Part shown: one piece after another, positions 1 to 64,000 of the stretch | Layout of the letters: each line of letters begins with the position of its first letter | Position numbering within the stretch: position 1 is the stretch's first letter | The notes under the pieces: model-generated | Told to the model about the DNA's origin: nothing | The model's database searches: none | What the model saw: only the letters and a program-made list of their open reading frames with translations | Program-made: the position numbers and the translations under genes | NCBI GenBank assembly: GCA_036834665.1 | Contig: DAITNL010000001.1 | Location: forward strand, 984-64,983 | DNA length: 64,000 nucleotides | Origin: Candidatus Competibacteraceae bacterium | GTDB taxonomy: Bacteria > Pseudomonadota > Gammaproteobacteria > Competibacterales > Competibacteraceae | Direction: 5' to 3'

Positions 1-976
1 GATCCAGTTGCTCCAGCGGCGCCTGCGCCAGCCGGGTGGTGATCAGGGTGGCCGAGCGATAGAAGCGGTTATAGGCGTGCAGCTCCTGCTCGAACTGATG
101 GCGCTCACCCTGCAGCGCGGCAACCAGCAGGGCAATAGCGGTGATGGTGGTGGTGAACAACCAGACCAGTTCATAGCCGGGCCGGTGGCCCAGCATCCGG
201 AAGGGCCCGGCCTGTTGCAGCGCTGCCAGTGCCGCCAATGCCGCCAGCAGCGCTGCCGCCAGTACCACGATCCACAGCGGAAAACGCAGACCTGCCCAGA
301 CCAGCATCGGGAACAGCAGCATCATCAGGGTCACGGCATGGTCGTCGGTGGCCAATGGATTGAAAAACACCACTCCACCGCCAGCCAGGGTTGCAACCAG
401 CAGAATGAACAATTCGCGACCCTGCTTGCGCAGCGTTCGATGCAGTACCGCCCGGTCAAAACTCAGCAGCAGCGGTGCGAACAGCAGCGCGCCGACCGTA
501 TCACCCAGCCACCAGGTGATCCAGGCCGGCAGGAATGTCGGGCCGGCGGCTTCGGTCGCGGGCAGAATGGCCAGCAGGCCGCCCGTAGGTGGAATGGTCA
601 TCGCCAGCGGCACCAGCAGCAGGAAGCCAAACACGTCACGGCGATTATGGAAGCCCGGATCGAGGGGCAGGGCGCGCAGCAGCACCACGGCCAGCAGTGG
701 CCCGAGGGTATTGCCGATGGCGATCAGCGCCGCCGTGCCCAAACCATGAAAACTGGTCGCGGCCAGGGCACCCAGATAGAGACCCGGCCAGTAGCTCAGG
801 CCCCAGCGCAGCAGCGCGCCAATGGCGATTCCGGTCGGTGGCCAGAACAGCGAGATCGAGTCAAAGGTGTAGCTTATTTCCAGGCCCAGGCGGGCACTCA
901 GGAAATAAGCCAGTGCCAGAAATAGCGAACGTGATACCCGTCGGCGCCAGGTTGCCCAAGTCGTCAGCTCTGTCAA
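1..976 (-). CDS. MASE1-domain membrane sensor protein, N-terminal part (gene continues past the left edge)
   Basis: Not in the ORF track (TTG start at 976, stop TAA just upstream in frame). My reverse-complement translation reads LTELTTWATWRRRVSRSLFLALAYFLSARLGLEISYTFDSISLFWPPTGIAIGALLRWGLSYWPGLYLGALAA... It continues as hydrophobic helices to position 1 with no stop and fits the MASE1 signature. The 305-aa + ORF 8..925 is its antisense shadow. Confidence 0.7.
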   Translation of the reverse strand, partial: MTELTTWATWRRRVSRSLFLALAYFLSARLGLEISYTFDSISLFWPPTGIAIGALLRWGLSYWPGLYLGALAATSFHGLGTAALIAIGNTLGPLLAVVLLRALPLDPGFHNRRDVFGFLLLVPLAMTIPPTGGLLAILPATEAAGPTFLPAWITWWLGDTVGALLFAPLLLSFDRAVLHRTLRKQGRELFILLVATLAGGGVVFFNPLATDDHAVTLMMLLFPMLVWAGLRFPLWIVVLAAALLAALAALAALQQAGPFRMLGHRPGYELVWLFTTTITAIALLVAALQGERHQFEQELHAYNRFYRSATLITTRLAQAPLEQLD

Positions 977-1010
977 GTGCTCGACAACCGGGCGCGCGGC
1001 TGAGACATCG

Positions 1011-1217
1011 TTACTCGGCTTTTCGAGCACCACGCTCACCGTTCCAGCCCGGCTCGGCTGCCTCCTGACGCTGCAGGCGTTGTGTCCGCTGTTCCTGCAA
1101 GTCCTCCTCGCAGACTTCGTCGCCCTTGATGGTTTTGATCAAGTGGCATTCCCTGGACTCGCAGCCACTCAGGCCGAGTCCTATCGCCAGGGCGATCAGG
1201 ATCGCGCTACGCTTCAT
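1011..1217 (-). CDS. small lipoprotein (hypothetical)
   Basis: ORF 1011..1238. The internal ATG at 1217 is preceded by GGAGAA. MKRSAILIALAIGLGLSGC is a signal peptide plus lipobox (LSG|C). Confidence 0.5.
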   Translation of the reverse strand: MKRSAILIALAIGLGLSGCESRECHLIKTIKGDEVCEEDLQEQRTQRLQRQEAAEPGWNGERGARKAE

Positions 1218-1339
1218 CGGGCTTCTCCGCAAAGTCAATCGTTTAAGCCGCGGGGATGGTTTGCGAAATGCGCAAGCACGGCAATTCGTCGAGTATTTTA
1301 TACACCTTCGCGGCGATCCGCGCCTGTGCCTGCGCAGGC

Positions 1340-2146
1340 CTATAGCGGTGGCGATGCGGTCACGATGCGGCTCAGCGCAGCGAATGCCGCCAGATCGAGA
1401 GTCTCCGGGCGCGCAGTAGGGTCGATGCCAGCGGTGCGGATCTGCTCGGCATCCAGCAGGCCGCGCAGGCTGTTGCGCAGGGTCTTGCGCCGCTGCGCGA
1501 ACGCCAGCCGCACCACCTCGGCGAAGCGCTGCTCATCGGGTATCGCCACCGGTGATGTTTCACGTGGAACCAGCCGCACCACCGCCGACCATACCTTGGG
1601 CGGTGGCTGGAATGCGCCCGGCCCAACCGTGAACAGCGGCTCGACCCGGCAGCGGTATTGCAGCATCACCGACAGCCGGCCATAAGCGTCCTCGCCGGCC
1701 TGGGCGGCCATGCGGTCAACCACATCCTTTTGCAGCATGAAGTGCATGTCGCGCAGGTGCTCGGCCTGGTCGAGCAGGTGAAACAGCAGGGGCGTGGAAA
1801 TGTTGTAGGGCAGGTTACCGGCCACCCGCAGCGGCGGGCCGTCGCCGCGCAGCATCGCGAAGTTGAAACTCAGCGCGTCGGCGTGATGCACGCGCAAGAG
1901 GCCACGCCCGGCGCAGTGCATCCGCAGCGGCTCCAGCAGATCGCGATCCAGTTCGACCACATCCAGACTGCCGGCAGCATCCAGCAGTGGCCCGGTCAGC
2001 GCGCCCAGTCCAGGGCCGATTTCCACCAGGGGCTCAGCGGGGTGCGGCCGGATCGCTGCGACGATGCGGGCGATGACGTTTGCATCATGCAGAAAGTGCT
2101 GGCCAAAGCGCTTGCGTGGCCGGTGCTGCAGCGGCACGTTGCTCAT
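1340..2146 (-). CDS. rsmA: 16S rRNA (adenine1518/1519-N6)-dimethyltransferase RsmA/KsgA
   Basis: 268-aa ORF with RKRFGQHFLHD...EIGPGLGALT...NLPYNISTP motifs. It lies directly downstream of surA. Confidence 0.95.
   Translation of the reverse strand: MSNVPLQHRPRKRFGQHFLHDANVIARIVAAIRPHPAEPLVEIGPGLGALTGPLLDAAGSLDVVELDRDLLEPLRMHCAGRGLLRVHHADALSFNFAMLRGDGPPLRVAGNLPYNISTPLLFHLLDQAEHLRDMHFMLQKDVVDRMAAQAGEDAYGRLSVMLQYRCRVEPLFTVGPGAFQPPPKVWSAVVRLVPRETSPVAIPDEQRFAEVVRLAFAQRRKTLRNSLRGLLDAEQIRTAGIDPTARPETLDLAAFAALSRIVTASPPL
1556..1571. other. parS site (ParB-binding centromere-like site) inside the rsmA coding sequence
   Basis: TGTTTCACGTGGAACC fits the parS consensus tGTTNCACGTGAAACa. The same 14-mer core recurs at 12964 and 13015. 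Confidence 0.7.
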
Positions 2147-3612
2147 GGGGCCGCAGTGGCCGGCGGCAGGCGGATCTCGACATAGGCTTCATCACGCAGG
2201 CGGCGTAACTGCAGGTCCCATTCTTCATCGGCGCGGCGCCGGAACAGCGCTTCACGGATCCGGGCGCGCTCACTGTCAGCACCCCCCTGGACCTGGCGGC
2301 GTTCCAGCACCTGGACGATGTGCCAGCCAAACGGCGTCTGGAACGGTGGGCTGATCTCGCCGGGCTGTAGACGGTCCATTTCCTGCTCGAACTGCGGCAC
2401 CAGCATGCCGGGCATCACCCAGCCCAGATCACCGCCTCGCGCACCGGAAGCCTTGTCATCGGAATCGGCGCGGGCGAGGGCGGCGAAGTCAGCGCCCGCC
2501 TTGATGCGCTGGCGCAGCTGTTCGAGCTGCTGGCGGGCTTCAGCGTCGGAACGTTGTCCCGAGGTGGTCAGCAGGATGTGGCGGGCGTGGGTCTGGTTCA
2601 CCATCGCAGCGGACGTGGGTCTGGTGCTGGCCGGCGGCGTGTCCGGGGCAGCGGCAGGACGGGCGGCTGCCCCGCCGCCCCGGACTTCGAGCAGTTTGAC
2701 GATGTGGAAACCGCTCGGGCTGCGAATCAGGCCGCTTGACTGGCCCGGCTGCAGCTTTGGTACCACATCGGCAAACAGGGTCGGGAGTTGGTCAGCGCTG
2801 CGCCAGCCCAGATCACCGCCCTGCAGGGCCTGCTGATCGGCGGAAACGCTGACCGCCAGCGCCTGAAAATCGCTGCCCTGGCGCAAGCGGGCCAGCACAT
2901 CCTCCGCCTGGCGTTTGGCGGTGGCGATTTGCTCGGGCGAGGCGCTTTCCGGCACAGCAATCAGAATCTGGGCGATATGATACTGGCGGTTCGTGCTGCC
3001 GCCTGCGCCGCCCGTAGGCCGGTCATCCTCGGCAGCCGGCGCGCCGCCGCCCTGCATTTCCGGGCTGCCAGCCAGTTGCGCGCGCAAGCTTTCCACATCC
3101 TGCTCGGAAATCTGAATTTGGGTCTCGACCATCCGCTGCCGCAGGCGAGCGATCAGGATCTCACGGCGCACATCATCACGGAACTGGGTAAAACTGACGC
3201 CATCCTTCTCAACGCTCTGCTGCAACTGGCTCAGGCTCATGTTGTTGCGCCGCGCCAGATTATCGATAGCGGCATTGAGCGTAGTGTCATCGACGGTAAT
3301 ACCGTTACGTTCGGCGACACGCACCTGCAGCTTGCCAAGGATCAGTCGTTCCAGCACCTGACGCTCCAGGACCGGTTGCGGTGGCAGTGCTACCTTTTTC
3401 TGGCGCAACTGGCGCTCGATCGTGGTCATTGCCGCATTGAGTTCGCGGCGGGTAATAACGTCATCGTTAATCACGGCGACGATGGCATCTAGGTTGTTCG
3501 CCGGGCTTTCCGGGCCTGGGCCAAACACCAGTTGCGCACGCGCGGCGGTGGCCAGACCGGCGAGCAGCAGGACCAGCGACAGGGTGAAAAACAGCGTCTT
3601 CAAGCGGGCCAT
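2143..3612 (-). CDS. surA: periplasmic chaperone / peptidyl-prolyl isomerase SurA
   Basis: 489-aa ORF with a signal peptide (MARLKTLFFTLSLVLLLAGLATAARAQ), a SurA N-domain and two parvulin repeats (HIAQILI..., ARHILL...GGDLGW). 4-bp overlap with rsmA. Confidence 0.9.
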   Translation of the reverse strand: MARLKTLFFTLSLVLLLAGLATAARAQLVFGPGPESPANNLDAIVAVINDDVITRRELNAAMTTIERQLRQKKVALPPQPVLERQVLERLILGKLQVRVAERNGITVDDTTLNAAIDNLARRNNMSLSQLQQSVEKDGVSFTQFRDDVRREILIARLRQRMVETQIQISEQDVESLRAQLAGSPEMQGGGAPAAEDDRPTGGAGGSTNRQYHIAQILIAVPESASPEQIATAKRQAEDVLARLRQGSDFQALAVSVSADQQALQGGDLGWRSADQLPTLFADVVPKLQPGQSSGLIRSPSGFHIVKLLEVRGGGAAARPAAAPDTPPASTRPTSAAMVNQTHARHILLTTSGQRSDAEARQQLEQLRQRIKAGADFAALARADSDDKASGARGGDLGWVMPGMLVPQFEQEMDRLQPGEISPPFQTPFGWHIVQVLERRQVQGGADSERARIREALFRRRADEEWDLQLRRLRDEAYVEIRLPPATAAP

Positions 3613-3629
3613 GGTGCAGGTCTCAGTGT

Positions 3630-5927
3630 TCAGTAGCGGATCGTTTGGTAGCCGAAAATGGAGTTGCTTAACAGGGTTTCCAGACCACTGCCCAGGCGCG
3701 AGAGGCCCTTCAGTTCCAGCTCAAGGTAGAACGCCGTCTGGGCATCGGTATCCGTAGGGCTGTTACGGTAACTGCGGGCCACGGCGCGCACCGCCCAGCA
3801 GCAGTCGTCGTATTCAAAACCGGCCAGGGTCTCCAGGTTGCGCGCGACGTTCAGGGCCTGATTCCAGCGCGCGATTACCCGCCATTGGGCGCTTAGCGGC
3901 CAGAGCACCGAGACATCCACGGCATGGATCTGATCGTCCAGGTCCATATCCGGCTGGTCGCGGTCCAGCAGGTAGGTCAGGTTGAACAGTTGCCGGGGAT
4001 TGGCGTAGTAGCGCAGGTCGAAGCCGGTGCGCAGCACGTCGTTGTTATCCGGCTCCAACTGCACGCCACCCTGTACCGTCCACCGCGTCGACAGGTTCAG
4101 ACCGGCCTGGGCGATCAGCCCCGAGTTGGCGGCGGTTTCCGGCGGCAGATCCGGCTCCAGGGTTACGCGCCGATCCTCGAAATACTGGATCTGGCCAATG
4201 CTGGCGCGCAGCCGCTCACGACCGCTAGGTCCGTCGATCAGGCGGGTGGTCAGCGCCGCGGTCAGCTGGTTGGCATCGCCGAGCCGGTCAGCGCCGGTGA
4301 AGCGGTTATGGCGAAACAGCCAGTCGAAATCACGATCCATCACGCTGCTGTCAAACAGCGGAATGTCATTCTGATCACGATAGGGCACATACAGATAGAA
4401 CAGTCGCGGCTCCAGGGTCTGGGTGCCGCCATTCACACCTAGCCAGGCGGCCTGCAGCGGTCGCTCGAAGATCAGTCCGCTGTCCAGGCTGAGAATCGGC
4501 GCACTGCGCGAGGGCGCATCGTTGGTGTCCGGATCGGTATCGCTTAACTGGTAGCCGGTATAGCGAAAGCCAACCTCGGGCTTGAGGTAGACCCAGGGTT
4601 GTTCCAGCGTCCAGTTCACGCTCGGCCACAGATCGATCCGGGTGCCGGTGACGACGTCGGACTGGTAAAAATGTACCGCCTCGCTATACAGCCGATAGCG
4701 CAGCCCGCTGGCCGCAGTGGCCGGCCAGTCGCCGCTGAATAGGAGTTGCGGCAGCCGTTCATAGGGATTACCGGAGAGGGCGAACAGCGTCGGATTGAGC
4801 ACCTGGAAACCCTGCACACGTGCCAGCGCCTGCCAGCCCTCGCCGTAGTAGCGGGCGTCGAGGTGCCGTTCCAGATAGTTGACGGTGAGAAAATCGAGGT
4901 TGTTGCTCAGGTCGTTTAGATAGCTGTCGTCGGAGACGTATTCGTAGCGCAGGTCGGTGTAGGTATTGGGCAGCGGCGCGGCGCGGTCGCTGATCCGGAA
5001 CGAGCCGCGCTCGCCATCGTAGCGGCGGTCATAGGGCAGATATTCCAGGCCGATCTGGCCGCGCCGGTTGGGTTCCAGGTAGCGGTATTCCAGGCCGAGC
5101 AGAATGCCACGCTCGGTCATGATCCGGGGTGTGAAGGTCAGGTCGCGGTTGGGAGCGATGTTCCAGTAATAAGGCACCGTGATATCAACGCCGGTTTCAC
5201 TGGCATAGCCCTGCCGTGGAAATAGGAAGCCGGACTGGCGCGCGTCGCTCAGCGGAAATGACAGGTAGGGAAAGTAGAATAGCGGCGTGTCGCGAAAGGC
5301 CAGCACGATGTCGTGCGCGGTGCCACGCTCGGCGGTTTCATCCAGCAACAGTTCGTCGGCGCGCAATTCCCAATCCTCGCGGCTGCCGCGCGGACAGGTG
5401 GAGTAGGTGGCGTCGTGCAACTGGCTGCGGCGCTGGCGTCGATCCACCTGCACGGCCTTGGCCGAGCCTTGGGCGTTACGCTCGGACAGGTAGTAGTCGA
5501 TCTCCTTGAACAAGCCACTCTCGCTGGCTAGATCAATATCCGCTTCCTGGCCGCGCAGCGCCTGGCGCGAGTCGCCATAGACAAACCCTCCCATGGCCTG
5601 GGCGCGGTTGGCCTCACGATCAATACGGATACGCTCGGCGCGCAGTCTCTGCTCGCCACGGCTCAGATTGACGTTGCCTTCCAGCAGCGACTGTGTGGCG
5701 GAAGACTCGATCTGCCCGGCATCGGCCTGCAGCGGTGCCTGCTCGACCGGTGGCATGTCTGGCGTGGCCGGCACGATCTCGCTGGCCAGCACATCGGTTT
5801 CGCAGCGTGCCCAGGAGCCGGGCAGATCGACGGACTGCGCCCGCACGCCGGCCACTGAGAACAAGGCCAGCGCGGCGCCGATGAGAAACGTGCGGTGATA
5901 CAGCGTCACGGAACGTATTTTACGCAT
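3630..5927 (-). CDS. lptD: LPS-assembly outer-membrane protein LptD
   Basis: 782-aa ORF 3630..5978. The likely start is the ATG at 5927 (MRKIRSVTLYHRTFLIGAALALFSVAGVRAQ signal peptide). It has an OstA N-domain plus a large beta-barrel and keeps lptD-surA synteny. Confidence 0.9.
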   Translation of the reverse strand: MRKIRSVTLYHRTFLIGAALALFSVAGVRAQSVDLPGSWARCETDVLASEIVPATPDMPPVEQAPLQADAGQIESSATQSLLEGNVNLSRGEQRLRAERIRIDREANRAQAMGGFVYGDSRQALRGQEADIDLASESGLFKEIDYYLSERNAQGSAKAVQVDRRQRRSQLHDATYSTCPRGSREDWELRADELLLDETAERGTAHDIVLAFRDTPLFYFPYLSFPLSDARQSGFLFPRQGYASETGVDITVPYYWNIAPNRDLTFTPRIMTERGILLGLEYRYLEPNRRGQIGLEYLPYDRRYDGERGSFRISDRAAPLPNTYTDLRYEYVSDDSYLNDLSNNLDFLTVNYLERHLDARYYGEGWQALARVQGFQVLNPTLFALSGNPYERLPQLLFSGDWPATAASGLRYRLYSEAVHFYQSDVVTGTRIDLWPSVNWTLEQPWVYLKPEVGFRYTGYQLSDTDPDTNDAPSRSAPILSLDSGLIFERPLQAAWLGVNGGTQTLEPRLFYLYVPYRDQNDIPLFDSSVMDRDFDWLFRHNRFTGADRLGDANQLTAALTTRLIDGPSGRERLRASIGQIQYFEDRRVTLEPDLPPETAANSGLIAQAGLNLSTRWTVQGGVQLEPDNNDVLRTGFDLRYYANPRQLFNLTYLLDRDQPDMDLDDQIHAVDVSVLWPLSAQWRVIARWNQALNVARNLETLAGFEYDDCCWAVRAVARSYRNSPTDTDAQTAFYLELELKGLSRLGSGLETLLSNSIFGYQTIRY

Positions 5928-5996
5928 GAATGGAAGTACCCTAACATCGCACACATTGAGGGCTTGCTGCAATCGCACCGGGAGGGCGTGAGTTTC

Positions 5997-7669
<1,673 letters not shown>

Positions 7670-7676
7670 ATACGAT

Positions 7677-7709
7677 GCTGTCATTCCCGGGCGAATTGAG
7701 AATGACAGC
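7677..7709. terminator. 10-bp perfect hairpin between convergent murU and phoU
   Basis: GCTGTCATTC (7677-7686) pairs with GAATGACAGC (7700-7709) around a 13-nt loop. There is no clear U-tract, so function as a terminator is only inferred. Confidence 0.4.
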
Positions 7710-7714
7710 GCGTA

Positions 7715-8404
7715 TCAAAGCGCGTGGCGGATATCCTGCCCCTCTACGACGTAGATCACATACTCGATGAGATTCTCGGCGTGATCAGCGACCCGCTTCA
7801 ATGCCTTCAGCGCCAGCACTACATCGATCACCGTGGAGACTGCCGGTTCGCCGTCCAGGGCATGGGTGCTGAGGGCGCGCAGACTGTCCTGAAATACCCC
7901 ATCGACTGGATTCTCGTGACGGCGCAGCAGTTGCCAGGCCTGTTCCGGATCCATGTGTTCCAGAATCGCCAGGGCGCTGTTGAGCTGTTCCAGCGCCACC
8001 CGCGCCAGGTGGTTGATATCAACGGCCATGCCACTGAATGACGCATGGCCTCGCTCCTGAATGGCTAGCGTTTTCCCGGCGATGCTCTTGGCCTCATCGC
8101 CGATCCGCTCCAGGTCGGCGACGGCTTTGTTCAGGGACAGCACCATGCGCATGTCGGAGCTCATCGGCTGCCGGCGGGCCAGCAGGCGCACGCAGAACTG
8201 ATCAATATCGCGGTCGCGGCGATTGAGTGCGGCATCACCGGCAATCACCGTTTTTGCGAGTTCAGCATCGCCGTTTTTCAGCGCCTGTACGGCGAGGCGA
8301 ACCTGGTGCTCGGCATCGCGGCCCATGTCCAGAACCTGCTTGAGCAGGCCGCTGATTTCCGCATCGAACCGTCTGACGGTGTGCTGGCTGGTACTAAAGA
8401 CCAT
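7715..8404 (-). CDS. phoU: PhoU-family phosphate signalling/regulatory protein
   Basis: 229-aa ORF with two PhoU repeats (E/DxxxD motifs, e.g. DLERIGDEA and LKRVADHAENL). Confidence 0.85.
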   Translation of the reverse strand: MVFSTSQHTVRRFDAEISGLLKQVLDMGRDAEHQVRLAVQALKNGDAELAKTVIAGDAALNRRDRDIDQFCVRLLARRQPMSSDMRMVLSLNKAVADLERIGDEAKSIAGKTLAIQERGHASFSGMAVDINHLARVALEQLNSALAILEHMDPEQAWQLLRRHENPVDGVFQDSLRALSTHALDGEPAVSTVIDVVLALKALKRVADHAENLIEYVIYVVEGQDIRHAL

Positions 8405-8422
8405 GGGGGCATCGCTCCTGTT

Positions 8423-9220
8423 CTAGGATATCGGTTCGCTGACGGGTGGCACGACCGCTTGCACCGCCACGCCGCTGATCTGCGTCATGGTGCTCTCGAT
8501 CCATGCTTCGACCTCCTGGGTCAATTCCTGAGGCCGGCGCCCGGTACTGTTGATCAGCGGCCCAAACACCACGTCGACAGTGCCCGGCCGCTTGAGAAAA
8601 CCTTGGCGTGGCCAGAACTCCCCGGCATTCAACGCCACCGGTAAAATGGGGAAACCGCTGTGCGCGGCTAGTACCGCGCCGCCCATCCCATAGCGCTGGC
8701 GCGCACCGGGTGCAGTGCGGGTACCCTCGGGAAAGATCAGCACCCACTGTCCTTGTCGCAGATGCTCTGTGCCTTGGCGGATCACCTGCTTGACTGCCGA
8801 GGCGCTGGTGGCACGGTTGATGGCGATCGGTCGCAGCAGCGCCATCGCCCAGCCAAAGAACGGCAGCCAGAGTAATTCACGCTTAAGCACCCAGGCCAGC
8901 GGTGGCAGATACTGCTGCAGGAAAATGGTTTCCCAGGTCGATTGGTGTTTGGCCATCACGATGACTGGCTGATCGGGGATGTGCTCGACGCCGCTGAGCC
9001 GGTACTGGATGCCGCAGGTGATGCGCAGCCACTCGATATTAAAACGGCTCCAATACTGGGCGATGCGGTAGCGCTGGGTGAAGGGTAGCGCAAAAGCCAG
9101 TACCACCAGCGTCGACACGACACAGGTCGAAATCAGCAGGCCCAGTGAAAACAGCAGTGAGCGCACCACGCGTGCCGGTGTGGTGCGCAATGGGGACGGG
9201 GTTTGGGATGCGTTGGTCAT
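8423..9220 (-). CDS. plsC: 1-acyl-sn-glycerol-3-phosphate acyltransferase
   Basis: 265-aa ORF with an N-terminal TM segment, the HQSTWE (HX4D-type) motif and the FPEGTR motif. Confidence 0.85.
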   Translation of the reverse strand: MTNASQTPSPLRTTPARVVRSLLFSLGLLISTCVVSTLVVLAFALPFTQRYRIAQYWSRFNIEWLRITCGIQYRLSGVEHIPDQPVIVMAKHQSTWETIFLQQYLPPLAWVLKRELLWLPFFGWAMALLRPIAINRATSASAVKQVIRQGTEHLRQGQWVLIFPEGTRTAPGARQRYGMGGAVLAAHSGFPILPVALNAGEFWPRQGFLKRPGTVDVVFGPLINSTGRRPQELTQEVEAWIESTMTQISGVAVQAVVPPVSEPIS

Positions 9221-9762
9221 GGGTCAGGGAGAGTGAGCAGGTAGTCGGCGACAGCAGCCAGATCAGTGAACACAGCCACGTTGGCGCAGCTTTCCGCATC
9301 CTGGATCAGCGTCTGGGCGCCCTTGCCGGTGCGCACCAGCAGTGGCCAGGCGTTGGCGGCCCGGGCGGCACGAATATCGCGCACGCTGTCGCCGACCACT
9401 GGCACACCCTGCAGGCTGTAATTCAGGCGCCGGCCGATTTCCAGCAGCATGCCCGGGTTGGGTTTGCGGTAGGGATTGGATTCGTCGATATCCGGGCAGA
9501 AGAACACTGCTTCGATCAGGCCGCCGGCTTCCTGAACCATGCGATGCATCTTGCGGTGGATCAGGTTGAGCGTTTCCAGGTCGAACAGGCCACGGCTGAT
9601 GCCGGACTGGTTGGTCGCTACCACTACCCGGTAACCGGCATGGTTGAGCCGGGCGATGGCTTCCAGGCTGCCTGGCAGCGGCAACCATTCCTCCGGCGAC
9701 TTGATATAGTCGTCGGAGTCATGATTGATCACACCATCGCGATCCAGGATCAGCAGTTTCAT
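9217..9762 (-). CDS. gmhB: D-glycero-beta-D-manno-heptose 1,7-bisphosphate 7-phosphatase
   Basis: 181-aa HAD protein with LILDRDGVIN (DxDG) and a CxxxxxxxCxC-type region. It follows the plsC-gmhB-glyS-glyQ order known from Pseudomonas. Confidence 0.85.
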   Translation of the reverse strand: MKLLILDRDGVINHDSDDYIKSPEEWLPLPGSLEAIARLNHAGYRVVVATNQSGISRGLFDLETLNLIHRKMHRMVQEAGGLIEAVFFCPDIDESNPYRKPNPGMLLEIGRRLNYSLQGVPVVGDSVRDIRAARAANAWPLLVRTGKGAQTLIQDAESCANVAVFTDLAAVADYLLTLPDP

Positions 9763-9783
9763 CGTTGTGGACCCGTTAGCGGA

Positions 9784-9809
9784 ACTGTGGTTTCACGTGA
9801 AACCACAGT
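9784..9809. other. parS site at the centre of a 26-bp perfect palindrome (glyS-gmhB intergenic)
   Basis: ACTGTGGTTTCACGTGAAACCACAGT. The central 16-mer GGTTTCACGTGAAACC (9789-9804) matches the parS consensus. Confidence 0.8.
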
Positions 9810-9847
9810 CCGGATGGCCAGCAGATATGCATACCGCGGCCGCGCCT

Positions 9848-11923
9848 TCAATCCTGCAGGCGCGAAAAGTCCGCTACCCGCAGGAACAGGCTGCTCAACT
9901 CATTGAGCAGGGCGATGCGGTTATCGCGCAGCGCCGCGTCCTCGGTCAGCACCAGCACCTGATCGAAAAAGGCATCGACCGGCTCGCGCAGGGCTGCCAG
10001 TCGGCCCAGCGCCTCATCGTACAGGCCGCGCTCCATCAACGGCAGCACTTCCGAAGACAGTTCCACCAGTCGCCCGGCCAGAGCCTGTTCAGCCTCTTCG
10101 ACCAGCAGGTCGGGGCGCACCTCGAAGGGCAGCACCGCATCCACCTTCTTGAGCAGGTTGCGGATGCGCTTGTTGGCTGCAGCCAGGCTGGCGGCTTCCG
10201 GACGGGCGCGGAAAATCTGCACGGCATCGATGCGCCGGTCGAAGTCCAGCGGCCGCACCGGCCGGCAGCCCAGTACGGCTTCGAAGGTATCGGGACGTAC
10301 ATCGCGATCCAGATAGTAGCCGCGCAGCCGTTCCATGATGAAATCGAACACGGTTGCGACCGCCTGCCTGGTGCGCAGTGCCGGATCGAAGGCTGCCGCG
10401 GCCTGTTCCAGCAGCTTTTCCAGATCCAGATCCAGTTGACCCTCGATCAGAATGCGCAGCACGCCAAGCGCCGCGCGGCGCAGCGCGAAGGGATCCTTAG
10501 CGCCCGATGGCGCTTGCCCGATGGCGAAGATGCCTACCAGGGTATCGATGCGATCAGCCAGGGCCAGGGTGCGGCCGGTGGCGCTGGCCGGCAGCCGGTC
10601 ACCGGCGAAGCGCGGCAGGTACTGTTCTTCCAGGGCCTGGGCGACTTCGGCGGTTTCATGATCGTGCAGGGCGTAGTAGCGGCCCATGATGCCCTGCAGC
10701 TCCGGGAATTCCTGCACCATCTGGCTCATCAGGTCGCACTTGGCCAGCCGCGCCGCGCGCTCGGCCCAGTCCGGATTGCCGTTACTGTGCGTGGCGATAA
10801 AGCGCGCCAGGGTCGCGACCCGCTCGCTCTTGGCTGCCAGGGTGCCGAGGCGCTGCTGGAACACCACGTGGTTCAGCGTCTCCATGCGTGCCGCCAGGGT
10901 CTGCTTGCGATCCTGGTTCCAGAAGAACTCGGCGTCGCTGAAGCGTGGCCGGATCACCCGCTCGTTGCCAGCACGTACCTGGGCCGGGTCACGGCTTTCC
11001 AGGTTGGTGATGGTGATGAAGTGCGCTAGCAGCCGGCCCTGGGCATCGACCACTGGGAAATAGCGCTGGTTATCCTGCATGGTGCTGATCAGCGCTTCGG
11101 CGGGCACGTTGAGAAAGCGGGTTTCAAAGGTGCCGGCCAGCGCCACCGGCCATTCCACCAGCGCCGTGACTTCGTCGAGCAGCGCCGGCTTGATCACGGC
11201 CCTGCCGCCAAGTTGGTTGGCGACCGCCTCGGCATGAGCGCGGATGGCGTCGCGGCGCTCGGCAAAATCGGCAATGACCCGGCCTTCGCGGGCCAGTTGC
11301 TGGGCATAGCCAGCCGGAGAGGCGATGCGAATCGGCTCTGGATGATGAAAGCGGTGACCACGACTGTCGCGACCGCTGTGCGCGCCGAGCAGGGTCGCCG
11401 GGATTACCTCGTCACCGAACAGGAGCACGACCCAGTGCACCGGTCGCACGAATTCATCATCGCGATCACCCCAGCGCATGCGCTTGGGAATCGGCAGACC
11501 TGCCAGGGCGGCTTCGACGATGGGTGGAATCAGCCCGGCGGTGGCTGCGCCCGGTTCGACGCTGACATGCACCAGCCAGGCGCCTTTGTCGGTTTCCTGA
11601 CGTTGTAAATTGGCCACGCTGACCCCGCAGGAGCGGGCGAAGCCTTCGGCGGCCTTGCTCGGCTGACCGTCCGCGCCAAAGGCTGCGCTGAGCGCCGGTC
11701 CGCGCCGCTCGATGCGCCGGTCGGGCTGGCGCAGGGGCAGGCCGCGCACCAGCACCGCCAGACGGCGTGGCGTGGCGAAGCGGGTCATTTCGCAGCCGTC
11801 CAGCCCGGCCTTGGTCAGGCCCTCGCCGATGCCCTGTTCGAAGGCCAGCGACAGGTCGAACAGGGCCTTGGGCGGCAGTTCCTCGGTGCCGATTTCGATC
11901 AGCAGATCACGGATCTCAGCCAT
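9848..11923 (-). CDS. glyS: glycine--tRNA ligase beta subunit
   Basis: ORF 9848..12079. The real start is the ATG at 11923 ([19 protein letters not shown]), which overlaps the glyQ stop by 8 nt. Confidence 0.95.
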
Positions 11924-12842
11924 GGGCCACCTCCGCGCGTGCCTGTTGTTGACGGGCGCACATCGGGAAGCCGCGCGCGGCGCGGGCATCGTAGTAGGCC
12001 TGGGCGACCGCGCGGGCCAGGGCACGTACCCGCAGGATGAAGCGCTGCCGCTCAGTGACGGAAATCGCCTTGCGGGCATCGAGCAGATTAAAGGTGTGGG
12101 AGGCTTTCAGGGTCATTTCGTAAGCGGGCAGGGGCAGGCCCAGTTCGATCAGGCGCTTGCTTTCGGCCTCGCAGGTATCGAACCAGACAAACAGAGCGGT
12201 GGTGTCGGCGTGTTCAAAATTGTAGGTGGACATTTCCACTTCGTTCTGGTGGAACACATCGCCGTAGGTGACGCGGCCGAGCGGTCCATCGGTCCAGACC
12301 AGGTCGAAGACGCTTTCCACGCCCTGCAGGTACATGGCGATGCGTTCCAGACCATAGGTGATCTCGCCGGTGACCGGCTTGCAGTCCAGGCCGCCGACCT
12401 GCTGGAAATAGGTGAACTGGGTGATTTCCATGCCGTTCAGCCACACCTCCCAGCCCAGCCCCCAGGCGCCCAGGGTGGGCGATTCCCAGTTGTCCTCGAC
12501 GAAGCGAACGTCGTGAATCAGTGGATCCAGACCCAGTTCGCGCAGCGAGCCAAGATAGAGATCCTGGATATCCAGTGGCGATGGCTTGATAACGACCTGG
12601 TATTGATAGTAGTGCTGCAGACGGTTGGGATTTTCGCCGTAGCGTCCATCCGTGGGGCGGCGCGAGGGTTGTACATAGGCCGCGCTCCATGGCTCGGGAC
12701 CGATGGCGCGCAGGAAGGTGGCGGGATGAAAAGTGCCCGCCCCTACTTCCATGTCGTAGGGTTGCAGCAGCACGCAGCCCTGTCGGGCCCAGTAGGTTTG
12801 CAGGGCCAGAATCAGGCCCTGGAAAGTCGAGACATCGCGCAC
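11916..12842 (-). CDS. glyQ: glycine--tRNA ligase alpha subunit
   Basis: ORF 11916..13118. The conserved sequence starts at [26 protein letters not shown] at 12842 has GGAGG 7 nt upstream. The longer N-terminal extension would run through the parS sites. Confidence 0.93.
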
Positions 12843-12962
12843 AGGCGCCTCCAAAATCCGAAGGGGACGGCATGGGCCGCCCCCGGGTTTTTTCATCGTG
12901 ATTGGCCACCAAGTATAGCCCGGCGCTGGGGCGGGATTCATCCTGGGAAAGGTGCGGTGGCT

Positions 12963-12978
12963 GGTTTCACGTGGAACA
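12963..12978. other. parS site (upstream of glyQ)
   Basis: GGTTTCACGTGGAACA, identical to the copy at 13014. Confidence 0.75.
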
Positions 12979-13013
12979 GGGTTTATAGGTGGGTGCGAAT
13001 CAGCGCAGCAACG

Positions 13014-13029
13014 GGTTTCACGTGGAACA
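13014..13029. other. parS site (upstream of glyQ, 51 bp from the previous copy)
   Basis: GGTTTCACGTGGAACA. Confidence 0.75.
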
Positions 13030-13041
13030 TGGCCGGCATGT

Positions 13042-14070
13042 TCAGAGCCAGGTCGGGTCGGGCGCTGGCAGATCCTCGGCGCAAAAGCGCACCAGCAGGC
13101 TGATCCGCTGTTCGCCACAGGCGCTCAGGCGGATCAGGTTCAGCGTTGCGCCGGGCTCGGGCGAATCATCCGCCAGCTTGACGCCGAGCCGGTTCAGGCG
13201 CATCACCAGTGGTTCAAGCTGCAACAGCGTAGCCGACTGGCTCAGGACCTGTCGCACCTGTTCTAGATAGTCATCCAGCGAACCCAGGCGGCTGCGGGCA
13301 TCGGCCAGGTCCTGCTCGACCTGGCTCAGGCGCTGTGTCAGGCTGGCCTGGCGGCGTTCATCGGCATCGGTGCTGGTCAGCAGTGGCAGGCCACGTGCCT
13401 GACCCCGCAGGGCGTTCAGTTGGGCCTGCAACTGGCGCCGCTGTTCCTCAAGATCACCCCGGCAATCGCGCAGCTGGTTGATGCGCGCCAGAGCGCAGCC
13501 GGCCAGATAACTCAGCATGCGCTGTTTCAGTTCCTGGCGCAGCGCCCGTTCACTGGCGACGGGAAATAGCAGTTGATGCGCGGAAAAGCTGACCGTGACG
13601 CGCCGCACATCGCGCACCAGCATCTCGCCCTCCAGGCCGGTGCTGAAGCTTTCCTGTTCGCGCATCACCATCAACAGCAGGGCAAAGCATTCGCGGGCGC
13701 CGGTGGCGAAAAATTCCTGGAGCTGCGGGTTACTGCCGAGCAGGGCGCCCAGGTTATCGGCAGTGGCGAAGAAGGCATTCACCCGTGGGTCCTGCACCCA
13801 GGCGCGCCGGCTCAGGGTAAGGGCTGGCGGCAGTCGGCGCAGCAGGCGTTCGCCATAAGCCAGGCTGGCTTCGACGGGATCGGCGAGCCGGGCGGCATAA
13901 TCACCAATCAGGCGGATGCGTGGCTCACTGGCATCGACCACCCGCTCGATCTCATCATGCAGCAGGGCCAGCCGCTCCTGGCGCATGCGATGCTCGTTCA
14001 GTTGCTGCTGGGCGAACTGGGCAATACTGTCAAACACATTATGAAAAAAACCGGAACCGTTACTCATCAT
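13042..14070 (-). CDS. hypothetical protein with a central coiled-coil-like region
   Basis: 342-aa ORF with sensible composition. I recognise no family. It contains a Q/R/L-rich stretch ([24 protein letters not shown]...[20 protein letters not shown]). Confidence 0.6.
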
Positions 14071-14243
14071 GGATCATGCTTACAAGTTGCGTCAAAGCCA
14101 GGCGGTAGCGTGGAAAAGATGCGCCCGGATTGTGCCCGTGCCGGAGTGTCAAGAGGGGCGGGGAATCCCGGTTCGCGTCAGCATTAGGATACGCCGCTGT
14201 CCGGCGACCGGCGTGGGGCGCATGGCCTTTTTTCGAGGGTTGC

Positions 14244-14843
14244 CTACAGTAGCCGCGCCAGTCGCCGATGCAGCGGGCTGGAACGGGGAAAGTGCGCGCG
14301 CAGAAAATCCATCTGATCAGCCAATACCTGCTTGCCCTGCAGGTAGACGTATTCGGCATGGTTGGGCGTGAAGGGAATGGCTAGCAGTTGCATGCCGGCC
14401 TGCTCCGGAGTTTGTCCGCCCTTGCGATGGTTGCAGGGCTTGCAGGCCGTGACCACATTGTTCCAGTGATCGGCACCGCCCTGCACCAGTGGCCGCACAT
14501 GATCGCGCGACAGCTCACGCACCGGGAAGCGGGCGCCGCAATACAGACAGGTGTTGCAGTCGCGGCAGAACAGCGAGGCGTTCGACAGCGGTGGCACATA
14601 GTCGTCGCGGGCACGCAGCCGGGCATAGGCACCGCCTTGGGTGGCGATGATCGAGTTGACCGTGATCATGCTGCGCTGGCCGCTGCGGGCATTGATCCCG
14701 CCATGAATCGTGTACAGCACGGTCCCGCAGGTATAGGCCACCTGCTCAGCGTGGTAGAGGCGTACCGCCTGCTGATAGTCGATCCATTCCAGCGGCATGC
14801 CGGTGACGTCCGTGTGCAGAACCTGCTGTTCCAGTCGGTACAT
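14244..14843 (-). CDS. HNH endonuclease family protein
   Basis: ORF 14244..14936. The likely start is the ATG at 14843 (MYRLEQQ...). Zn-finger CRDCNTCLYCG plus the HNH core SRDHVRPLVQGGADHWNNVVTACKPCNHRKG. Confidence 0.75.
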   Translation of the reverse strand: MYRLEQQVLHTDVTGMPLEWIDYQQAVRLYHAEQVAYTCGTVLYTIHGGINARSGQRSMITVNSIIATQGGAYARLRARDDYVPPLSNASLFCRDCNTCLYCGARFPVRELSRDHVRPLVQGGADHWNNVVTACKPCNHRKGGQTPEQAGMQLLAIPFTPNHAEYVYLQGKQVLADQMDFLRAHFPRSSPLHRRLARLL

Positions 14844-15259
14844 GCGAACACCTGTTGAAGTTGCGGTTACCGCGTGAACGCCGTGGCCACTCTGCTGTTT
14901 GGGCGGCGGCGCGTTGCTGGCGGATGACCGGTGCAATATTCACGCTGGCGGCGTGCGATCGCAGGCGGACGGGACGAAGACGGGCCTGAAAATACGCGGC
15001 GCCCTGACGCATCATCCAGTGCGCGTTATTTTGCAGAAAGCGGCTGTTATGATGGATTTAGGTCCCGATCGCGTTTGTGATGTTGAAAGTCTAGGCTACT
15101 ATTCTAAAAGTATCGCGTGCCGCCGCTCGCTGGTGGTGTGCGTTGCCCACTTTTAAGACCCCCGATCCATGCCCGGCAGGCTTCGTGCAAGCCTTTTTTC
15201 GTGCCAGATTCCGGGCGGGCGGAGGCCTGGAATGCAAAACAACTCGTGAGGACAACACT

Positions 15260-16387
15260 ATGCCAGTTCGTATGGCCGTCCCGAAGGAACTCGTTTCGGG
15301 CGAACGGCGGGTCGCGCTGGACCCGATGATGGCCGAGCGCTTCGCCAAGCTCGGCGTGGACATGCTGATCGAAAAGGGCGCCGGCGCCAGCGCCTTTTTC
15401 GCCGACGATGCGTATGCCAAGGGATGCCGACTGGTAGAGGATGCCCGGTCGCTGTATGCCGAGGCCGATGTCGTCTTCAAGGTGCAGCCGCCCACGCTCG
15501 ACGAGGTGGAACTGCTCAGGGACGGCACTGTGCTGCTGGGCATTCTGCAGCCGCATCGCAATCTGGATCTGGTCCGGCGCCTGCTCGATAAGAAGATCAC
15601 CAGCTTCGCCATGGAACTGATCCCGCGCATCTCGCGCGCCCAATCGATGGATGTGTTGTCTTCGCAGGCGGCGGTCGCCGGTTACAAGGTGGCGCTGCTG
15701 GCGGCCAACCTGAGCAGCGGCTTTTTCCCGATGCTGACCACCGCTGCGGGCACCATCCGCCCGTCCAAGGTGGTGATCGTCGGTGCCGGTGTGGCTGGTC
15801 TGCAGGCCATTGCCACCTGCCGCCGACTTGGTGCCATGGTGGAAGCCTATGACGTGCGCCCCGCAGCGCGGCAGGAAATCGAATCGCTCGGCGCCAAGAT
15901 GATCGATACCGGGGTCAGCGCTGCCGGCGAAGGCGGTTATGCCCGTGAACTGACGGCGGAAGAAAAGCAGCAGCAGGCCAACGTGCTGGCCCGGCATATC
16001 GCCGCCGCTAATGCGGTGATCACTACCGCTGCGATTCCGGGGCGGGCCGCACCCAAGATCGTGACCACGGCGATGGTCGAGGGCATGAAGCGGGGTGCGG
16101 TAATCGTTGATCTGGCCGCTGAATCCGGTGGCAACTGTGAGTTGACCCGCCCGGGCGAGACCTACGAACACAACGGCGTGATCATCGCCGGCCCGCTCAA
16201 CATTCCCAGCAGTTTCCCGGTTCCGGCCAGCGAGATGTACGCCAAGAACCTGTTCAATTTCCTGTCGCCGATGATCAAGGACGGCGCCCTGAACCTGGAC
16301 TGGAACGACGAGGTGATTGCCAAGAGCGCACTCACCCGCGAGGGGCAGGTGATCCACGAACCCACCCGCGCGCTGCTGGCCCAATAA
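15260..16387 (+). CDS. pntAA: NAD(P) transhydrogenase subunit alpha, part 1
   Basis: ORF 15143..16387. ATG at 15260 follows GAGGA (MPVRMAVPKELVSGERRVAL). Alanine-dehydrogenase/PNT fold with GAGVAGLQA. Confidence 0.9.
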   Translation: MPVRMAVPKELVSGERRVALDPMMAERFAKLGVDMLIEKGAGASAFFADDAYAKGCRLVEDARSLYAEADVVFKVQPPTLDEVELLRDGTVLLGILQPHRNLDLVRRLLDKKITSFAMELIPRISRAQSMDVLSSQAAVAGYKVALLAANLSSGFFPMLTTAAGTIRPSKVVIVGAGVAGLQAIATCRRLGAMVEAYDVRPAARQEIESLGAKMIDTGVSAAGEGGYARELTAEEKQQQANVLARHIAAANAVITTAAIPGRAAPKIVTTAMVEGMKRGAVIVDLAAESGGNCELTRPGETYEHNGVIIAGPLNIPSSFPVPASEMYAKNLFNFLSPMIKDGALNLDWNDEVIAKSALTREGQVIHEPTRALLAQ

Positions 16388-16402
16388 ATCCGGAGAAGCG
16401 TT

Positions 16403-16708
16403 ATGGAAGTCATGAAACAGGTCGTCGAGTTCTTCTCCCCCATCTATATCCTGATGCTGGCGGGCTTTCTCGGTTATGAAATCATCAGCCGGGTGCCGGT
16501 GATCCTGCACACGCCGCTGATGTCTGGCACCAACTTTGTCCACGGCATCGTGCTGGTCGGCGCGATGGTCGCGCTCGGTCAGGCCGTTACCCCGCTGGAA
16601 CAGGCCATCGGCTTCCTCGGCGTGCTGCTGGGGGCGGGCAACGCGGTCGGCGGGTACGTCGTCACCGAGCGGATGCTCGAAATGTTCAAGAGCAGCAAGG
16701 AGAAGTAG
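16403..16708 (+). CDS. pntAB: NAD(P) transhydrogenase subunit alpha, part 2 (membrane)
   Basis: 101-aa hydrophobic ORF between pntAA and pntB. Confidence 0.9.
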   Translation: MEVMKQVVEFFSPIYILMLAGFLGYEIISRVPVILHTPLMSGTNFVHGIVLVGAMVALGQAVTPLEQAIGFLGVLLGAGNAVGGYVVTERMLEMFKSSKEK

Positions 16709-16711
16709 GCC

Positions 16712-18136
16712 ATGATGGGCTACCTGATTGAAACGACGTACTTCCTGACCGCGGTTCTGTTTATCGTCGGTCTTAAGCGCATGTCGCACCCGACCAGCGC
16801 ACGCAGCGGCATCGTCTGGGCCGGGTATGGCATGGTGCTGGCGACGGTGGTGAGTTTTGCTCATCCGCAGATTATCGCGCACGCCGACAGCCCGAACGGC
16901 GTCACCAACTACATGCTGATGCTGATTGCGATCGCCTTGGGTGGCGTGATCGCCTGGTGGGGTGGCAAGAAGGTGCAGATGACCGCGATGCCGCAGATGA
17001 TCGCCATCTACAACGGCATGGGCGGCGGTGCGGCAGCGGCGATCGCGGCAGTGGAACTGCTCAAGAATCACGGCGAGCATCCGCTGCCCATCAGCGTCGC
17101 GCTGATGGCGGTGGCGGGCGCGATCATCGGCGCGGTGTCGTTCTCCGGCTCGGTGGTGGCGTTCGGCAAGTTGCAGGAACTGAAATTCTTCAAGGATGAC
17201 GCCAAGTTCCGCTTTCCCGGGCAGCAGAAGGTCAATCTAGCGATCTTCTCGGCCGCCGTGCTGCTGGGTCTGATCATCGCCGTGTTTGGTCATCCGCATG
17301 GCGGTCTGGTGCTGGTGTTCTTCCTCACGGCGCTGGCGTTTGGCTCGATGATGGCCCTGCCCATCGGCGGCGCCGACATGCCGGTGGTGATTTCGCTGTT
17401 CAATGCCTTCACCGGTCTGGCCGTGGCCCTGGAAGGCTTCGTGCTCGGCAATTCGGCGATGATCATCGCCGGCATCATCGTCGGCTCGTCCGGCACCATG
17501 CTGACCTTCATGATGGCTAAGGCGATGAACCGCTCGGTGTCCAACGTGCTGTTCAGCAACTGGGCGGCGCTCGGCAGTGGCGAGGCGCAGGCGGTCACCG
17601 GCAGCCTCAAGCCGATGGATCCCCCCGATGCGGCGATCCAGATGGCCTATGCCGCCAAGGTGATTATCGTTCCCGGTTACGGCATGGCGGTGGCGCAGGC
17701 GCAGCACAAGCTGTGGGAAATGTGCAAGCTGCTGATCGAACGCGGCGCGACGGTCAAGTTCGCCATTCACCCGGTGGCTGGGCGCATGCCCGGGCACATG
17801 AACGTGCTGCTGGCCGAGGCCGGCGTGCCCTACGACTACATCGCCGATCTGGAAGAGATCAACGAGGAGTTCGCAACGGCTGATGTGGCGCTGGTGATCG
17901 GGGCCAACGACGTGGTCAATCCGGCCGCGCGCAACGACAAGTCCAGCCCGATCTATGGCATGCCGATTCTGAATGTCGATCATGCCAAGAACGTGCAGGT
18001 GATCAAGCGCGGCAAGGGCGCGGGCTTCGCCGGGATCGAGAACGCGCTGTTCTTTGCCGATAACACCCGCATGGTGTATGGCGACGCGCAGAAAGTGGTC
18101 GCGGCGCTGATCCAGGGCATCAAGGATCTCGGCTAA
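16712..18136 (+). CDS. pntB: NAD(P) transhydrogenase subunit beta
   Basis: 474-aa ORF with an N-terminal polytopic membrane part and a C-terminal NADP(H) domain (VIIVPGYGMAVAQAQH...GANDVVNPAA). Confidence 0.95.
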   Translation: MMGYLIETTYFLTAVLFIVGLKRMSHPTSARSGIVWAGYGMVLATVVSFAHPQIIAHADSPNGVTNYMLMLIAIALGGVIAWWGGKKVQMTAMPQMIAIYNGMGGGAAAAIAAVELLKNHGEHPLPISVALMAVAGAIIGAVSFSGSVVAFGKLQELKFFKDDAKFRFPGQQKVNLAIFSAAVLLGLIIAVFGHPHGGLVLVFFLTALAFGSMMALPIGGADMPVVISLFNAFTGLAVALEGFVLGNSAMIIAGIIVGSSGTMLTFMMAKAMNRSVSNVLFSNWAALGSGEAQAVTGSLKPMDPPDAAIQMAYAAKVIIVPGYGMAVAQAQHKLWEMCKLLIERGATVKFAIHPVAGRMPGHMNVLLAEAGVPYDYIADLEEINEEFATADVALVIGANDVVNPAARNDKSSPIYGMPILNVDHAKNVQVIKRGKGAGFAGIENALFFADNTRMVYGDAQKVVAALIQGIKDLG

Positions 18137-18157
18137 GGCCACCCGCTGTATGGAATG

Positions 18158-18186
18158 GAAAAGGCGGCTTTCGGGCCGCCTTTTTC
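18158..18186 (+). terminator. intrinsic terminator after pntB
   Basis: AAGGCGGC (18161-18168), loop TTTCGG, GCCGCCTT, then a T-run (18181-18185). Confidence 0.6.
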
Positions 18187-18249
18187 GTGGCCGCGCCTGG
18201 CTGAGCCGGCCATCGAGTTGCGCTATCCTCTTTTTCTTGCTGATCCGCC

Positions 18250-18762
18250 ATGGAGAATTTGCCGATGCAACATATCACGCACTTCTTGAAATCACTCGGG
18301 CTCATGGGCGGTGTGCTGGCGGCCCTGCCGTTTGCTCACGCCCAGGAAATTGGCAGCGTCGATACTGCGTTCCAGTGGGTGGGGCCGAACCATAAGATCA
18401 TCATCGAGGCCTTCGACGATCCGAAGATCGACGGCGTGACCTGCTACGTCAGCCGCTCGCGTACCGGTGGCGTCAAGGGTGGTCTGGGGCTGGCCGAGGA
18501 TACCTCCGATGCCTCACTGGCCTGCCGGCAGACCGGGCCGATCAACATCAAGGAGAAGTTCAAGGACGGCGAGGAGGTATTCACCGAGCGTCGCTCGCTG
18601 GTGTTTAAGAAGATGCGGGTGGTGCGTTTCCTCGACCAGCCGCGCAACACCCTGGTGTATCTGGTGTATAGCGACAAGCTGATCGAAGGCTCGCCGAAGA
18701 ACTCGCTCTCGGCGGTGGCGATGATGCCCTGGGGCGATAAGCCGGCCAAGACGGCGCCGTAA
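18250..18762 (+). CDS. creA: CreA family protein
   Basis: A signal peptide followed by [60 protein letters not shown], close to E. coli CreA from memory. The start could be the second Met (18265). Confidence 0.85.
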
Positions 18763-18768
18763 ACGGCT

Positions 18769-20886
18769 TTACTCGCCGCTACGGCTGATCCAGACCGCAG
18801 CGCTGGCCGCCTGCCCAGTCTGATCGAGCACGGTGATCCGTACCAGTCCAGAGCCATCCGGCGACCAGAACGCCTCGCGCCGCCAAGCCTCGGCAGGCAG
18901 GGGCTGGCCATTGATCAGCCAGTGCAGCGGTCGCATGCCGCCGGTCGCGATCAGCGGCAGCTCGGCCAGGCGGCCCTCGTGTTCCGGCAGTTCCACCGTA
19001 GTGCCGTTGACCGGAAAGTTGAGCGCCAGCGGTGGCGCAGCAGTCGGCTGTTCGGTGCTTTGCTGACTGCGAAAATGGCGCAGGCGTTCTGGCAACTGCG
19101 CGCGATTGCTGACCTGCAGCACATTTTCCGGCGGCGCCGGTAGCGCGGTTTTCGCTTCCGGCAGCAGGTCGAAGACGCGAAACAGCAGCGGCGCGGCGGT
19201 ATTGCGGCCGTAGTGACCGGGACTCGGTGAGCCATCCGGGTGACCGACCCAGATGCCGACGGTGTAATCGACATCGAAGCCCAGCGTCCAGGCATCGCGA
19301 AAACCATAGGAGGTGCCGGTCTTGTGGGCGACAAAGCGTGGCCGGGCGGCACTGCCGGGCGGGGTGACGTTCTGCGGCACGGGTGCGCTGCGCAGGATGT
19401 CCTGCAGGTACCAGCAGGCGGTTGGGGTGAGCAGTTCGCGGCCGGGTGCGGTGAGATCGTCGGGCGACAGGCGCAGGGGCACGATCTGTCCACCGCTGGC
19501 GATACCGGCATACAGGGCCGTTAGTTCCGCCAGATTCATGCCCACCCCGCCGAGCACCAGCGGTAATCCCGGCTGCGGGTGAGCACTGCTCCAGTGCAGC
19601 GGCAGACCAACATCACGCAGCCGCGCAGCCAGTCGCGCCGGCCCGACCTGTTCCAGCACCGCTACCGCCGGGATATTCAGCGACTGCTGCAGCGCCTCGC
19701 GCACCGAGACCTGTCCGGCGTAGGTGTTGCGGAAGTTGCTCGGACTGTAATCGCCAAAGCGGGTCGGCACATCGTCGATCAGGGTATCCGGGTGAATCAG
19801 CAGATCATCAAAGCCCAGACCGTAAACCAGCGGCTTGAGCGTCGAGCCCGGCGAGCGAATTGCCTGCACCATGTCCACCTGCCCGGCGCGGCGCGCATCG
19901 AAGAAATCACTGGCTCCGACATAGGCCAACACCTGCCGGGTGGCGTTGGCCACGACCAGGATAGCGATGCTGCTGTGTGCGTCCAGATTGCTGTTTTGCT
20001 GGCGGGCCAGGGTTTCCAGGGTGCGTTGCAGGTCACGATCGATGAAGGTGTGCAGCAGGGTGGTCTGCGGTTGCGCCGCGCGCACCCGTTCGGCCAAATG
20101 CGGCGCCAGTGCCGGTAAGGGTTGGCGCTGGGTGGGAATGGCTTCCTGGCGGGCTTCCGCAAGCTGTTGGGCGCTGAGGATGCCAAGCTGTTCCATGCGC
20201 ACCAGCACCTTGTCGCGCGCAGCCCGGGCCCGTTCCGGGGCGCGATCCGGGCGCAGCCGCGAGGGTGCCTGCGGCAGCACCACCAGCAGGGCGGCCTCGG
20301 CGGCGGTCAGGCGGCGCGGCTCCTTGCCCAGCCAGGCCAGGGACGCGGCGCGTATCCCTTCCAGGTTGCCACCATAGGGCGCCAGGGTCAGGTAGAGGCT
20401 GAGAATCTCGTCTTTGCTGTAGCGCCACTCCAATTGCAGGGCGCGCAGCATTTCGCCGAGTTTGCCGGGCAGGTCGCGCGCGTGCGGTTCCAGCAGCCGG
20501 GCGGCCTGCATGGTCAGGGTCGAGGCGCCGGAAACCACCCGGCCATGGCGCAACCATTGCCCAAGGGCGCGCGCGGTGGCGAGTGGATCGATACCCGGAT
20601 GGCGGCCGAAGCGCTGGTCCTCGTAAGCCAGCAGCATGCGCAGATAGAGCGGGTCGACATCCTCGGGCTGTGCCGGCAGACGCCAGAAACCGGCATCGAC
20701 GGTGAAGCCGCGCAGAATGCGCTCCTGGCGATCCAGCACCAGCGGCGAAGTGCGCTGGGCCCGCGCCAGCGACGGTGGCGACAGCCGATCCAGCATCCAG
20801 ATGCTCATGCCGAGCATCAGCAGCAGCGCGCTATACAAGCCGATGCGCCAGCGGCGGGTGCGTACAGGGAATTGAAGCGTGTGCAT
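18769..20886 (-). CDS. pbpC: penicillin-binding protein 1C (bifunctional glycosyltransferase/transpeptidase)
   Basis: 705-aa ORF with GT51 motifs (EDQRF, GASTLTMQ), the transpeptidase SxxK (GSTLKP) and KTG (HKTGTS). Confidence 0.85.
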   Translation of the reverse strand: MHTLQFPVRTRRWRIGLYSALLLMLGMSIWMLDRLSPPSLARAQRTSPLVLDRQERILRGFTVDAGFWRLPAQPEDVDPLYLRMLLAYEDQRFGRHPGIDPLATARALGQWLRHGRVVSGASTLTMQAARLLEPHARDLPGKLGEMLRALQLEWRYSKDEILSLYLTLAPYGGNLEGIRAASLAWLGKEPRRLTAAEAALLVVLPQAPSRLRPDRAPERARAARDKVLVRMEQLGILSAQQLAEARQEAIPTQRQPLPALAPHLAERVRAAQPQTTLLHTFIDRDLQRTLETLARQQNSNLDAHSSIAILVVANATRQVLAYVGASDFFDARRAGQVDMVQAIRSPGSTLKPLVYGLGFDDLLIHPDTLIDDVPTRFGDYSPSNFRNTYAGQVSVREALQQSLNIPAVAVLEQVGPARLAARLRDVGLPLHWSSAHPQPGLPLVLGGVGMNLAELTALYAGIASGGQIVPLRLSPDDLTAPGRELLTPTACWYLQDILRSAPVPQNVTPPGSAARPRFVAHKTGTSYGFRDAWTLGFDVDYTVGIWVGHPDGSPSPGHYGRNTAAPLLFRVFDLLPEAKTALPAPPENVLQVSNRAQLPERLRHFRSQQSTEQPTAAPPLALNFPVNGTTVELPEHEGRLAELPLIATGGMRPLHWLINGQPLPAEAWRREAFWSPDGSGLVRITVLDQTGQAASAAVWISRSGE

Positions 20887-21126
20887 ACTGTGATTTTAGG
20901 GATTCTGTGGCCGAGTGGGGTGCTCGGCCAGATAATCAATTTTTCAGATGGGGAAAAGTTGAGGAACTCCTGCTGGACTGCGGATTCGTACTGGGCAGGC
21001 CGGATGCCGATCATGTTGCTGCCTGCCCGGTGGTCAGCATGTATACGACCGGCTGACGCCTGCGCTGCATCCAGTCCGATCCCCGATATCCATCAGGTCA
21101 TGCCACCCTTGCGCAGGAATACACCG

Positions 21127-21792
21127 ATGATGAGAGCAATATGGGTCGCCGCCACGCTGGTCAGTGCCGTGGCATTCGCGCAGACCGATCAAGCCCCATC
21201 CGATCCTGGTACCCGCGATGCGGCACGTGACGCGCGCAGACAGGAGTGCCGCCGCCAGGCGCGTCAGGCTGGTGATCCCGATGAGCGCCGGCACATCATC
21301 CGTCAGTGTCGGCAGGAACTGCTCGGTGAGGGCGAGAGCGCCGGGCGCGCTGCATATGCTGCCCCGGTTGCGCCCCAGCAGGATGGAATGGACGTGACCG
21401 CAGGCAGGATTGCGCCCCCGGCATCTCCCGTTGCGTCTCCGACAGACTCGGCAGGCACTGCCTACGTCCCGACCATGCCCGGACCGGCCCCCAGCGTTGC
21501 CGATGACGCCAGCGGCATGCAAGGCCCGGGTGGCGGTTATGCCGGCGCGCAGCAATATGACAATGGCACCGACGAAAACCAGGGTGCCAACTATATTCCC
21601 GGTTATGGCTATGGTCCGGGCTATGGTCCCCGCTACAGTCCAGGCGTGTTACCACCGGTTGGCGGTGGCGGCGGGCGCGGCCAGCGGCTGGATCGGCTGG
21701 AACAGCGCCTGGACGAGATTGAAGCATTACTGCGTCAAGTATTGGCCAACCAGCAGCGGCTGCTTGGACCGGACGCCGCACCGACACCCTAG
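21127..21792 (+). CDS. secreted low-complexity (Gly/Pro/Tyr-rich) hypothetical protein
   Basis: Only the 3' third of the 556-aa ORF 20122..21792 is plausible. ATG at 21127 gives the signal peptide MMRAIWVAATLVSAVAFAQ. GYGYGPGYGPRY repeats and a C-terminal helical LDRLEQRLDEIEALLRQVL. The upstream part is antisense to pbpC. Confidence 0.45.
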   Translation: MMRAIWVAATLVSAVAFAQTDQAPSDPGTRDAARDARRQECRRQARQAGDPDERRHIIRQCRQELLGEGESAGRAAYAAPVAPQQDGMDVTAGRIAPPASPVASPTDSAGTAYVPTMPGPAPSVADDASGMQGPGGGYAGAQQYDNGTDENQGANYIPGYGYGPGYGPRYSPGVLPPVGGGGGRGQRLDRLEQRLDEIEALLRQVLANQQRLLGPDAAPTP

Positions 21793-22682
21793 AGCGTCAG
21801 CCGTGCCAGCAGACCCTTGAGCACCGCTGCGCAGTCAGCATCGATTTTCAGCGTTAACAGGGCATCGGCGCGGGTGTGGCCGTGATTGATCGCCACGATT
21901 GCCTGCTGGCGTTCGGCGGCCTGCCGGCAGAAGCGGTAGCCAGAGAACACCATCAGCGAGGAGCCGATGACCAGCAGCGCATCCGCCTCGGCCAGGCGCT
22001 GGCTGGCCCGCTCCACCCGCGCTTTGGGCACCGTCTCACCGAAAAACACCACCGCCGGTTTGAGCAGCCCGCCGCAGCGCGGGCAACCGGGTACACGAAA
22101 CGCGCCAAAATCCGCCTGTTCCAGATCGGCGTCGCCGTCCGGCCCGAGTGTCGCGACCTGCGCCACAAAGGCCGGATTGTTCTGTTCCAGCGCGGCCTGG
22201 AAGGTGGCGCGTGCCTGCCGGTGACCGCAGGCAAGGCAATCGACCGCGTCCAGGCGTCCGTGCAGATCGATGACGCGCCGGCTACCGGCCTGCTGGTGCA
22301 AACCGTCAACATTCTGCGTGACCAGTTGGTGGATGAAGCCGGCGGTTTCCAGCCGTGCTAGGGCAATATGGACGGCGTTGGGCCGGGCGCGGGCAAAGGC
22401 CGGCCAGCCGAGCAGACTGCGCGCCCAATAGCGCTGGCGGGCATACTCGCCGCCGATGAAGGCCTGGTAGGTGATCGGCGGCTGGCGTTTCCAGTTGCCA
22501 TTGCGGTCGCGGTAATCGGGAATGCCCGATGTGGTACTGCAGCCAGCACCGGTCAGGACGAACAGCCGGCGCTGGCGGGTGACGAAAGCGGCCAGTCGCG
22601 CCAGGGCATCGTCAAAATCAGTCGCCGCATTCACCCGTGATGTACCTTGCCGGTTCCGCTGTTTAGACTTCGGCGCGGCCAC
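21789..22682 (-). CDS. cobB: NAD-dependent protein deacylase, Sir2 family
   Basis: [21 protein letters not shown], and a Zn ribbon of CxxC...CPRC. Confidence 0.85.
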
Positions 22683-25116
22683 CGGCGCTAAGTGCGACCA
22701 GCCCGGTCAGGTTCAGGTCACCGACCAGCACGCCGGACAAAGCGCCTTCGGCATCGCGCAGCGGCACGGCAACGGTGGCGCAGAATTCGCCACTGGCACT
22801 GGACAGGTACAGGTTGGATACATAGGGCGTGCCGCGATGCGCGACCAGTTGAAAATAGGGCTGGATAGCGCGCTCCACGCCCATACCGCCGCTCTTGATC
22901 CGTCCCCACATGCCAGGATGCACCCAGTTGGGATAGCGCTGCACGCCCTGGGCGTCCAGTTCGTAGATCAGTTCGAAGAACGGGTAGCGTTTAAAGACGG
23001 CGTCCAGGTCGTGGATGCTGCTGCCGCGTGGCTGCGTGGCGACATGCAGCAGGGCGCGAATGGCGCGGTCTTCCCAAGGCCGTTCCCGGACTTCGGACGC
23101 GGTTGCGGTCAGGAAACGCGGTGGGTCGTCGTCAATGGCAATGATGCTGCCCAGTTGCGCCTTGGCCAGCTTCTTGAGCTGAGCGACGCGCTCGCTGGCG
23201 GCGAGGCTGTCGGCGATCTGGCCGCGGTGACCATCGATGATCACCACCGAGATCGAGGCGGTCGGGTGCGGGCTGCCATCCTCGGTGGTGAAGTAGCCGC
23301 GGCGCAGGTCGTCACTGTCGTACAAATAGGCGGCCAGCGCGCGGAAGGACACCAGCATGTGCTGCAGCACCGTCGGCAGGTCGTGGCTGTCACGCGGTAC
23401 TACGGCAATGAAGTCGTCGCCGCCGATATGGCCGAGGTAGGTTTCCGGCATGCCGCGGAAGGCCTGGCGCAGCACTTCGGCCAGCAGCATGATCATGGCG
23501 TCGCCACGCACGAAGCCGTAGCGATCGTTGAAGGCCTTGAAGCGATCCAGGTCGATATAGACCAGCGACAGTTCCTTCTGGGCACGCAGTTGCAGGTCGA
23601 GGGTGTCACGCAGCACCGGGCCGGTGGGCAGGTGTGACAGGGGATGCACGCTCTCGCGTGACTGGCCGGACAGCAACTGATCAAGCACCGTCCACGGCTC
23701 CAGCACGCCCAGATAGGTGCCGTTGGCATCCACCACCACCCAGGGCTGCGCCGGCTCGGGATCGTGGTACAGACGAAAAGCCAGGGCGCGGGCCGACAGG
23801 TGTTCGGGCAGCAGTTTGTTCAGCGGCCGGCAGCGGCGTCCGAGGCCAAAACTGCGTTGCTGCTGGACGCGGGCGCCGTTGCGAGTCAGGTAGCCAATGG
23901 GTTTGCTGTCGTCCAGCACGATCAGCAGCGGCTGGTCGGGATACTGCTGGAAATGCTCGCGGGCCTGCTCCAGACCGGCCTCCAGCGGCAGCGAGGGCGC
24001 CGGCTCGACAAAATCGCGCAGTCGTACCGTGTGCCGGGCCGGACGCGGAATTTCCTGGCGCGGCGGCAGTGGTGGTGGTGTCACCGGTTCGGGCGCTGGC
24101 GCGGCAAAATAGTAGCCTTGGGCAAAATGCACGCCCAGATCACGGCAGACCACGACATCTTCGAAGCGCTCCAGGCCCTCGGCAATAATTGCACAGCCGA
24201 GGCGTTGCGCCATGGAGATCAGCGCCTGCAGCAGCACCAGGCGCACCTGACTGCCCTGCACGCCCTGTACCAGACCGCGATCGAGTTTAAGAAAATCCGG
24301 GCGCAGCGTCGCCAGCACATTCAGGCTGTTATAGCCGCTGCCGACATCATCAAGCGCGATGCGAAAACCCTGGCTGCGCAGATGATCGACCACCTCGACC
24401 AGGGCATCGATATCGGCGCAGCGCTCACTTTCGACGATTTCAAAAACCAGTTCCTCCGGGCGAATGCCCAAGGCTGCCAGGCTGGCCCAGGGATCGCGGC
24501 GCAGGTCGAGCGCCAGCAGACTGTCCGGGAGGATGTTGATAAAGAGCGGTATATGCCGGGGAAATAGCGTCCGGGTCTTGAGGGCGCTGAACTGGCAGGC
24601 CAGGTCGAGCGCTTCCAGTCGGCTGGCGCGCCGCGCCAGTTCAAACATGCGCTGACCGCTGAGCAGGGCGCCCTCGGGCGTCAGGCCGCGACACAAGGCT
24701 TCATAGGCGAACAGTTGCCCGCCGCGGGCCAGATCGACGATCGGTTGCAGGTAGCTGCGCACATGCAGGCTCAGGTTGCCCATCAGCCAGGGATAGCGGC
24801 GGCGGGCCAGCAGCACCGGCAGGTTTTGCGCGGTGGCAAGGAGACCAAACGACAGCGCTTCGGTGGCGGCATCGGCAGTATCGGCAGCCGAGATGCAGGC
24901 GAAGGTGTCGTTCTGGGCCATAGGGGGCAGACTGGCAGCCAGGCGCTCCAGCAGTTCCAGCAGGTCGGCTTCGCTGGCGACATCAAAACGCCACATCCCC
25001 GGTACCTGCATGCACCCGCCCCAGTGCGCCCAATCCTGGGGCGTAGTATCACCGCAGCGCACAAAGAGTGCGAGCGTCTGCGAACTGGGTGGGGCAATTG
25101 TGGCTTGTATGGTCAT
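22663..25116 (-). CDS. EAL / CBS-pair / GGDEF-like (GGDDF) / C-terminal PAS- or Cache-like signalling protein
   Basis: 817-aa ORF. EAL domain (YLQPIVDL...FAYEALCRG...DDVGSGYNSL). A CBS-like region. A GGDEF fold (IDLDRFKAFNDRYGFVRGD...HIGGDDFIAVV). A C-terminal ligand-binding-like fold. Confidence 0.85.
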   Translation of the reverse strand: MTIQATIAPPSSQTLALFVRCGDTTPQDWAHWGGCMQVPGMWRFDVASEADLLELLERLAASLPPMAQNDTFACISAADTADAATEALSFGLLATAQNLPVLLARRRYPWLMGNLSLHVRSYLQPIVDLARGGQLFAYEALCRGLTPEGALLSGQRMFELARRASRLEALDLACQFSALKTRTLFPRHIPLFINILPDSLLALDLRRDPWASLAALGIRPEELVFEIVESERCADIDALVEVVDHLRSQGFRIALDDVGSGYNSLNVLATLRPDFLKLDRGLVQGVQGSQVRLVLLQALISMAQRLGCAIIAEGLERFEDVVVCRDLGVHFAQGYYFAAPAPEPVTPPPLPPRQEIPRPARHTVRLRDFVEPAPSLPLEAGLEQAREHFQQYPDQPLLIVLDDSKPIGYLTRNGARVQQQRSFGLGRRCRPLNKLLPEHLSARALAFRLYHDPEPAQPWVVVDANGTYLGVLEPWTVLDQLLSGQSRESVHPLSHLPTGPVLRDTLDLQLRAQKELSLVYIDLDRFKAFNDRYGFVRGDAMIMLLAEVLRQAFRGMPETYLGHIGGDDFIAVVPRDSHDLPTVLQHMLVSFRALAAYLYDSDDLRRGYFTTEDGSPHPTASISVVIIDGHRGQIADSLAASERVAQLKKLAKAQLGSIIAIDDDPPRFLTATASEVRERPWEDRAIRALLHVATQPRGSSIHDLDAVFKRYPFFELIYELDAQGVQRYPNWVHPGMWGRIKSGGMGVERAIQPYFQLVAHRGTPYVSNLYLSSASGEFCATVAVPLRDAEGALSGVLVGDLNLTGLVALSAGGRAEV

Positions 25117-25337
25117 CGGCGCGGCTCATTCAGAAACGTCTGTCAAGGTATAGCAAAATGTGTTCCGGTTCCCGCGGCGCCGGGCCGCGTCTGGTGATCA
25201 GTATACGCAACGGCTGTATTGACGGGGTCCACAGCTGCGATCTTTGACCAAGAATTCACGCAGTCATTACCAAACAGTCATGAAGATACGGCACAGTGCG
25301 GTGACCTTGATCGTTCACGCCGCCGCGAGGCCGATTC

Positions 25338-26147
25338 ATGCCGCCCAATTACTTTCGTTCCGCCTGGGTTTCCGATGTTCATCTTGGGTTCAAGGACTGC
25401 AAAGCCGAGTTTCTGCTGGATTTTTTGCGACATCTCGATTGTGAGCAGTTATATCTGGTAGGGGATTTCATCGATTTCTGGTCCCTGCACAAGGGCGGAC
25501 GCTGGCCCTCCGGGCACGGTCGTGTGCTCAATGCGGTGCTGGCGCTGGCCGAGCGTGGGGTGCGGGTCGTGTACATTCCCGGTAACCATGATGAGGTCGT
25601 CCGCGATTATCTGGCGCTGCGGGTTGGCGGTATCGAGATCATGCCTGAGTGCGAGCACCGTACCGCCGATGGCCGGCGCTTTCTGGTCACGCATGGTGAT
25701 GAGTTTGATCATACGGTCAAGTGCGGTGGCTGGCTGGCCGATTGGTTCGGGGACTGGATATACGATGTACTGCTGTTTGCCAACCGCTGGACCAATCGCA
25801 TACGGCGCCGGTTCAATTATCCCTATTGGTCGCTGGCCAATACCCTTAAGCGACGCATCAGTCGGGCCGCCGCCTACATCGCCCGTTATGAAGCCGCCGC
25901 CGTGCATGCCGCCCGGCACCGGGGCTTTGACGGGGTGATCTGCGGCCACATTCACAAGGCGGAATTAACCCAGCTTGACGGCATCTGGTATGCGAACGAT
26001 GGCGACTGGGTTGAGAGCTGTACCGCGCTGGTCGAGCACGGTGACGGACGACTGGAACTGTTGCACTGGGCTGGAGAAAGGGCGCGGCATCCGGTTCCGG
26101 CCCCAGTCGTCACCCCAACCGCGCAGCCGGAAGCGGTCTCAGGATAA
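25338..26147 (+). CDS. LpxH-like metallophosphoesterase, PlcP-like candidate phospholipase C
   Basis: WVSDVHLGFKDCKAEFLLDFLRHLDCEQLYLVGDFIDFW...VVYIPGNHDE...THGDEFD...GHIH are calcineurin-like phosphoesterase motifs. It resembles (from memory) the PlcP/SMc00171 subfamily rather than classical LpxH. Confidence 0.65.
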   Translation: MPPNYFRSAWVSDVHLGFKDCKAEFLLDFLRHLDCEQLYLVGDFIDFWSLHKGGRWPSGHGRVLNAVLALAERGVRVVYIPGNHDEVVRDYLALRVGGIEIMPECEHRTADGRRFLVTHGDEFDHTVKCGGWLADWFGDWIYDVLLFANRWTNRIRRRFNYPYWSLANTLKRRISRAAAYIARYEAAAVHAARHRGFDGVICGHIHKAELTQLDGIWYANDGDWVESCTALVEHGDGRLELLHWAGERARHPVPAPVVTPTAQPEAVSG

Positions 26148-26204
26148 CGGTGAAGGAACATACCCGCCGGTGACATGGCGGGTGATGCAGGGACGGCTGT
26201 GCTG

Positions 26205-26840
26205 CTAGCGGTGCACGATCGGTCTGGGCGTGCCGATGAAGTGCAGATAGCGCCAGACGCCGCCATAGGCGCGACGTACAGCACTGTCCAGGGGCTGAAA
26301 GTGGGCCTGGAGTTCCGGCAGCAGTTGCCCTTCCATGCGCACATGATTGACCGCCATCCAGCGCCGGAACGCCGGCCAGCGGGTATCGTGGAAATCAACC
26401 ACGGCGATCAGACCATCCGCCATCAAATCCTGACGGGCGCTGTGGATCACCTGCGCCCAGCCCGGGTTGATCATGCTCAGGCAATAGGACAGCACGATCA
26501 GATCGAAACCGGGCGCGGGGGTGAGCGGCTGGCTGTAGGTCTGCTGGCGCAGGATCACCCGCGACTGATGATGGCGCAGATGGGTCCGGGCACGCGCCAG
26601 CATGTCGGCCGACAGATCCAGACCGGTCAGTTGCGCTGTCGGAAAGCATTCGGCCAACCGCGCCAGATTGCGCCCGGTCCCACAGCCGATTTCCAGAATG
26701 TGTTGCGGGCTGCGTAAAGCCGCGATCCGCGCGTGCAGATCGCTGCGCCCGAACAGAAAGCTCCAGCGGGTGGCATCGTAAAGACGGGCGTGGAGGCGAT
26801 AGTAGCGCGCCAGTGCCTGTTCAGTAGCAGCAGCACTCAT
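26205..26840 (-). CDS. btaB: class I SAM-dependent methyltransferase, BtaB-like
   Basis: YDATRWSFLFGR...ILEIGCGTGRNL. 4-bp overlap with the upstream DUF3419 gene, matching the operon structure of btaAB. Confidence 0.65.
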   Translation of the reverse strand: MSAAATEQALARYYRLHARLYDATRWSFLFGRSDLHARIAALRSPQHILEIGCGTGRNLARLAECFPTAQLTGLDLSADMLARARTHLRHHQSRVILRQQTYSQPLTPAPGFDLIVLSYCLSMINPGWAQVIHSARQDLMADGLIAVVDFHDTRWPAFRRWMAVNHVRMEGQLLPELQAHFQPLDSAVRRAYGGVWRYLHFIGTPRPIVHR

Positions 26841-28204
26841 CGTACCTCCGCCAGGTGCATGCTGCCGTAGGTGCCGACCCGATCAAGCGGGTGCAGGGCT
26901 GCGGTATGTTCCGGGAAGAAGCGCACCGCCGATAGCACCCACTCCGGCAGGAAATTCAGCGCCGGGCTGGCCGAACGTAGCAGGATACGGCTGCCCGGGC
27001 GGCTGTTGGCTAGGATCAGTTCCCATTCCTCGCGCAGCGCATCGGGCTGGTGCCAGGCCAGCCAATCCTGATGATCGAGCAGTACGAAGTGGCTGTAAGC
27101 GCCGGGGTTCTGCTGGAGAAACCGACTGACCGTGGCGTTATGGGTATGCACGCGCCCGGCATTGGCGCGCAAGCGCGCGAAGTTTTCCGGCTTGAGGTAG
27201 TTCGGGCTGCAGTCCGAGGTATAGGCGCCAGTCAGATAAACCCGCCAGAAATAGTTGTCGTGGATCAGCACTTCGGTCAGGACATGGCGCAGTTTGGCGC
27301 TCACATAGCCCACCAGACCACCAGGATACTGGGTGCTGATCAGGTGAATCTGCGGCCGTGGCACGCCCAGCATGGCCATGGTCATCGGCTGGCGCACCAG
27401 CCAGGAGGTAAAGCGCCCCCACAAGGCCGGTTCGATAGCGGCGTAGATCGTGCGCTGCTCATCCAGGGTCTGGGCATCGAGCAGGTCGAACAGGCGCGCG
27501 CGCAGCTGGCGGTCGGCGCTGAGCAGGTAACGGCTGAGAATCCAGGCAATGGCACCCGATGTGCCATAGTAGTAAAACGAGCGCTTGCGGCTGTCGCCGT
27601 CGAAATAGACGATTTTCTGGTCCCAGAAGGCGCGCGCATAGTCCGGCAGCCGTGCGCGCAGCGCCGCGTACAGACTGCGAAAGTCTGGATGCGCGCCCTG
27701 GCCGAACATGCGAAACAAGTCAGCGAAATCACCGCGTTCGATCAGCGCCAGTTTCAGATGCAGCAGCGCGTTCTGGCGCGGGTTGACATCGACGGCATGG
27801 ATCGCGGCCGGCGAATCGAGCAGATAATCCAGGGTATTGCAGCCAGCGCTGGTCAGCACCACGACCTGGCTGGCCGCGTCCAGGTTAAGAATCTGCCGGT
27901 CGATGCGTGGATCCTCCCAGCAGACGTTATAAATGAGGCAGCGGTTGTGCACTGCCTTGAAGACCCAGTCATGCGCACCATTAACCAGCTTTTTACCGAT
28001 ATTCTTCACCATGCCGCCGTCCAGAAAGGAGAATTCAGGAAAAGAGTTCTGCCTGCTATGGTTGGCGGCAGGCATGACAGATGCGTGGCGCGGCGATGAC
28101 GGTTCGTCGACGGGAGCACGCAAAGCGCGGGACGCGCGGCCATAGCCGGCAGGCATGGTACACTGCGTGGGCTTATTCCAAAGCGTCTTGCCCTGATCCT
28201 TCAC
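26837..28204 (-). CDS. btaA: DUF3419 / BtaA-like S-adenosylmethionine:diacylglycerol 3-amino-3-carboxypropyl transferase
   Basis: NVCWEDPRIDRQILNLDAASQVVVLTSAGCNTLDYLL...VDVNPRQNALLHLKLALI is the DUF3419 signature. The true start is probably internal (ATG at 28012, MVKNIGKK, or 28075), because the maximal ORF leaves only 42 bp to divergent rsmG. Confidence 0.7.
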   Translation of the reverse strand: MKDQGKTLWNKPTQCTMPAGYGRASRALRAPVDEPSSPRHASVMPAANHSRQNSFPEFSFLDGGMVKNIGKKLVNGAHDWVFKAVHNRCLIYNVCWEDPRIDRQILNLDAASQVVVLTSAGCNTLDYLLDSPAAIHAVDVNPRQNALLHLKLALIERGDFADLFRMFGQGAHPDFRSLYAALRARLPDYARAFWDQKIVYFDGDSRKRSFYYYGTSGAIAWILSRYLLSADRQLRARLFDLLDAQTLDEQRTIYAAIEPALWGRFTSWLVRQPMTMAMLGVPRPQIHLISTQYPGGLVGYVSAKLRHVLTEVLIHDNYFWRVYLTGAYTSDCSPNYLKPENFARLRANAGRVHTHNATVSRFLQQNPGAYSHFVLLDHQDWLAWHQPDALREEWELILANSRPGSRILLRSASPALNFLPEWVLSAVRFFPEHTAALHPLDRVGTYGSMHLAEVR

Positions 28205-28246
28205 TCATGGCTTTTAGAACCCGGTTGCGGCCTGCGTCCCGGGACA

Positions 28247-28897
28247 TTGATCACCGATATGAGCATCGAACAATCCATCCTTGAGGGGAGCCGGCAGCTT
28301 GGCATTGCGCCGCTGTCCGCTGCGGATATTGCGCGCCTGGCGGCCTATCTGACTCTGCTGGAGCGCTGGAACCGCGCCTATAATCTGACTGCAGTGCGCG
28401 AGCCCGAGGCCATGGTGGTCCGCCATGTGCTCGACAGTCTATCGATTCTGCCCTGGGTCGATGGTCCGCGCGTGCTGGATGTTGGTAGTGGCGCCGGACT
28501 GCCGGGGATCCCGCTGGCGATCGCCCGGCCGGATGATCAGATCTGCCTGCTGGACAGTAACGGCAAGCGCACCCGCTTCATGACCCAGGCCGTCGCCGAG
28601 TTGGGCCTGAATAATGTCAGCGTGGTGCGCAGCCGGGTCGAGGACTATCGGCCGGAAGCCCTGTTCAACAGCGTAGTCTCGCGGGCCTTCGCCACTTTAG
28701 CTGATCTGACGAATGCCGCCGGACGACTATGCGCGCCGCAAGGCCGTCTGCTGGCGATGAAAGGCGTGTTTCCCGACGACGAGCTGGCCCGCCTGCCGCC
28801 GCACTACACCCTGGTTGGTATTTATCCGCTGCATGTGCCCAGCCTGGATGCCGAACGCCATCTGGTCCATCTGGCACCGGTGTCCACCCTGCATTGA
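28247..28897 (+). CDS. rsmG: 16S rRNA (guanine527-N7)-methyltransferase RsmG (GidB)
   Basis: LLERWNRAYNLTAVR...VLDVGSGAGLPGIPLAI. Lies upstream of parAB. Confidence 0.9.
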   Translation: MITDMSIEQSILEGSRQLGIAPLSAADIARLAAYLTLLERWNRAYNLTAVREPEAMVVRHVLDSLSILPWVDGPRVLDVGSGAGLPGIPLAIARPDDQICLLDSNGKRTRFMTQAVAELGLNNVSVVRSRVEDYRPEALFNSVVSRAFATLADLTNAAGRLCAPQGRLLAMKGVFPDDELARLPPHYTLVGIYPLHVPSLDAERHLVHLAPVSTLH

Positions 28898-28904
28898 GTT
28901 CCGC

Positions 28905-29693
28905 ATGAGCACGATTCTCGCGATCACCAATCAAAAGGGTGGCGTCGGCAAGACCACCACCGCAGTCAATTTGGCCGCCTGCCTGGCAGCATTGCAACAG
29001 CGGGTGCTGCTGGTCGATCTGGACCCGCAGGGTAATGCCACCATGGGTTGCGGCATCGACAAGCACGCCGCCACTGCCACCAGCCATGACGTGCTGCTGG
29101 GGGAAATCGCGCTGGCCGATGCCCTGCAGGCTGTGGGTGACAGCGGCCTGTTCGTGCTGCCCGCCAACGGTGACCTGACCGCTGCCGAGGTCAATTTGCT
29201 CGGCGCCGAGAACGCTGCCGGCCGTTTGCGCGCCGCACTGGATACGGTGCGTGAGCGCTTCGATCTAATCCTGATCGACTGTCCGCCGTCGCTGAATATG
29301 CTGACGGTCAACGCCTTGACCGCTGCCCAGGCGGTGATTATCCCCATGCAGTGCGAGTACTACGCTCTGGAAGGGTTGTCGGCACTGCTCGACACCATTC
29401 AAAAGGTGCGCCGCGCCACCAATCCTGGCCTGCGCGTCGAGGGTCTGCTGCGAACCATGTTCGATGCCCGCAATCGGCTGGCCAATGAAGTCTCGGCGCA
29501 GCTGGTGGAGCATTTTGGCGATGCGCTATACACCACGGCGATTCCGCGCAACGTGCGCCTGGCCGAGGCGCCCAGTTATGGTCTGCCGATCATCCGCTAT
29601 GACAACAGTTCGCGTGGCGCCCAGGGCTATCGGGATCTGGCGCGCGAGCTGCTGGCGCGCTTGCAGCGGCCTGATGCGGAGCTGCAGCCATGA
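28905..29693 (+). CDS. parA: chromosome partitioning ATPase ParA (Soj)
   Basis: ORF 28815..29693. Start at 28905 gives MSTILAITNQKGGVGKTTT, the deviant Walker A. Confidence 0.95.
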   Translation: MSTILAITNQKGGVGKTTTAVNLAACLAALQQRVLLVDLDPQGNATMGCGIDKHAATATSHDVLLGEIALADALQAVGDSGLFVLPANGDLTAAEVNLLGAENAAGRLRAALDTVRERFDLILIDCPPSLNMLTVNALTAAQAVIIPMQCEYYALEGLSALLDTIQKVRRATNPGLRVEGLLRTMFDARNRLANEVSAQLVEHFGDALYTTAIPRNVRLAEAPSYGLPIIRYDNSSRGAQGYRDLARELLARLQRPDAELQP

Positions 29694-30556
29694 TGCGTAA
29701 GAAAGGCGGTCTGGGACGTGGCCTGGATGCCCTGCTCGGGGCGAGCGCGGCCGCTCCGCAGCCCACCGGGGTACCGGCTGCCGGGGATGTGCTGCGGCAA
29801 CTGCCGGTCGAGCAGATCAGCCGTGGCCGTTATCAGCCGCGTCTGGACCTGCGCGAGGAAGGTCTGCGCGAGCTGGCGGATTCGATCCGCGCTCAGGGCG
29901 TGGTGCAGCCGGTGGTGGTGCGGCCGCTGGGCGAGGATCGTTACGAACTGATCGCCGGTGAGCGGCGCTGGCGGGCGGCACAACTGGCCGGCCTGCGCGA
30001 GGTGCCCGCGGTGATTCGTGACGTGCCCGATCGGGCGGCGATCGCCATGGCGCTGATCGAGAACATTCAGCGCGAGGATCTCAATCCCCTGGAAGAAGCC
30101 AGCGCCCTGCGGCGACTGATCAGCGAGTTTGAGCTGACCCATCAGGAAGCTGCCGAGGCGGTAGGTCGCTCGCGGGCCACGATCAGCAACCTGCTGCGTC
30201 TGCTGGAGCTGACCGAGGACGTGCAGCAACTGGTCCGTGAGCGCAAGCTGGATATGGGCCATGCCCGCGCCCTGTTGCCCCTGCCGCCGAGCCTGCAACG
30301 GGAAGCCGCCCATCAGGTGCTGCTGCACGGCCTGTCGGCGCGTGAAACCGAGAGCCTGGCCCGGCGCCTGCAGCAGGCGAATCCGCCGGCGCCGCGTCGC
30401 TCGCTCGATCCTGATATCCGCAACCTGCAGGATGATCTCGCCGAGCGCCTCGGCGCACGGGTACAGCTGCGCCATGGCCGTTCCGGCAAGGGTTGTGTCG
30501 TGATCCACTACAACACCCTGGATGAACTGGACGGCATCATGGCCCGGGTGAAGTGA
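29690..30556 (+). CDS. parB: chromosome partitioning protein ParB (Spo0J)
   Basis: GLGRGLDALL, the IENIQREDLNPLEEA box and an HTH region. ATGA overlap with parA. Confidence 0.95.
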   Translation: MMRKKGGLGRGLDALLGASAAAPQPTGVPAAGDVLRQLPVEQISRGRYQPRLDLREEGLRELADSIRAQGVVQPVVVRPLGEDRYELIAGERRWRAAQLAGLREVPAVIRDVPDRAAIAMALIENIQREDLNPLEEASALRRLISEFELTHQEAAEAVGRSRATISNLLRLLELTEDVQQLVRERKLDMGHARALLPLPPSLQREAAHQVLLHGLSARETESLARRLQQANPPAPRRSLDPDIRNLQDDLAERLGARVQLRHGRSGKGCVVIHYNTLDELDGIMARVK

Positions 30557-30584
30557 TCGTCATGCTGCGGCACATAAATCTTCA

Positions 30585-30614
30585 TTGACCCCGATAGACC
30601 GTATTTCCTATAAT
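30585..30614 (+). promoter_or_regulatory. candidate sigma70 promoter of the atp operon
   Basis: TTGACC (30585-30590), an 18-nt spacer, then TATAAT (30609-30614), in the AT-rich parB-atpI spacer. Confidence 0.45.
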
Positions 30615-30749
30615 CCTCGGCGCTTCGTGTGGCCATGAGGAGATTCTGGCGGTAATGGCAGCGGGGCGCTAAAACCCAATTATAACGACTCAAAAAAATC
30701 AAGCAGAAATGCCCTGCGCAATCCAGTTCCATGAAAATTATTAGAATCA

Positions 30750-31939
<1,190 letters not shown>

Positions 31940-31982
31940 GTGGACTTTCGGGGCCGGTTGCCCGCGGGCCGGCCACCCCTAA

Positions 31983-32315
<333 letters not shown>

Positions 32316-32373
32316 TCGGAGCGTTCAGTGCTCTGACGCCCTCTAACCTGTGCGTACCTGAGGAGGTATCAGC

Positions 32374-32844
32374 GTGAATTTCAATGCTACCCTTATAGGG
32401 CAGATGATCACGTTCGGCCTTCTGGTGCTCTTTACCATGAAGTATGTGTGGCCGCCGATCATCCAGGCCATGCAAGACCGCCAGAAGCGAATCGCTGATG
32501 GCCTGGCATCCGCAGAACGCGGCGTGCGCGAGCAGGAATTGGCCAAGGCCAAGGCCGCGCAGATGCTCAAGGAATCAAAGCAGCAAGCCGCCGAAATCGT
32601 CGCCCAGGCCCATAAGCGCGCCAACGAAATCATTGAGCAGTCAAAGCAGGAAGCCCGCGTCGAGGGTGACCGCCAGCTTGCCGCCGCCAAGGCGGAGATC
32701 GAGCAGGAAGTCAACCGCGCCCGCGAACAGCTTCGCAATCAGGTGGTCAGTCTTGCCATCACCGGCGCCAGCAAGGTTCTCAAGCGCGAGGTCGATGAAG
32801 CGGCTAACGCTGCCATGCTGGATGACCTGGTCGCTCAGCTATAA
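32374..32844 (+). CDS. atpF: F0F1 ATP synthase subunit b
   Basis: 156 aa: an N-terminal TM segment followed by a long charged helix. Confidence 0.93.
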
Positions 32845-32861
32845 CAATACGGACCACGCCA

Positions 32862-33437
32862 ATGGCTGAAACGACAACCGTCGTCCGACCGACCACCGCT
32901 GCGCGGCCCTACGCGCGCGCTGCGTTCGAAGAAGCGCAGGCTACGCAGGCGTTGCCGCTCTGGTCCGAGCTCCTGAAGGCCGCCGCCGCTGTCGCGGCGG
33001 ATCCTGCCATGCACCGTCTGTTGGGACCCTGGAATCCGACGCTGCGCGGTGATCAAAAAGCCGAGCTGGTGGCCGGGCTCTGCCGCGATGTTCGCGGTGG
33101 TGCGGAGGTACCCGAAGTGTTCGTAGCCTTTCTGCGGATGCTGGCCGAGTTTCACCGCCTGCACCAGCTCCCGGGCATTGCCGTTCTGTTCGAGCAACTG
33201 CGCGCTAACGCCGAGAGCGTTGTCCACGCCGAGCTGATCAGCGCGGTCGCCATCACCGAAGCTCAGCGTATTCAGGTCAGCGAAGCGCTTCGCACCCGGT
33301 TCCAGCGCGACGTAGCGCTGGATTGCAAGATGGATGCGTCACTGATCGCGGGCGCGGTGATCCGGGTCGGCGATCTGGTGATCGACGGTTCGGCGCGCGG
33401 CCGGCTGGAAAAACTCGCCACGGCCTTAAGCCAGTAA
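32862..33437 (+). CDS. atpH: F0F1 ATP synthase subunit delta
   Basis: 191-aa OSCP-family ORF at the expected operon position. Confidence 0.9.
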   Translation: MAETTTVVRPTTAARPYARAAFEEAQATQALPLWSELLKAAAAVAADPAMHRLLGPWNPTLRGDQKAELVAGLCRDVRGGAEVPEVFVAFLRMLAEFHRLHQLPGIAVLFEQLRANAESVVHAELISAVAITEAQRIQVSEALRTRFQRDVALDCKMDASLIAGAVIRVGDLVIDGSARGRLEKLATALSQ

Positions 33438-33452
33438 GGGGAATACCGTTTT

Positions 33453-35009
33453 ATGCAACTCAAACCATCCGAAATCAGCGATCTGATTCGGCAACGCCTG
33501 CAGGGCTATGAGGCGTCTGCTGAAGCGCGCACGGAAGGCTCCATTGTCAGCCTGGCCGATGGCATCGCCCGGATCTATGGCCTCGACAACGCGATGCAGG
33601 GTGAAATGATCGAGTTCCCGGCCCCCCGGGAAGGTGATCCGGCCACCTACGGCCTTGCCATGAACCTGGAGCGCGACTCCGTTGGCGCGGTGATTCTGGG
33701 CGACTACGAGCATCTCGCGGAAGGTGACAAGGCCCTGTGCACCGGGCGCATCCTGGAAGTGCCGGTGGGCGAGGCGCTGCTGGGCCGCGTGGTGAATGCC
33801 CTGGGTCAGCCGATTGACGGCAAGGGTCCGATCAAGGCCGCGCAGACTGCACCTATCGAAGTCATTGCCCCGGGCGTTATTGAGCGCCAGTCGGTAAGCC
33901 AGCCGGTGCAGACCGGTCTGAAAGCCATCGACGCCATGGTACCGATTGGCCGTGGCCAGCGTGAATTGATCATCGGTGATCGCCAGACCGGCAAGACTGC
34001 GGTTGCGATCGACGCGATCATCAATCAGAAAGGCACCGGCATCAAGTGTATCTACGTCGCCATCGGCCAGAAGAACTCGTCGATTGCCAACGTGGTGCGC
34101 AAGCTCGAGGAGCATGGCGCGATGGATCACACCATCGTCGTCGCCGCCAGTGCGTCTGAATCCGCGGCCATGCTCTATATCGCGCCTTACTCCGGCTGCA
34201 GCATGGGCGAGTATTTCCGTGATCGTGGTCAGGACGCGCTGATCGTTTATGACGATCTGTCCAAGCAGGCCGTGGCCTATCGTCAGGTCTCCCTGCTGCT
34301 GCGCCGCCCGCCGGGCCGCGAAGCCTTCCCTGGCGACGTGTTCTATCTGCACTCCCGGTTGCTGGAGCGCGCCTCCCGCGTCAATGCCGATGAGGTCGAG
34401 CGCCTCACCAACGGTGAAGTCAAGGGCAAGACCGGCTCGCTGACCGCGCTGCCGATCATTGAAACCCAGGCGGGTGACGTGTCGGCCTTCGTGCCCACCA
34501 ACGTGATCTCGATCACTGACGGCCAGATCTTCCTGGAAACCGACCTGTTCAACGCCGGTATCCGGCCGGCCATCAACCCGGGCCTGTCCGTGTCCCGCGT
34601 CGGTGGTGCCGCCCAGACCAAGATCGTCAAGAAGCTCGGCGGTGGTATCCGTCTGGCCCTGGCCCAGTACCGTGAACTGGCCGCTTTTGCCCAGTTCGCC
34701 TCCGACCTTGACGAAGCAACCCGCAAGCAGCTTGAACGCGGCCAGCGGGCAACCGAACTGATGAAGCAGAAGCAGTACTCGCCAATGTCGGTTGCCGAGA
34801 TGGGTATTTCGCTGTTCGCCGTGGATCGGGGCTATCTGGACGACGTGCCGCTCAACAAGATCGGTGATTTCGAAGCCGGCTTGCTGGCGTTCGCGCGGGC
34901 CAACCACGCTGCCTTGGTCGACAAGATCAATGCAACGGGCGATTACAACGACGAGATCGAAAGCGGCATTAAGAAGGTCGTGGAAGATTTCAAGGCCCAC
35001 TACGTCTAA
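33453..35009 (+). CDS. atpA: F0F1 ATP synthase subunit alpha
   Basis: 518 aa with GDRQTGKT (Walker A) and a conserved C-terminus. Confidence 0.97.
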
Positions 35010-35021
35010 ACGGGTGTCAGC

Positions 35022-37327
<2,306 letters not shown>

Positions 37328-37399
37328 CGGGATTGCGGCCCGGAGTAGCAGCAGCGCTCCGGGTACGCATCCCTGGCTCACCGACCAGGAGATGTACCA

Positions 37400-37828
37400 A
37401 TGGCCATGACACTGCATGTCGACATCGTCAGCGCGGAAAAGGAGCTGTTCTCCGGCGCCGCGGAGATGGTGAGCGCGCCGGGTGAAATGGGCGAACTCGG
37501 CATTTTGCCCCGCCACAGCCAGTTATTGACGCGGCTCAAGCCCGGTCAGGTTCGGGTTCAGCTGCAGGGTGGCGAGGAACAGCTGTTCTACGTCTCTGGA
37601 GGGCTGCTGGAAGTGCAGCCGCATCTGGTGACCATCCTGACCGATACCGCCGAGCGGGCTCGCGATCTGGATGAGGCAGCCGCACAGGCAGCCAAGCAGC
37701 GCGCCGAGCAGGTAATCGCTAATAGCCGTGGCGAGTTTGAATACGCCAGGGCCAAGGCCGAACTGGCCGAGGCCATCGCGCAGTTACAAACCATCGAGAA
37801 GCTGCGCAAGCTGCGCAAGTCAGCCTGA
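37400..37828 (+). CDS. atpC: F0F1 ATP synthase subunit epsilon
   Basis: 142 aa, last gene of the operon. Confidence 0.93.
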
Positions 37829-37862
37829 TCAGCCTTACAATAAAAACGATCTCGACCCCGCT

Positions 37863-37894
37863 AGGCCGTGGCACGCGTCACGGCCTTTTTATTT
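37863..37894 (+). terminator. intrinsic terminator after atpC
   Basis: AGGCCGTG (37863-37870) pairs with CACGGCCT (37879-37886), followed by TTTTATTT. Confidence 0.75.
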
Positions 37895-37973
37895 GTGCGC
37901 GCCGGGTATCGCGTCGCCTGGCGCATGGTTCGCTACAATAGCGCCACTGATTTCTCGAAGAGGCGTGGTGGTC

Positions 37974-39350
37974 ATGCAACAACTTTCAGTAGTCATCCTC
38001 GCGGCCGGTAAAGGCAAGCGCATGGTGTCGGATCTGCCCAAGGTGCTACATACGGTGGGGGGTCGATCACTGCTGGGCCATGTACTGGCTACGGCGCGCG
38101 CGCTGCAGGCGAGCCAGCGTCTGGTGGTGTATGGGCATGGTGGCGAGGCGGTGCAGGCAGCATTCGCGGATGAGCCGGATCTGCTCTGGGTGGAGCAGGC
38201 CACGCAACTGGGTACCGGCCATGCGGTGGCCCAGGCGCTGCCCGCTCTGCAGGATGACGGTATCACCCTGGTGCTGTATGGCGATGTGCCGTTGACCGAG
38301 GCGGCAACCCTGCAGCCGCTGGTTGCCGCCGCGCAACAGGGTTGCCTGGCGCTGCTGACGGTGGTGCTGGCCGATCCTGCTGGCTATGGCCGCATCGTCC
38401 GCGATGATCAGGATCAGGTGCGGCGTATCGTCGAGGAAAAGGATGCGACGCCGGCTGAGCGGGCGCTATCCGAAGTCAATACCGGGATTCTGGCGGTGGA
38501 AACTGCCCGGCTGCGGCGCTGGGTTGCCGAGCTGCGCAACGACAATGCCCAGGGTGAATATTATCTGACCGATATCATCGCCCTGGCGGTGCGCGACGGT
38601 GTGCCGGTGGCGCCGGCCACGGTGAGCGCGCCCGAGGAGGTGCTGGGCGTGAACGACCGGCGGCAACTGGCCACGCTGGAACGCTTTTATCAGGCGCGCC
38701 AGGCGGAGCAATTGCTTGCCAATGGCGCGACCCTGATTGATCCAGCACGGGTCGAGGTGCGCGGCACGGTCCGCACCGGCAAGGATGTGCTGATCGATAT
38801 CGACGTGGTGTTTGAAGGCGAAGTACGCCTTGGTGATCGGGTGCGGATCGGACCGTTCTGCGTGCTGCGCGATGCGGTGATTGACGATGATGTGGTGATC
38901 CAGTCACACAGCCGGATCGAGGGCGCTGTGGTCGGTGCTGGCGCGCAGATCGGTCCCTTCGCCCGCTTGCGTCCTGAAACCCGGCTGGAGGCAGGCGTGC
39001 ATATCGGCAATTTTGTCGAGACCAAGAAAACCCACATTGGCCCTGGCTCCAAGGTCAATCACCTGAGCTACTTGGGCGATGCCGAGGTCGGCGCAGGCGT
39101 CAATGTGGGCGCCGGGACCATCACCTGCAACTACGATGGTGCCAACAAGCACCAGACTGTCATCGAGGATGGTGCCTTCATTGGCTCCAACAGCTCACTG
39201 GTGGCGCCGGTACGGATCGGTAAGGGTGCGACCGTGGGCGCGGGCTCGTCGGTCAGTCGCAACATCCCCGCCGGCAGCCTGTGCCTGACCCGTGCGCCGC
39301 GCAAGGAGATTGCCGACTGGCAGCGCCCGGTCAAGCCCAAAAAGGATTGA
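37974..39350 (+). CDS. glmU: bifunctional UDP-N-acetylglucosamine pyrophosphorylase / glucosamine-1-phosphate N-acetyltransferase
   Basis: ORF 37728..39350. Start at 37974 gives MQQLSVVILAAGKGKRM. C-terminal hexapeptide repeats are present. Confidence 0.95.
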   Translation: MQQLSVVILAAGKGKRMVSDLPKVLHTVGGRSLLGHVLATARALQASQRLVVYGHGGEAVQAAFADEPDLLWVEQATQLGTGHAVAQALPALQDDGITLVLYGDVPLTEAATLQPLVAAAQQGCLALLTVVLADPAGYGRIVRDDQDQVRRIVEEKDATPAERALSEVNTGILAVETARLRRWVAELRNDNAQGEYYLTDIIALAVRDGVPVAPATVSAPEEVLGVNDRRQLATLERFYQARQAEQLLANGATLIDPARVEVRGTVRTGKDVLIDIDVVFEGEVRLGDRVRIGPFCVLRDAVIDDDVVIQSHSRIEGAVVGAGAQIGPFARLRPETRLEAGVHIGNFVETKKTHIGPGSKVNHLSYLGDAEVGAGVNVGAGTITCNYDGANKHQTVIEDGAFIGSNSSLVAPVRIGKGATVGAGSSVSRNIPAGSLCLTRAPRKEIADWQRPVKPKKD

Positions 39351-39455
39351 TTGCCACCCGCTGGCTTGCAACGCCCGCTCCCCGGCTGTTTCCCTGGTGG
39401 AAGCGCCGGACAGCGCGGGTTGTTTTTCTCTCCTATTCGCCCCTTGAAGAATGCC

Positions 39456-40874
39456 ATGGTCAAGACCCGCTTTGCTCCCAGCCCCACCGGCTATCTGCAC
39501 ATTGGCGGCGCCCGCACGGCGCTGTTTTCCTGGCTGTTCGCGCGCCATCACGGCGGTCCCTTCGTCCTGCGCATCGAGGATACCGACCTGGAGCGCTCCA
39601 CGCCGGAAGCGGTCAACGCTATTCTCGAAGGCATGAACTGGCTGGGCCTGGATTACGACGAGGGGCCGTTCTACCAGACACAGCGTTTCGACCGTTACCG
39701 TGAAGTCTTGCAACAGCTCCTGCGCAGCGGTCAGGCCTATTATTGCTATTGCACACGTGAGGAACTGGAAGCGCTGCGCAGCGAGCAGATGACGCGCAAG
39801 GAAAAGCCGCGTTATGACGGCCGCTATCGCGACTACCAGGGCCCCCCGCGCGCCGGCGTGGAACCGGTGGTGCGCTTTAAGAATCCGCTCAGTGGCAACG
39901 TGGTAGTCGAAGATCTGATTCGCGGCAATATCATTTTCCAGAACAGCGAGCTAGACGATCTGATCATTGCCCGGGCCGATGGTACGCCGACCTATAACTT
40001 CTGCGTGGTCGTCGATGATATGGATATGGGTATCACCCATGTGATTCGCGGTGATGACCATATCAATAACACACCCCGGCAGATCAACATCCTCAAGGCC
40101 CTGGGCGCACCGGTGCCACAGTATGGCCATGTACCGATGATCCTGGCGCCGGATGGCCAGAAGCTGTCCAAGCGCCACGGCGCCGCCAGTGTCATGGAAT
40201 ACCGCGACCTGGGCTATTTGTCGGAAGCGGTGCTGAATTATCTGGTGCGGCTGGGCTGGTCGCATGGCGATCAGGAAATCTTCTCATTGGATGAGATGGT
40301 GAGCGCCTTCGATCTGGCCGGCTGCAACAAGGCGCCTTCCGCGATCAATCCTTCCAAGCTGGTCTGGCTGAATAAGCATTACCTGAAAACGCTGGATCCC
40401 GCGCATGTCGCGCGCCATCTGAGCTGGCACATCGGACAACTGGACATTGATCCAAGCACCGGGCCGGCGCTGCCGGAGGTGGTCAGGGCTTTTGCCGAGC
40501 GTTCCGACACGCTGCGCGATATGGCGCAGGCAGCGGTTTTCCTCTACCGCGAGTTTGAAGACTACGATGCCAAGGCCGCCAGCAAGAACCTGACGCCTGC
40601 TGCGGCCGAACCGCTGCGTCAAGTGCACGCGGCGCTGCGGGCGTTGTCCTCGTGGCAGGCCGAGCCGATTCATGAGGTCATCAAGCAGGTCGCGGCCACG
40701 GCCGGTCTGGCGCTGGGCAAGGTCGCGCAACCCCTGCGCGTAGCGATATCCGGGACGGCGGTGTCACCGCCGATTGATATCACTCTGCAATTGCTCGGAC
40801 AGGTGCACACCCTGGCGCGTATCGAGCGGGCGCTGGCTTATATCGAGCGGCATGCACCGCAGGCGGAGAAATAA
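39456..40874 (+). CDS. gltX: glutamate--tRNA ligase
   Basis: ORF 39351..40874. Start at 39456 gives [21 protein letters not shown] (HIGH motif). KLSKR (KMSKS) is present. Confidence 0.95.
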
Positions 40875-40877
40875 AAG

Positions 40878-40906
40878 TTGACAGGTGCGCGCCAGTCTAC
40901 TAAAGT
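40878..40906 (+). promoter_or_regulatory. candidate sigma70 promoter for the tRNA-Ala/tRNA-Glu unit
   Basis: TTGACA (40878-40883), a 17-nt spacer, then TAAAGT (40901-40906). A GC-rich discriminator (GCGCGTC) follows, as is typical of stable-RNA promoters. Confidence 0.45.
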
Positions 40907-40923
40907 GCGCGTCTCCGGTTGAC

Positions 40924-40999
40924 GGGGCCATAGCTCAGCTGGGAGAGCGCCTGCATGGCATGCAGGAGGTCGGCGGTTCGATCCCGCCTGGCTCCACCA
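40924..40999 (+). tRNA. tRNA-Ala (anticodon GGC)
   Basis: GGGGCCATAGCTCAGCTGGGAGAGCGCCTGCATGGCATGCAGGAGGTCGGCGGTTCGATCCCGCCTGGCTCCACCA. It folds as a cloverleaf with the G3:U70 identity pair and an encoded CCA. Confidence 0.93.
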
Positions 41000-41032
41000 A
41001 AGTACTGCTTATTTCAGGTTTATCTCGCTCAA

Positions 41033-41108
41033 GTCCCCATCGTCTAGAGGCCAAGGACACCGCCCTTTCACGGCGGTAACAGGGGTTCGAATCCCCTTGG
41101 GGACGCCA
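41033..41108 (+). tRNA. tRNA-Glu (anticodon UUC)
   Basis: GTCCCCATCGTCTAGAGGCCAAGGACACCGCCCTTTCACGGCGGTAACAGGGGTTCGAATCCCCTTGGGGACGCCA, near-identical to E. coli tRNA-Glu from memory. Confidence 0.95.
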
Positions 41109-41121
41109 ATATTGCAAATGA

Positions 41122-41151
41122 AGGGCCTACTTAAACGTAGGCCCTTTTTTT
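41122..41151 (+). terminator. intrinsic terminator after tRNA-Glu
   Basis: AGGGCCTAC (41122-41130), loop TTAAAC, GTAGGCCCT (41137-41145), then TTTTTT. Confidence 0.8.
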
Positions 41152-41261
41152 GTGCGCCATGTCTAGATTTTCAACCGTACTGCAGCAGTCGAATCGGACT
41201 CGCGCATCTTGTTGCGTGGCCAAGTTTCGATCAGGTCGATGGTCATTATCCGGGAGACAAA

Positions 41262-44200
41262 ATGCCCCGCATCTTCGATAACATCGAAAAATCATTGTTG
41301 CCGGCGCTGCAAGAAACCCTCAAAGTTGCCGAGCGTGCCGATTTCTGTGTTGGCTATTTCAACCTGCGCGGTTGGCGTCATCTTGCCGGGCATGTTGATC
41401 GCTGGGCAGGCGGTGTTGGTCAATGCTGCCGATTGCTGGTTGGCATGCATATCCTACCGAGTGATGAACTCCGGCAAACCCTGCGCACCCGCGAGGATGA
41501 CGATGGCCTCGATAACCAGACCGCGCTACGGGAGAAGCGCCGCATTGCCGAAGAATTTCGCCAACAACTGACCTTTGGTGTTCCAACCAATGCCGATGAA
41601 GCGACGCTGCGCCAGCTCTCCATGCAGATTCGCGCCAACAAGCTGATCGTCAAGGTTTATCTACGCCATCCTCTGCACGCCAAGCTCTACTTGCTGCATC
41701 GGCAAGATGCCAACAACCCCATTACCGGTTTCCTGGGCAGCAGTAACCTCACGCTGGCGGGCTTGGCCAGGCAGGGCGAACTGAACGTCGATGTGCTGGA
41801 ACACGACGCCTGCAACAAACTGATGGATTGGTTTGAGGATCGCTGGCGTGATCGCTGGTGCATCGATATCTCCAGGGAACTGGCCGATATCATCGATGAG
41901 AGCTGGGCGGGCGAAGGTCTGGTGCCGCCCTATCACGTCTATCTCAAGATGGCGTACCACCTCGCCCAGGAAGCGCGGGCCGGACTCGCAGAATTCCGCA
42001 TTCCCCCGGTCTTTGGTCATGCCCTGTTCGATTTCCAGGTGGCGGCAGTCAAGATTGCGGCCCATCACCTGAACAAGCGTGGCGGCGTGCTGATCGGTGA
42101 CGTGGTCGGTTTGGGCAAGTCGATGATGGCCACCGCGCTGGCCAAAGTCTTCGAGGACGATTACCACACCGAAACGCTCATCATCTGCCCCAAGAACCTG
42201 GTTTCGATGTGGGAGGACTACGCGCACCGCTATCGCCTGCATGCCAAGGTGCTGCCGCTGTCCAAAGTGCTGAGCGAGCTCCCGGAGAAAACCCGCCGCT
42301 ACCGGCTGGTCCTCATCGATGAGTCGCACAATCTGCGCAACAAGGAAGGCAAGCGTTGGAACGTCATCCGCGAGTACATCGCGCGCAACGACAGCCTCAC
42401 CGTTCTGCTTTCGGCCACGCCTTACAACAAGAGCTACCGCGATCTTTCCGCACAACTGGCCTTATTCCTGAATGAAGAGGCCGACATCGGCATTCGTCCG
42501 GAAAAACTACTGGCCGAACTGGGTGGCGAGCACGAATTCATCCGTCGTCACCAGTGTGGCGTGCGATCGCTAGCCGCGTTTGAGAAGAGCGAAATTCCCG
42601 ATGACTGGCGCGATCTCATGCGTTTGTACATGGTGCGCCGCACGCGCGGCTTCATCATGCAGCACTACACCCGCGAAGATGAGCGTGGCAAATACCTGTT
42701 GTTCTCGGATGGCCGCAAATCCTATTTCCCGAAGCGTCTGCCGCAGAACCTGCGCTTCAAGATCGACGATGCGAACCCATCCGACCCTTATGCACGCTTC
42801 TACAGCGACCCCGTGGTCAATGCGATCAATGAACTGATCCTGCCGCGCTATGGCCTTGGCAACTACGTCGCCTCCAAGCCAAAAACGCCGCCTACACCTC
42901 ATCAGGCAAAAACGATCGAAGGGCTTTCCCGCGCGGGCACACGCCTGATGGGCTTTTGCCGCACCAATCTTTTCAAGCGCCTGGAAAGTGCGGGCCCGGC
43001 GTTCATTCTGTCCATCGAGCGCCATATCCTGCGCAACTTTATCGTCTTGCACGCCATTGAGAACGGTCTGGACATCCCTTTAGGCACGCAAGGAGCCGAA
43101 CTGCTCGATACACGCCACTACGACGAAGATCCCGATAGCCTGTTGGCTGATGACAACGGTGATGATGACGTTGCCGACCCGACCGCCACTCACGGCCTGC
43201 GCAGTGAGGCTGACTATCGAGCACGCGCTGCCCAGACTTACGCGCTGTACCGCGACGCACTGCAAAACCGCTTCAAATGGTTGCCGGGAACGCTGTTCAT
43301 CAAGGCACTCGCCAAAGATCTGCTCGCGGATGCGCAGTCCTTGTTGCAGATCCTGCACCTGTGCGGTGACTGGCAGGCTGCTGCGGATACCAAGCTGGCA
43401 GCCTTGATCGAACTGATCAAGCAGCGCTACCCGAAGGAAAAACTGCTCGTCTTCACCCAGTTTGCCGACACGGCTCGCTATCTCAAGACGCAGTTGATCG
43501 CGCGCGGTATCAAACAAGTGGAGGAGGCGACCGGGCAGAGCGCCGACCCGACTGCGCTGGCCTGGCATTTTTCGCCGGAATCGAATGGCAAGCGCGAGCA
43601 AATCAAAAAAGCTGAGGAACTGCGCGTGCTGATTGCCACTGATGTGCTTTCCGAAGGCCAGAACCTGCAGGACGCCCACATCATCGTCAACTACGACTTG
43701 CCGTGGGCCATCATCCGCCTGATTCAACGGGCGGGTCGGGTTGACCGCATCGGCCAGCAGTCTGATCAGATTCTCTGTTATTCCTTTGTTCCGGCTGATG
43801 GGGTGGAGCGGCTTATCAAGCTGCGCGCCCGGGTTAAGCAACGTCTGATCGAGAATGCCGAGGTTGTCGGCTCTGACGAAAGCTTCTTCGATGATGACAC
43901 GGATGCAGAATTGATCCGCGATCTGTACACCGAGAAGAACGGCATCCTGGATGACGACGGCGACACCGAGGTCGATCTTGCCTCCTACGCCTACCAGATC
44001 TGGAAAAACGCCACCGATGCCGATCCATCGCTAGCGGCCAAGATTGAGGCCATGCCCAACGTGGTGTATGCCACCAAGGCCCACGAGCACAATCCGGCGT
44101 CGCCCAGCGGTGTGCTGGTCTATATGCGTACCGCGCAGGGCAACGACGCGCTGGCTTGGATGGATGAAGCCGGCAAGGCCGTTACTCAATCCCAGCTCAC

Positions 44201-44642
44201 CATTTTGAAAGCCGCTGCCTGTGCGGCTGACACCCCGGCCCTGTCGCGCACTGAGCATCATCATGCACTCACGCAACAGGGTTTGGCTCATATCATCGAG
44301 GAGGAAAAATCCTTCGGCGGAGCGCTGGGTCGTCCCTCGGGCGCGCGTTTTAAGACCTTTGAGCGCCTCAAGCGCTTCCGTGGCAATCTGGGCGACAAAC
44401 GCGACTTGTTGATCACTGACGAATATGTGCGCCGTATCGACCGGATGATGGAAGAACTCTATCGTTATCCGCTCTACCCGTCGGCCACTGACAGCCTGAA
44501 TCGCCAGCTCAAGGCCGGCATTGGCGACCATCAGTTGCTGGATCTGGTTTTCTCGCTGCGTGAAGACGGGCGTCTGTGCATGATTGACGATCAGGAACAG
44601 CAGAAGGAGCCTAAACTCATCTGCTCGATGGGCCTGGCTTGA
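41262..44642 (+). CDS. PLD-family nuclease domain fused to an SNF2/SF2 helicase (island gene A)
   Basis: ORF 41097..44642. ATG at 41262 follows GGGAGA; the upstream part overlaps tRNA-Glu. PLD HxK...GSxN motif: LHAKLYLL (H at 41676) ...GFLGSSNLT. Helicase motifs: GLGKS (from 42108), LIDESH (D at 42318), LLSATP, and TDVLSEGQNLQ...QRAGRVDRIGQ. Confidence 0.85.
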   Translation: MPRIFDNIEKSLLPALQETLKVAERADFCVGYFNLRGWRHLAGHVDRWAGGVGQCCRLLVGMHILPSDELRQTLRTREDDDGLDNQTALREKRRIAEEFRQQLTFGVPTNADEATLRQLSMQIRANKLIVKVYLRHPLHAKLYLLHRQDANNPITGFLGSSNLTLAGLARQGELNVDVLEHDACNKLMDWFEDRWRDRWCIDISRELADIIDESWAGEGLVPPYHVYLKMAYHLAQEARAGLAEFRIPPVFGHALFDFQVAAVKIAAHHLNKRGGVLIGDVVGLGKSMMATALAKVFEDDYHTETLIICPKNLVSMWEDYAHRYRLHAKVLPLSKVLSELPEKTRRYRLVLIDESHNLRNKEGKRWNVIREYIARNDSLTVLLSATPYNKSYRDLSAQLALFLNEEADIGIRPEKLLAELGGEHEFIRRHQCGVRSLAAFEKSEIPDDWRDLMRLYMVRRTRGFIMQHYTREDERGKYLLFSDGRKSYFPKRLPQNLRFKIDDANPSDPYARFYSDPVVNAINELILPRYGLGNYVASKPKTPPTPHQAKTIEGLSRAGTRLMGFCRTNLFKRLESAGPAFILSIERHILRNFIVLHAIENGLDIPLGTQGAELLDTRHYDEDPDSLLADDNGDDDVADPTATHGLRSEADYRARAAQTYALYRDALQNRFKWLPGTLFIKALAKDLLADAQSLLQILHLCGDWQAAADTKLAALIELIKQRYPKEKLLVFTQFADTARYLKTQLIARGIKQVEEATGQSADPTALAWHFSPESNGKREQIKKAEELRVLIATDVLSEGQNLQDAHIIVNYDLPWAIIRLIQRAGRVDRIGQQSDQILCYSFVPADGVERLIKLRARVKQRLIENAEVVGSDESFFDDDTDAELIRDLYTEKNGILDDDGDTEVDLASYAYQIWKNATDADPSLAAKIEAMPNVVYATKAHEHNPASPSGVLVYMRTAQGNDALAWMDEAGKAVTQSQLTILKAAACAADTPALSRTEHHHALTQQGLAHIIEEEKSFGGALGRPSGARFKTFERLKRFRGNLGDKRDLLITDEYVRRIDRMMEELYRYPLYPSATDSLNRQLKAGIGDHQLLDLVFSLREDGRLCMIDDQEQQKEPKLICSMGLA

Positions 44643-44664
44643 GCAATCAGGGGAAGAACACAAG

Positions 44665-47600
44665 ATGACGATTGACGCTGCCCGCTTCCAGAAACTGCTT
44701 GATGATTTCAAGCTGGAACAACTGTTCAACGAGCTTGGTTGGGAGCGACCCCATCTCAAGCCGCACGCCATCACGGTCAATGATGAGGCTTTCACGCTGA
44801 CCAACGTTGCTCACAAGCGCGGGGTGGCGGTATTTCGCTGTTCGCCCGATCGTGCGGGCCGAGTGCCTACACGTCCGCTGTTGCTCAAGATCGAGAAAGA
44901 AGCGGTTAAGCGTGCCTATGAACATCTCTTGGTTTTTGCCGATGCCGGTGAAACCATGCTCACTTGGCTGTGGGTTTCGCGTGCGCCGGGACAGCCGACC
45001 ACGACCCGCTCCCATACCTGGCGCAAGGGGCAGAACGGCGAATCGTTGCGCCAGAAGCTCTCCCAGATCGTCTGGTCGCTGGAAGAGGAAGAGGCTATCA
45101 CGCTTACTGACGTGATCACCGGCTTGCGCAATGCCTTTGACCGCGACCGCATCTCCAAGAGTTTCTATGAGAAATTCAAGGCCCAGCACGAAGCGTTTGC
45201 CAATTTCATCGAGGGGCTGACTGCTGCCAGCGACAAGGCTTGGTATGCCTCGCTGATGCTCAACCGGCTGATGTTCGTGTATTTCATTCAGAAGAAGGGC
45301 TTTCTGGATGGCGATGAGAATTATCTTGCCAATCGGATGGCTCAGGTGCAGGCGGCGGCCGGCAAGGGCAAGTTCCACAGCTTTTATCGCCAGTTTCTGC
45401 GCCGTCTGTTCCATGAAGGCTTGGGTCAGGCCAAGGGTGAGCGCAACCCTGAACTCAGCCGCCTGATCGGCGATGTTCCTTATTTGAATGGGGGACTTTT
45501 CGACGAGCATGAGCTAGAGATCAAACATCACGATCTCAACGTCCCCGACGAAGCCTTTGAACGCCTGTTCGCGTTTTTCGATGCCTGGGACTGGCATCTT
45601 GATGACCGACCGCTGGCTAGCGGGAAAGAAATCAATCCCGATGTGCTCGGTTATATCTTCGAGAAGTACATCAATCAGAAGCAGATGGGGGCCTACTACA
45701 CCAAGGAAGACATTACCGGGTACATCGCTAAAAACACCGTCGTGCCGCACCTGATCGAGCAGGCCCGCGAGCGTTGCAAGGTGGCGTTCGAGGGTGAAGC
45801 TTCGATGTGGAATCTGCTCCAGGCTGACCCCGATCGCTATATCTACCCGGCGATGAAAACCGGCGTGATTGATGCTGCCGGCACTGTTGTGCCTGAATCC
45901 GCCTTGCCGGATTTTGTGCAGGCCGGTATGAGAGACGCCAAGGCGCGCATGTTCGAGCGTTGCTACAACTTGGGCGAAGCCGTGTTTTATGCCGCTACCG
46001 GTGAGCGGGGTACCTTGCCGACCGAGACTTGGCGTGAATATGTCGAGCGCCGCAGTCGTTGTCTGGCGGTGCGCGATCAACTGGCCAAGGGTGAGGTGAA
46101 GAGTGCCGACGCGCTCATTACCCTGAATTTGGATATTTGCCAGTTTATGCAGGATGTCATCGATCACGCGACATCTCCTGATCTGTTGCGGGCTGTCTGG
46201 CAGGCCATCGTTGGGCGTGTACCATCGAATGGTGACTTACGGCAGAAGTTCCGCCACGGCATCACCATCCTTGACCCGACCTGCGGTTCGGGAGCCTTCC
46301 TCTTTGCTGCTTTGGGTGTGCTGGAACCGCTTTACGAAGCCTGCCTTGAGCGCATGGAAGGCTTTATTGAAGATGCCAAGAAGCTTGGCAAGAGTGGAGA
46401 AAAGGATTTCATCAATGTACTGGCCGAAGTGGACAAGCACCCTTCGCGCCGCTACTACATTTTCAAGAACATCATCCTGCACAACCTGTTCGGCGTGGAC
46501 ATCATGGCCGAGGCGGTGGAAATCTGTAAGCTGCGCCTGTTCCTGAAGCTGGTGTCGCAGGTGGATGTCGGGCGTGAACTGGAGCCGCTGCCCGACATCG
46601 ATTTCAACATCCGCGCCGGCAATACCCTGGTCGGTTACGCTACTGAAGCGCAGTTCGATGCGGCCAATACGCTCGCCAGCGACCAGAGCCACCGCGACGA
46701 GATCAAGGTACGTATTGCCGATCTGGCCGATCTTTTCGACCGCTTCCGTGAACAGCAGACCGTGCACGGCGGCAAGGTCACGGCGGATGACAAGCGCAGG
46801 TTGCGCGACAAGCTGAGCGGCCTGAGCCTGGAACTCGACAAATATCTTTCCCGTGATTACGGCATCGACCCCGACGCTGTCTCCCCTCTCCCTCCGGGAG
46901 AGGGGCCGGGGGTGAGGGCGGATTTCGTCACTTGGCGCAAAAGCCACCAGCCTTTTCACTGGTTCGCCGAGTTCTATGGCGTCATGCGCGCGGGCGGGTT
47001 TGATGTGGTGATTGGGAATCCGCCGTATATCCAACTCAAGGAGATCAGCGAGTATCAACCTCGCGGCTATACCTGTACAGACTGTGGCAACCTTTACCCG
47101 GTAGTTCTTGAGCGGTGTTTATCTATTTGCGCAAAGGGTGGACGACAGGGTTATATCGTTCCCGTATCGTCTATTTCGACTGAAGGGTATAGCTCGTTAC
47201 AGGAGCGCTATCGAAGAAAACGGGTTCATGTCAGTTGTTATGATGACCGTCCCTCTAGGCTATTCGATGGCCTTGAACACATCAGACTTGTCATTTTTCT
47301 ATTGTCTGATAACCAGCCAGCTTGGTTCTCGACGCGCTATCACAAGTGGCACAACCAAGAACGTGCAAGTTTGTTTGATCGTCTGGCGTATGTTCCCGCA
47401 AAGGAATGCATAGTAAAAAATTCGATTCCGAAACTGACGGCTCCAGTGGAGCTATCAATTCTTTCAAAACTCGCTGCGATCTCAATGACAATCGGGGGAA
47501 AATCAGTGCGATCAGGGCCGCACTCGATCAACTTTTCGCGAAAAGTTGGTTACTTTTTGCAGGTGCTCAACTTCCAGCCGCGTGTTGTTGACGGTAATGG

Positions 47601-48042
47601 AAATCTTCGCCCTCCAAGTGAGTTCAAGCCACTGATATTCTCGTCTTTCGCGCAAAAACAATCGGCGCTTGCCTTACTAAATTCAAATCTCTTTTACTGG
47701 TTCATGACGGTTTTTTCTGACTGTCGGCATCTCAACAAGCGGGAAGTTGATGCCATGCCGTTTCCTGATACTTTGCACGCCAAGCCTGATCTGGCAGCCC
47801 AGCTCAATCAACATGCTGAAGATCTGATGGCGAAGTTGCGCGAAACAGCAGATACCAGAAAGATGAAGTTTCGGCACGACAGACTTGAAATTGAATGCAT
47901 CATTCCAAAGCGTAGCAAGCGCTTTATCGACAACATCGATCTTGAAGTGGCCTGCGGTTTCAATTTCAACCCGGAAGAAACCGACTTCATCATCAACTAC
48001 GACATCAAATACCGCATGGGGTCTTCTGACGAAGAAGAATGA
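44665..48042 (+). CDS. MmeI/PglX/Eco57I-type N6-adenine DNA methyltransferase with a large C-terminal (target-recognition-like) region (island gene B)
   Basis: ORF 44584..48042. ATG at 44665 follows AGGGGAAG. Motifs: LMLNRLMFVYFIQKKGFL, VPYLNGGLFDE, MGAYYTKEDI, motif I ILDPTCGSGAFLF (D at 46273) and motif IV VIGNPPYIQ (N at 47017). The last ~330 aa are encoded by much lower-GC DNA. Confidence 0.85.
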   Translation: MTIDAARFQKLLDDFKLEQLFNELGWERPHLKPHAITVNDEAFTLTNVAHKRGVAVFRCSPDRAGRVPTRPLLLKIEKEAVKRAYEHLLVFADAGETMLTWLWVSRAPGQPTTTRSHTWRKGQNGESLRQKLSQIVWSLEEEEAITLTDVITGLRNAFDRDRISKSFYEKFKAQHEAFANFIEGLTAASDKAWYASLMLNRLMFVYFIQKKGFLDGDENYLANRMAQVQAAAGKGKFHSFYRQFLRRLFHEGLGQAKGERNPELSRLIGDVPYLNGGLFDEHELEIKHHDLNVPDEAFERLFAFFDAWDWHLDDRPLASGKEINPDVLGYIFEKYINQKQMGAYYTKEDITGYIAKNTVVPHLIEQARERCKVAFEGEASMWNLLQADPDRYIYPAMKTGVIDAAGTVVPESALPDFVQAGMRDAKARMFERCYNLGEAVFYAATGERGTLPTETWREYVERRSRCLAVRDQLAKGEVKSADALITLNLDICQFMQDVIDHATSPDLLRAVWQAIVGRVPSNGDLRQKFRHGITILDPTCGSGAFLFAALGVLEPLYEACLERMEGFIEDAKKLGKSGEKDFINVLAEVDKHPSRRYYIFKNIILHNLFGVDIMAEAVEICKLRLFLKLVSQVDVGRELEPLPDIDFNIRAGNTLVGYATEAQFDAANTLASDQSHRDEIKVRIADLADLFDRFREQQTVHGGKVTADDKRRLRDKLSGLSLELDKYLSRDYGIDPDAVSPLPPGEGPGVRADFVTWRKSHQPFHWFAEFYGVMRAGGFDVVIGNPPYIQLKEISEYQPRGYTCTDCGNLYPVVLERCLSICAKGGRQGYIVPVSSISTEGYSSLQERYRRKRVHVSCYDDRPSRLFDGLEHIRLVIFLLSDNQPAWFSTRYHKWHNQERASLFDRLAYVPAKECIVKNSIPKLTAPVELSILSKLAAISMTIGGKSVRSGPHSINFSRKVGYFLQVLNFQPRVVDGNGNLRPPSEFKPLIFSSFAQKQSALALLNSNLFYWFMTVFSDCRHLNKREVDAMPFPDTLHAKPDLAAQLNQHAEDLMAKLRETADTRKMKFRHDRLEIECIIPKRSKRFIDNIDLEVACGFNFNPEETDFIINYDIKYRMGSSDEEE
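46881..46921 (+). repeat. REP-like hairpin element inserted in-frame in the methyltransferase gene
   Basis: CCCCTCTCCC (46883-46892) and GGGAGAGGGG (46896-46905) form a 10-bp stem with a 3-nt loop, followed by CCGGGGGTGAGGGCGG. It translates as SPLPPGEGPGVRA. The tail GGGTGAGGGCGG recurs after a similar hairpin at 59903-59945. Confidence 0.6.
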
Positions 48043-48536
48043 AGCCCTTACCCATCACCTTGCCTCCCGCCTGCGCCCAGCGCGCCGGGCCTGAACTCGC
48101 CGCCCGAATCGTCGGTGCTGGCGAAATGGCATTGCTGGCGGAACCGCTGCTCGGCTTCATCGCCTCCCGCGCATGTCCCGGCCACATCCTGCTCGAAACC
48201 CTCGACCGCGTACCGGAATGGATCAAGGCCGGGCGCGTGATCATCAGCGGCTTCCACTCACCGCTGGAACAGCAGGTGCTGCGCTCCGTGCTCCGGCGCA
48301 AGGGCCGCATAGTCAAGGTGCTAGCACGCGGCATGACCGACTATCGCCCAACGGCGGAAGAGCGCGAACCGCTGGCCGCCGGTCGGATGCTGGTTATCAC
48401 CGCCTGCCCACCCAAAATCCAGCGCACCACCCGCGAAACCGCACTGGCGCGCAACCGCCTGGTATTGGCTCTCGCCAGCGAGATCACCGCGCCCTATGTC
48501 ACGGCGGACAGCCCGCTGATGCTATGGCTGAAATAA
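48039..48536 (+). CDS. minimal DprA/Smf-like (SLOG-type Rossmann) protein (island gene C)
   Basis: 165 aa with an ATGA overlap with gene B. LGFIASRACPG..., VIISGFHSPLEQQVLRSVL, IVKVLARGM and ARNRLVLALASEI line up with the DprA motifs vaiVGsR, vvSGlArGiDaaAH, iaVlgtGld and RNRiiaglsd (from memory). Confidence 0.7.
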   Translation: MKPLPITLPPACAQRAGPELAARIVGAGEMALLAEPLLGFIASRACPGHILLETLDRVPEWIKAGRVIISGFHSPLEQQVLRSVLRRKGRIVKVLARGMTDYRPTAEEREPLAAGRMLVITACPPKIQRTTRETALARNRLVLALASEITAPYVTADSPLMLWLK

Positions 48537-48601
48537 CCAAGAACCGATGTGTTGAAAGCTTTTCCTGGGTGCGCGATGGCTGTACCTGGCGCACCACAGA
48601 C

Positions 48602-48634
48602 AAACAAAAAGGGCCTGGCATTTCTGCCAAGCCC
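48602..48634 (-). terminator. intrinsic terminator after tRNA-Asn
   Basis: On the minus strand: GGGCTTGGCA-GAAA-TGCCAGGCCC (one G.U pair) followed by TTTTTGTTTG. Confidence 0.7.
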
Positions 48635-48644
48635 TTGCTTCATC

Positions 48645-48720
<76 letters not shown>

Positions 48721-48771
48721 ATTAAAGAGAACGCGATTTTAGGGATCCCCGGCAGCGCTGTCAATCCCCGC

Positions 48772-49956
48772 TTAGCGCGAGATAACCTGCTGGATACGTT
48801 CCAGCGCCTTGGTCAGATTAGCCATGCTGGTCGCGAAGGAAATGCGCATACAGCCTTCAGCGCCAAAGGCTGAGCCGGGCACCAGCGCCACGCCACCCTC
48901 GTTAAGCAGCAGTTCCGCCAGCGCCAGATCATTGGCCAGCCCCAACCGCGTGATGACCTTCTGGAAACTGGGGAAGGAATAGAACGTCCCATCAGCCGGC
49001 ACCACCTCGACGCCGTCCATCGCCTGCAGCGTGGCGCAGACATAATCATGACGCTCCCTGAAAGCCCGGTTCATCACCGCGATGCAGGATTGATCGCCAT
49101 TCAGCGCGGCTTCCGCCGCCACCTGGGAAATTGAAGTCGGGTTGGAGGTGCTCTGCGACTGAATATTGGTCATGGCCGCGATCAGATCCTTCGGACCGCC
49201 ACAGTAGCCAATTCGCCAACCGGTCATGGAATAAGCCTTGGAAACGCCATTGAGCACAATGGTGCGCTCATACAGATCCGGGCACACGTTGAGGATGTTA
49301 TGGAACTTCTCCTCGGTCCACAGGATATGCTCATACATATCATCGGTGGCGATGTACACCTGCGGATGGCGGCGCAGCACCTCGCCCAGCGCAGTCAGTT
49401 CAGCAGCGCTATAGGCGACGCCGGTCGGGTTGGACGGACTGTTGATCACCACCAGCTTGGTGCGCGGAGTGATGGCCGCTTCCAGTTGCGCAGCGCTGAT
49501 CTTGAAATGCTGCTCGACGCCCGCCTCGACGATCACCGGCACGCCATCAGCCAGCAGCACCATGTCCGGATAGGACACCCAGTACGGCGCAGGAATGACC
49601 ACCTCATCGCCGGCGTTCAGCAGCGCCTGGGCCAGATTGTAGAAACTCTGCTTGCCGCCGCAGGACACCAGGATCTGCTTAGGCTCATAGCTCAGGCCGT
49701 TATCGCGCTGGAACTTGGCGATGATGGCTTTCTTCAGGCTGGCGGTGCCGTCCACCGGGGTGTACTTGGTAAAGCCGCTGTTGATCGCCTGGATCGCAGC
49801 GGCTTTGATGAAATCGGGCGTATCGAAATCCGGCTCGCCCGCGCCCAGGCCCACCACATCCTTGCCGGCGGCTTTCAATTCATTGGCCTTGGCCGTTACC
49901 GCCAGGGTGGGAGAGGGCTTGATGCGCTGTACACGTTCGGAAAGCGGGGTGCTCAC
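48772..49956 (-). CDS. class I PLP-dependent aminotransferase (aspartate aminotransferase-like)
   Basis: ORF 48772..50088. The likely start is GTG at 49956, 7 nt after AGGAG (VSTPLSERVQRIKPSPTL). PLP-lysine motif SKAYSMTGWRIGY. Confidence 0.88.
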   Translation of the reverse strand: MSTPLSERVQRIKPSPTLAVTAKANELKAAGKDVVGLGAGEPDFDTPDFIKAAAIQAINSGFTKYTPVDGTASLKKAIIAKFQRDNGLSYEPKQILVSCGGKQSFYNLAQALLNAGDEVVIPAPYWVSYPDMVLLADGVPVIVEAGVEQHFKISAAQLEAAITPRTKLVVINSPSNPTGVAYSAAELTALGEVLRRHPQVYIATDDMYEHILWTEEKFHNILNVCPDLYERTIVLNGVSKAYSMTGWRIGYCGGPKDLIAAMTNIQSQSTSNPTSISQVAAEAALNGDQSCIAVMNRAFRERHDYVCATLQAMDGVEVVPADGTFYSFPSFQKVITRLGLANDLALAELLLNEGGVALVPGSAFGAEGCMRISFATSMANLTKALERIQQVISR

Positions 49957-50078
49957 GGCGGACTCCTGGACAGTGGCCAAGCGGCCAACAGGTTGAACAA
50001 AGGGTAAAAGGTCGGTTGAACAGAAGGATTGCACGGGATGTCGGATAATACTGAAATTTTTCGCCCGGCCAAACTCCC

Positions 50079-52103
<2,025 letters not shown>

Positions 52104-52329
52104 AGGATACCGCGGCAATGGGGGCGACCTGGAGTTGCTGAACGTGGTGTAATGCGGCCCGGCGCCTTGCCGTCCACTGTTCAACCCTTGCTCGCCCTGT
52201 TGCCCTGTGCCGGACCGTACCATGGACGACTCTTCCAGCTTTCGCCATTCCGCCTTTACCTTCAAACGCCCGTCGCTTAGGCCCGAAGATCAGGCTCAGG
52301 ATTCCTGTCGCTCACGGGTGCCGCCCGCG

Positions 52330-53652
52330 ATGCGCTGGCCGCTGCGGCTGGCCGCCCTGGGTCTGGGTCTGTATCTGCTGTTGTCGGATAACCTGCTGGT
52401 CACGCTGGGTATTCCCTACAACGTGCCCGGCGGCGCCTTCCCGTTCAAGATTCACCCGGGCACCTACTGCATTGCCCTGGGTTTTGTGCTGCTACTGCGC
52501 GGCAATCCCTGGCGCCAGTTGTGTGAGCTGTTTCGATTATCGCCGCCCCTGACCAGTCTGGCGCTGACGACCACGGTGATCATGGTGTATGCCGCGATCC
52601 AGTTTGGCACGTCCGGGACGGGCTTTTTCATCGATACCCTGCTGGCGCCGACCCTTCTGGGCCTGCTGTTGCTGCGCGCGCCGGTGGCACAGCGGCAAAC
52701 GCTGTTCTGGGTCGCCCTGGTGCTGCTGAGCCTTAATGCCGTGATCGGTATTGGCGAAGCGCTGGCCGGCAAGCGGCTGACGCCGTACATGGCCGGCGGT
52801 GAAGTGCTGGTTGAGGATTTTTTTCGCGCTACGTCTCTGGGCGGGCATCCACTGGGTAATGCACTGCGCACCTCGGTGATGCTGTTTGCCGCGCTGATTC
52901 TGCCGCTGAGCCTGCGCGTGCCGCTGATTTTGCTGTTTGTGATCGCCCTGCTCGCCTTTGGCAGCCGGGCGGCGCTGGCGATCAGCGGTCTGCTGCTGGC
53001 GCTGTGGGCCGGGATACGTTTCATGAGCGACCTGAACGCCCGGCGCGTCGAGCCGCCGCTGGCGCTGGGCGTGGCCGCGCTGGCACTGCTAGCACCGGTG
53101 GTGTTGGTGGCGATCGCCGCGCAACTCGGTCTGGGCGAACGCATCGTGAATGAATTTCGCTGGGATGACAGCGCGCAGTCACGGCTGCTGGCCTTCAAGA
53201 TCTTCGACTATGCCAATCCTCATGAACTGCTGTGGGGCATGGGGCCAGCGCGCATCGAATGGTCGCTGGACCAGCTCAAGCATTCGACGATTCTCAACGA
53301 TATCGAGAACTTCTGGATTCTGCTGCTGTTGCAGGTGGGTATCATCCCGTTTCTGTTTCTGGCCGGTGCGCTGCTGTCGACCCTGGCCAGCCTGGCCTGG
53401 CGGCAGCCGATGCCGCTGCGCCTGGCGGTGCTGGTGTTCCTGGTGCTCACGTCCAGCAATAATTCGCTGGCCACCAAATCGCAAAGCCTGGCGATTCTGG
53501 TGGCGATCATGCTCGGTGCAGCGGCGGTGGCGCGTTGCCAACAGGCGCTGCAGGTGCCGCGCACGACCTTAACGACCACCGATGCCGTGGCGTCCCGGGC
53601 AGGCAGCCGCTTTCGGGTGCTGGCCCGTTCCCGGTCCCGGGATGTGCGCTAA
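52330..53652 (+). CDS. polytopic membrane protein, O-antigen ligase/Wzy-like polysaccharide polymerase family (tentative)
   Basis: ORF 52207..53652 with about 10 hydrophobic segments. The start is uncertain: ATG at 52330 (MRWPLRLAALGL) begins the first TM segment. The family call rests on topology and context only. Confidence 0.5.
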   Translation: MRWPLRLAALGLGLYLLLSDNLLVTLGIPYNVPGGAFPFKIHPGTYCIALGFVLLLRGNPWRQLCELFRLSPPLTSLALTTTVIMVYAAIQFGTSGTGFFIDTLLAPTLLGLLLLRAPVAQRQTLFWVALVLLSLNAVIGIGEALAGKRLTPYMAGGEVLVEDFFRATSLGGHPLGNALRTSVMLFAALILPLSLRVPLILLFVIALLAFGSRAALAISGLLLALWAGIRFMSDLNARRVEPPLALGVAALALLAPVVLVAIAAQLGLGERIVNEFRWDDSAQSRLLAFKIFDYANPHELLWGMGPARIEWSLDQLKHSTILNDIENFWILLLLQVGIIPFLFLAGALLSTLASLAWRQPMPLRLAVLVFLVLTSSNNSLATKSQSLAILVAIMLGAAAVARCQQALQVPRTTLTTTDAVASRAGSRFRVLARSRSRDVR

Positions 53653-53667
53653 GCGCTGTGGGGCGGA

Positions 53668-54369
53668 TCAGTCGACCTTGTTGTCCCAGATGTCGAACAG
53701 GCTCACAGTCATGCGCTGTTGGCCATCCAGGGTCAGGATCAGCAGTTCCATCGGCGTGTGCCGGGTGGCGAGCAGGCCATCATCGCCGATGAACAGATCC
53801 ACGACGCGATGCCGTGGCGGGTTGAATCCGGCAATGCTGCCATTGGCCCGATTGACCACCCGGCCATCGTCAAGCACCTGCAGCAGTGGATAATGGCTGC
53901 CGGGCAGGGTATCCCAGCGCCGATGGGGCGGCCCTACGGTACGCAGGATCATGCCGGTGATGTAGTAGCCGCCGCCCCGGCCGATATAGAACTCCAGATT
54001 GCGCAGGTTCATGCGCAGCCAGGTATCCGGCACGCCATCGCCGACGAAGCTGCGGCTTTTCGACGCCAGATCGCGGCCAATTTCACGACCGACCAGATAG
54101 ACATAGGGCGGCGGTGGATCCTGCTCATCGTCGCGGCCGACGAAGGAATGCGAGCGGCGTGGCGGGTCGGGGCTGAGATCGCCGCGCACATCCTCCTGCA
54201 AACCGCGCGGCTGCGCCGGCAGGTTCAGCGGCACGTTGAAGAAGGTCTGCACCTCCTCCTGAAAGGCCTCATTCTCCTGAGCCTGGGCCAGCGCGGACCG
54301 TGGGCTGCCGAGCAGGCCGAGCACAGCAGTCGCCAACAGCAGTGCTGCCAGCGGCGTTGCGCGCGTCAT
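53668..54369 (-). CDS. secreted hypothetical protein
   Basis: 233 aa with the signal peptide MTRATPLAALLLATAVLGLLGSPRSALAQA. I recognise no family. 4-bp overlap with the upstream gene. Confidence 0.55.
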   Translation of the reverse strand: MTRATPLAALLLATAVLGLLGSPRSALAQAQENEAFQEEVQTFFNVPLNLPAQPRGLQEDVRGDLSPDPPRRSHSFVGRDDEQDPPPPYVYLVGREIGRDLASKSRSFVGDGVPDTWLRMNLRNLEFYIGRGGGYYITGMILRTVGPPHRRWDTLPGSHYPLLQVLDDGRVVNRANGSIAGFNPPRHRVVDLFIGDDGLLATRHTPMELLILTLDGQQRMTVSLFDIWDNKVD

Positions 54370-55160
54370 ATCCGGCCCAGGATGCGGTAGATCACGCGCG
54401 GAATGTACAGGCGCCGCCGGTTGAGCACGATGCCGGCCAGAGTGGCGCCCTGTGACAGCAGCGTGTCGCGCAGCTCCTCAACCACCGGTACCCGCGTCGA
54501 TTCGGCGGTCACCACCAGCAGTACGGCGTCCATCGACCCGCACAGGATAATGCCATCGAAGGAGCGCGAAGGCGGCGGTGTATCCACCACCGTGAGCATC
54601 ACCGTGCGGCGCAGTTCGTTCCAGAAACGCGGCTGGTTCGCGACCCGCGGGGTGTCGGGTAGATCGGGGCGGGTGCGACTGACCAGCAGGCGGCTTTCGC
54701 CAAGACGATGATAGCTGAGCAGCGGTTGCCAGTGCGCGTTGTCGCAATCCCGGTTGGGCAGACGCAACAGCGGGCCGCACTCTGCCGGCGCCAGAGGCTG
54801 GGGTGTGCTCAGGGCCAGCATCGGGTCACCCGCGCCGCACTGCTGGAAATGGCTGAACTGGCTGCTGGCATCGCTGCTGCCGGACAGATCGAGCAGCAGC
54901 ACATCACCGTCGATGTACTGCGTTGCCATCAGGGCAAAGTCGCGGGCCAGTGTTGATACGCCCTCGCCGCTATTGGCGCTGATGAACTGCACCACCAGAC
55001 CCTCGCCGGGCGCGAAGACCGGATTCAGCAGGCTGAATAGACGCTCCGCTGCCGCTGGATCAAACAGCAGTGCGCTCAGGTTGCCTGGCGCAGGCACGAT
55101 TGGCGCGGCGGATGCGGGTATGGACATGGCAAGGGGCTTCCTGGTTTGGCGAAGCGTCAA
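54366..55160 (-). CDS. BY-kinase/ParA-MinD-like P-loop protein with a degenerate Walker A
   Basis: 264 aa. VQFISANSGEGVSTLARDFAL has GEGVST where the family has GEGKS/T. VLLLDLS (Walker A'-like) and VVDTPPP (Walker B-like) are present. Confidence 0.55.
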   Translation of the reverse strand: MTLRQTRKPLAMSIPASAAPIVPAPGNLSALLFDPAAAERLFSLLNPVFAPGEGLVVQFISANSGEGVSTLARDFALMATQYIDGDVLLLDLSGSSDASSQFSHFQQCGAGDPMLALSTPQPLAPAECGPLLRLPNRDCDNAHWQPLLSYHRLGESRLLVSRTRPDLPDTPRVANQPRFWNELRRTVMLTVVDTPPPSRSFDGIILCGSMDAVLLVVTAESTRVPVVEELRDTLLSQGATLAGIVLNRRRLYIPRVIYRILGRI

Positions 55161-55163
55161 CTC

Positions 55164-56270
55164 TTAAGGCGCTGGCAATGGATTCAGCGCTATGCGCGCA
55201 CCCGGATCGATGGATGCAGGCAATGGATTCCGCGCCATCCGCAACCCCGTCAGGCGCAGGCGCAGATTCTGCACGGTATCGGCGCCGCCAAAGGGAATCC
55301 GCGGCAGCGCCAGCGCATCATGGCGCGCGTGCACCGGGCCACCATAGCTGAGCACCGCGCTGGCAAAACCGGCGGCGCGCGCCAAGGCAATGGTTGCGCT
55401 AGAGACCGACTGCGCATCGCCATAAGGATACGCGAAATGGCGTATCGGGCTGCGCAATTCCGCTTCCAGGCGCTCGCGACCCTGACGGATTTCCGTTTGC
55501 GCCTCGATCACCGACAGGGTTGACAGATCCGGATGCGAGACCGTGTGTGCGCCCACCTCGATCAGACCGCTGGTCTGCAACTCACGCAGCATCGCCCAGC
55601 TTAGCATGCGCTGACCGGAGTCGCTCAGGATGGGCAGCGCATGATCCTGCTCCAGCGCGCGCAGGGCGTCCAGACGCGCCGCTGGCGTGGCCACGCGCAG
55701 CAGGCTGCAGGCCTGACGATAGGCGTGCGTGCGCGCCGCCGGATCCGCCGTTGGCCAGCAATGGTGCTGCCCGGCCAGGCACAGGCGCAACGCCGTCCCG
55801 CCCTGGTTCAGAATCCGCTCCAGCGCCGACCACCAATCCGGCATGATCCCGTCGATGAAACCGCTGGTGACGTAGATCGTGGCCGGCGCTTGCAGGCGCT
55901 GCAGCAGCGCCAGCAGTTCGTAGTTGTCGCGATAACCATCATCAAAGGTCAGGACCGCGAAGCGTGGGCCGCGCCGCAGCGCCAGCCGCTGCAGGGCCAC
56001 ATCCATGTTCACCAGATCGTAGCCCTCAGCGCGCAGGGTCTCGATGATCGCGGCGATCTGATGGAGCGGCGTGAACAAGCCCGGATCACCGTGCCAATCG
56101 GTGTCATGATCAGCCTTGACCCGATGCAGCATCACAATCGCCCCGCAGCCACCCAGCCAGCACCGCAGCCCGCGATCCAAGCCCAGGGCGGTGATCCAGT
56201 GGCGCCAGCCACCTGTTTTGATCTCGGTGGAAACGGGTCCATTAGTCTTGGGAATCTGTCCTATTTCCAT
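55164..56270 (-). CDS. polysaccharide deacetylase (NodB homology) family protein
   Basis: ORF 55164..56303. The likely start is ATG at 56270 (MEIGQIP). FAVLTFDDGYRDNY plus a downstream His motif (GAHTVSHPDL). Confidence 0.8.
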   Translation of the reverse strand: MEIGQIPKTNGPVSTEIKTGGWRHWITALGLDRGLRCWLGGCGAIVMLHRVKADHDTDWHGDPGLFTPLHQIAAIIETLRAEGYDLVNMDVALQRLALRRGPRFAVLTFDDGYRDNYELLALLQRLQAPATIYVTSGFIDGIMPDWWSALERILNQGGTALRLCLAGQHHCWPTADPAARTHAYRQACSLLRVATPAARLDALRALEQDHALPILSDSGQRMLSWAMLRELQTSGLIEVGAHTVSHPDLSTLSVIEAQTEIRQGRERLEAELRSPIRHFAYPYGDAQSVSSATIALARAAGFASAVLSYGGPVHARHDALALPRIPFGGADTVQNLRLRLTGLRMARNPLPASIDPGARIALNPLPAP

Positions 56271-56284
56271 ATTGATTGCCCATG

Positions 56285-56326
56285 AATTTATCGGAATTTG
56301 CATACTAAATTTATCAAAATCTGCAT
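56285..56326. promoter_or_regulatory. two 19-bp direct repeats in the AT-rich divergent promoter region
   Basis: AATTTATCGGAATTTGCAT (56285-56303) and AATTTATCAAAATCTGCAT (56308-56326) are 16/19 identical, with a 23-bp period. Confidence 0.4.
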
Positions 56327-56354
56327 GATTTCAGTATATTCTATCAATGTTGTC

Positions 56355-57527
56355 ATGATTTTTGACAATCATTATTCTCATCCATTTGACAAAACGGGCC
56401 TGATATTGTCTTTAAAAAGTGACATCGCGCTTTATTTGCCCAATCTGACCGCTGGCGGGGCCGAACGGACTTTTCTGCGGCTGGCAGCGGGGTTTCGCGC
56501 CCGCGGTTGCTCGGTGCGTCTGGTCGTGGATCGCGCCGAGGGTGGTTTACTGGACAGCGTGCGCGCCGAGGGCTTGCCGCTGGACAGTCTGGATGCTCGT
56601 CGCACCCTGCTGGCCTTGCCGCGCCTGGCCGGCTGGCTGCGCCGTAACCGGCCGGCGGTGCTGCTGTCGGCAATTACGCATAACAACCTGATCGCGGTGT
56701 GGGCGCGCGCGCTGGGCGGTGTGTCGACGCGGATCGTGGTGTCCGAACATACGGTAGCCTCAGCACAGGCTGCCGCGCATGCCAACTGGCAGTATCGCGT
56801 TTTGGCGCCGCTGTGCCATGCGATTTATCCGCGCGCGGCCGCCATTGTCGCAGTGTCTGCCGGCGCCGCCGCTGATCTGGCCGCTTACGCCCGGCTGGAC
56901 CGGCAGTGTATCGAGGTGATTCCCAATCCGGTGGTGACGCTGGATTATCCACAGCGTGCGGCCGCGCCCTGTCCACATCCCTGGTTTGGCGATGGCGGTC
57001 CGCCGGTGCTGATCGCGGCTGGCCGGCTGGTGCCGCTCAAGGATTTTCCTACCCTGCTGCGGGCGCTGGTCATGGTCCGCCGTCAGATGCCGGTGCGGCT
57101 GGTGATTCTCGGTGAGGGACCGGAACGGGACGCACTGCTGGCCCTGCGGCAGCAACTGGGGCTGGATGCGGTGGTCGATTTCCCCGGCTTTTATGCCGAT
57201 CCGCTGCCGCTATTCGCCCGTGCTGCGGCGCTGGTGTCGAGTTCCCGCTTTGAGGGCTTTGGCCTGACTCTGGTGGAAGCGCTGGCCTGTGGCACGCCGG
57301 TGGTCAGCACTGACTGCCCGACCGGCCCGGTGGAAATTCTCGCCGCCGGTGACTATGGCCGGCTGGTGCCGGTGGGCGATGCCGAGGCGCTGGGTGCGGC
57401 CCTGCTGGCAACTCTGGCTACGCCACCGGATCGGGCGCGCCTGCAGCGCCGTGCCCAGGATTACACTCTGGATACGGTCACGGATCGCTATCTGGACCTG
57501 TTTCGTCACCTGGAAGCTCTGCAATGA
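56355..57527 (+). CDS. glycosyltransferase family 4 (GT-B, GT1-type)
   Basis: ORF 56298..57527 with LYLPNLTAGGAER at the N-terminus and the SSRFEGFGLTLVEALACGTPVVSTD (EX7E) motif. The start is ATG at 56355 or TTG at 56406. Confidence 0.85.
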   Translation: MIFDNHYSHPFDKTGLILSLKSDIALYLPNLTAGGAERTFLRLAAGFRARGCSVRLVVDRAEGGLLDSVRAEGLPLDSLDARRTLLALPRLAGWLRRNRPAVLLSAITHNNLIAVWARALGGVSTRIVVSEHTVASAQAAAHANWQYRVLAPLCHAIYPRAAAIVAVSAGAAADLAAYARLDRQCIEVIPNPVVTLDYPQRAAAPCPHPWFGDGGPPVLIAAGRLVPLKDFPTLLRALVMVRRQMPVRLVILGEGPERDALLALRQQLGLDAVVDFPGFYADPLPLFARAAALVSSSRFEGFGLTLVEALACGTPVVSTDCPTGPVEILAAGDYGRLVPVGDAEALGAALLATLATPPDRARLQRRAQDYTLDTVTDRYLDLFRHLEALQ

Positions 57528-58699
57528 ACCTGCCGCAACCGGCTGCCGTCGTGATCGGTGTCGAAATCAATGGCCTGGGCGTCCTGCGCAGCCTGGCGCT
57601 GGGCGATGTGCCGCTGATCGCCGCCGATGTCGACCTGCGCCAAGCCACCCTGCGCACCCGCCATGGCCGCAAAATCAAACTGCGCGCGCTGTCGGGTCCG
57701 CACCTGATCGAGGATCTGCTTGCCTTGGCGCCGACCCTGGGGCCACGCCCGGTCCTGTTCATGACCCGCGACGAAACGGTCGCCACTGTGTCGGCCCATC
57801 GCGAAACGCTGGCTGCACATTACCGCCTGCAACTGCCGCCGCCCGACATCACCGCCGCGTTGAACACCAAGGCCGGTTTCCAGGCGCTCGCCGCACAGGG
57901 TGAATTTCCCATTCCCCCCGGCGTGCATGTCGCCAGCGAGGCCGATTTGCCCAAACTGGCAAATTTACCCTATCCCTGCGCGCTCAAGCCCGGCGAGCGC
58001 AATGAGGCTTATGACCGTCAGTTCGCCAAGGCCTACCGGGTGGAATCAGCGGCGGAAGCGGAAGCGCTGTGCCGGCGCATTCTACCGACCATGCCCGATC
58101 TGCTGGTGCAGCAGTGGATCGAGGGCGCCGATGACGCGATCTATTTTGTGCTGCAATACCATCCGGGCGGCGGGCGGCCACCGCTGTCGTTCACCGGCCG
58201 CAAGGCGCGTTCCTGGCCTGCAGCCATCGGCGTAGCCGCGCGCTGCGGCCCGGCGCCGGAAGCCGCGCCGCTGCTGGAACCACTGACCACGTGTTTTTTC
58301 CAGCATTGCCGGCTCGAAGGCTGGGCAGCAATGGAATACAAGCGCGATGCTCACCACGGCCATTTCGTGATGATCGAGCCGTCGGTTGGACGCAGCGAGA
58401 TGCTGGGCGAAATCGCCACCCTGAACGGTGTCAATTTGCCGCTGGCCGCCTATCTCTGGCAAATCGGCCAGGAACCGCCACCGCAGCAGCGACGACCCTG
58501 CACGCTCTGGCGGCGCGACTGGCTGGCCGATGTTGCCGCTGCCCGCGCCCAGCCCGAGGTGGGCTGCTGGCCGCCGGCAGATGCACCGGTGGTGGATGGC
58601 TATTGGCGGCGCGATGATCCACTGCCGGCGCTGTTCGCCTATCCGGCGCGGCTGGCCGGCGCGTTCTGGCGGCGCTTGCACGCGGCAGAGCATTCCTAG
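57524..58699 (+). CDS. ATP-grasp domain protein (carboxylate-amine ligase-like)
   Basis: 391 aa with an ATGA overlap with the GT4 gene. It has a pre-ATP-grasp Rossmann-like N-terminus (VVIGVEINGLGVLRSL) and a central ATP-grasp-like region (PCALKPGE...LLVQQWIEG). Confidence 0.65.
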   Translation: MNLPQPAAVVIGVEINGLGVLRSLALGDVPLIAADVDLRQATLRTRHGRKIKLRALSGPHLIEDLLALAPTLGPRPVLFMTRDETVATVSAHRETLAAHYRLQLPPPDITAALNTKAGFQALAAQGEFPIPPGVHVASEADLPKLANLPYPCALKPGERNEAYDRQFAKAYRVESAAEAEALCRRILPTMPDLLVQQWIEGADDAIYFVLQYHPGGGRPPLSFTGRKARSWPAAIGVAARCGPAPEAAPLLEPLTTCFFQHCRLEGWAAMEYKRDAHHGHFVMIEPSVGRSEMLGEIATLNGVNLPLAAYLWQIGQEPPPQQRRPCTLWRRDWLADVAAARAQPEVGCWPPADAPVVDGYWRRDDPLPALFAYPARLAGAFWRRLHAAEHS

Positions 58700-58874
58700 C
58701 GACCTCTGCTAGACTCAACGAAAATAACAACATAACAATACAATCTTGTTTATGGGCAAGGCCGTTGTCTATTCCGCTACCGGGACGGGAATCCCGAAGC
58801 CGGAAGCGGCCTGCCTGGCACCTGCGTCTGCGGGTGTTCCAAGTGATCCGTCGAGGAATTGGGAGGGTTTTCCC

Positions 58875-59900
58875 GTGCGAACCGGTGTCGTCATCGATTC
58901 GGCCTGCGATCTGCCGCAGAGCTATCTCCAGCAGCACAACATTCATATCATGCCGATCAGCCTGCATTTCGGCTACGACACCTTCAAGGACGTGCGCGAT
59001 CCGGATGCTACCCAAGCCTTCTATCGCCGCTACCTTTCGGAAAAAACCCTGGATGCCGAGACCGCGCCGTTTTCGGTCGAGCAGATCAAGCAGTTGTTCC
59101 TGGATGAACTGGTGTTGAAATACGACCGGGTTCTGGTAATCACCATTTCCCATGCCCGCAGTCAGATCTTCGCCAATGCCAGTGAAGCCTCCTTCGCCAT
59201 CCTCAAGCAGTACCGGGAAAAACGCCAGCAGGCCGGTCTGAACAGCCCGTTCTATTTGACCGTGCTCGACAGCCAGACGCTGTTTACGGGTGAGGGCGTA
59301 CTGGTGCATGAGGCGGTGCGCCTGCTGGAGGGGCACAACCTGGCGATTGGCGCATTGCGCACAGTCATCGAACAGCTCAGCCAACAGGTACACGCCTACC
59401 TGATTCCCGAGGATCTGTTCTATCTGCGTTATCGGGGAAGCAAGAAGGGTGAGAAAACCATCGGCCTGTTCGGTTATCACTTCGGCTCGCTGCTCGACAT
59501 CAAGCCGGTGATTGGTTTCCATCGTGGCGAGAGCGCGGTGGTGCACAAGGATCGCGGCTTTGACCGGGCCTTGACTAAGCTGCTGGAACTGGCTCAGCAA
59601 GCGATCGCGGCCGGACTGGCGACGCCAGTGATCAATATGAGCTACGCCGGCAATCCTGAGGTTGTGCGCCGCAAGCGCATCTTCACCGACTTCGAGCGCT
59701 ATGCCCAGGCGCACGGTGTCGAGCTGATGCTGTCGGTGATGAGTACCACGGCCGGAATCAACGTGGGTCCAGGGGCGTTCGCGCTGGCCTACATCGCCGG
59801 CCCGCCGGTGGCCCTTCCCGCGGCCGCGACCGTCAGTGGTAACGGCCGCGAGGCGAGTCTGGCGACGATCGACGATAGCCCGACTGACTGGAGTATCTGA
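58875..59900 (+). CDS. DegV family (fatty-acid-binding, FakB-like) protein
   Basis: ORF 58746..59900. GTG at 58875 follows GGGAGGG. VVIDSACDLPQSYL..., TAPFSVEQIKQLF, VLDSQTLFTGEGVLV and LLDIKPVIGF follow the DegV pattern. Confidence 0.6.
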   Translation: MRTGVVIDSACDLPQSYLQQHNIHIMPISLHFGYDTFKDVRDPDATQAFYRRYLSEKTLDAETAPFSVEQIKQLFLDELVLKYDRVLVITISHARSQIFANASEASFAILKQYREKRQQAGLNSPFYLTVLDSQTLFTGEGVLVHEAVRLLEGHNLAIGALRTVIEQLSQQVHAYLIPEDLFYLRYRGSKKGEKTIGLFGYHFGSLLDIKPVIGFHRGESAVVHKDRGFDRALTKLLELAQQAIAAGLATPVINMSYAGNPEVVRRKRIFTDFERYAQAHGVELMLSVMSTTAGINVGPGAFALAYIAGPPVALPAAATVSGNGREASLATIDDSPTDWSI

Positions 59901-59902
59901 GC

Positions 59903-59945
59903 GCCTCTCACCGACGTGTCGGCGAGAGGTTGCGGGTGAGGGCGG
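59903..59945. repeat. REP-like hairpin element (same family as the 46881-46921 copy)
   Basis: CCTCTCACCGAC-GT-GTCGGCGAGAGG hairpin (one mismatch) followed by TTGCGGGTGAGGGCGG. Confidence 0.5.
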
Positions 59946-59965
59946 CTTGTCGGGGCCGTTTGCGC

Positions 59966-60160
59966 TCTTTAATTCAGGACTTTCGCTTACCTGCCTTTTC
60001 CCGTCATACCCGCGTATGCGGGTATCCATTGCCGCCAAAACTGCCGCAAAAGAGGCGATCATCGTCATACCCGCGTATGCGGGTATCCATTTTTCAACAC
60101 GTTACTGGATTCCCGCATGCGCGGGTATGACGAAAAGCGAAAGTCCTGTCATTAATTCTC
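59966..60160. repeat. composite palindromic (MITE/REP-cluster-like) element between degV-like and glgB
   Basis: The 28-bp unit CGTCATACCCGCGTATGCGGGTATCCAT occurs at 60002-60029 and 60063-60090, and each unit is itself a hairpin. An inverted variant GGATTCCCGCATGCGCGGGTATGACG lies at 60107-60132. The outer arms CAGGACTTTCGCTT (59975-59988) and AAGCGAAAGTCCTG (60135-60148) are inverted. Confidence 0.7.
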
Positions 60161-60199
60161 TCGCCGATCTGCAATCCCGGCATGCCACGAGAGACGTAG

Positions 60200-63100
60200 T
60201 CAATTCAACATCAGCGGTGCCGGTTTGAGCACCTGCGCGCTTAAAGGTGGCAGATTCAGCACGATCGAGAAGGGCTGGCCGTGGCTGGCGTGCTCTACAG
60301 CGGGCAGCGGTGGCGCAGCGCTCGTGATGCTGGAGCCACCATAATCGGCGGCATTGCTATCCAGCAGCGTTTCATAAGCCACCGGATAGGGCACACCAAT
60401 GCGGTACTCCGGATAGGCGGTATCGGCGAAGTTGAATACCAGCACCAGTGCATCGCGCGGATCGCGGGCCTTGCGCTGAAATACCAGCACCTTGGTCTCG
60501 GCGCCATTTGGATCGAGCCAGTCGAAACCGGCACCGTGAAAATCCACCTCATGCAAGGCCGGCTGCTGCGCGTATAGGTGATTGAGATCGCGCACGAAGC
60601 GCTGCAGACCCAGATGTGAGGGCTGGCGCAGGCACGGCCATTCCAGTTCGCTATCGTGATTCCATTCGCCAGGCTGGCCAAACTCGCCGCCCATGAACAG
60701 CAGTTTCTTGCCGGGATGCGCGTACATGAAGGCATACAGCAGGCGCAGGTTGGCGAACTGCTGGCGCGCAGTGCCGGGCATCTTGCCGAGCAGCGACTTT
60801 TTCAGATGCACCACTTCATCATGCGATAGCGACAGAATGAAGTTCTCGTTGAAGGCGTAGACCAGGCCAAAGGTCAGTTTGTCGTGGTGGTGGCGGCGAT
60901 GCACCGGCTCCTTCTGCAGATAGAACAGCACGTCATGCATCCAGCCCATGTTCCACTTGAAGCCAAAGCCCAGCCCGCCGATGTCGGTCGGCCGCGATAC
61001 GTTCGGCCAGGCGGTGGATTCCTCGGCGATCATCATGACCCCGGGGAAACGGGCATGGACCACGGCGTTGGTGTGGCGGATGAATTCGATCGCTTCCAGG
61101 TTCTCGTTGCCGCCGTATTTGTTGGGAATCCAGTCCTTCTTTGAATAATCCAGATACAGCATCGAGGCTACCGCATCGACGCGCAGCCCGTCGAAGTGGA
61201 AGGTATCCAGCCAGTACAGCGCATTGGCAATCAGGAAGTTTTCCACCTCGTGACGGCCATAGTTGAAGATCAGCGTCCCCCAGTCGGGATGTTCGCCCTG
61301 GCGCGGATCGGCGTGCTCGAACAGGCAGGTGCCGTCGTACCAGGCCATGGCGTGGGCATCCTTGGGAAAGTGCGCCGGCACCCAGTCGAGAATCACGCCG
61401 ATGCCGGCCTGGTGGCAGCGGTCGATCAGTTCCATTAACTCCTCGGGCCGGCCATAGCGGGCGGTCGGCGCGTAGAAGTTGGAAATCTGGTAGCCCCAGG
61501 ACGGGCCGTAGGGATGCTCGGCCAGCGGCAGAAATTCGATGTGGGTAAAGCCCATGTCCCGCACATAGGGAATCAACTGGTCGGCCAGTTCCCGATAGGA
61601 CAGGAATTCGCCATTGGCTTTGCGCCGCCAGGAACCGGCATGCACTTCGTAGATCGCCACCGGTCGCTGCCAGATGCGGGATTGGCCGCGTTGCCGCATC
61701 CACTCGCCGTCCTGCCAGCGGTATTTGCCGGCGCGATCATAGACCACGCTGGCGGTGCCGGGCGGCACTTCGGTGTAAAAGGCGAAGGGATCGGTTTTCA
61801 GGAACAGGTTGCCGTTGCGCGCCAGAATCTCGAACTTGTACAGCTCGCCCTCAGCCAGACCGGGCATGAACAGCTCCCAGATGCCGGAGCCGGGCCGCAA
61901 CTGCATCGGATGGCGGCGACCATCCCAGTGGTTGAAGGCGCCGACCACGCTGACCCGCTGGGCGTTGGGTGCCCACACCGCGAAATGGATGCCGGCCAGA
62001 CCGGCCACCTGCACCGGATGCGCGCCGAGCTTTTCAAAAATCTGGTAGTGATTGCCCTCAGCGAACAGATGGCAGTCCTGATCACTGAGCAGAGAAAAGG
62101 CCCGCGCGTAGGGATCGCTGAAGCGGTGATGCTGGCCATGCTCGGTGGCGCTCAGCCGGTAGCGCAGCCGGTCCGCTGCGCCAGCTACCCGGGTTTCGAA
62201 CAGGCCGCCCTGCACCGGCTGCAGCGGATAGAGTAGCTGGGGCCGGTCCTCGGGTTGCAGATAAGGGGCCTGCGCATCCGGCAACAGGGCACGCACCACG
62301 CTCAGGCCGGCCGTACCGGGCAGCGGATGCGGGCCGAGCAGCGCGTGCGGGTTGGTGCAGCGCCCCTCCAGCAGGGCATCGCGTTCAGCGGCGGTCAGCG
62401 TCGCCGGCGGCGTATCCTCGCGTAACAGGCAGGGCAGACCCGCTGCCGCTTCCTGCGGGGCCAGCCGCGTCGCGTAGCCGAGCGCATCGGTGCGCAGCGC
62501 ATCAATGTGATAGACCTGCCGCCAGAACAGGGCATTGGCGCTGAGGAAATTGGCCACTTCCGGCCGTTCCAGATCGAACCTCAGCCCCTGCAACGCGCCG
62601 TCTGTTTCCACCTCGTACAGCGGTGCGCCATCGAACCAGCTCAGTTCCTGGCCTTCGCACGGCAGCCGTGGCGGAATCCAGTCGAGGATCACGCCGATAT
62701 CGTGCTGGTGGCAGGCATCAATGAAGGCCATCAACTCCTCGGGCCGGCCATAACGCGGGTTGGGCGTGAAATAGCTGGCGACGGTTTCATCCGCAGTCCA
62801 CCAGCTCAGCTCGACATGGCTATGGCCGTGCCGGCGCAGGTGCGTCAGCACCTGTTCCGATAACTGGGTATAACGCGCCACCCGCTCGGGCGTCGCGCTG
62901 GCCTGGGCATCGAAGCTGACCCGGTGCACGCTGATGGGCAGTTCCCAGCCCTGGCCGTCCATCGCCCGCGCCATCCACGGGCCATCGCTCCAGGCATGGG
63001 GGCGCTGCAGGTCGTACACGAAGGCGGCGGTTTTGGGATAAACCTCGCTGTAGAACGCCAGCGGATCGGTCTTGAGAAACACCGCGCCCGCAGCGCTGCG

Positions 63101-63667
63101 AATCTCGTACTTGTACAGCTCGCCGAGATCAAGGCCGGGCACGAACAGCTCCCAGACGCCGCCGCTCTCGCGCTGCATCAGGTGGCAGCGGCCATCCCAC
63201 TGGTTGAAGGTGCCGACCACGCTGACCCGGCTGGCGCGCGGCGCCCACAGGCTGAAGTTGACGCCCATCACGCCTTCCTTGATGCGCAGGTGCGCGCCCA
63301 GGCGGCTGAACAGCTTGGGCAGACGGCCCCGGCACAGCGCCTCGCCATCGGCCGGCAGAAAGGAGGGTTCGTGAATGGCGTAGGGATCGGCCAGGGTGCG
63401 GGTACCGCCGCCGGGCTCCTCGATGAGCAGGCGATAATCCAGCTCAGTGATACCCGGCAGGCGGGTAACGAATAGCCCGTCGGCGTGCAGGCGCTGCATG
63501 GCGCAGCGCGGGCTGCCGTCGGCGGGCAGCACCCAGACCCGCTCAGCCTGGGGCAGGAAGGCACGGATCAGCAGCGCCCGCTCCCGTTCATCGTAGTGAG
63601 GCCCCAACACCGTATGTGGTGCGTCATGACGCAACTCGATGATTTTGCGAACCTGTTCTTCCAGCAT
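60200..63667 (-). CDS. glgB: 1,4-alpha-glucan branching enzyme GlgB with an N-terminal degenerate partial duplication
   Basis: 1155 aa. Residues ~424-1155 form a complete GlgB with GH13 regions DWVPAHF, DGLRVDAV, MIAEEST and LSHDEV. Residues 1-~400 repeat the N-domain/CBM48/first half of the barrel (compare VSVVGTFNQWDGR...LFLKTDP with VSVVGAFNHWDGR...LFLKTDP). Confidence 0.9.
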   Translation of the reverse strand: MLEEQVRKIIELRHDAPHTVLGPHYDERERALLIRAFLPQAERVWVLPADGSPRCAMQRLHADGLFVTRLPGITELDYRLLIEEPGGGTRTLADPYAIHEPSFLPADGEALCRGRLPKLFSRLGAHLRIKEGVMGVNFSLWAPRASRVSVVGTFNQWDGRCHLMQRESGGVWELFVPGLDLGELYKYEIRSAAGAVFLKTDPLAFYSEVYPKTAAFVYDLQRPHAWSDGPWMARAMDGQGWELPISVHRVSFDAQASATPERVARYTQLSEQVLTHLRRHGHSHVELSWWTADETVASYFTPNPRYGRPEELMAFIDACHQHDIGVILDWIPPRLPCEGQELSWFDGAPLYEVETDGALQGLRFDLERPEVANFLSANALFWRQVYHIDALRTDALGYATRLAPQEAAAGLPCLLREDTPPATLTAAERDALLEGRCTNPHALLGPHPLPGTAGLSVVRALLPDAQAPYLQPEDRPQLLYPLQPVQGGLFETRVAGAADRLRYRLSATEHGQHHRFSDPYARAFSLLSDQDCHLFAEGNHYQIFEKLGAHPVQVAGLAGIHFAVWAPNAQRVSVVGAFNHWDGRRHPMQLRPGSGIWELFMPGLAEGELYKFEILARNGNLFLKTDPFAFYTEVPPGTASVVYDRAGKYRWQDGEWMRQRGQSRIWQRPVAIYEVHAGSWRRKANGEFLSYRELADQLIPYVRDMGFTHIEFLPLAEHPYGPSWGYQISNFYAPTARYGRPEELMELIDRCHQAGIGVILDWVPAHFPKDAHAMAWYDGTCLFEHADPRQGEHPDWGTLIFNYGRHEVENFLIANALYWLDTFHFDGLRVDAVASMLYLDYSKKDWIPNKYGGNENLEAIEFIRHTNAVVHARFPGVMMIAEESTAWPNVSRPTDIGGLGFGFKWNMGWMHDVLFYLQKEPVHRRHHHDKLTFGLVYAFNENFILSLSHDEVVHLKKSLLGKMPGTARQQFANLRLLYAFMYAHPGKKLLFMGGEFGQPGEWNHDSELEWPCLRQPSHLGLQRFVRDLNHLYAQQPALHEVDFHGAGFDWLDPNGAETKVLVFQRKARDPRDALVLVFNFADTAYPEYRIGVPYPVAYETLLDSNAADYGGSSITSAAPPLPAVEHASHGQPFSIVLNLPPLSAQVLKPAPLMLN

Positions 63668-63826
63668 GTCCCTACCTTCCCCGGTTGTGCCGTCGTGCGA
63701 TTAACATAGCAAAATTATGGATTCATGGGCAGCACGGACATGCAATTGGGGCGACACGCGCGCGCGTCGCCCCGGTTACGATTGCGCCGGTCGCGGTGGA
63801 GAAGCGACCGACGGGAGGTGTATCCC

Positions 63827-64000
63827 CTATTCCTTGTCGTCGTCATTGGCATCGGCGGGAGGCGCCATGGCCGGTGCGGCTGCCGCGCCCGGCTGCCCCG
63901 GCATCGCTGCGGGACCCTGGCCGCCACGTCCACCCTTCATCCAGGCCGGACGTTCGGTAAAGAATTTATCCATGACCTGCTTCTGGGTCGGATCGAGCGC
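63827..64000 (-). CDS. C-terminal fragment of a hypothetical protein (gene starts beyond the right edge)
   Basis: My reverse-complement translation is ALDPTQKQVMDKFFTERPAWMKGGRGGQGPAAMPGQPGAAAAPAMAPPADANDDDKE* (stop at 63829-63827). It is open to the window edge. It is not in the ORF track, and function is not assignable. Confidence 0.35.
   Translation of the reverse strand, partial: ALDPTQKQVMDKFFTERPAWMKGGRGGQGPAAMPGQPGAAAAPAMAPPADANDDDKE

Follow-up and report, generated by a model that had tools for sequence, protein, structure and literature searches.

A putative restriction-modification-like defence module, widespread and unnamed, with a DprA-like accessory gene in a Competibacteraceae bacterium

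Three close-set co-directional genes, designated A, B and C, were found between tRNA-Glu and tRNA-Asn in the window, that is, the whole stretch of 64,000 nucleotides analysed from Candidatus Competibacteraceae bacterium. A and B are a conserved pair linked across many phyla, and C is an accessory often found with them but outside the core. It is reasonably probable that A and B constitute an ATP-dependent restriction-modification (R-M) system built from unusual parts, in which A is proposed as the putative restriction subunit and B as the putative modification and target-recognition subunit, with C serving as a non-essential regulatory or safety accessory. The triad would represent a widespread, unnamed R-M-like DNA defence module, of which the DprA-like accessory is novel.

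The positions of the genes and their parts are listed in Table 1. The preliminary description of this DNA had placed the three genes between tRNA-Glu on the forward strand and tRNA-Asn on the reverse strand, each with its own terminator, and these bounds were recovered by ARAGORN, Rfam and a hairpin scan. The short A–B gap and the ATGA overlap of the B stop and C start, also described there, agree with the coordinates read from the sequence; by this overlap, C is predicted to be translationally coupled to B. The hairpin 3' of tRNA-Asn may also end read-through out of C. A search of the leader for the sigma-70 consensus gave no match. At other loci the leader position is occupied by a small HTH_17 (mad1-like) gene, which is missing at the present locus. 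The island has tRNAs and housekeeping genes on its borders, and no integrase, transposase or att-like direct repeat was found at it, as had been stated.

Table 1. Features of the A-B-C island and its borders (positions in the window)
Feature	Position	Strand	Basis
tRNA-Ala(ggc), upstream neighbour	40924..40999	+	ARAGORN; Rfam tRNA 62.7 bits
tRNA-Glu(ttc), left edge of island	41033..41108	+	ARAGORN; Rfam
Intrinsic-terminator-like hairpin 3' of tRNA-Glu	41120..41147	+	11-pair stem then T run
Leader 5' of gene A	41153..41261	+	
Gene A, PLD (HKD) nuclease + SNF2-family ATPase/translocase fusion	41262..44642	+	ATG start, 1126 aa; Pfam
HKD motif of A (H139, K141 ... G159-S-S-N-L-T164)	41676..41753	+	HAKLYLLH...GSSNLT, aa 139-164
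SNF2 motor of A, including Helicase_C lobe	41973..43757	+	Pfam, family alignment, motif positions
Walker A of A, GLGKS, aa 283	42108-42122	+	Sequence motif
DESH of A, aa 353	42318-42329	+	Sequence motif
Motif VI of A, QRAGRVDRIGQ, aa 822	43725-43757	+	Sequence motif
A–B spacer, 22 nt, Shine-Dalgarno-like GGGGAAG inside	44643..44664	+	Direct sequence reading
Gene B, gamma-class N6-adenine DNA methyltransferase (Eco57I/MmeI/PglX type) + C-terminal TRD	44665..48042	+	ATG start, 1125 aa; Pfam
N-terminal alpha/beta domain of B, aa 1-120	44665..45024	+	AlphaFold2 pLDDT 80-90 over domain
Methyltransferase core of B	46255..47214	+	Pfam, family alignment, motifs
Motif I of B, DPTCGSGAF, aa 537	46273-46299	+	Sequence motif
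Motif IV of B, NPPY, aa 785	47017-47028	+	Sequence motif
TRD of B, aa ~826-1125, hypervariable low-GC cassette	47140..48039	+	Identity + GC comparison
Gene C, DprA-type Rossmann domain standing alone, shortened at its C-terminus	48039..48536	+	165 aa; Pfam
Terminator-like hairpin 3' of tRNA-Asn	48609..48636	-	12-pair stem
tRNA-Asn(gtt), right edge of island	48645..48720	-	ARAGORN; Rfam 69.1 bits

By Pfam analysis, A contains PLDc_2, RE_NgoFVII, SNF2-rel_dom and Helicase_C domains. All the motifs of A and B named in the preliminary description are present and intact, and its H139/K141 numbering is correct. Little or no variation was seen at H139, K141, GSSNLT, GxGK, DESH and QRAGRVDRIGQ among 82 A-family proteins from many phyla, and each protein carries just one full HKD motif. 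The invariance of this motif argues for genuine phosphodiester cleavage.

B matched Eco57I (2.8e-23) and MmeI_Mtase of Pfam, and DPTCGSGAF and NPP are almost invariant across its family. True Type IIG enzymes carry an N-terminal nuclease, whereas B appears to be without one. Amino acids 1-198 of B matched zero Pfam families, and no conserved D...ExK was found in the B-family alignment. The best Foldseek matches of the N-terminal domain, Hjc and the SPARDA nuclease, were non-significant, and the modelled domain may be a nuclease-like fold that has no catalytic residues. Based on the missing motifs and the non-significant fold search, B probably has no nuclease of its own. The C-terminal TRD is hypervariable: among close relatives, aa 1-750 are 77-95% identical vs 23-35% for aa 826-1125, and between sister strains (L183 island) gltX, A and the B core are 98%, 98% and 97% identical vs 31% for the TRD. 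This is the pattern expected of R-M specificity.

The composition of the island was described as unlike that of its flanks, and this held, with a GC content of 0.55-0.59 for the island against 0.60-0.66 for the flanks. The low-GC patch (0.47 at 47000-47999) is the TRD cassette (TRD, 0.46-0.47), which appears to have been swapped, and gene C stands at 0.65. The GC pattern of the cassette is intrinsic, being seen in hosts of any GC content. Related Competibacteraceae carry the island at the same site, flanked by exact tRNA-Glu copies in L183, L185 and L186, and A, B and C have diverged there at much the same pace as gltX and uvrB. Fresh acquisition was rejected on these grounds; in this lineage the island has been passed down by vertical inheritance.

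Relatives of A are encoded in at least 569 species genomes. In the best 80 loci of these (A identity, 59-87%), wherever sequence continues beyond A, the next gene is in almost all cases a co-oriented B homologue, and the A–B gap is ~20-30 nt in almost all, across many phyla. Besides B, the C family recurs in 35 of these 80 loci, and every further gene family in 6 or fewer. The identical triad with the identical ATGA overlap recurs amid unrelated flanks, which is more than chance would give. The R-M-like logic proposed earlier resides in a real conserved co-directional module. Of the 45 A-anchored loci whose sequence extends 3 kb or more past B, 29 have a C-family gene following B in the same orientation; when C was the search anchor, B was found in 13/13 and A in 11/13 loci with at least 8 kb of upstream sequence, so the association holds from either anchor, and the overlap is kept across the clade of C. 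Conservation therefore holds for the A–B pair, and C is no obligate third member. The frequency of C marks it as accessory rather than core, and since about one-third of the A–B loci are devoid of it (e.g., a Burkholderia locus), whatever C does is dispensable or replaceable.

The identification of C as DprA-like was supported by Pfam DNA_processg_A (E 3.1e-9; profile positions 33-159 of 212), even though C missed the NCBIfam DprA cut-off. Its top model match was PADLOC PsyrA (PsyrA/RqlI; 1.4e-16), and it also matched DprA of PDB 3UQZ (E 1.4e-3). The AlphaFold2 model of C gave a pLDDT of 57, and a fold search with this poor model brought no informative match. The dN/dS of C is 0.16-0.23.

In the libraries and literature searched, no named system of this composition was found, and DprA-like members were found only in the PsyrTA and ShosTA toxin-antitoxin pairs; beyond these, the earlier statement that no known R-M, DISARM or BREX type includes such a component was borne out. 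The further claim of an undescribed system needs to be divided. The triad is unnamed and no description of it was found in the literature, but the B family is already catalogued as Type IIG in PADLOC, with M.Ssp6803IV as a studied member, and one paper remarks in passing that a PLD-SNF helicase gene is paired with a Type IIG-like gene (PMC9881135).

On plasmid pSYSX of Synechocystis 6803, an A homologue (52% identity, motifs intact) is located upstream of a gene for an 1100-aa methyltransferase with 43% identity to B over its full length; the C family is missing from this locus. From its size and the replicon that carries it, the methyltransferase is taken to be Slr6050, or M.Ssp6803IV, to which the one-strand motif GA(m6A)GGC was indirectly assigned and for which full segregation of the mutant was never achieved (PMC6105098). 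Such behaviour is expected of a methylase guarding against an active partner nuclease, a connection to the helicase gene that the original authors did not draw.

Taken as an R-M system, the C-terminal TRD of B would recognise a short asymmetric site, and B would methylate one adenine on one strand, thereby marking self DNA. Since B apparently lacks the Type IIG N-terminal nuclease, DNA cleavage would be left to A, which B may recruit or license at unmethylated sites, and which would move along double-stranded DNA by its SNF2 motor. With one HKD half-site per A, cutting should take place only when two A molecules meet, either as a constitutive dimer or as two converging complexes. Convergence would provide an orientation logic sparing hemi-methylated host DNA, as in Type III and Type ISP; this collision or dimerisation logic is inferred by analogy with these systems and with BfiI/Nuc. 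C might bind single-stranded DNA and/or a partner and thereby disfavour self-restriction, either by holding back the helicase-nuclease, much as RqlI/PsyrA does with RqlH (RqlI binds a helicase and restrains it; PMC4670107), or by promoting methylation, as does H. pylori DprA, which is inhibitory to restriction enzymes and stimulatory to methyltransferases (PMC3597690).

Both DISARM and BREX also combine SNF2 and methylase components and may not work by simple cleavage. A reduced system of this kind, with A as fused DrmC and DrmD and B as DrmMI/PglX, could do without classical cleavage at specific sites and instead prevent phage DNA from entering or being replicated. The PADLOC matches of A (the CRISPR-accessory family C3a139 best, then DrmD and BrxHI) and of B (DrmMI and PglX, E 1e-22 to 1e-10) conform to it, as do the name 'BREX-1 PglX' given to a B homologue in one source and the one-strand asymmetric Synechocystis motif, which resembles BREX and DISARM methylation. 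We judge it unlikely, however, because the NCBIfam scores fall far under the cut-offs (DrmD, 131 vs 610; PglX, 60 vs 500), the invariant HKD motif favours real cleavage, and drmA, drmB/DUF1998, pglZ and brxC are absent from the operon, as had been noted, and do not recur in the best 80 loci. Separation into two systems, a self-contained Type IIG enzyme B with its own N-terminal nuclease and an autonomous PLD-helicase or modification-dependent (Type IV-like, SauUSI-style) nuclease A, with C as a passenger, is quite improbable. PADLOC recognised only B, by a REBASE-derived Type IIG model spanning it end to end (REase_MTase_IIG PDLC03628, 992 bits), and the compact N-terminal domain of B resembles, non-significantly, PD-(D/E)xK nucleases; yet this region is devoid of the D...ExK motif and of Pfam matches over its first ~200 aa, and the homologue from Synechocystis is entered in REBASE under the prefix 'M.' alone (PMC6105098). 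Single-gene PLD-helicase anti-phage families do exist (PADLOC PLD_Helicase; NCBIfam NF042964) and have the helicase C-lobe in common with A, but A scored 131 bits against the NF042964 cut-off of 1100, and an adjacent, co-directional and co-diverging A–B pair is not what random clustering within defence islands would produce.

C might instead be a trigger, detecting phage ssDNA, recombination intermediates or a SLOG-type nucleotide ligand and then activating the A nuclease. The DprA-family domain of ShosA binds ssDNA and RecA (PMC12961424); the DprA/Smf domain is a member of the SLOG superfamily, whose domains sense nucleotide signals in other defence proteins such as ThsA; and C keeps the conserved ASR and RNR, together with several arginines that are invariant. 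This role is distinctly unlikely, since many A–B systems have no C and yet appear to be active (the methylase in Synechocystis being indispensable), so that activation by C cannot be required. In addition, it is the methylase rather than the nuclease that the coupling joins to C, and GFHSPxE stands in place of the GxAxGID loop of canonical DprA. A non-defence function in chromosome maintenance or transformation, with an orphan regulatory methylase, an SNF2 remodeller/nuclease and a DprA-like recombination mediator forming an epigenetic or repair module, appears highly improbable. Transformation is the classical role of DprA, SNF2 proteins such as RapA do housekeeping, and the island is inherited beside uvrB in this lineage; against these stand a hypervariable and apparently exchanged TRD, a patchy distribution across phyla with 90% identity between different orders, plasmid-borne homologues, and neighbours at related loci that are typical of defence and toxin-antitoxin functions, including GmrSD, AAA ATPases (k3, k25, k27), ParE/Phd, VapC and an integrase.

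The layout given in the preliminary description, three co-directional genes bounded by tRNA genes with an overlap between B and C, agreed with the ARAGORN and Rfam predictions and with the ORF coordinates. Genes A, B and C occupy the whole interval between tRNA-Glu and tRNA-Asn, and the genes on both flanks are housekeeping genes, a glmU-like gene and gltX upstream and an aminotransferase gene and uvrB downstream. No integrase, transposase or att-like repeat was found at the island, as had been reported, and no RNA genes other than tRNAs were found within it. The 110-nt leader that separates gene A from the terminator of tRNA-Glu (41153-41261) contains no match to a sigma-70-like promoter. The GC content is 0.60-0.66 in the flanks, 0.55-0.59 in A and most of B, 0.47 at 47000-47999, and 0.65 in C. 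The two bracketing terminators share an inverted match of 16 nt with 88% complementarity (41139-41154, AGGCCCTTTTTTTGTG; 48601-48616, CAAACAAAAAGGGCCT), which may be a chance likeness of a GC stem followed by a T run.

Positions of the genes and signals of the tRNA-bounded island in the window
Feature	Position	Strand	Size	Remarks
tRNA-Ala(ggc)	40924-40999	+		ARAGORN, Rfam
tRNA-Glu(ttc)	41033-41108	+		ARAGORN, Rfam
Terminator-like hairpin 3' of tRNA-Glu	41120-41147			
Gene A	41262-44642		1126 aa	counted from the first ATG
Gene B	44665-48042		1125 aa	preceded by a 22-nt spacer with a Shine-Dalgarno-like GGGGAAG
Gene C	48039-48536		165 aa	ATG overlapping the TGA of B
Terminator-like hairpin 3' of tRNA-Asn	48636-48609			
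tRNA-Asn(gtt)	48645-48720	-		ARAGORN, Rfam

Pfam matches in protein A define an HKD domain of the PLD/NgoFVII type (aa 111-195) and two helicase lobes, the SNF2 N-lobe and Helicase_C. Across 82 aligned members from many phyla, H139, K141, G159-SSNLT, Walker A GxGK, DESH and motif VI (QRAGRVDRIGQ) are invariant or nearly so, and the earlier numbering of H139 and K141 is correct. The HKD motif reads HAKLYLLH-x12-GSSNLT, in which H, K and GSSN occur in all 82 sequences and the position of the canonical D in HxK(x)4D(x)6GSxN is H or variable (28% conserved). By this motif, A belongs to the PLD (HKD) nuclease superfamily together with Nuc, BfiI and NgoFVII. Single-HKD nucleases such as Nuc and BfiI must dimerize to build an active site; each A chain carries only one full HKD motif, implying by analogy that the active site of A would be formed by a dimer. 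The NCBIfam model for a PLD anti-phage protein gave 131 bits with A, against its cut-off of 1100. The top PADLOC match of A, 'C3a139 HKD+Snf2', was rejected as a system name, being merely a CRISPR type III-associated accessory family from a survey (PMC6546367).

Protein B is a gamma-class N6-adenine methyltransferase with motif I DPTCGSGAF (aa 537-545) located ahead of NPPY (aa 785-788), and it matched the Pfam families Eco57I (2.8e-23) and MmeI_Mtase, with a weak match to the MmeI helical spacer. B is a member of the Eco57I/MmeI/PglX lineage. The REBASE-derived PADLOC model REase_MTase_IIG PDLC03628 matched B end to end with 992 bits, and B shares with Type IIG proteins the fusion of a gamma-class methyltransferase to a TRD in one large polypeptide. 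The AlphaFold2 model of the first 530 aa was mixed as a whole (pLDDT 65.4) and good for the N-terminal domain, the first 120 residues forming a confident alpha/beta domain (pLDDT 80-90). Since B aa 1-198 have no match to Pfam families, since no conserved D...ExK was detected among 21 diverse homologues, and since a Foldseek search of the PDB with the B model gave nothing at E<=0.001 and only non-significant PD-(D/E)xK-like matches at E~0.5 (Hjc, SPARDA nuclease), we infer that a nuclease of B's own is probably absent or inactive. A PDB sequence search with B gave no match. A B-like protein of Candidatus Competibacteraceae, P0198 (1107 aa), is 84% identical over half of B; in its other half, DUF559 (Vsr-like endonuclease) and MTES_1575 domains take the place of the usual TRD.

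Protein C matched the Pfam DprA Rossmann domain (3.1e-9, profile positions 33-159 of 212), and matched better the PADLOC model of PsyrA (1.4e-16, 58.6 bits, positions 122-244 of 398); a full-length relative of C reached 2.9e-22 with the latter. The sole match in a PDB sequence search was DprA 3UQZ (E 1.4e-3). With 165 aa and 31.8 bits for TIGR00732 (dprA; cut-off 191), C is not a full-length DprA, which comprises a SAM-like N-domain, a complete Rossmann fold and a C-terminal domain. Distant members of the C family, 200-255 aa in length, span the entire DprA Rossmann domain, and the clade of the window's C is without the final ~45 residues. The family retains ASR, RNR and several invariant arginines, and has GFHSPxE in place of the GxAxGID loop of DprA. 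A total of 588 representative clusters were obtained at E<=1e-10, almost all of short stand-alone proteins; among 150 representatives no informative domain fusion was found, apart from one with IS200 that is probably an artefact. AlphaFold2 modelled C poorly (pLDDT 57), and Foldseek found nothing in the PDB for this model at E<=0.001; for both B and C, the structure results count as weak hints.

The neighbourhood of these genes was examined from both ends. A search with C identified 906 homologues, the best 120 of which all have 78-100% identity at lengths of 165-181 aa and belong to Competibacteraceae, Malikia, Halothiobacillaceae and others. The C-homologue contexts examined were all A-B-C with the B/C overlap and with differing flanks; between these hosts, identity is 90-92% for A, ~70% for B and 79-82% for C. 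By scanning one genome per species for A, at least 569 genomes with an A relative were identified. The best 80 of these relatives, 59-87% identical to A, are distributed among Proteobacteria, Nitrospirota, Chloroflexota, Acidobacteriota, Latescibacterota, Poribacteria, Cyanobacteria, Verrucomicrobiota, Planctomycetota and Bacillota, and B lies directly downstream of A in nearly all of the best 80 loci having sequence there. With the C-family HMM, a same-strand C gene was detected after B in 29 of the 45 loci with at least 3 kb past B, adjacent to B or after one to five inserted genes, and at other positions in three more loci. Beyond B and C, any one gene family is shared by six of the 80 A loci at most. 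In the reverse test, metagenomes were scanned with the C-family alignment: among C-anchored loci with at least 8 kb upstream, B was present in 13 of 13 and A in 11 of 13, the other two ending at a contig edge, and with at least 1.5 kb upstream B was present in 32 of 42. A few C genes stand alone beside housekeeping genes (loci L102 and L131). Carriage by phages was rejected, as 2.9 million viral contigs gave only 13 matches. The triad is thus real, beyond chance, and the counts from both sides point to A-B as the core and to C as its most frequent, specific and dispensable accessory; conservation of all three genes together, the check suggested in the preliminary description, holds in nearly all loci for A-B and in part of them for C.

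An extended form of the cassette was observed in Thauera mechernichensis (GCA_964020635.1; locus L189, 2379-12741) and in loci L001-L003 and L005. A small HTH_17 gene that is mad1-like by PADLOC (E 9e-13) comes first; A, B and C follow, then a 277-aa protein belonging to no family, the start of which overlaps the stop of C, and finally DUF4062 and a protein with SLFN_AlbA_2/HATPase_c_4. Of these, the window contains A-B-C alone. In four loci (L070, 16657-17226; L015, L022 and L035), including those of Roseovarius sp. 217 and Mesorhizobium, B is directly followed by a member of a ~190-aa family that neither Pfam nor PADLOC recognizes and that may be an accessory used instead of C. In Burkholderia (GCA_904850255.1, locus L187), A-B without C is located beside a tyrosine integrase and a GmrSD-type gene, indicating that the A-B pair also moves on integrative elements.

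The location between two tRNA genes and a GC content differing from that of the flanks might be taken for the signs of a recently acquired island. In related Competibacteraceae genomes, however, the island occupies the same site between identical tRNAs, and its divergence, the TRD aside, is like that of the host genes (see the table below). Together with the absence of an integrase and att repeat, this rules out a recent horizontal insertion; the island is passed on vertically within this lineage, with recombination swapping the TRD. Among close relatives, B aa 1-750 are 77-95% identical, whereas aa 826-1125 are only 23-35% identical, and the latter segment coincides exactly with the stretch of 0.46-0.47 GC. 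This patch was also weighed as a sign of foreign DNA and rejected: it is the TRD cassette itself, and the same pattern recurs in hosts of 0.54-0.66 GC, in which A and the B core are ~0.58, the TRD 0.47-0.50 and C 0.61-0.68. The difference in composition noticed in the preliminary description is therefore genuine, and is intrinsic to the cassette rather than evidence for recent transfer. The host-like GC of C and its position beside tRNA-Asn could in turn mark a resident host gene or a pseudogene fragment. This was likewise ruled out, since C accompanies A-B with the ATGA overlap in unrelated flanks, is high in GC in every host, and is under purifying selection (dN/dS 0.16-0.23).

Identity of island and flanking proteins between the window and same-site islands of related Competibacteraceae
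Protein	Window vs L183	Window vs L185/L186
GltX	98%	96%
A	98%	94%
B aa 1-750	97%	93%
B TRD (aa 826-1125)	31%	28%
C	98%	87%
UvrB	99.6%	98%

Such replacement of the TRD is classically seen in R-M specificity modules. The TRDs of the window (47140-48039) and of loci L002, L005, L007, L009, L185 and L189 are 23-35% identical as proteins and ~0.47-0.50 in GC irrespective of the GC of the host (0.54-0.66), which suggests that the exchangeable TRDs are drawn from a common, compositionally distinct pool. In the closest relative, which has the same gltX/tRNA-Glu ... tRNA-Asn/uvrB site (L183, 9517-11193), an inserted ParE/Phd toxin-antitoxin pair separates B from C and a second ParE with an HTH_17 gene lies 3' of C, indicating that the small tRNA-bounded gap is a hotspot of insertion.

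Type ISP enzymes such as LlaGI and LlaBIII combine a nuclease, an SF2 ATP-dependent dsDNA translocase, a gamma-class N6-adenine methyltransferase and a TRD; they recognize asymmetric sites, methylate one strand, and cleave only when translocating enzymes converge. A-B differs from Type ISP, which is a single polypeptide with an Mrr-type nuclease, in that the functions are divided between two polypeptides, the nuclease is of PLD/HKD type and not Mrr/PD-(D/E)xK, the motor is of the SNF2 family, the methylase is of the Eco57I/MmeI lineage with a long N-terminal region, and a DprA-like third gene is often present. Type III systems (Mod/Res) are similar in having two subunits with specificity in the methylase and restriction in the helicase-nuclease, and in their asymmetric sites and one-strand methylation, but Mod is beta-class, Res joins a PD-(D/E)xK nuclease to an SF2 ATPase outside the SNF2 family, and A-B does not belong to these sequence families. 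Type IIG enzymes of the MmeI/Eco57I family share with B the architecture of helical spacer, methyltransferase and TRD, but cut with their own N-terminal PD-(D/E)xK domain independently of ATP, whereas B is paired with the A helicase-nuclease in nearly all loci. Class 1 DISARM draws on similar parts, with DrmC as PLD nuclease, DrmD as SNF2 helicase and DrmMI as large adenine methylase; in the island, however, PLD and SNF2 are fused in A, and neither of the core genes, drmA (helicase) and drmB (DUF1998), occurs in the operon, which is bounded by tRNAs, gltX, the aminotransferase gene and uvrB. The scores agree with this distinction: 130.8 bits for NCBIfam DISARM_DrmD (cut-off 610), and 77 bits for PADLOC DrmMI with B against the score of the IIG model. 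NCBIfam BREX-1 PglX gave 59.7 bits (cut-off 500), and the BREX genes pglZ and brxC/pglY that accompany pglX were absent from the operon and from its conserved neighbours. The statement that drmA, drmB, pglZ and brxC are lacking is thus borne out for the operon and for recurrent neighbours in 80 loci, and the proposed likeness to Type III, split Type ISP and class 1 DISARM is one of parts and not of membership. In function, the closest relatives are Type ISP and Type III R-M, of which A-B is a split analogue; by its components, A-B comes nearest to class 1 DISARM.

DprA-like proteins are also present in PsyrTA/RqlHI, where the protein binds an SF2 helicase, and in ShosTA. The PsyrA-type antitoxins are ~300-400 aa in length, whereas C is a Rossmann core without N- and C-terminal domains; its partners are the SNF2-PLD protein and the methylase, no PsyrT- or ShosT-like gene (RecQ-PRTase or PRTase toxin) is present, and C is dispensable in many loci. 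The Hma system (SNF2 helicase, methylase and ATPase) was rejected, its nuclease, methylase and ATPase genes being different and the match between A and HmaA being limited to the helicase C-lobe. With the 2023 models of PADLOC, B alone would be called, namely as Type IIG. The one trace of the A-B architecture found in the literature is a table entry. This entry of Milman et al. (2023; PMC9881135) lists a Type II R-M CDS homologous to Cj0031 with an adjacent CDS for PLD and SNF helicase as a target of programmed TRD inversions, without name, mechanism or third gene; the pair has the two-gene architecture of A-B. The full-text literature that was searched, which includes few subscription-journal papers, gave no description of the triad, although an earlier one may exist, and no R-M, DISARM or BREX operon reported to contain a DprA-like gene. 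The original designation as a candidate undescribed defence system stands for the triad as such, and not for the A-B architecture or the family of B. The island is best restated as a widespread, unnamed two-gene ATP-dependent R-M variant, in which a PLD-SNF2 restriction subunit is paired with a methylase-TRD subunit of MmeI/Eco57I-like type, with a specific, facultative DprA-like accessory; it offers no categorically new mechanism, and is an old resident of the lineage and not a recent insertion. In Halomonas meridiana Hm43005, a BREX-1 locus contains a PsyrTA pair (DprA-like antitoxin and RecQ-like helicase) between its pglX and brxC genes (PMC11232893), a further instance of a DprA-like gene adjoining a PglX-type methylase.

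A-B is probably an R-M-like system, and the following scheme is proposed. The TRD of B would read a short asymmetric site, of which B would methylate a single strand. At unmethylated sites, B would recruit or license A, and the SNF2 motor would carry A along dsDNA until two HKD half-sites meet, within a constitutive dimer or between converging complexes, as required for the cut. A head-to-head site logic like that of Type III and Type ISP would spare freshly replicated host DNA, and C would tip the balance toward self-protection. As to C, a role as brake or methylation helper is put forward only tentatively. The view of C as modulator of self-protection is supported by three precedents: RqlI/PsyrA, the top model match of C, binds the RecQ-like helicase RqlH and limits its genotoxicity (PMC4670107); H. 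pylori DprA binds methyltransferases, boosts methylation and blocks restriction (PMC3597690); and ShosA binds ssDNA and RecA (PMC12961424). The interaction of H. pylori DprA with methyltransferases parallels the translational coupling of C to B, which fits a methylase-associated role, although H. pylori DprA is encoded on the chromosome as a competence protein and affects many systems in trans, and C is a dedicated truncated paralogue inside an R-M operon. C is missing from a third of the loci and thus is not needed for the basic function. A bolder alternative holds that A-B is a distinct phylum-spanning ATP-dependent R-M class alongside Types I, III and ISP, made up of a PLD-SNF2 restriction subunit and a methylase/TRD subunit like MmeI, with C as a dedicated ssDNA/RecA-responsive gate coupling restriction to the replication/recombination state; this we consider unlikely. 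If C were such a gate, it could steer the methylase to new or incoming ssDNA or keep the nuclease off host forks, and the system would have built-in restriction alleviation of a kind so far not known among R-M types.

The A-B pair with C as its accessory matters also for annotation. Current tools label the methylase only ('Type IIG', 'Eco57I domain protein') and leave its partner as 'helicase-related protein', so that the restriction component of a common system, with A relatives in so many species-level genomes, is invisible in defence-system censuses. A DprA-like protein tied to a methylase offers a tractable case of how one-strand-methylating R-M systems spare the host, bears on the recruitment of DprA-type domains into immunity as in PsyrTA and ShosTA, and raises the concrete question of the role of such a domain inside a restriction system. 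The exchangeable TRD cassettes might be of use as programmable methylases.

By tblastn against plasmids, A homologues were found on 26 records, nearly all annotated by PGAP as 'helicase-related protein'. One of these records is pSYSX of Synechocystis sp. PCC 6803, with an A homologue of 52% identity, SGL_RS01585 at 43696-47151, in which HKD, Walker A, DESH and motif VI are intact. A small vapBC-like insertion separates this gene from that of a 1100-aa 'DNA methyltransferase' which is 43% identical to B over the full length. No C gene is present at this locus. From its size and replicon, the methyltransferase is taken to be Slr6050 (SGL_RS01600), named M.Ssp6803IV, to which the motif GA(m6A)GGC was assigned indirectly (Hagemann et al., PMC6105098). 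The complement of GAAGGC lacks adenine, and hence methylation would be on one strand only; this motif is the sole hint at the asymmetric-site, one-strand logic of Type ISP and Type III. The slr6050 mutant never fully segregated and the gene was termed essential, and the helicase gene is not mentioned in the same report (PMC6105098). An indispensable methylase adjoining an intact nuclease-helicase is as expected of a live R-M system, and recognition of A-B as a pair would account for the undeletable M.Ssp6803IV in Synechocystis 6803. On the same plasmid (pSYSX 34696-56139, locus L089), the B homologue is followed by a DUF2513 gene and then by a cluster of ThiF, E2, multiubiquitin and DUF6527 genes of the ubiquitin-like-conjugation type.
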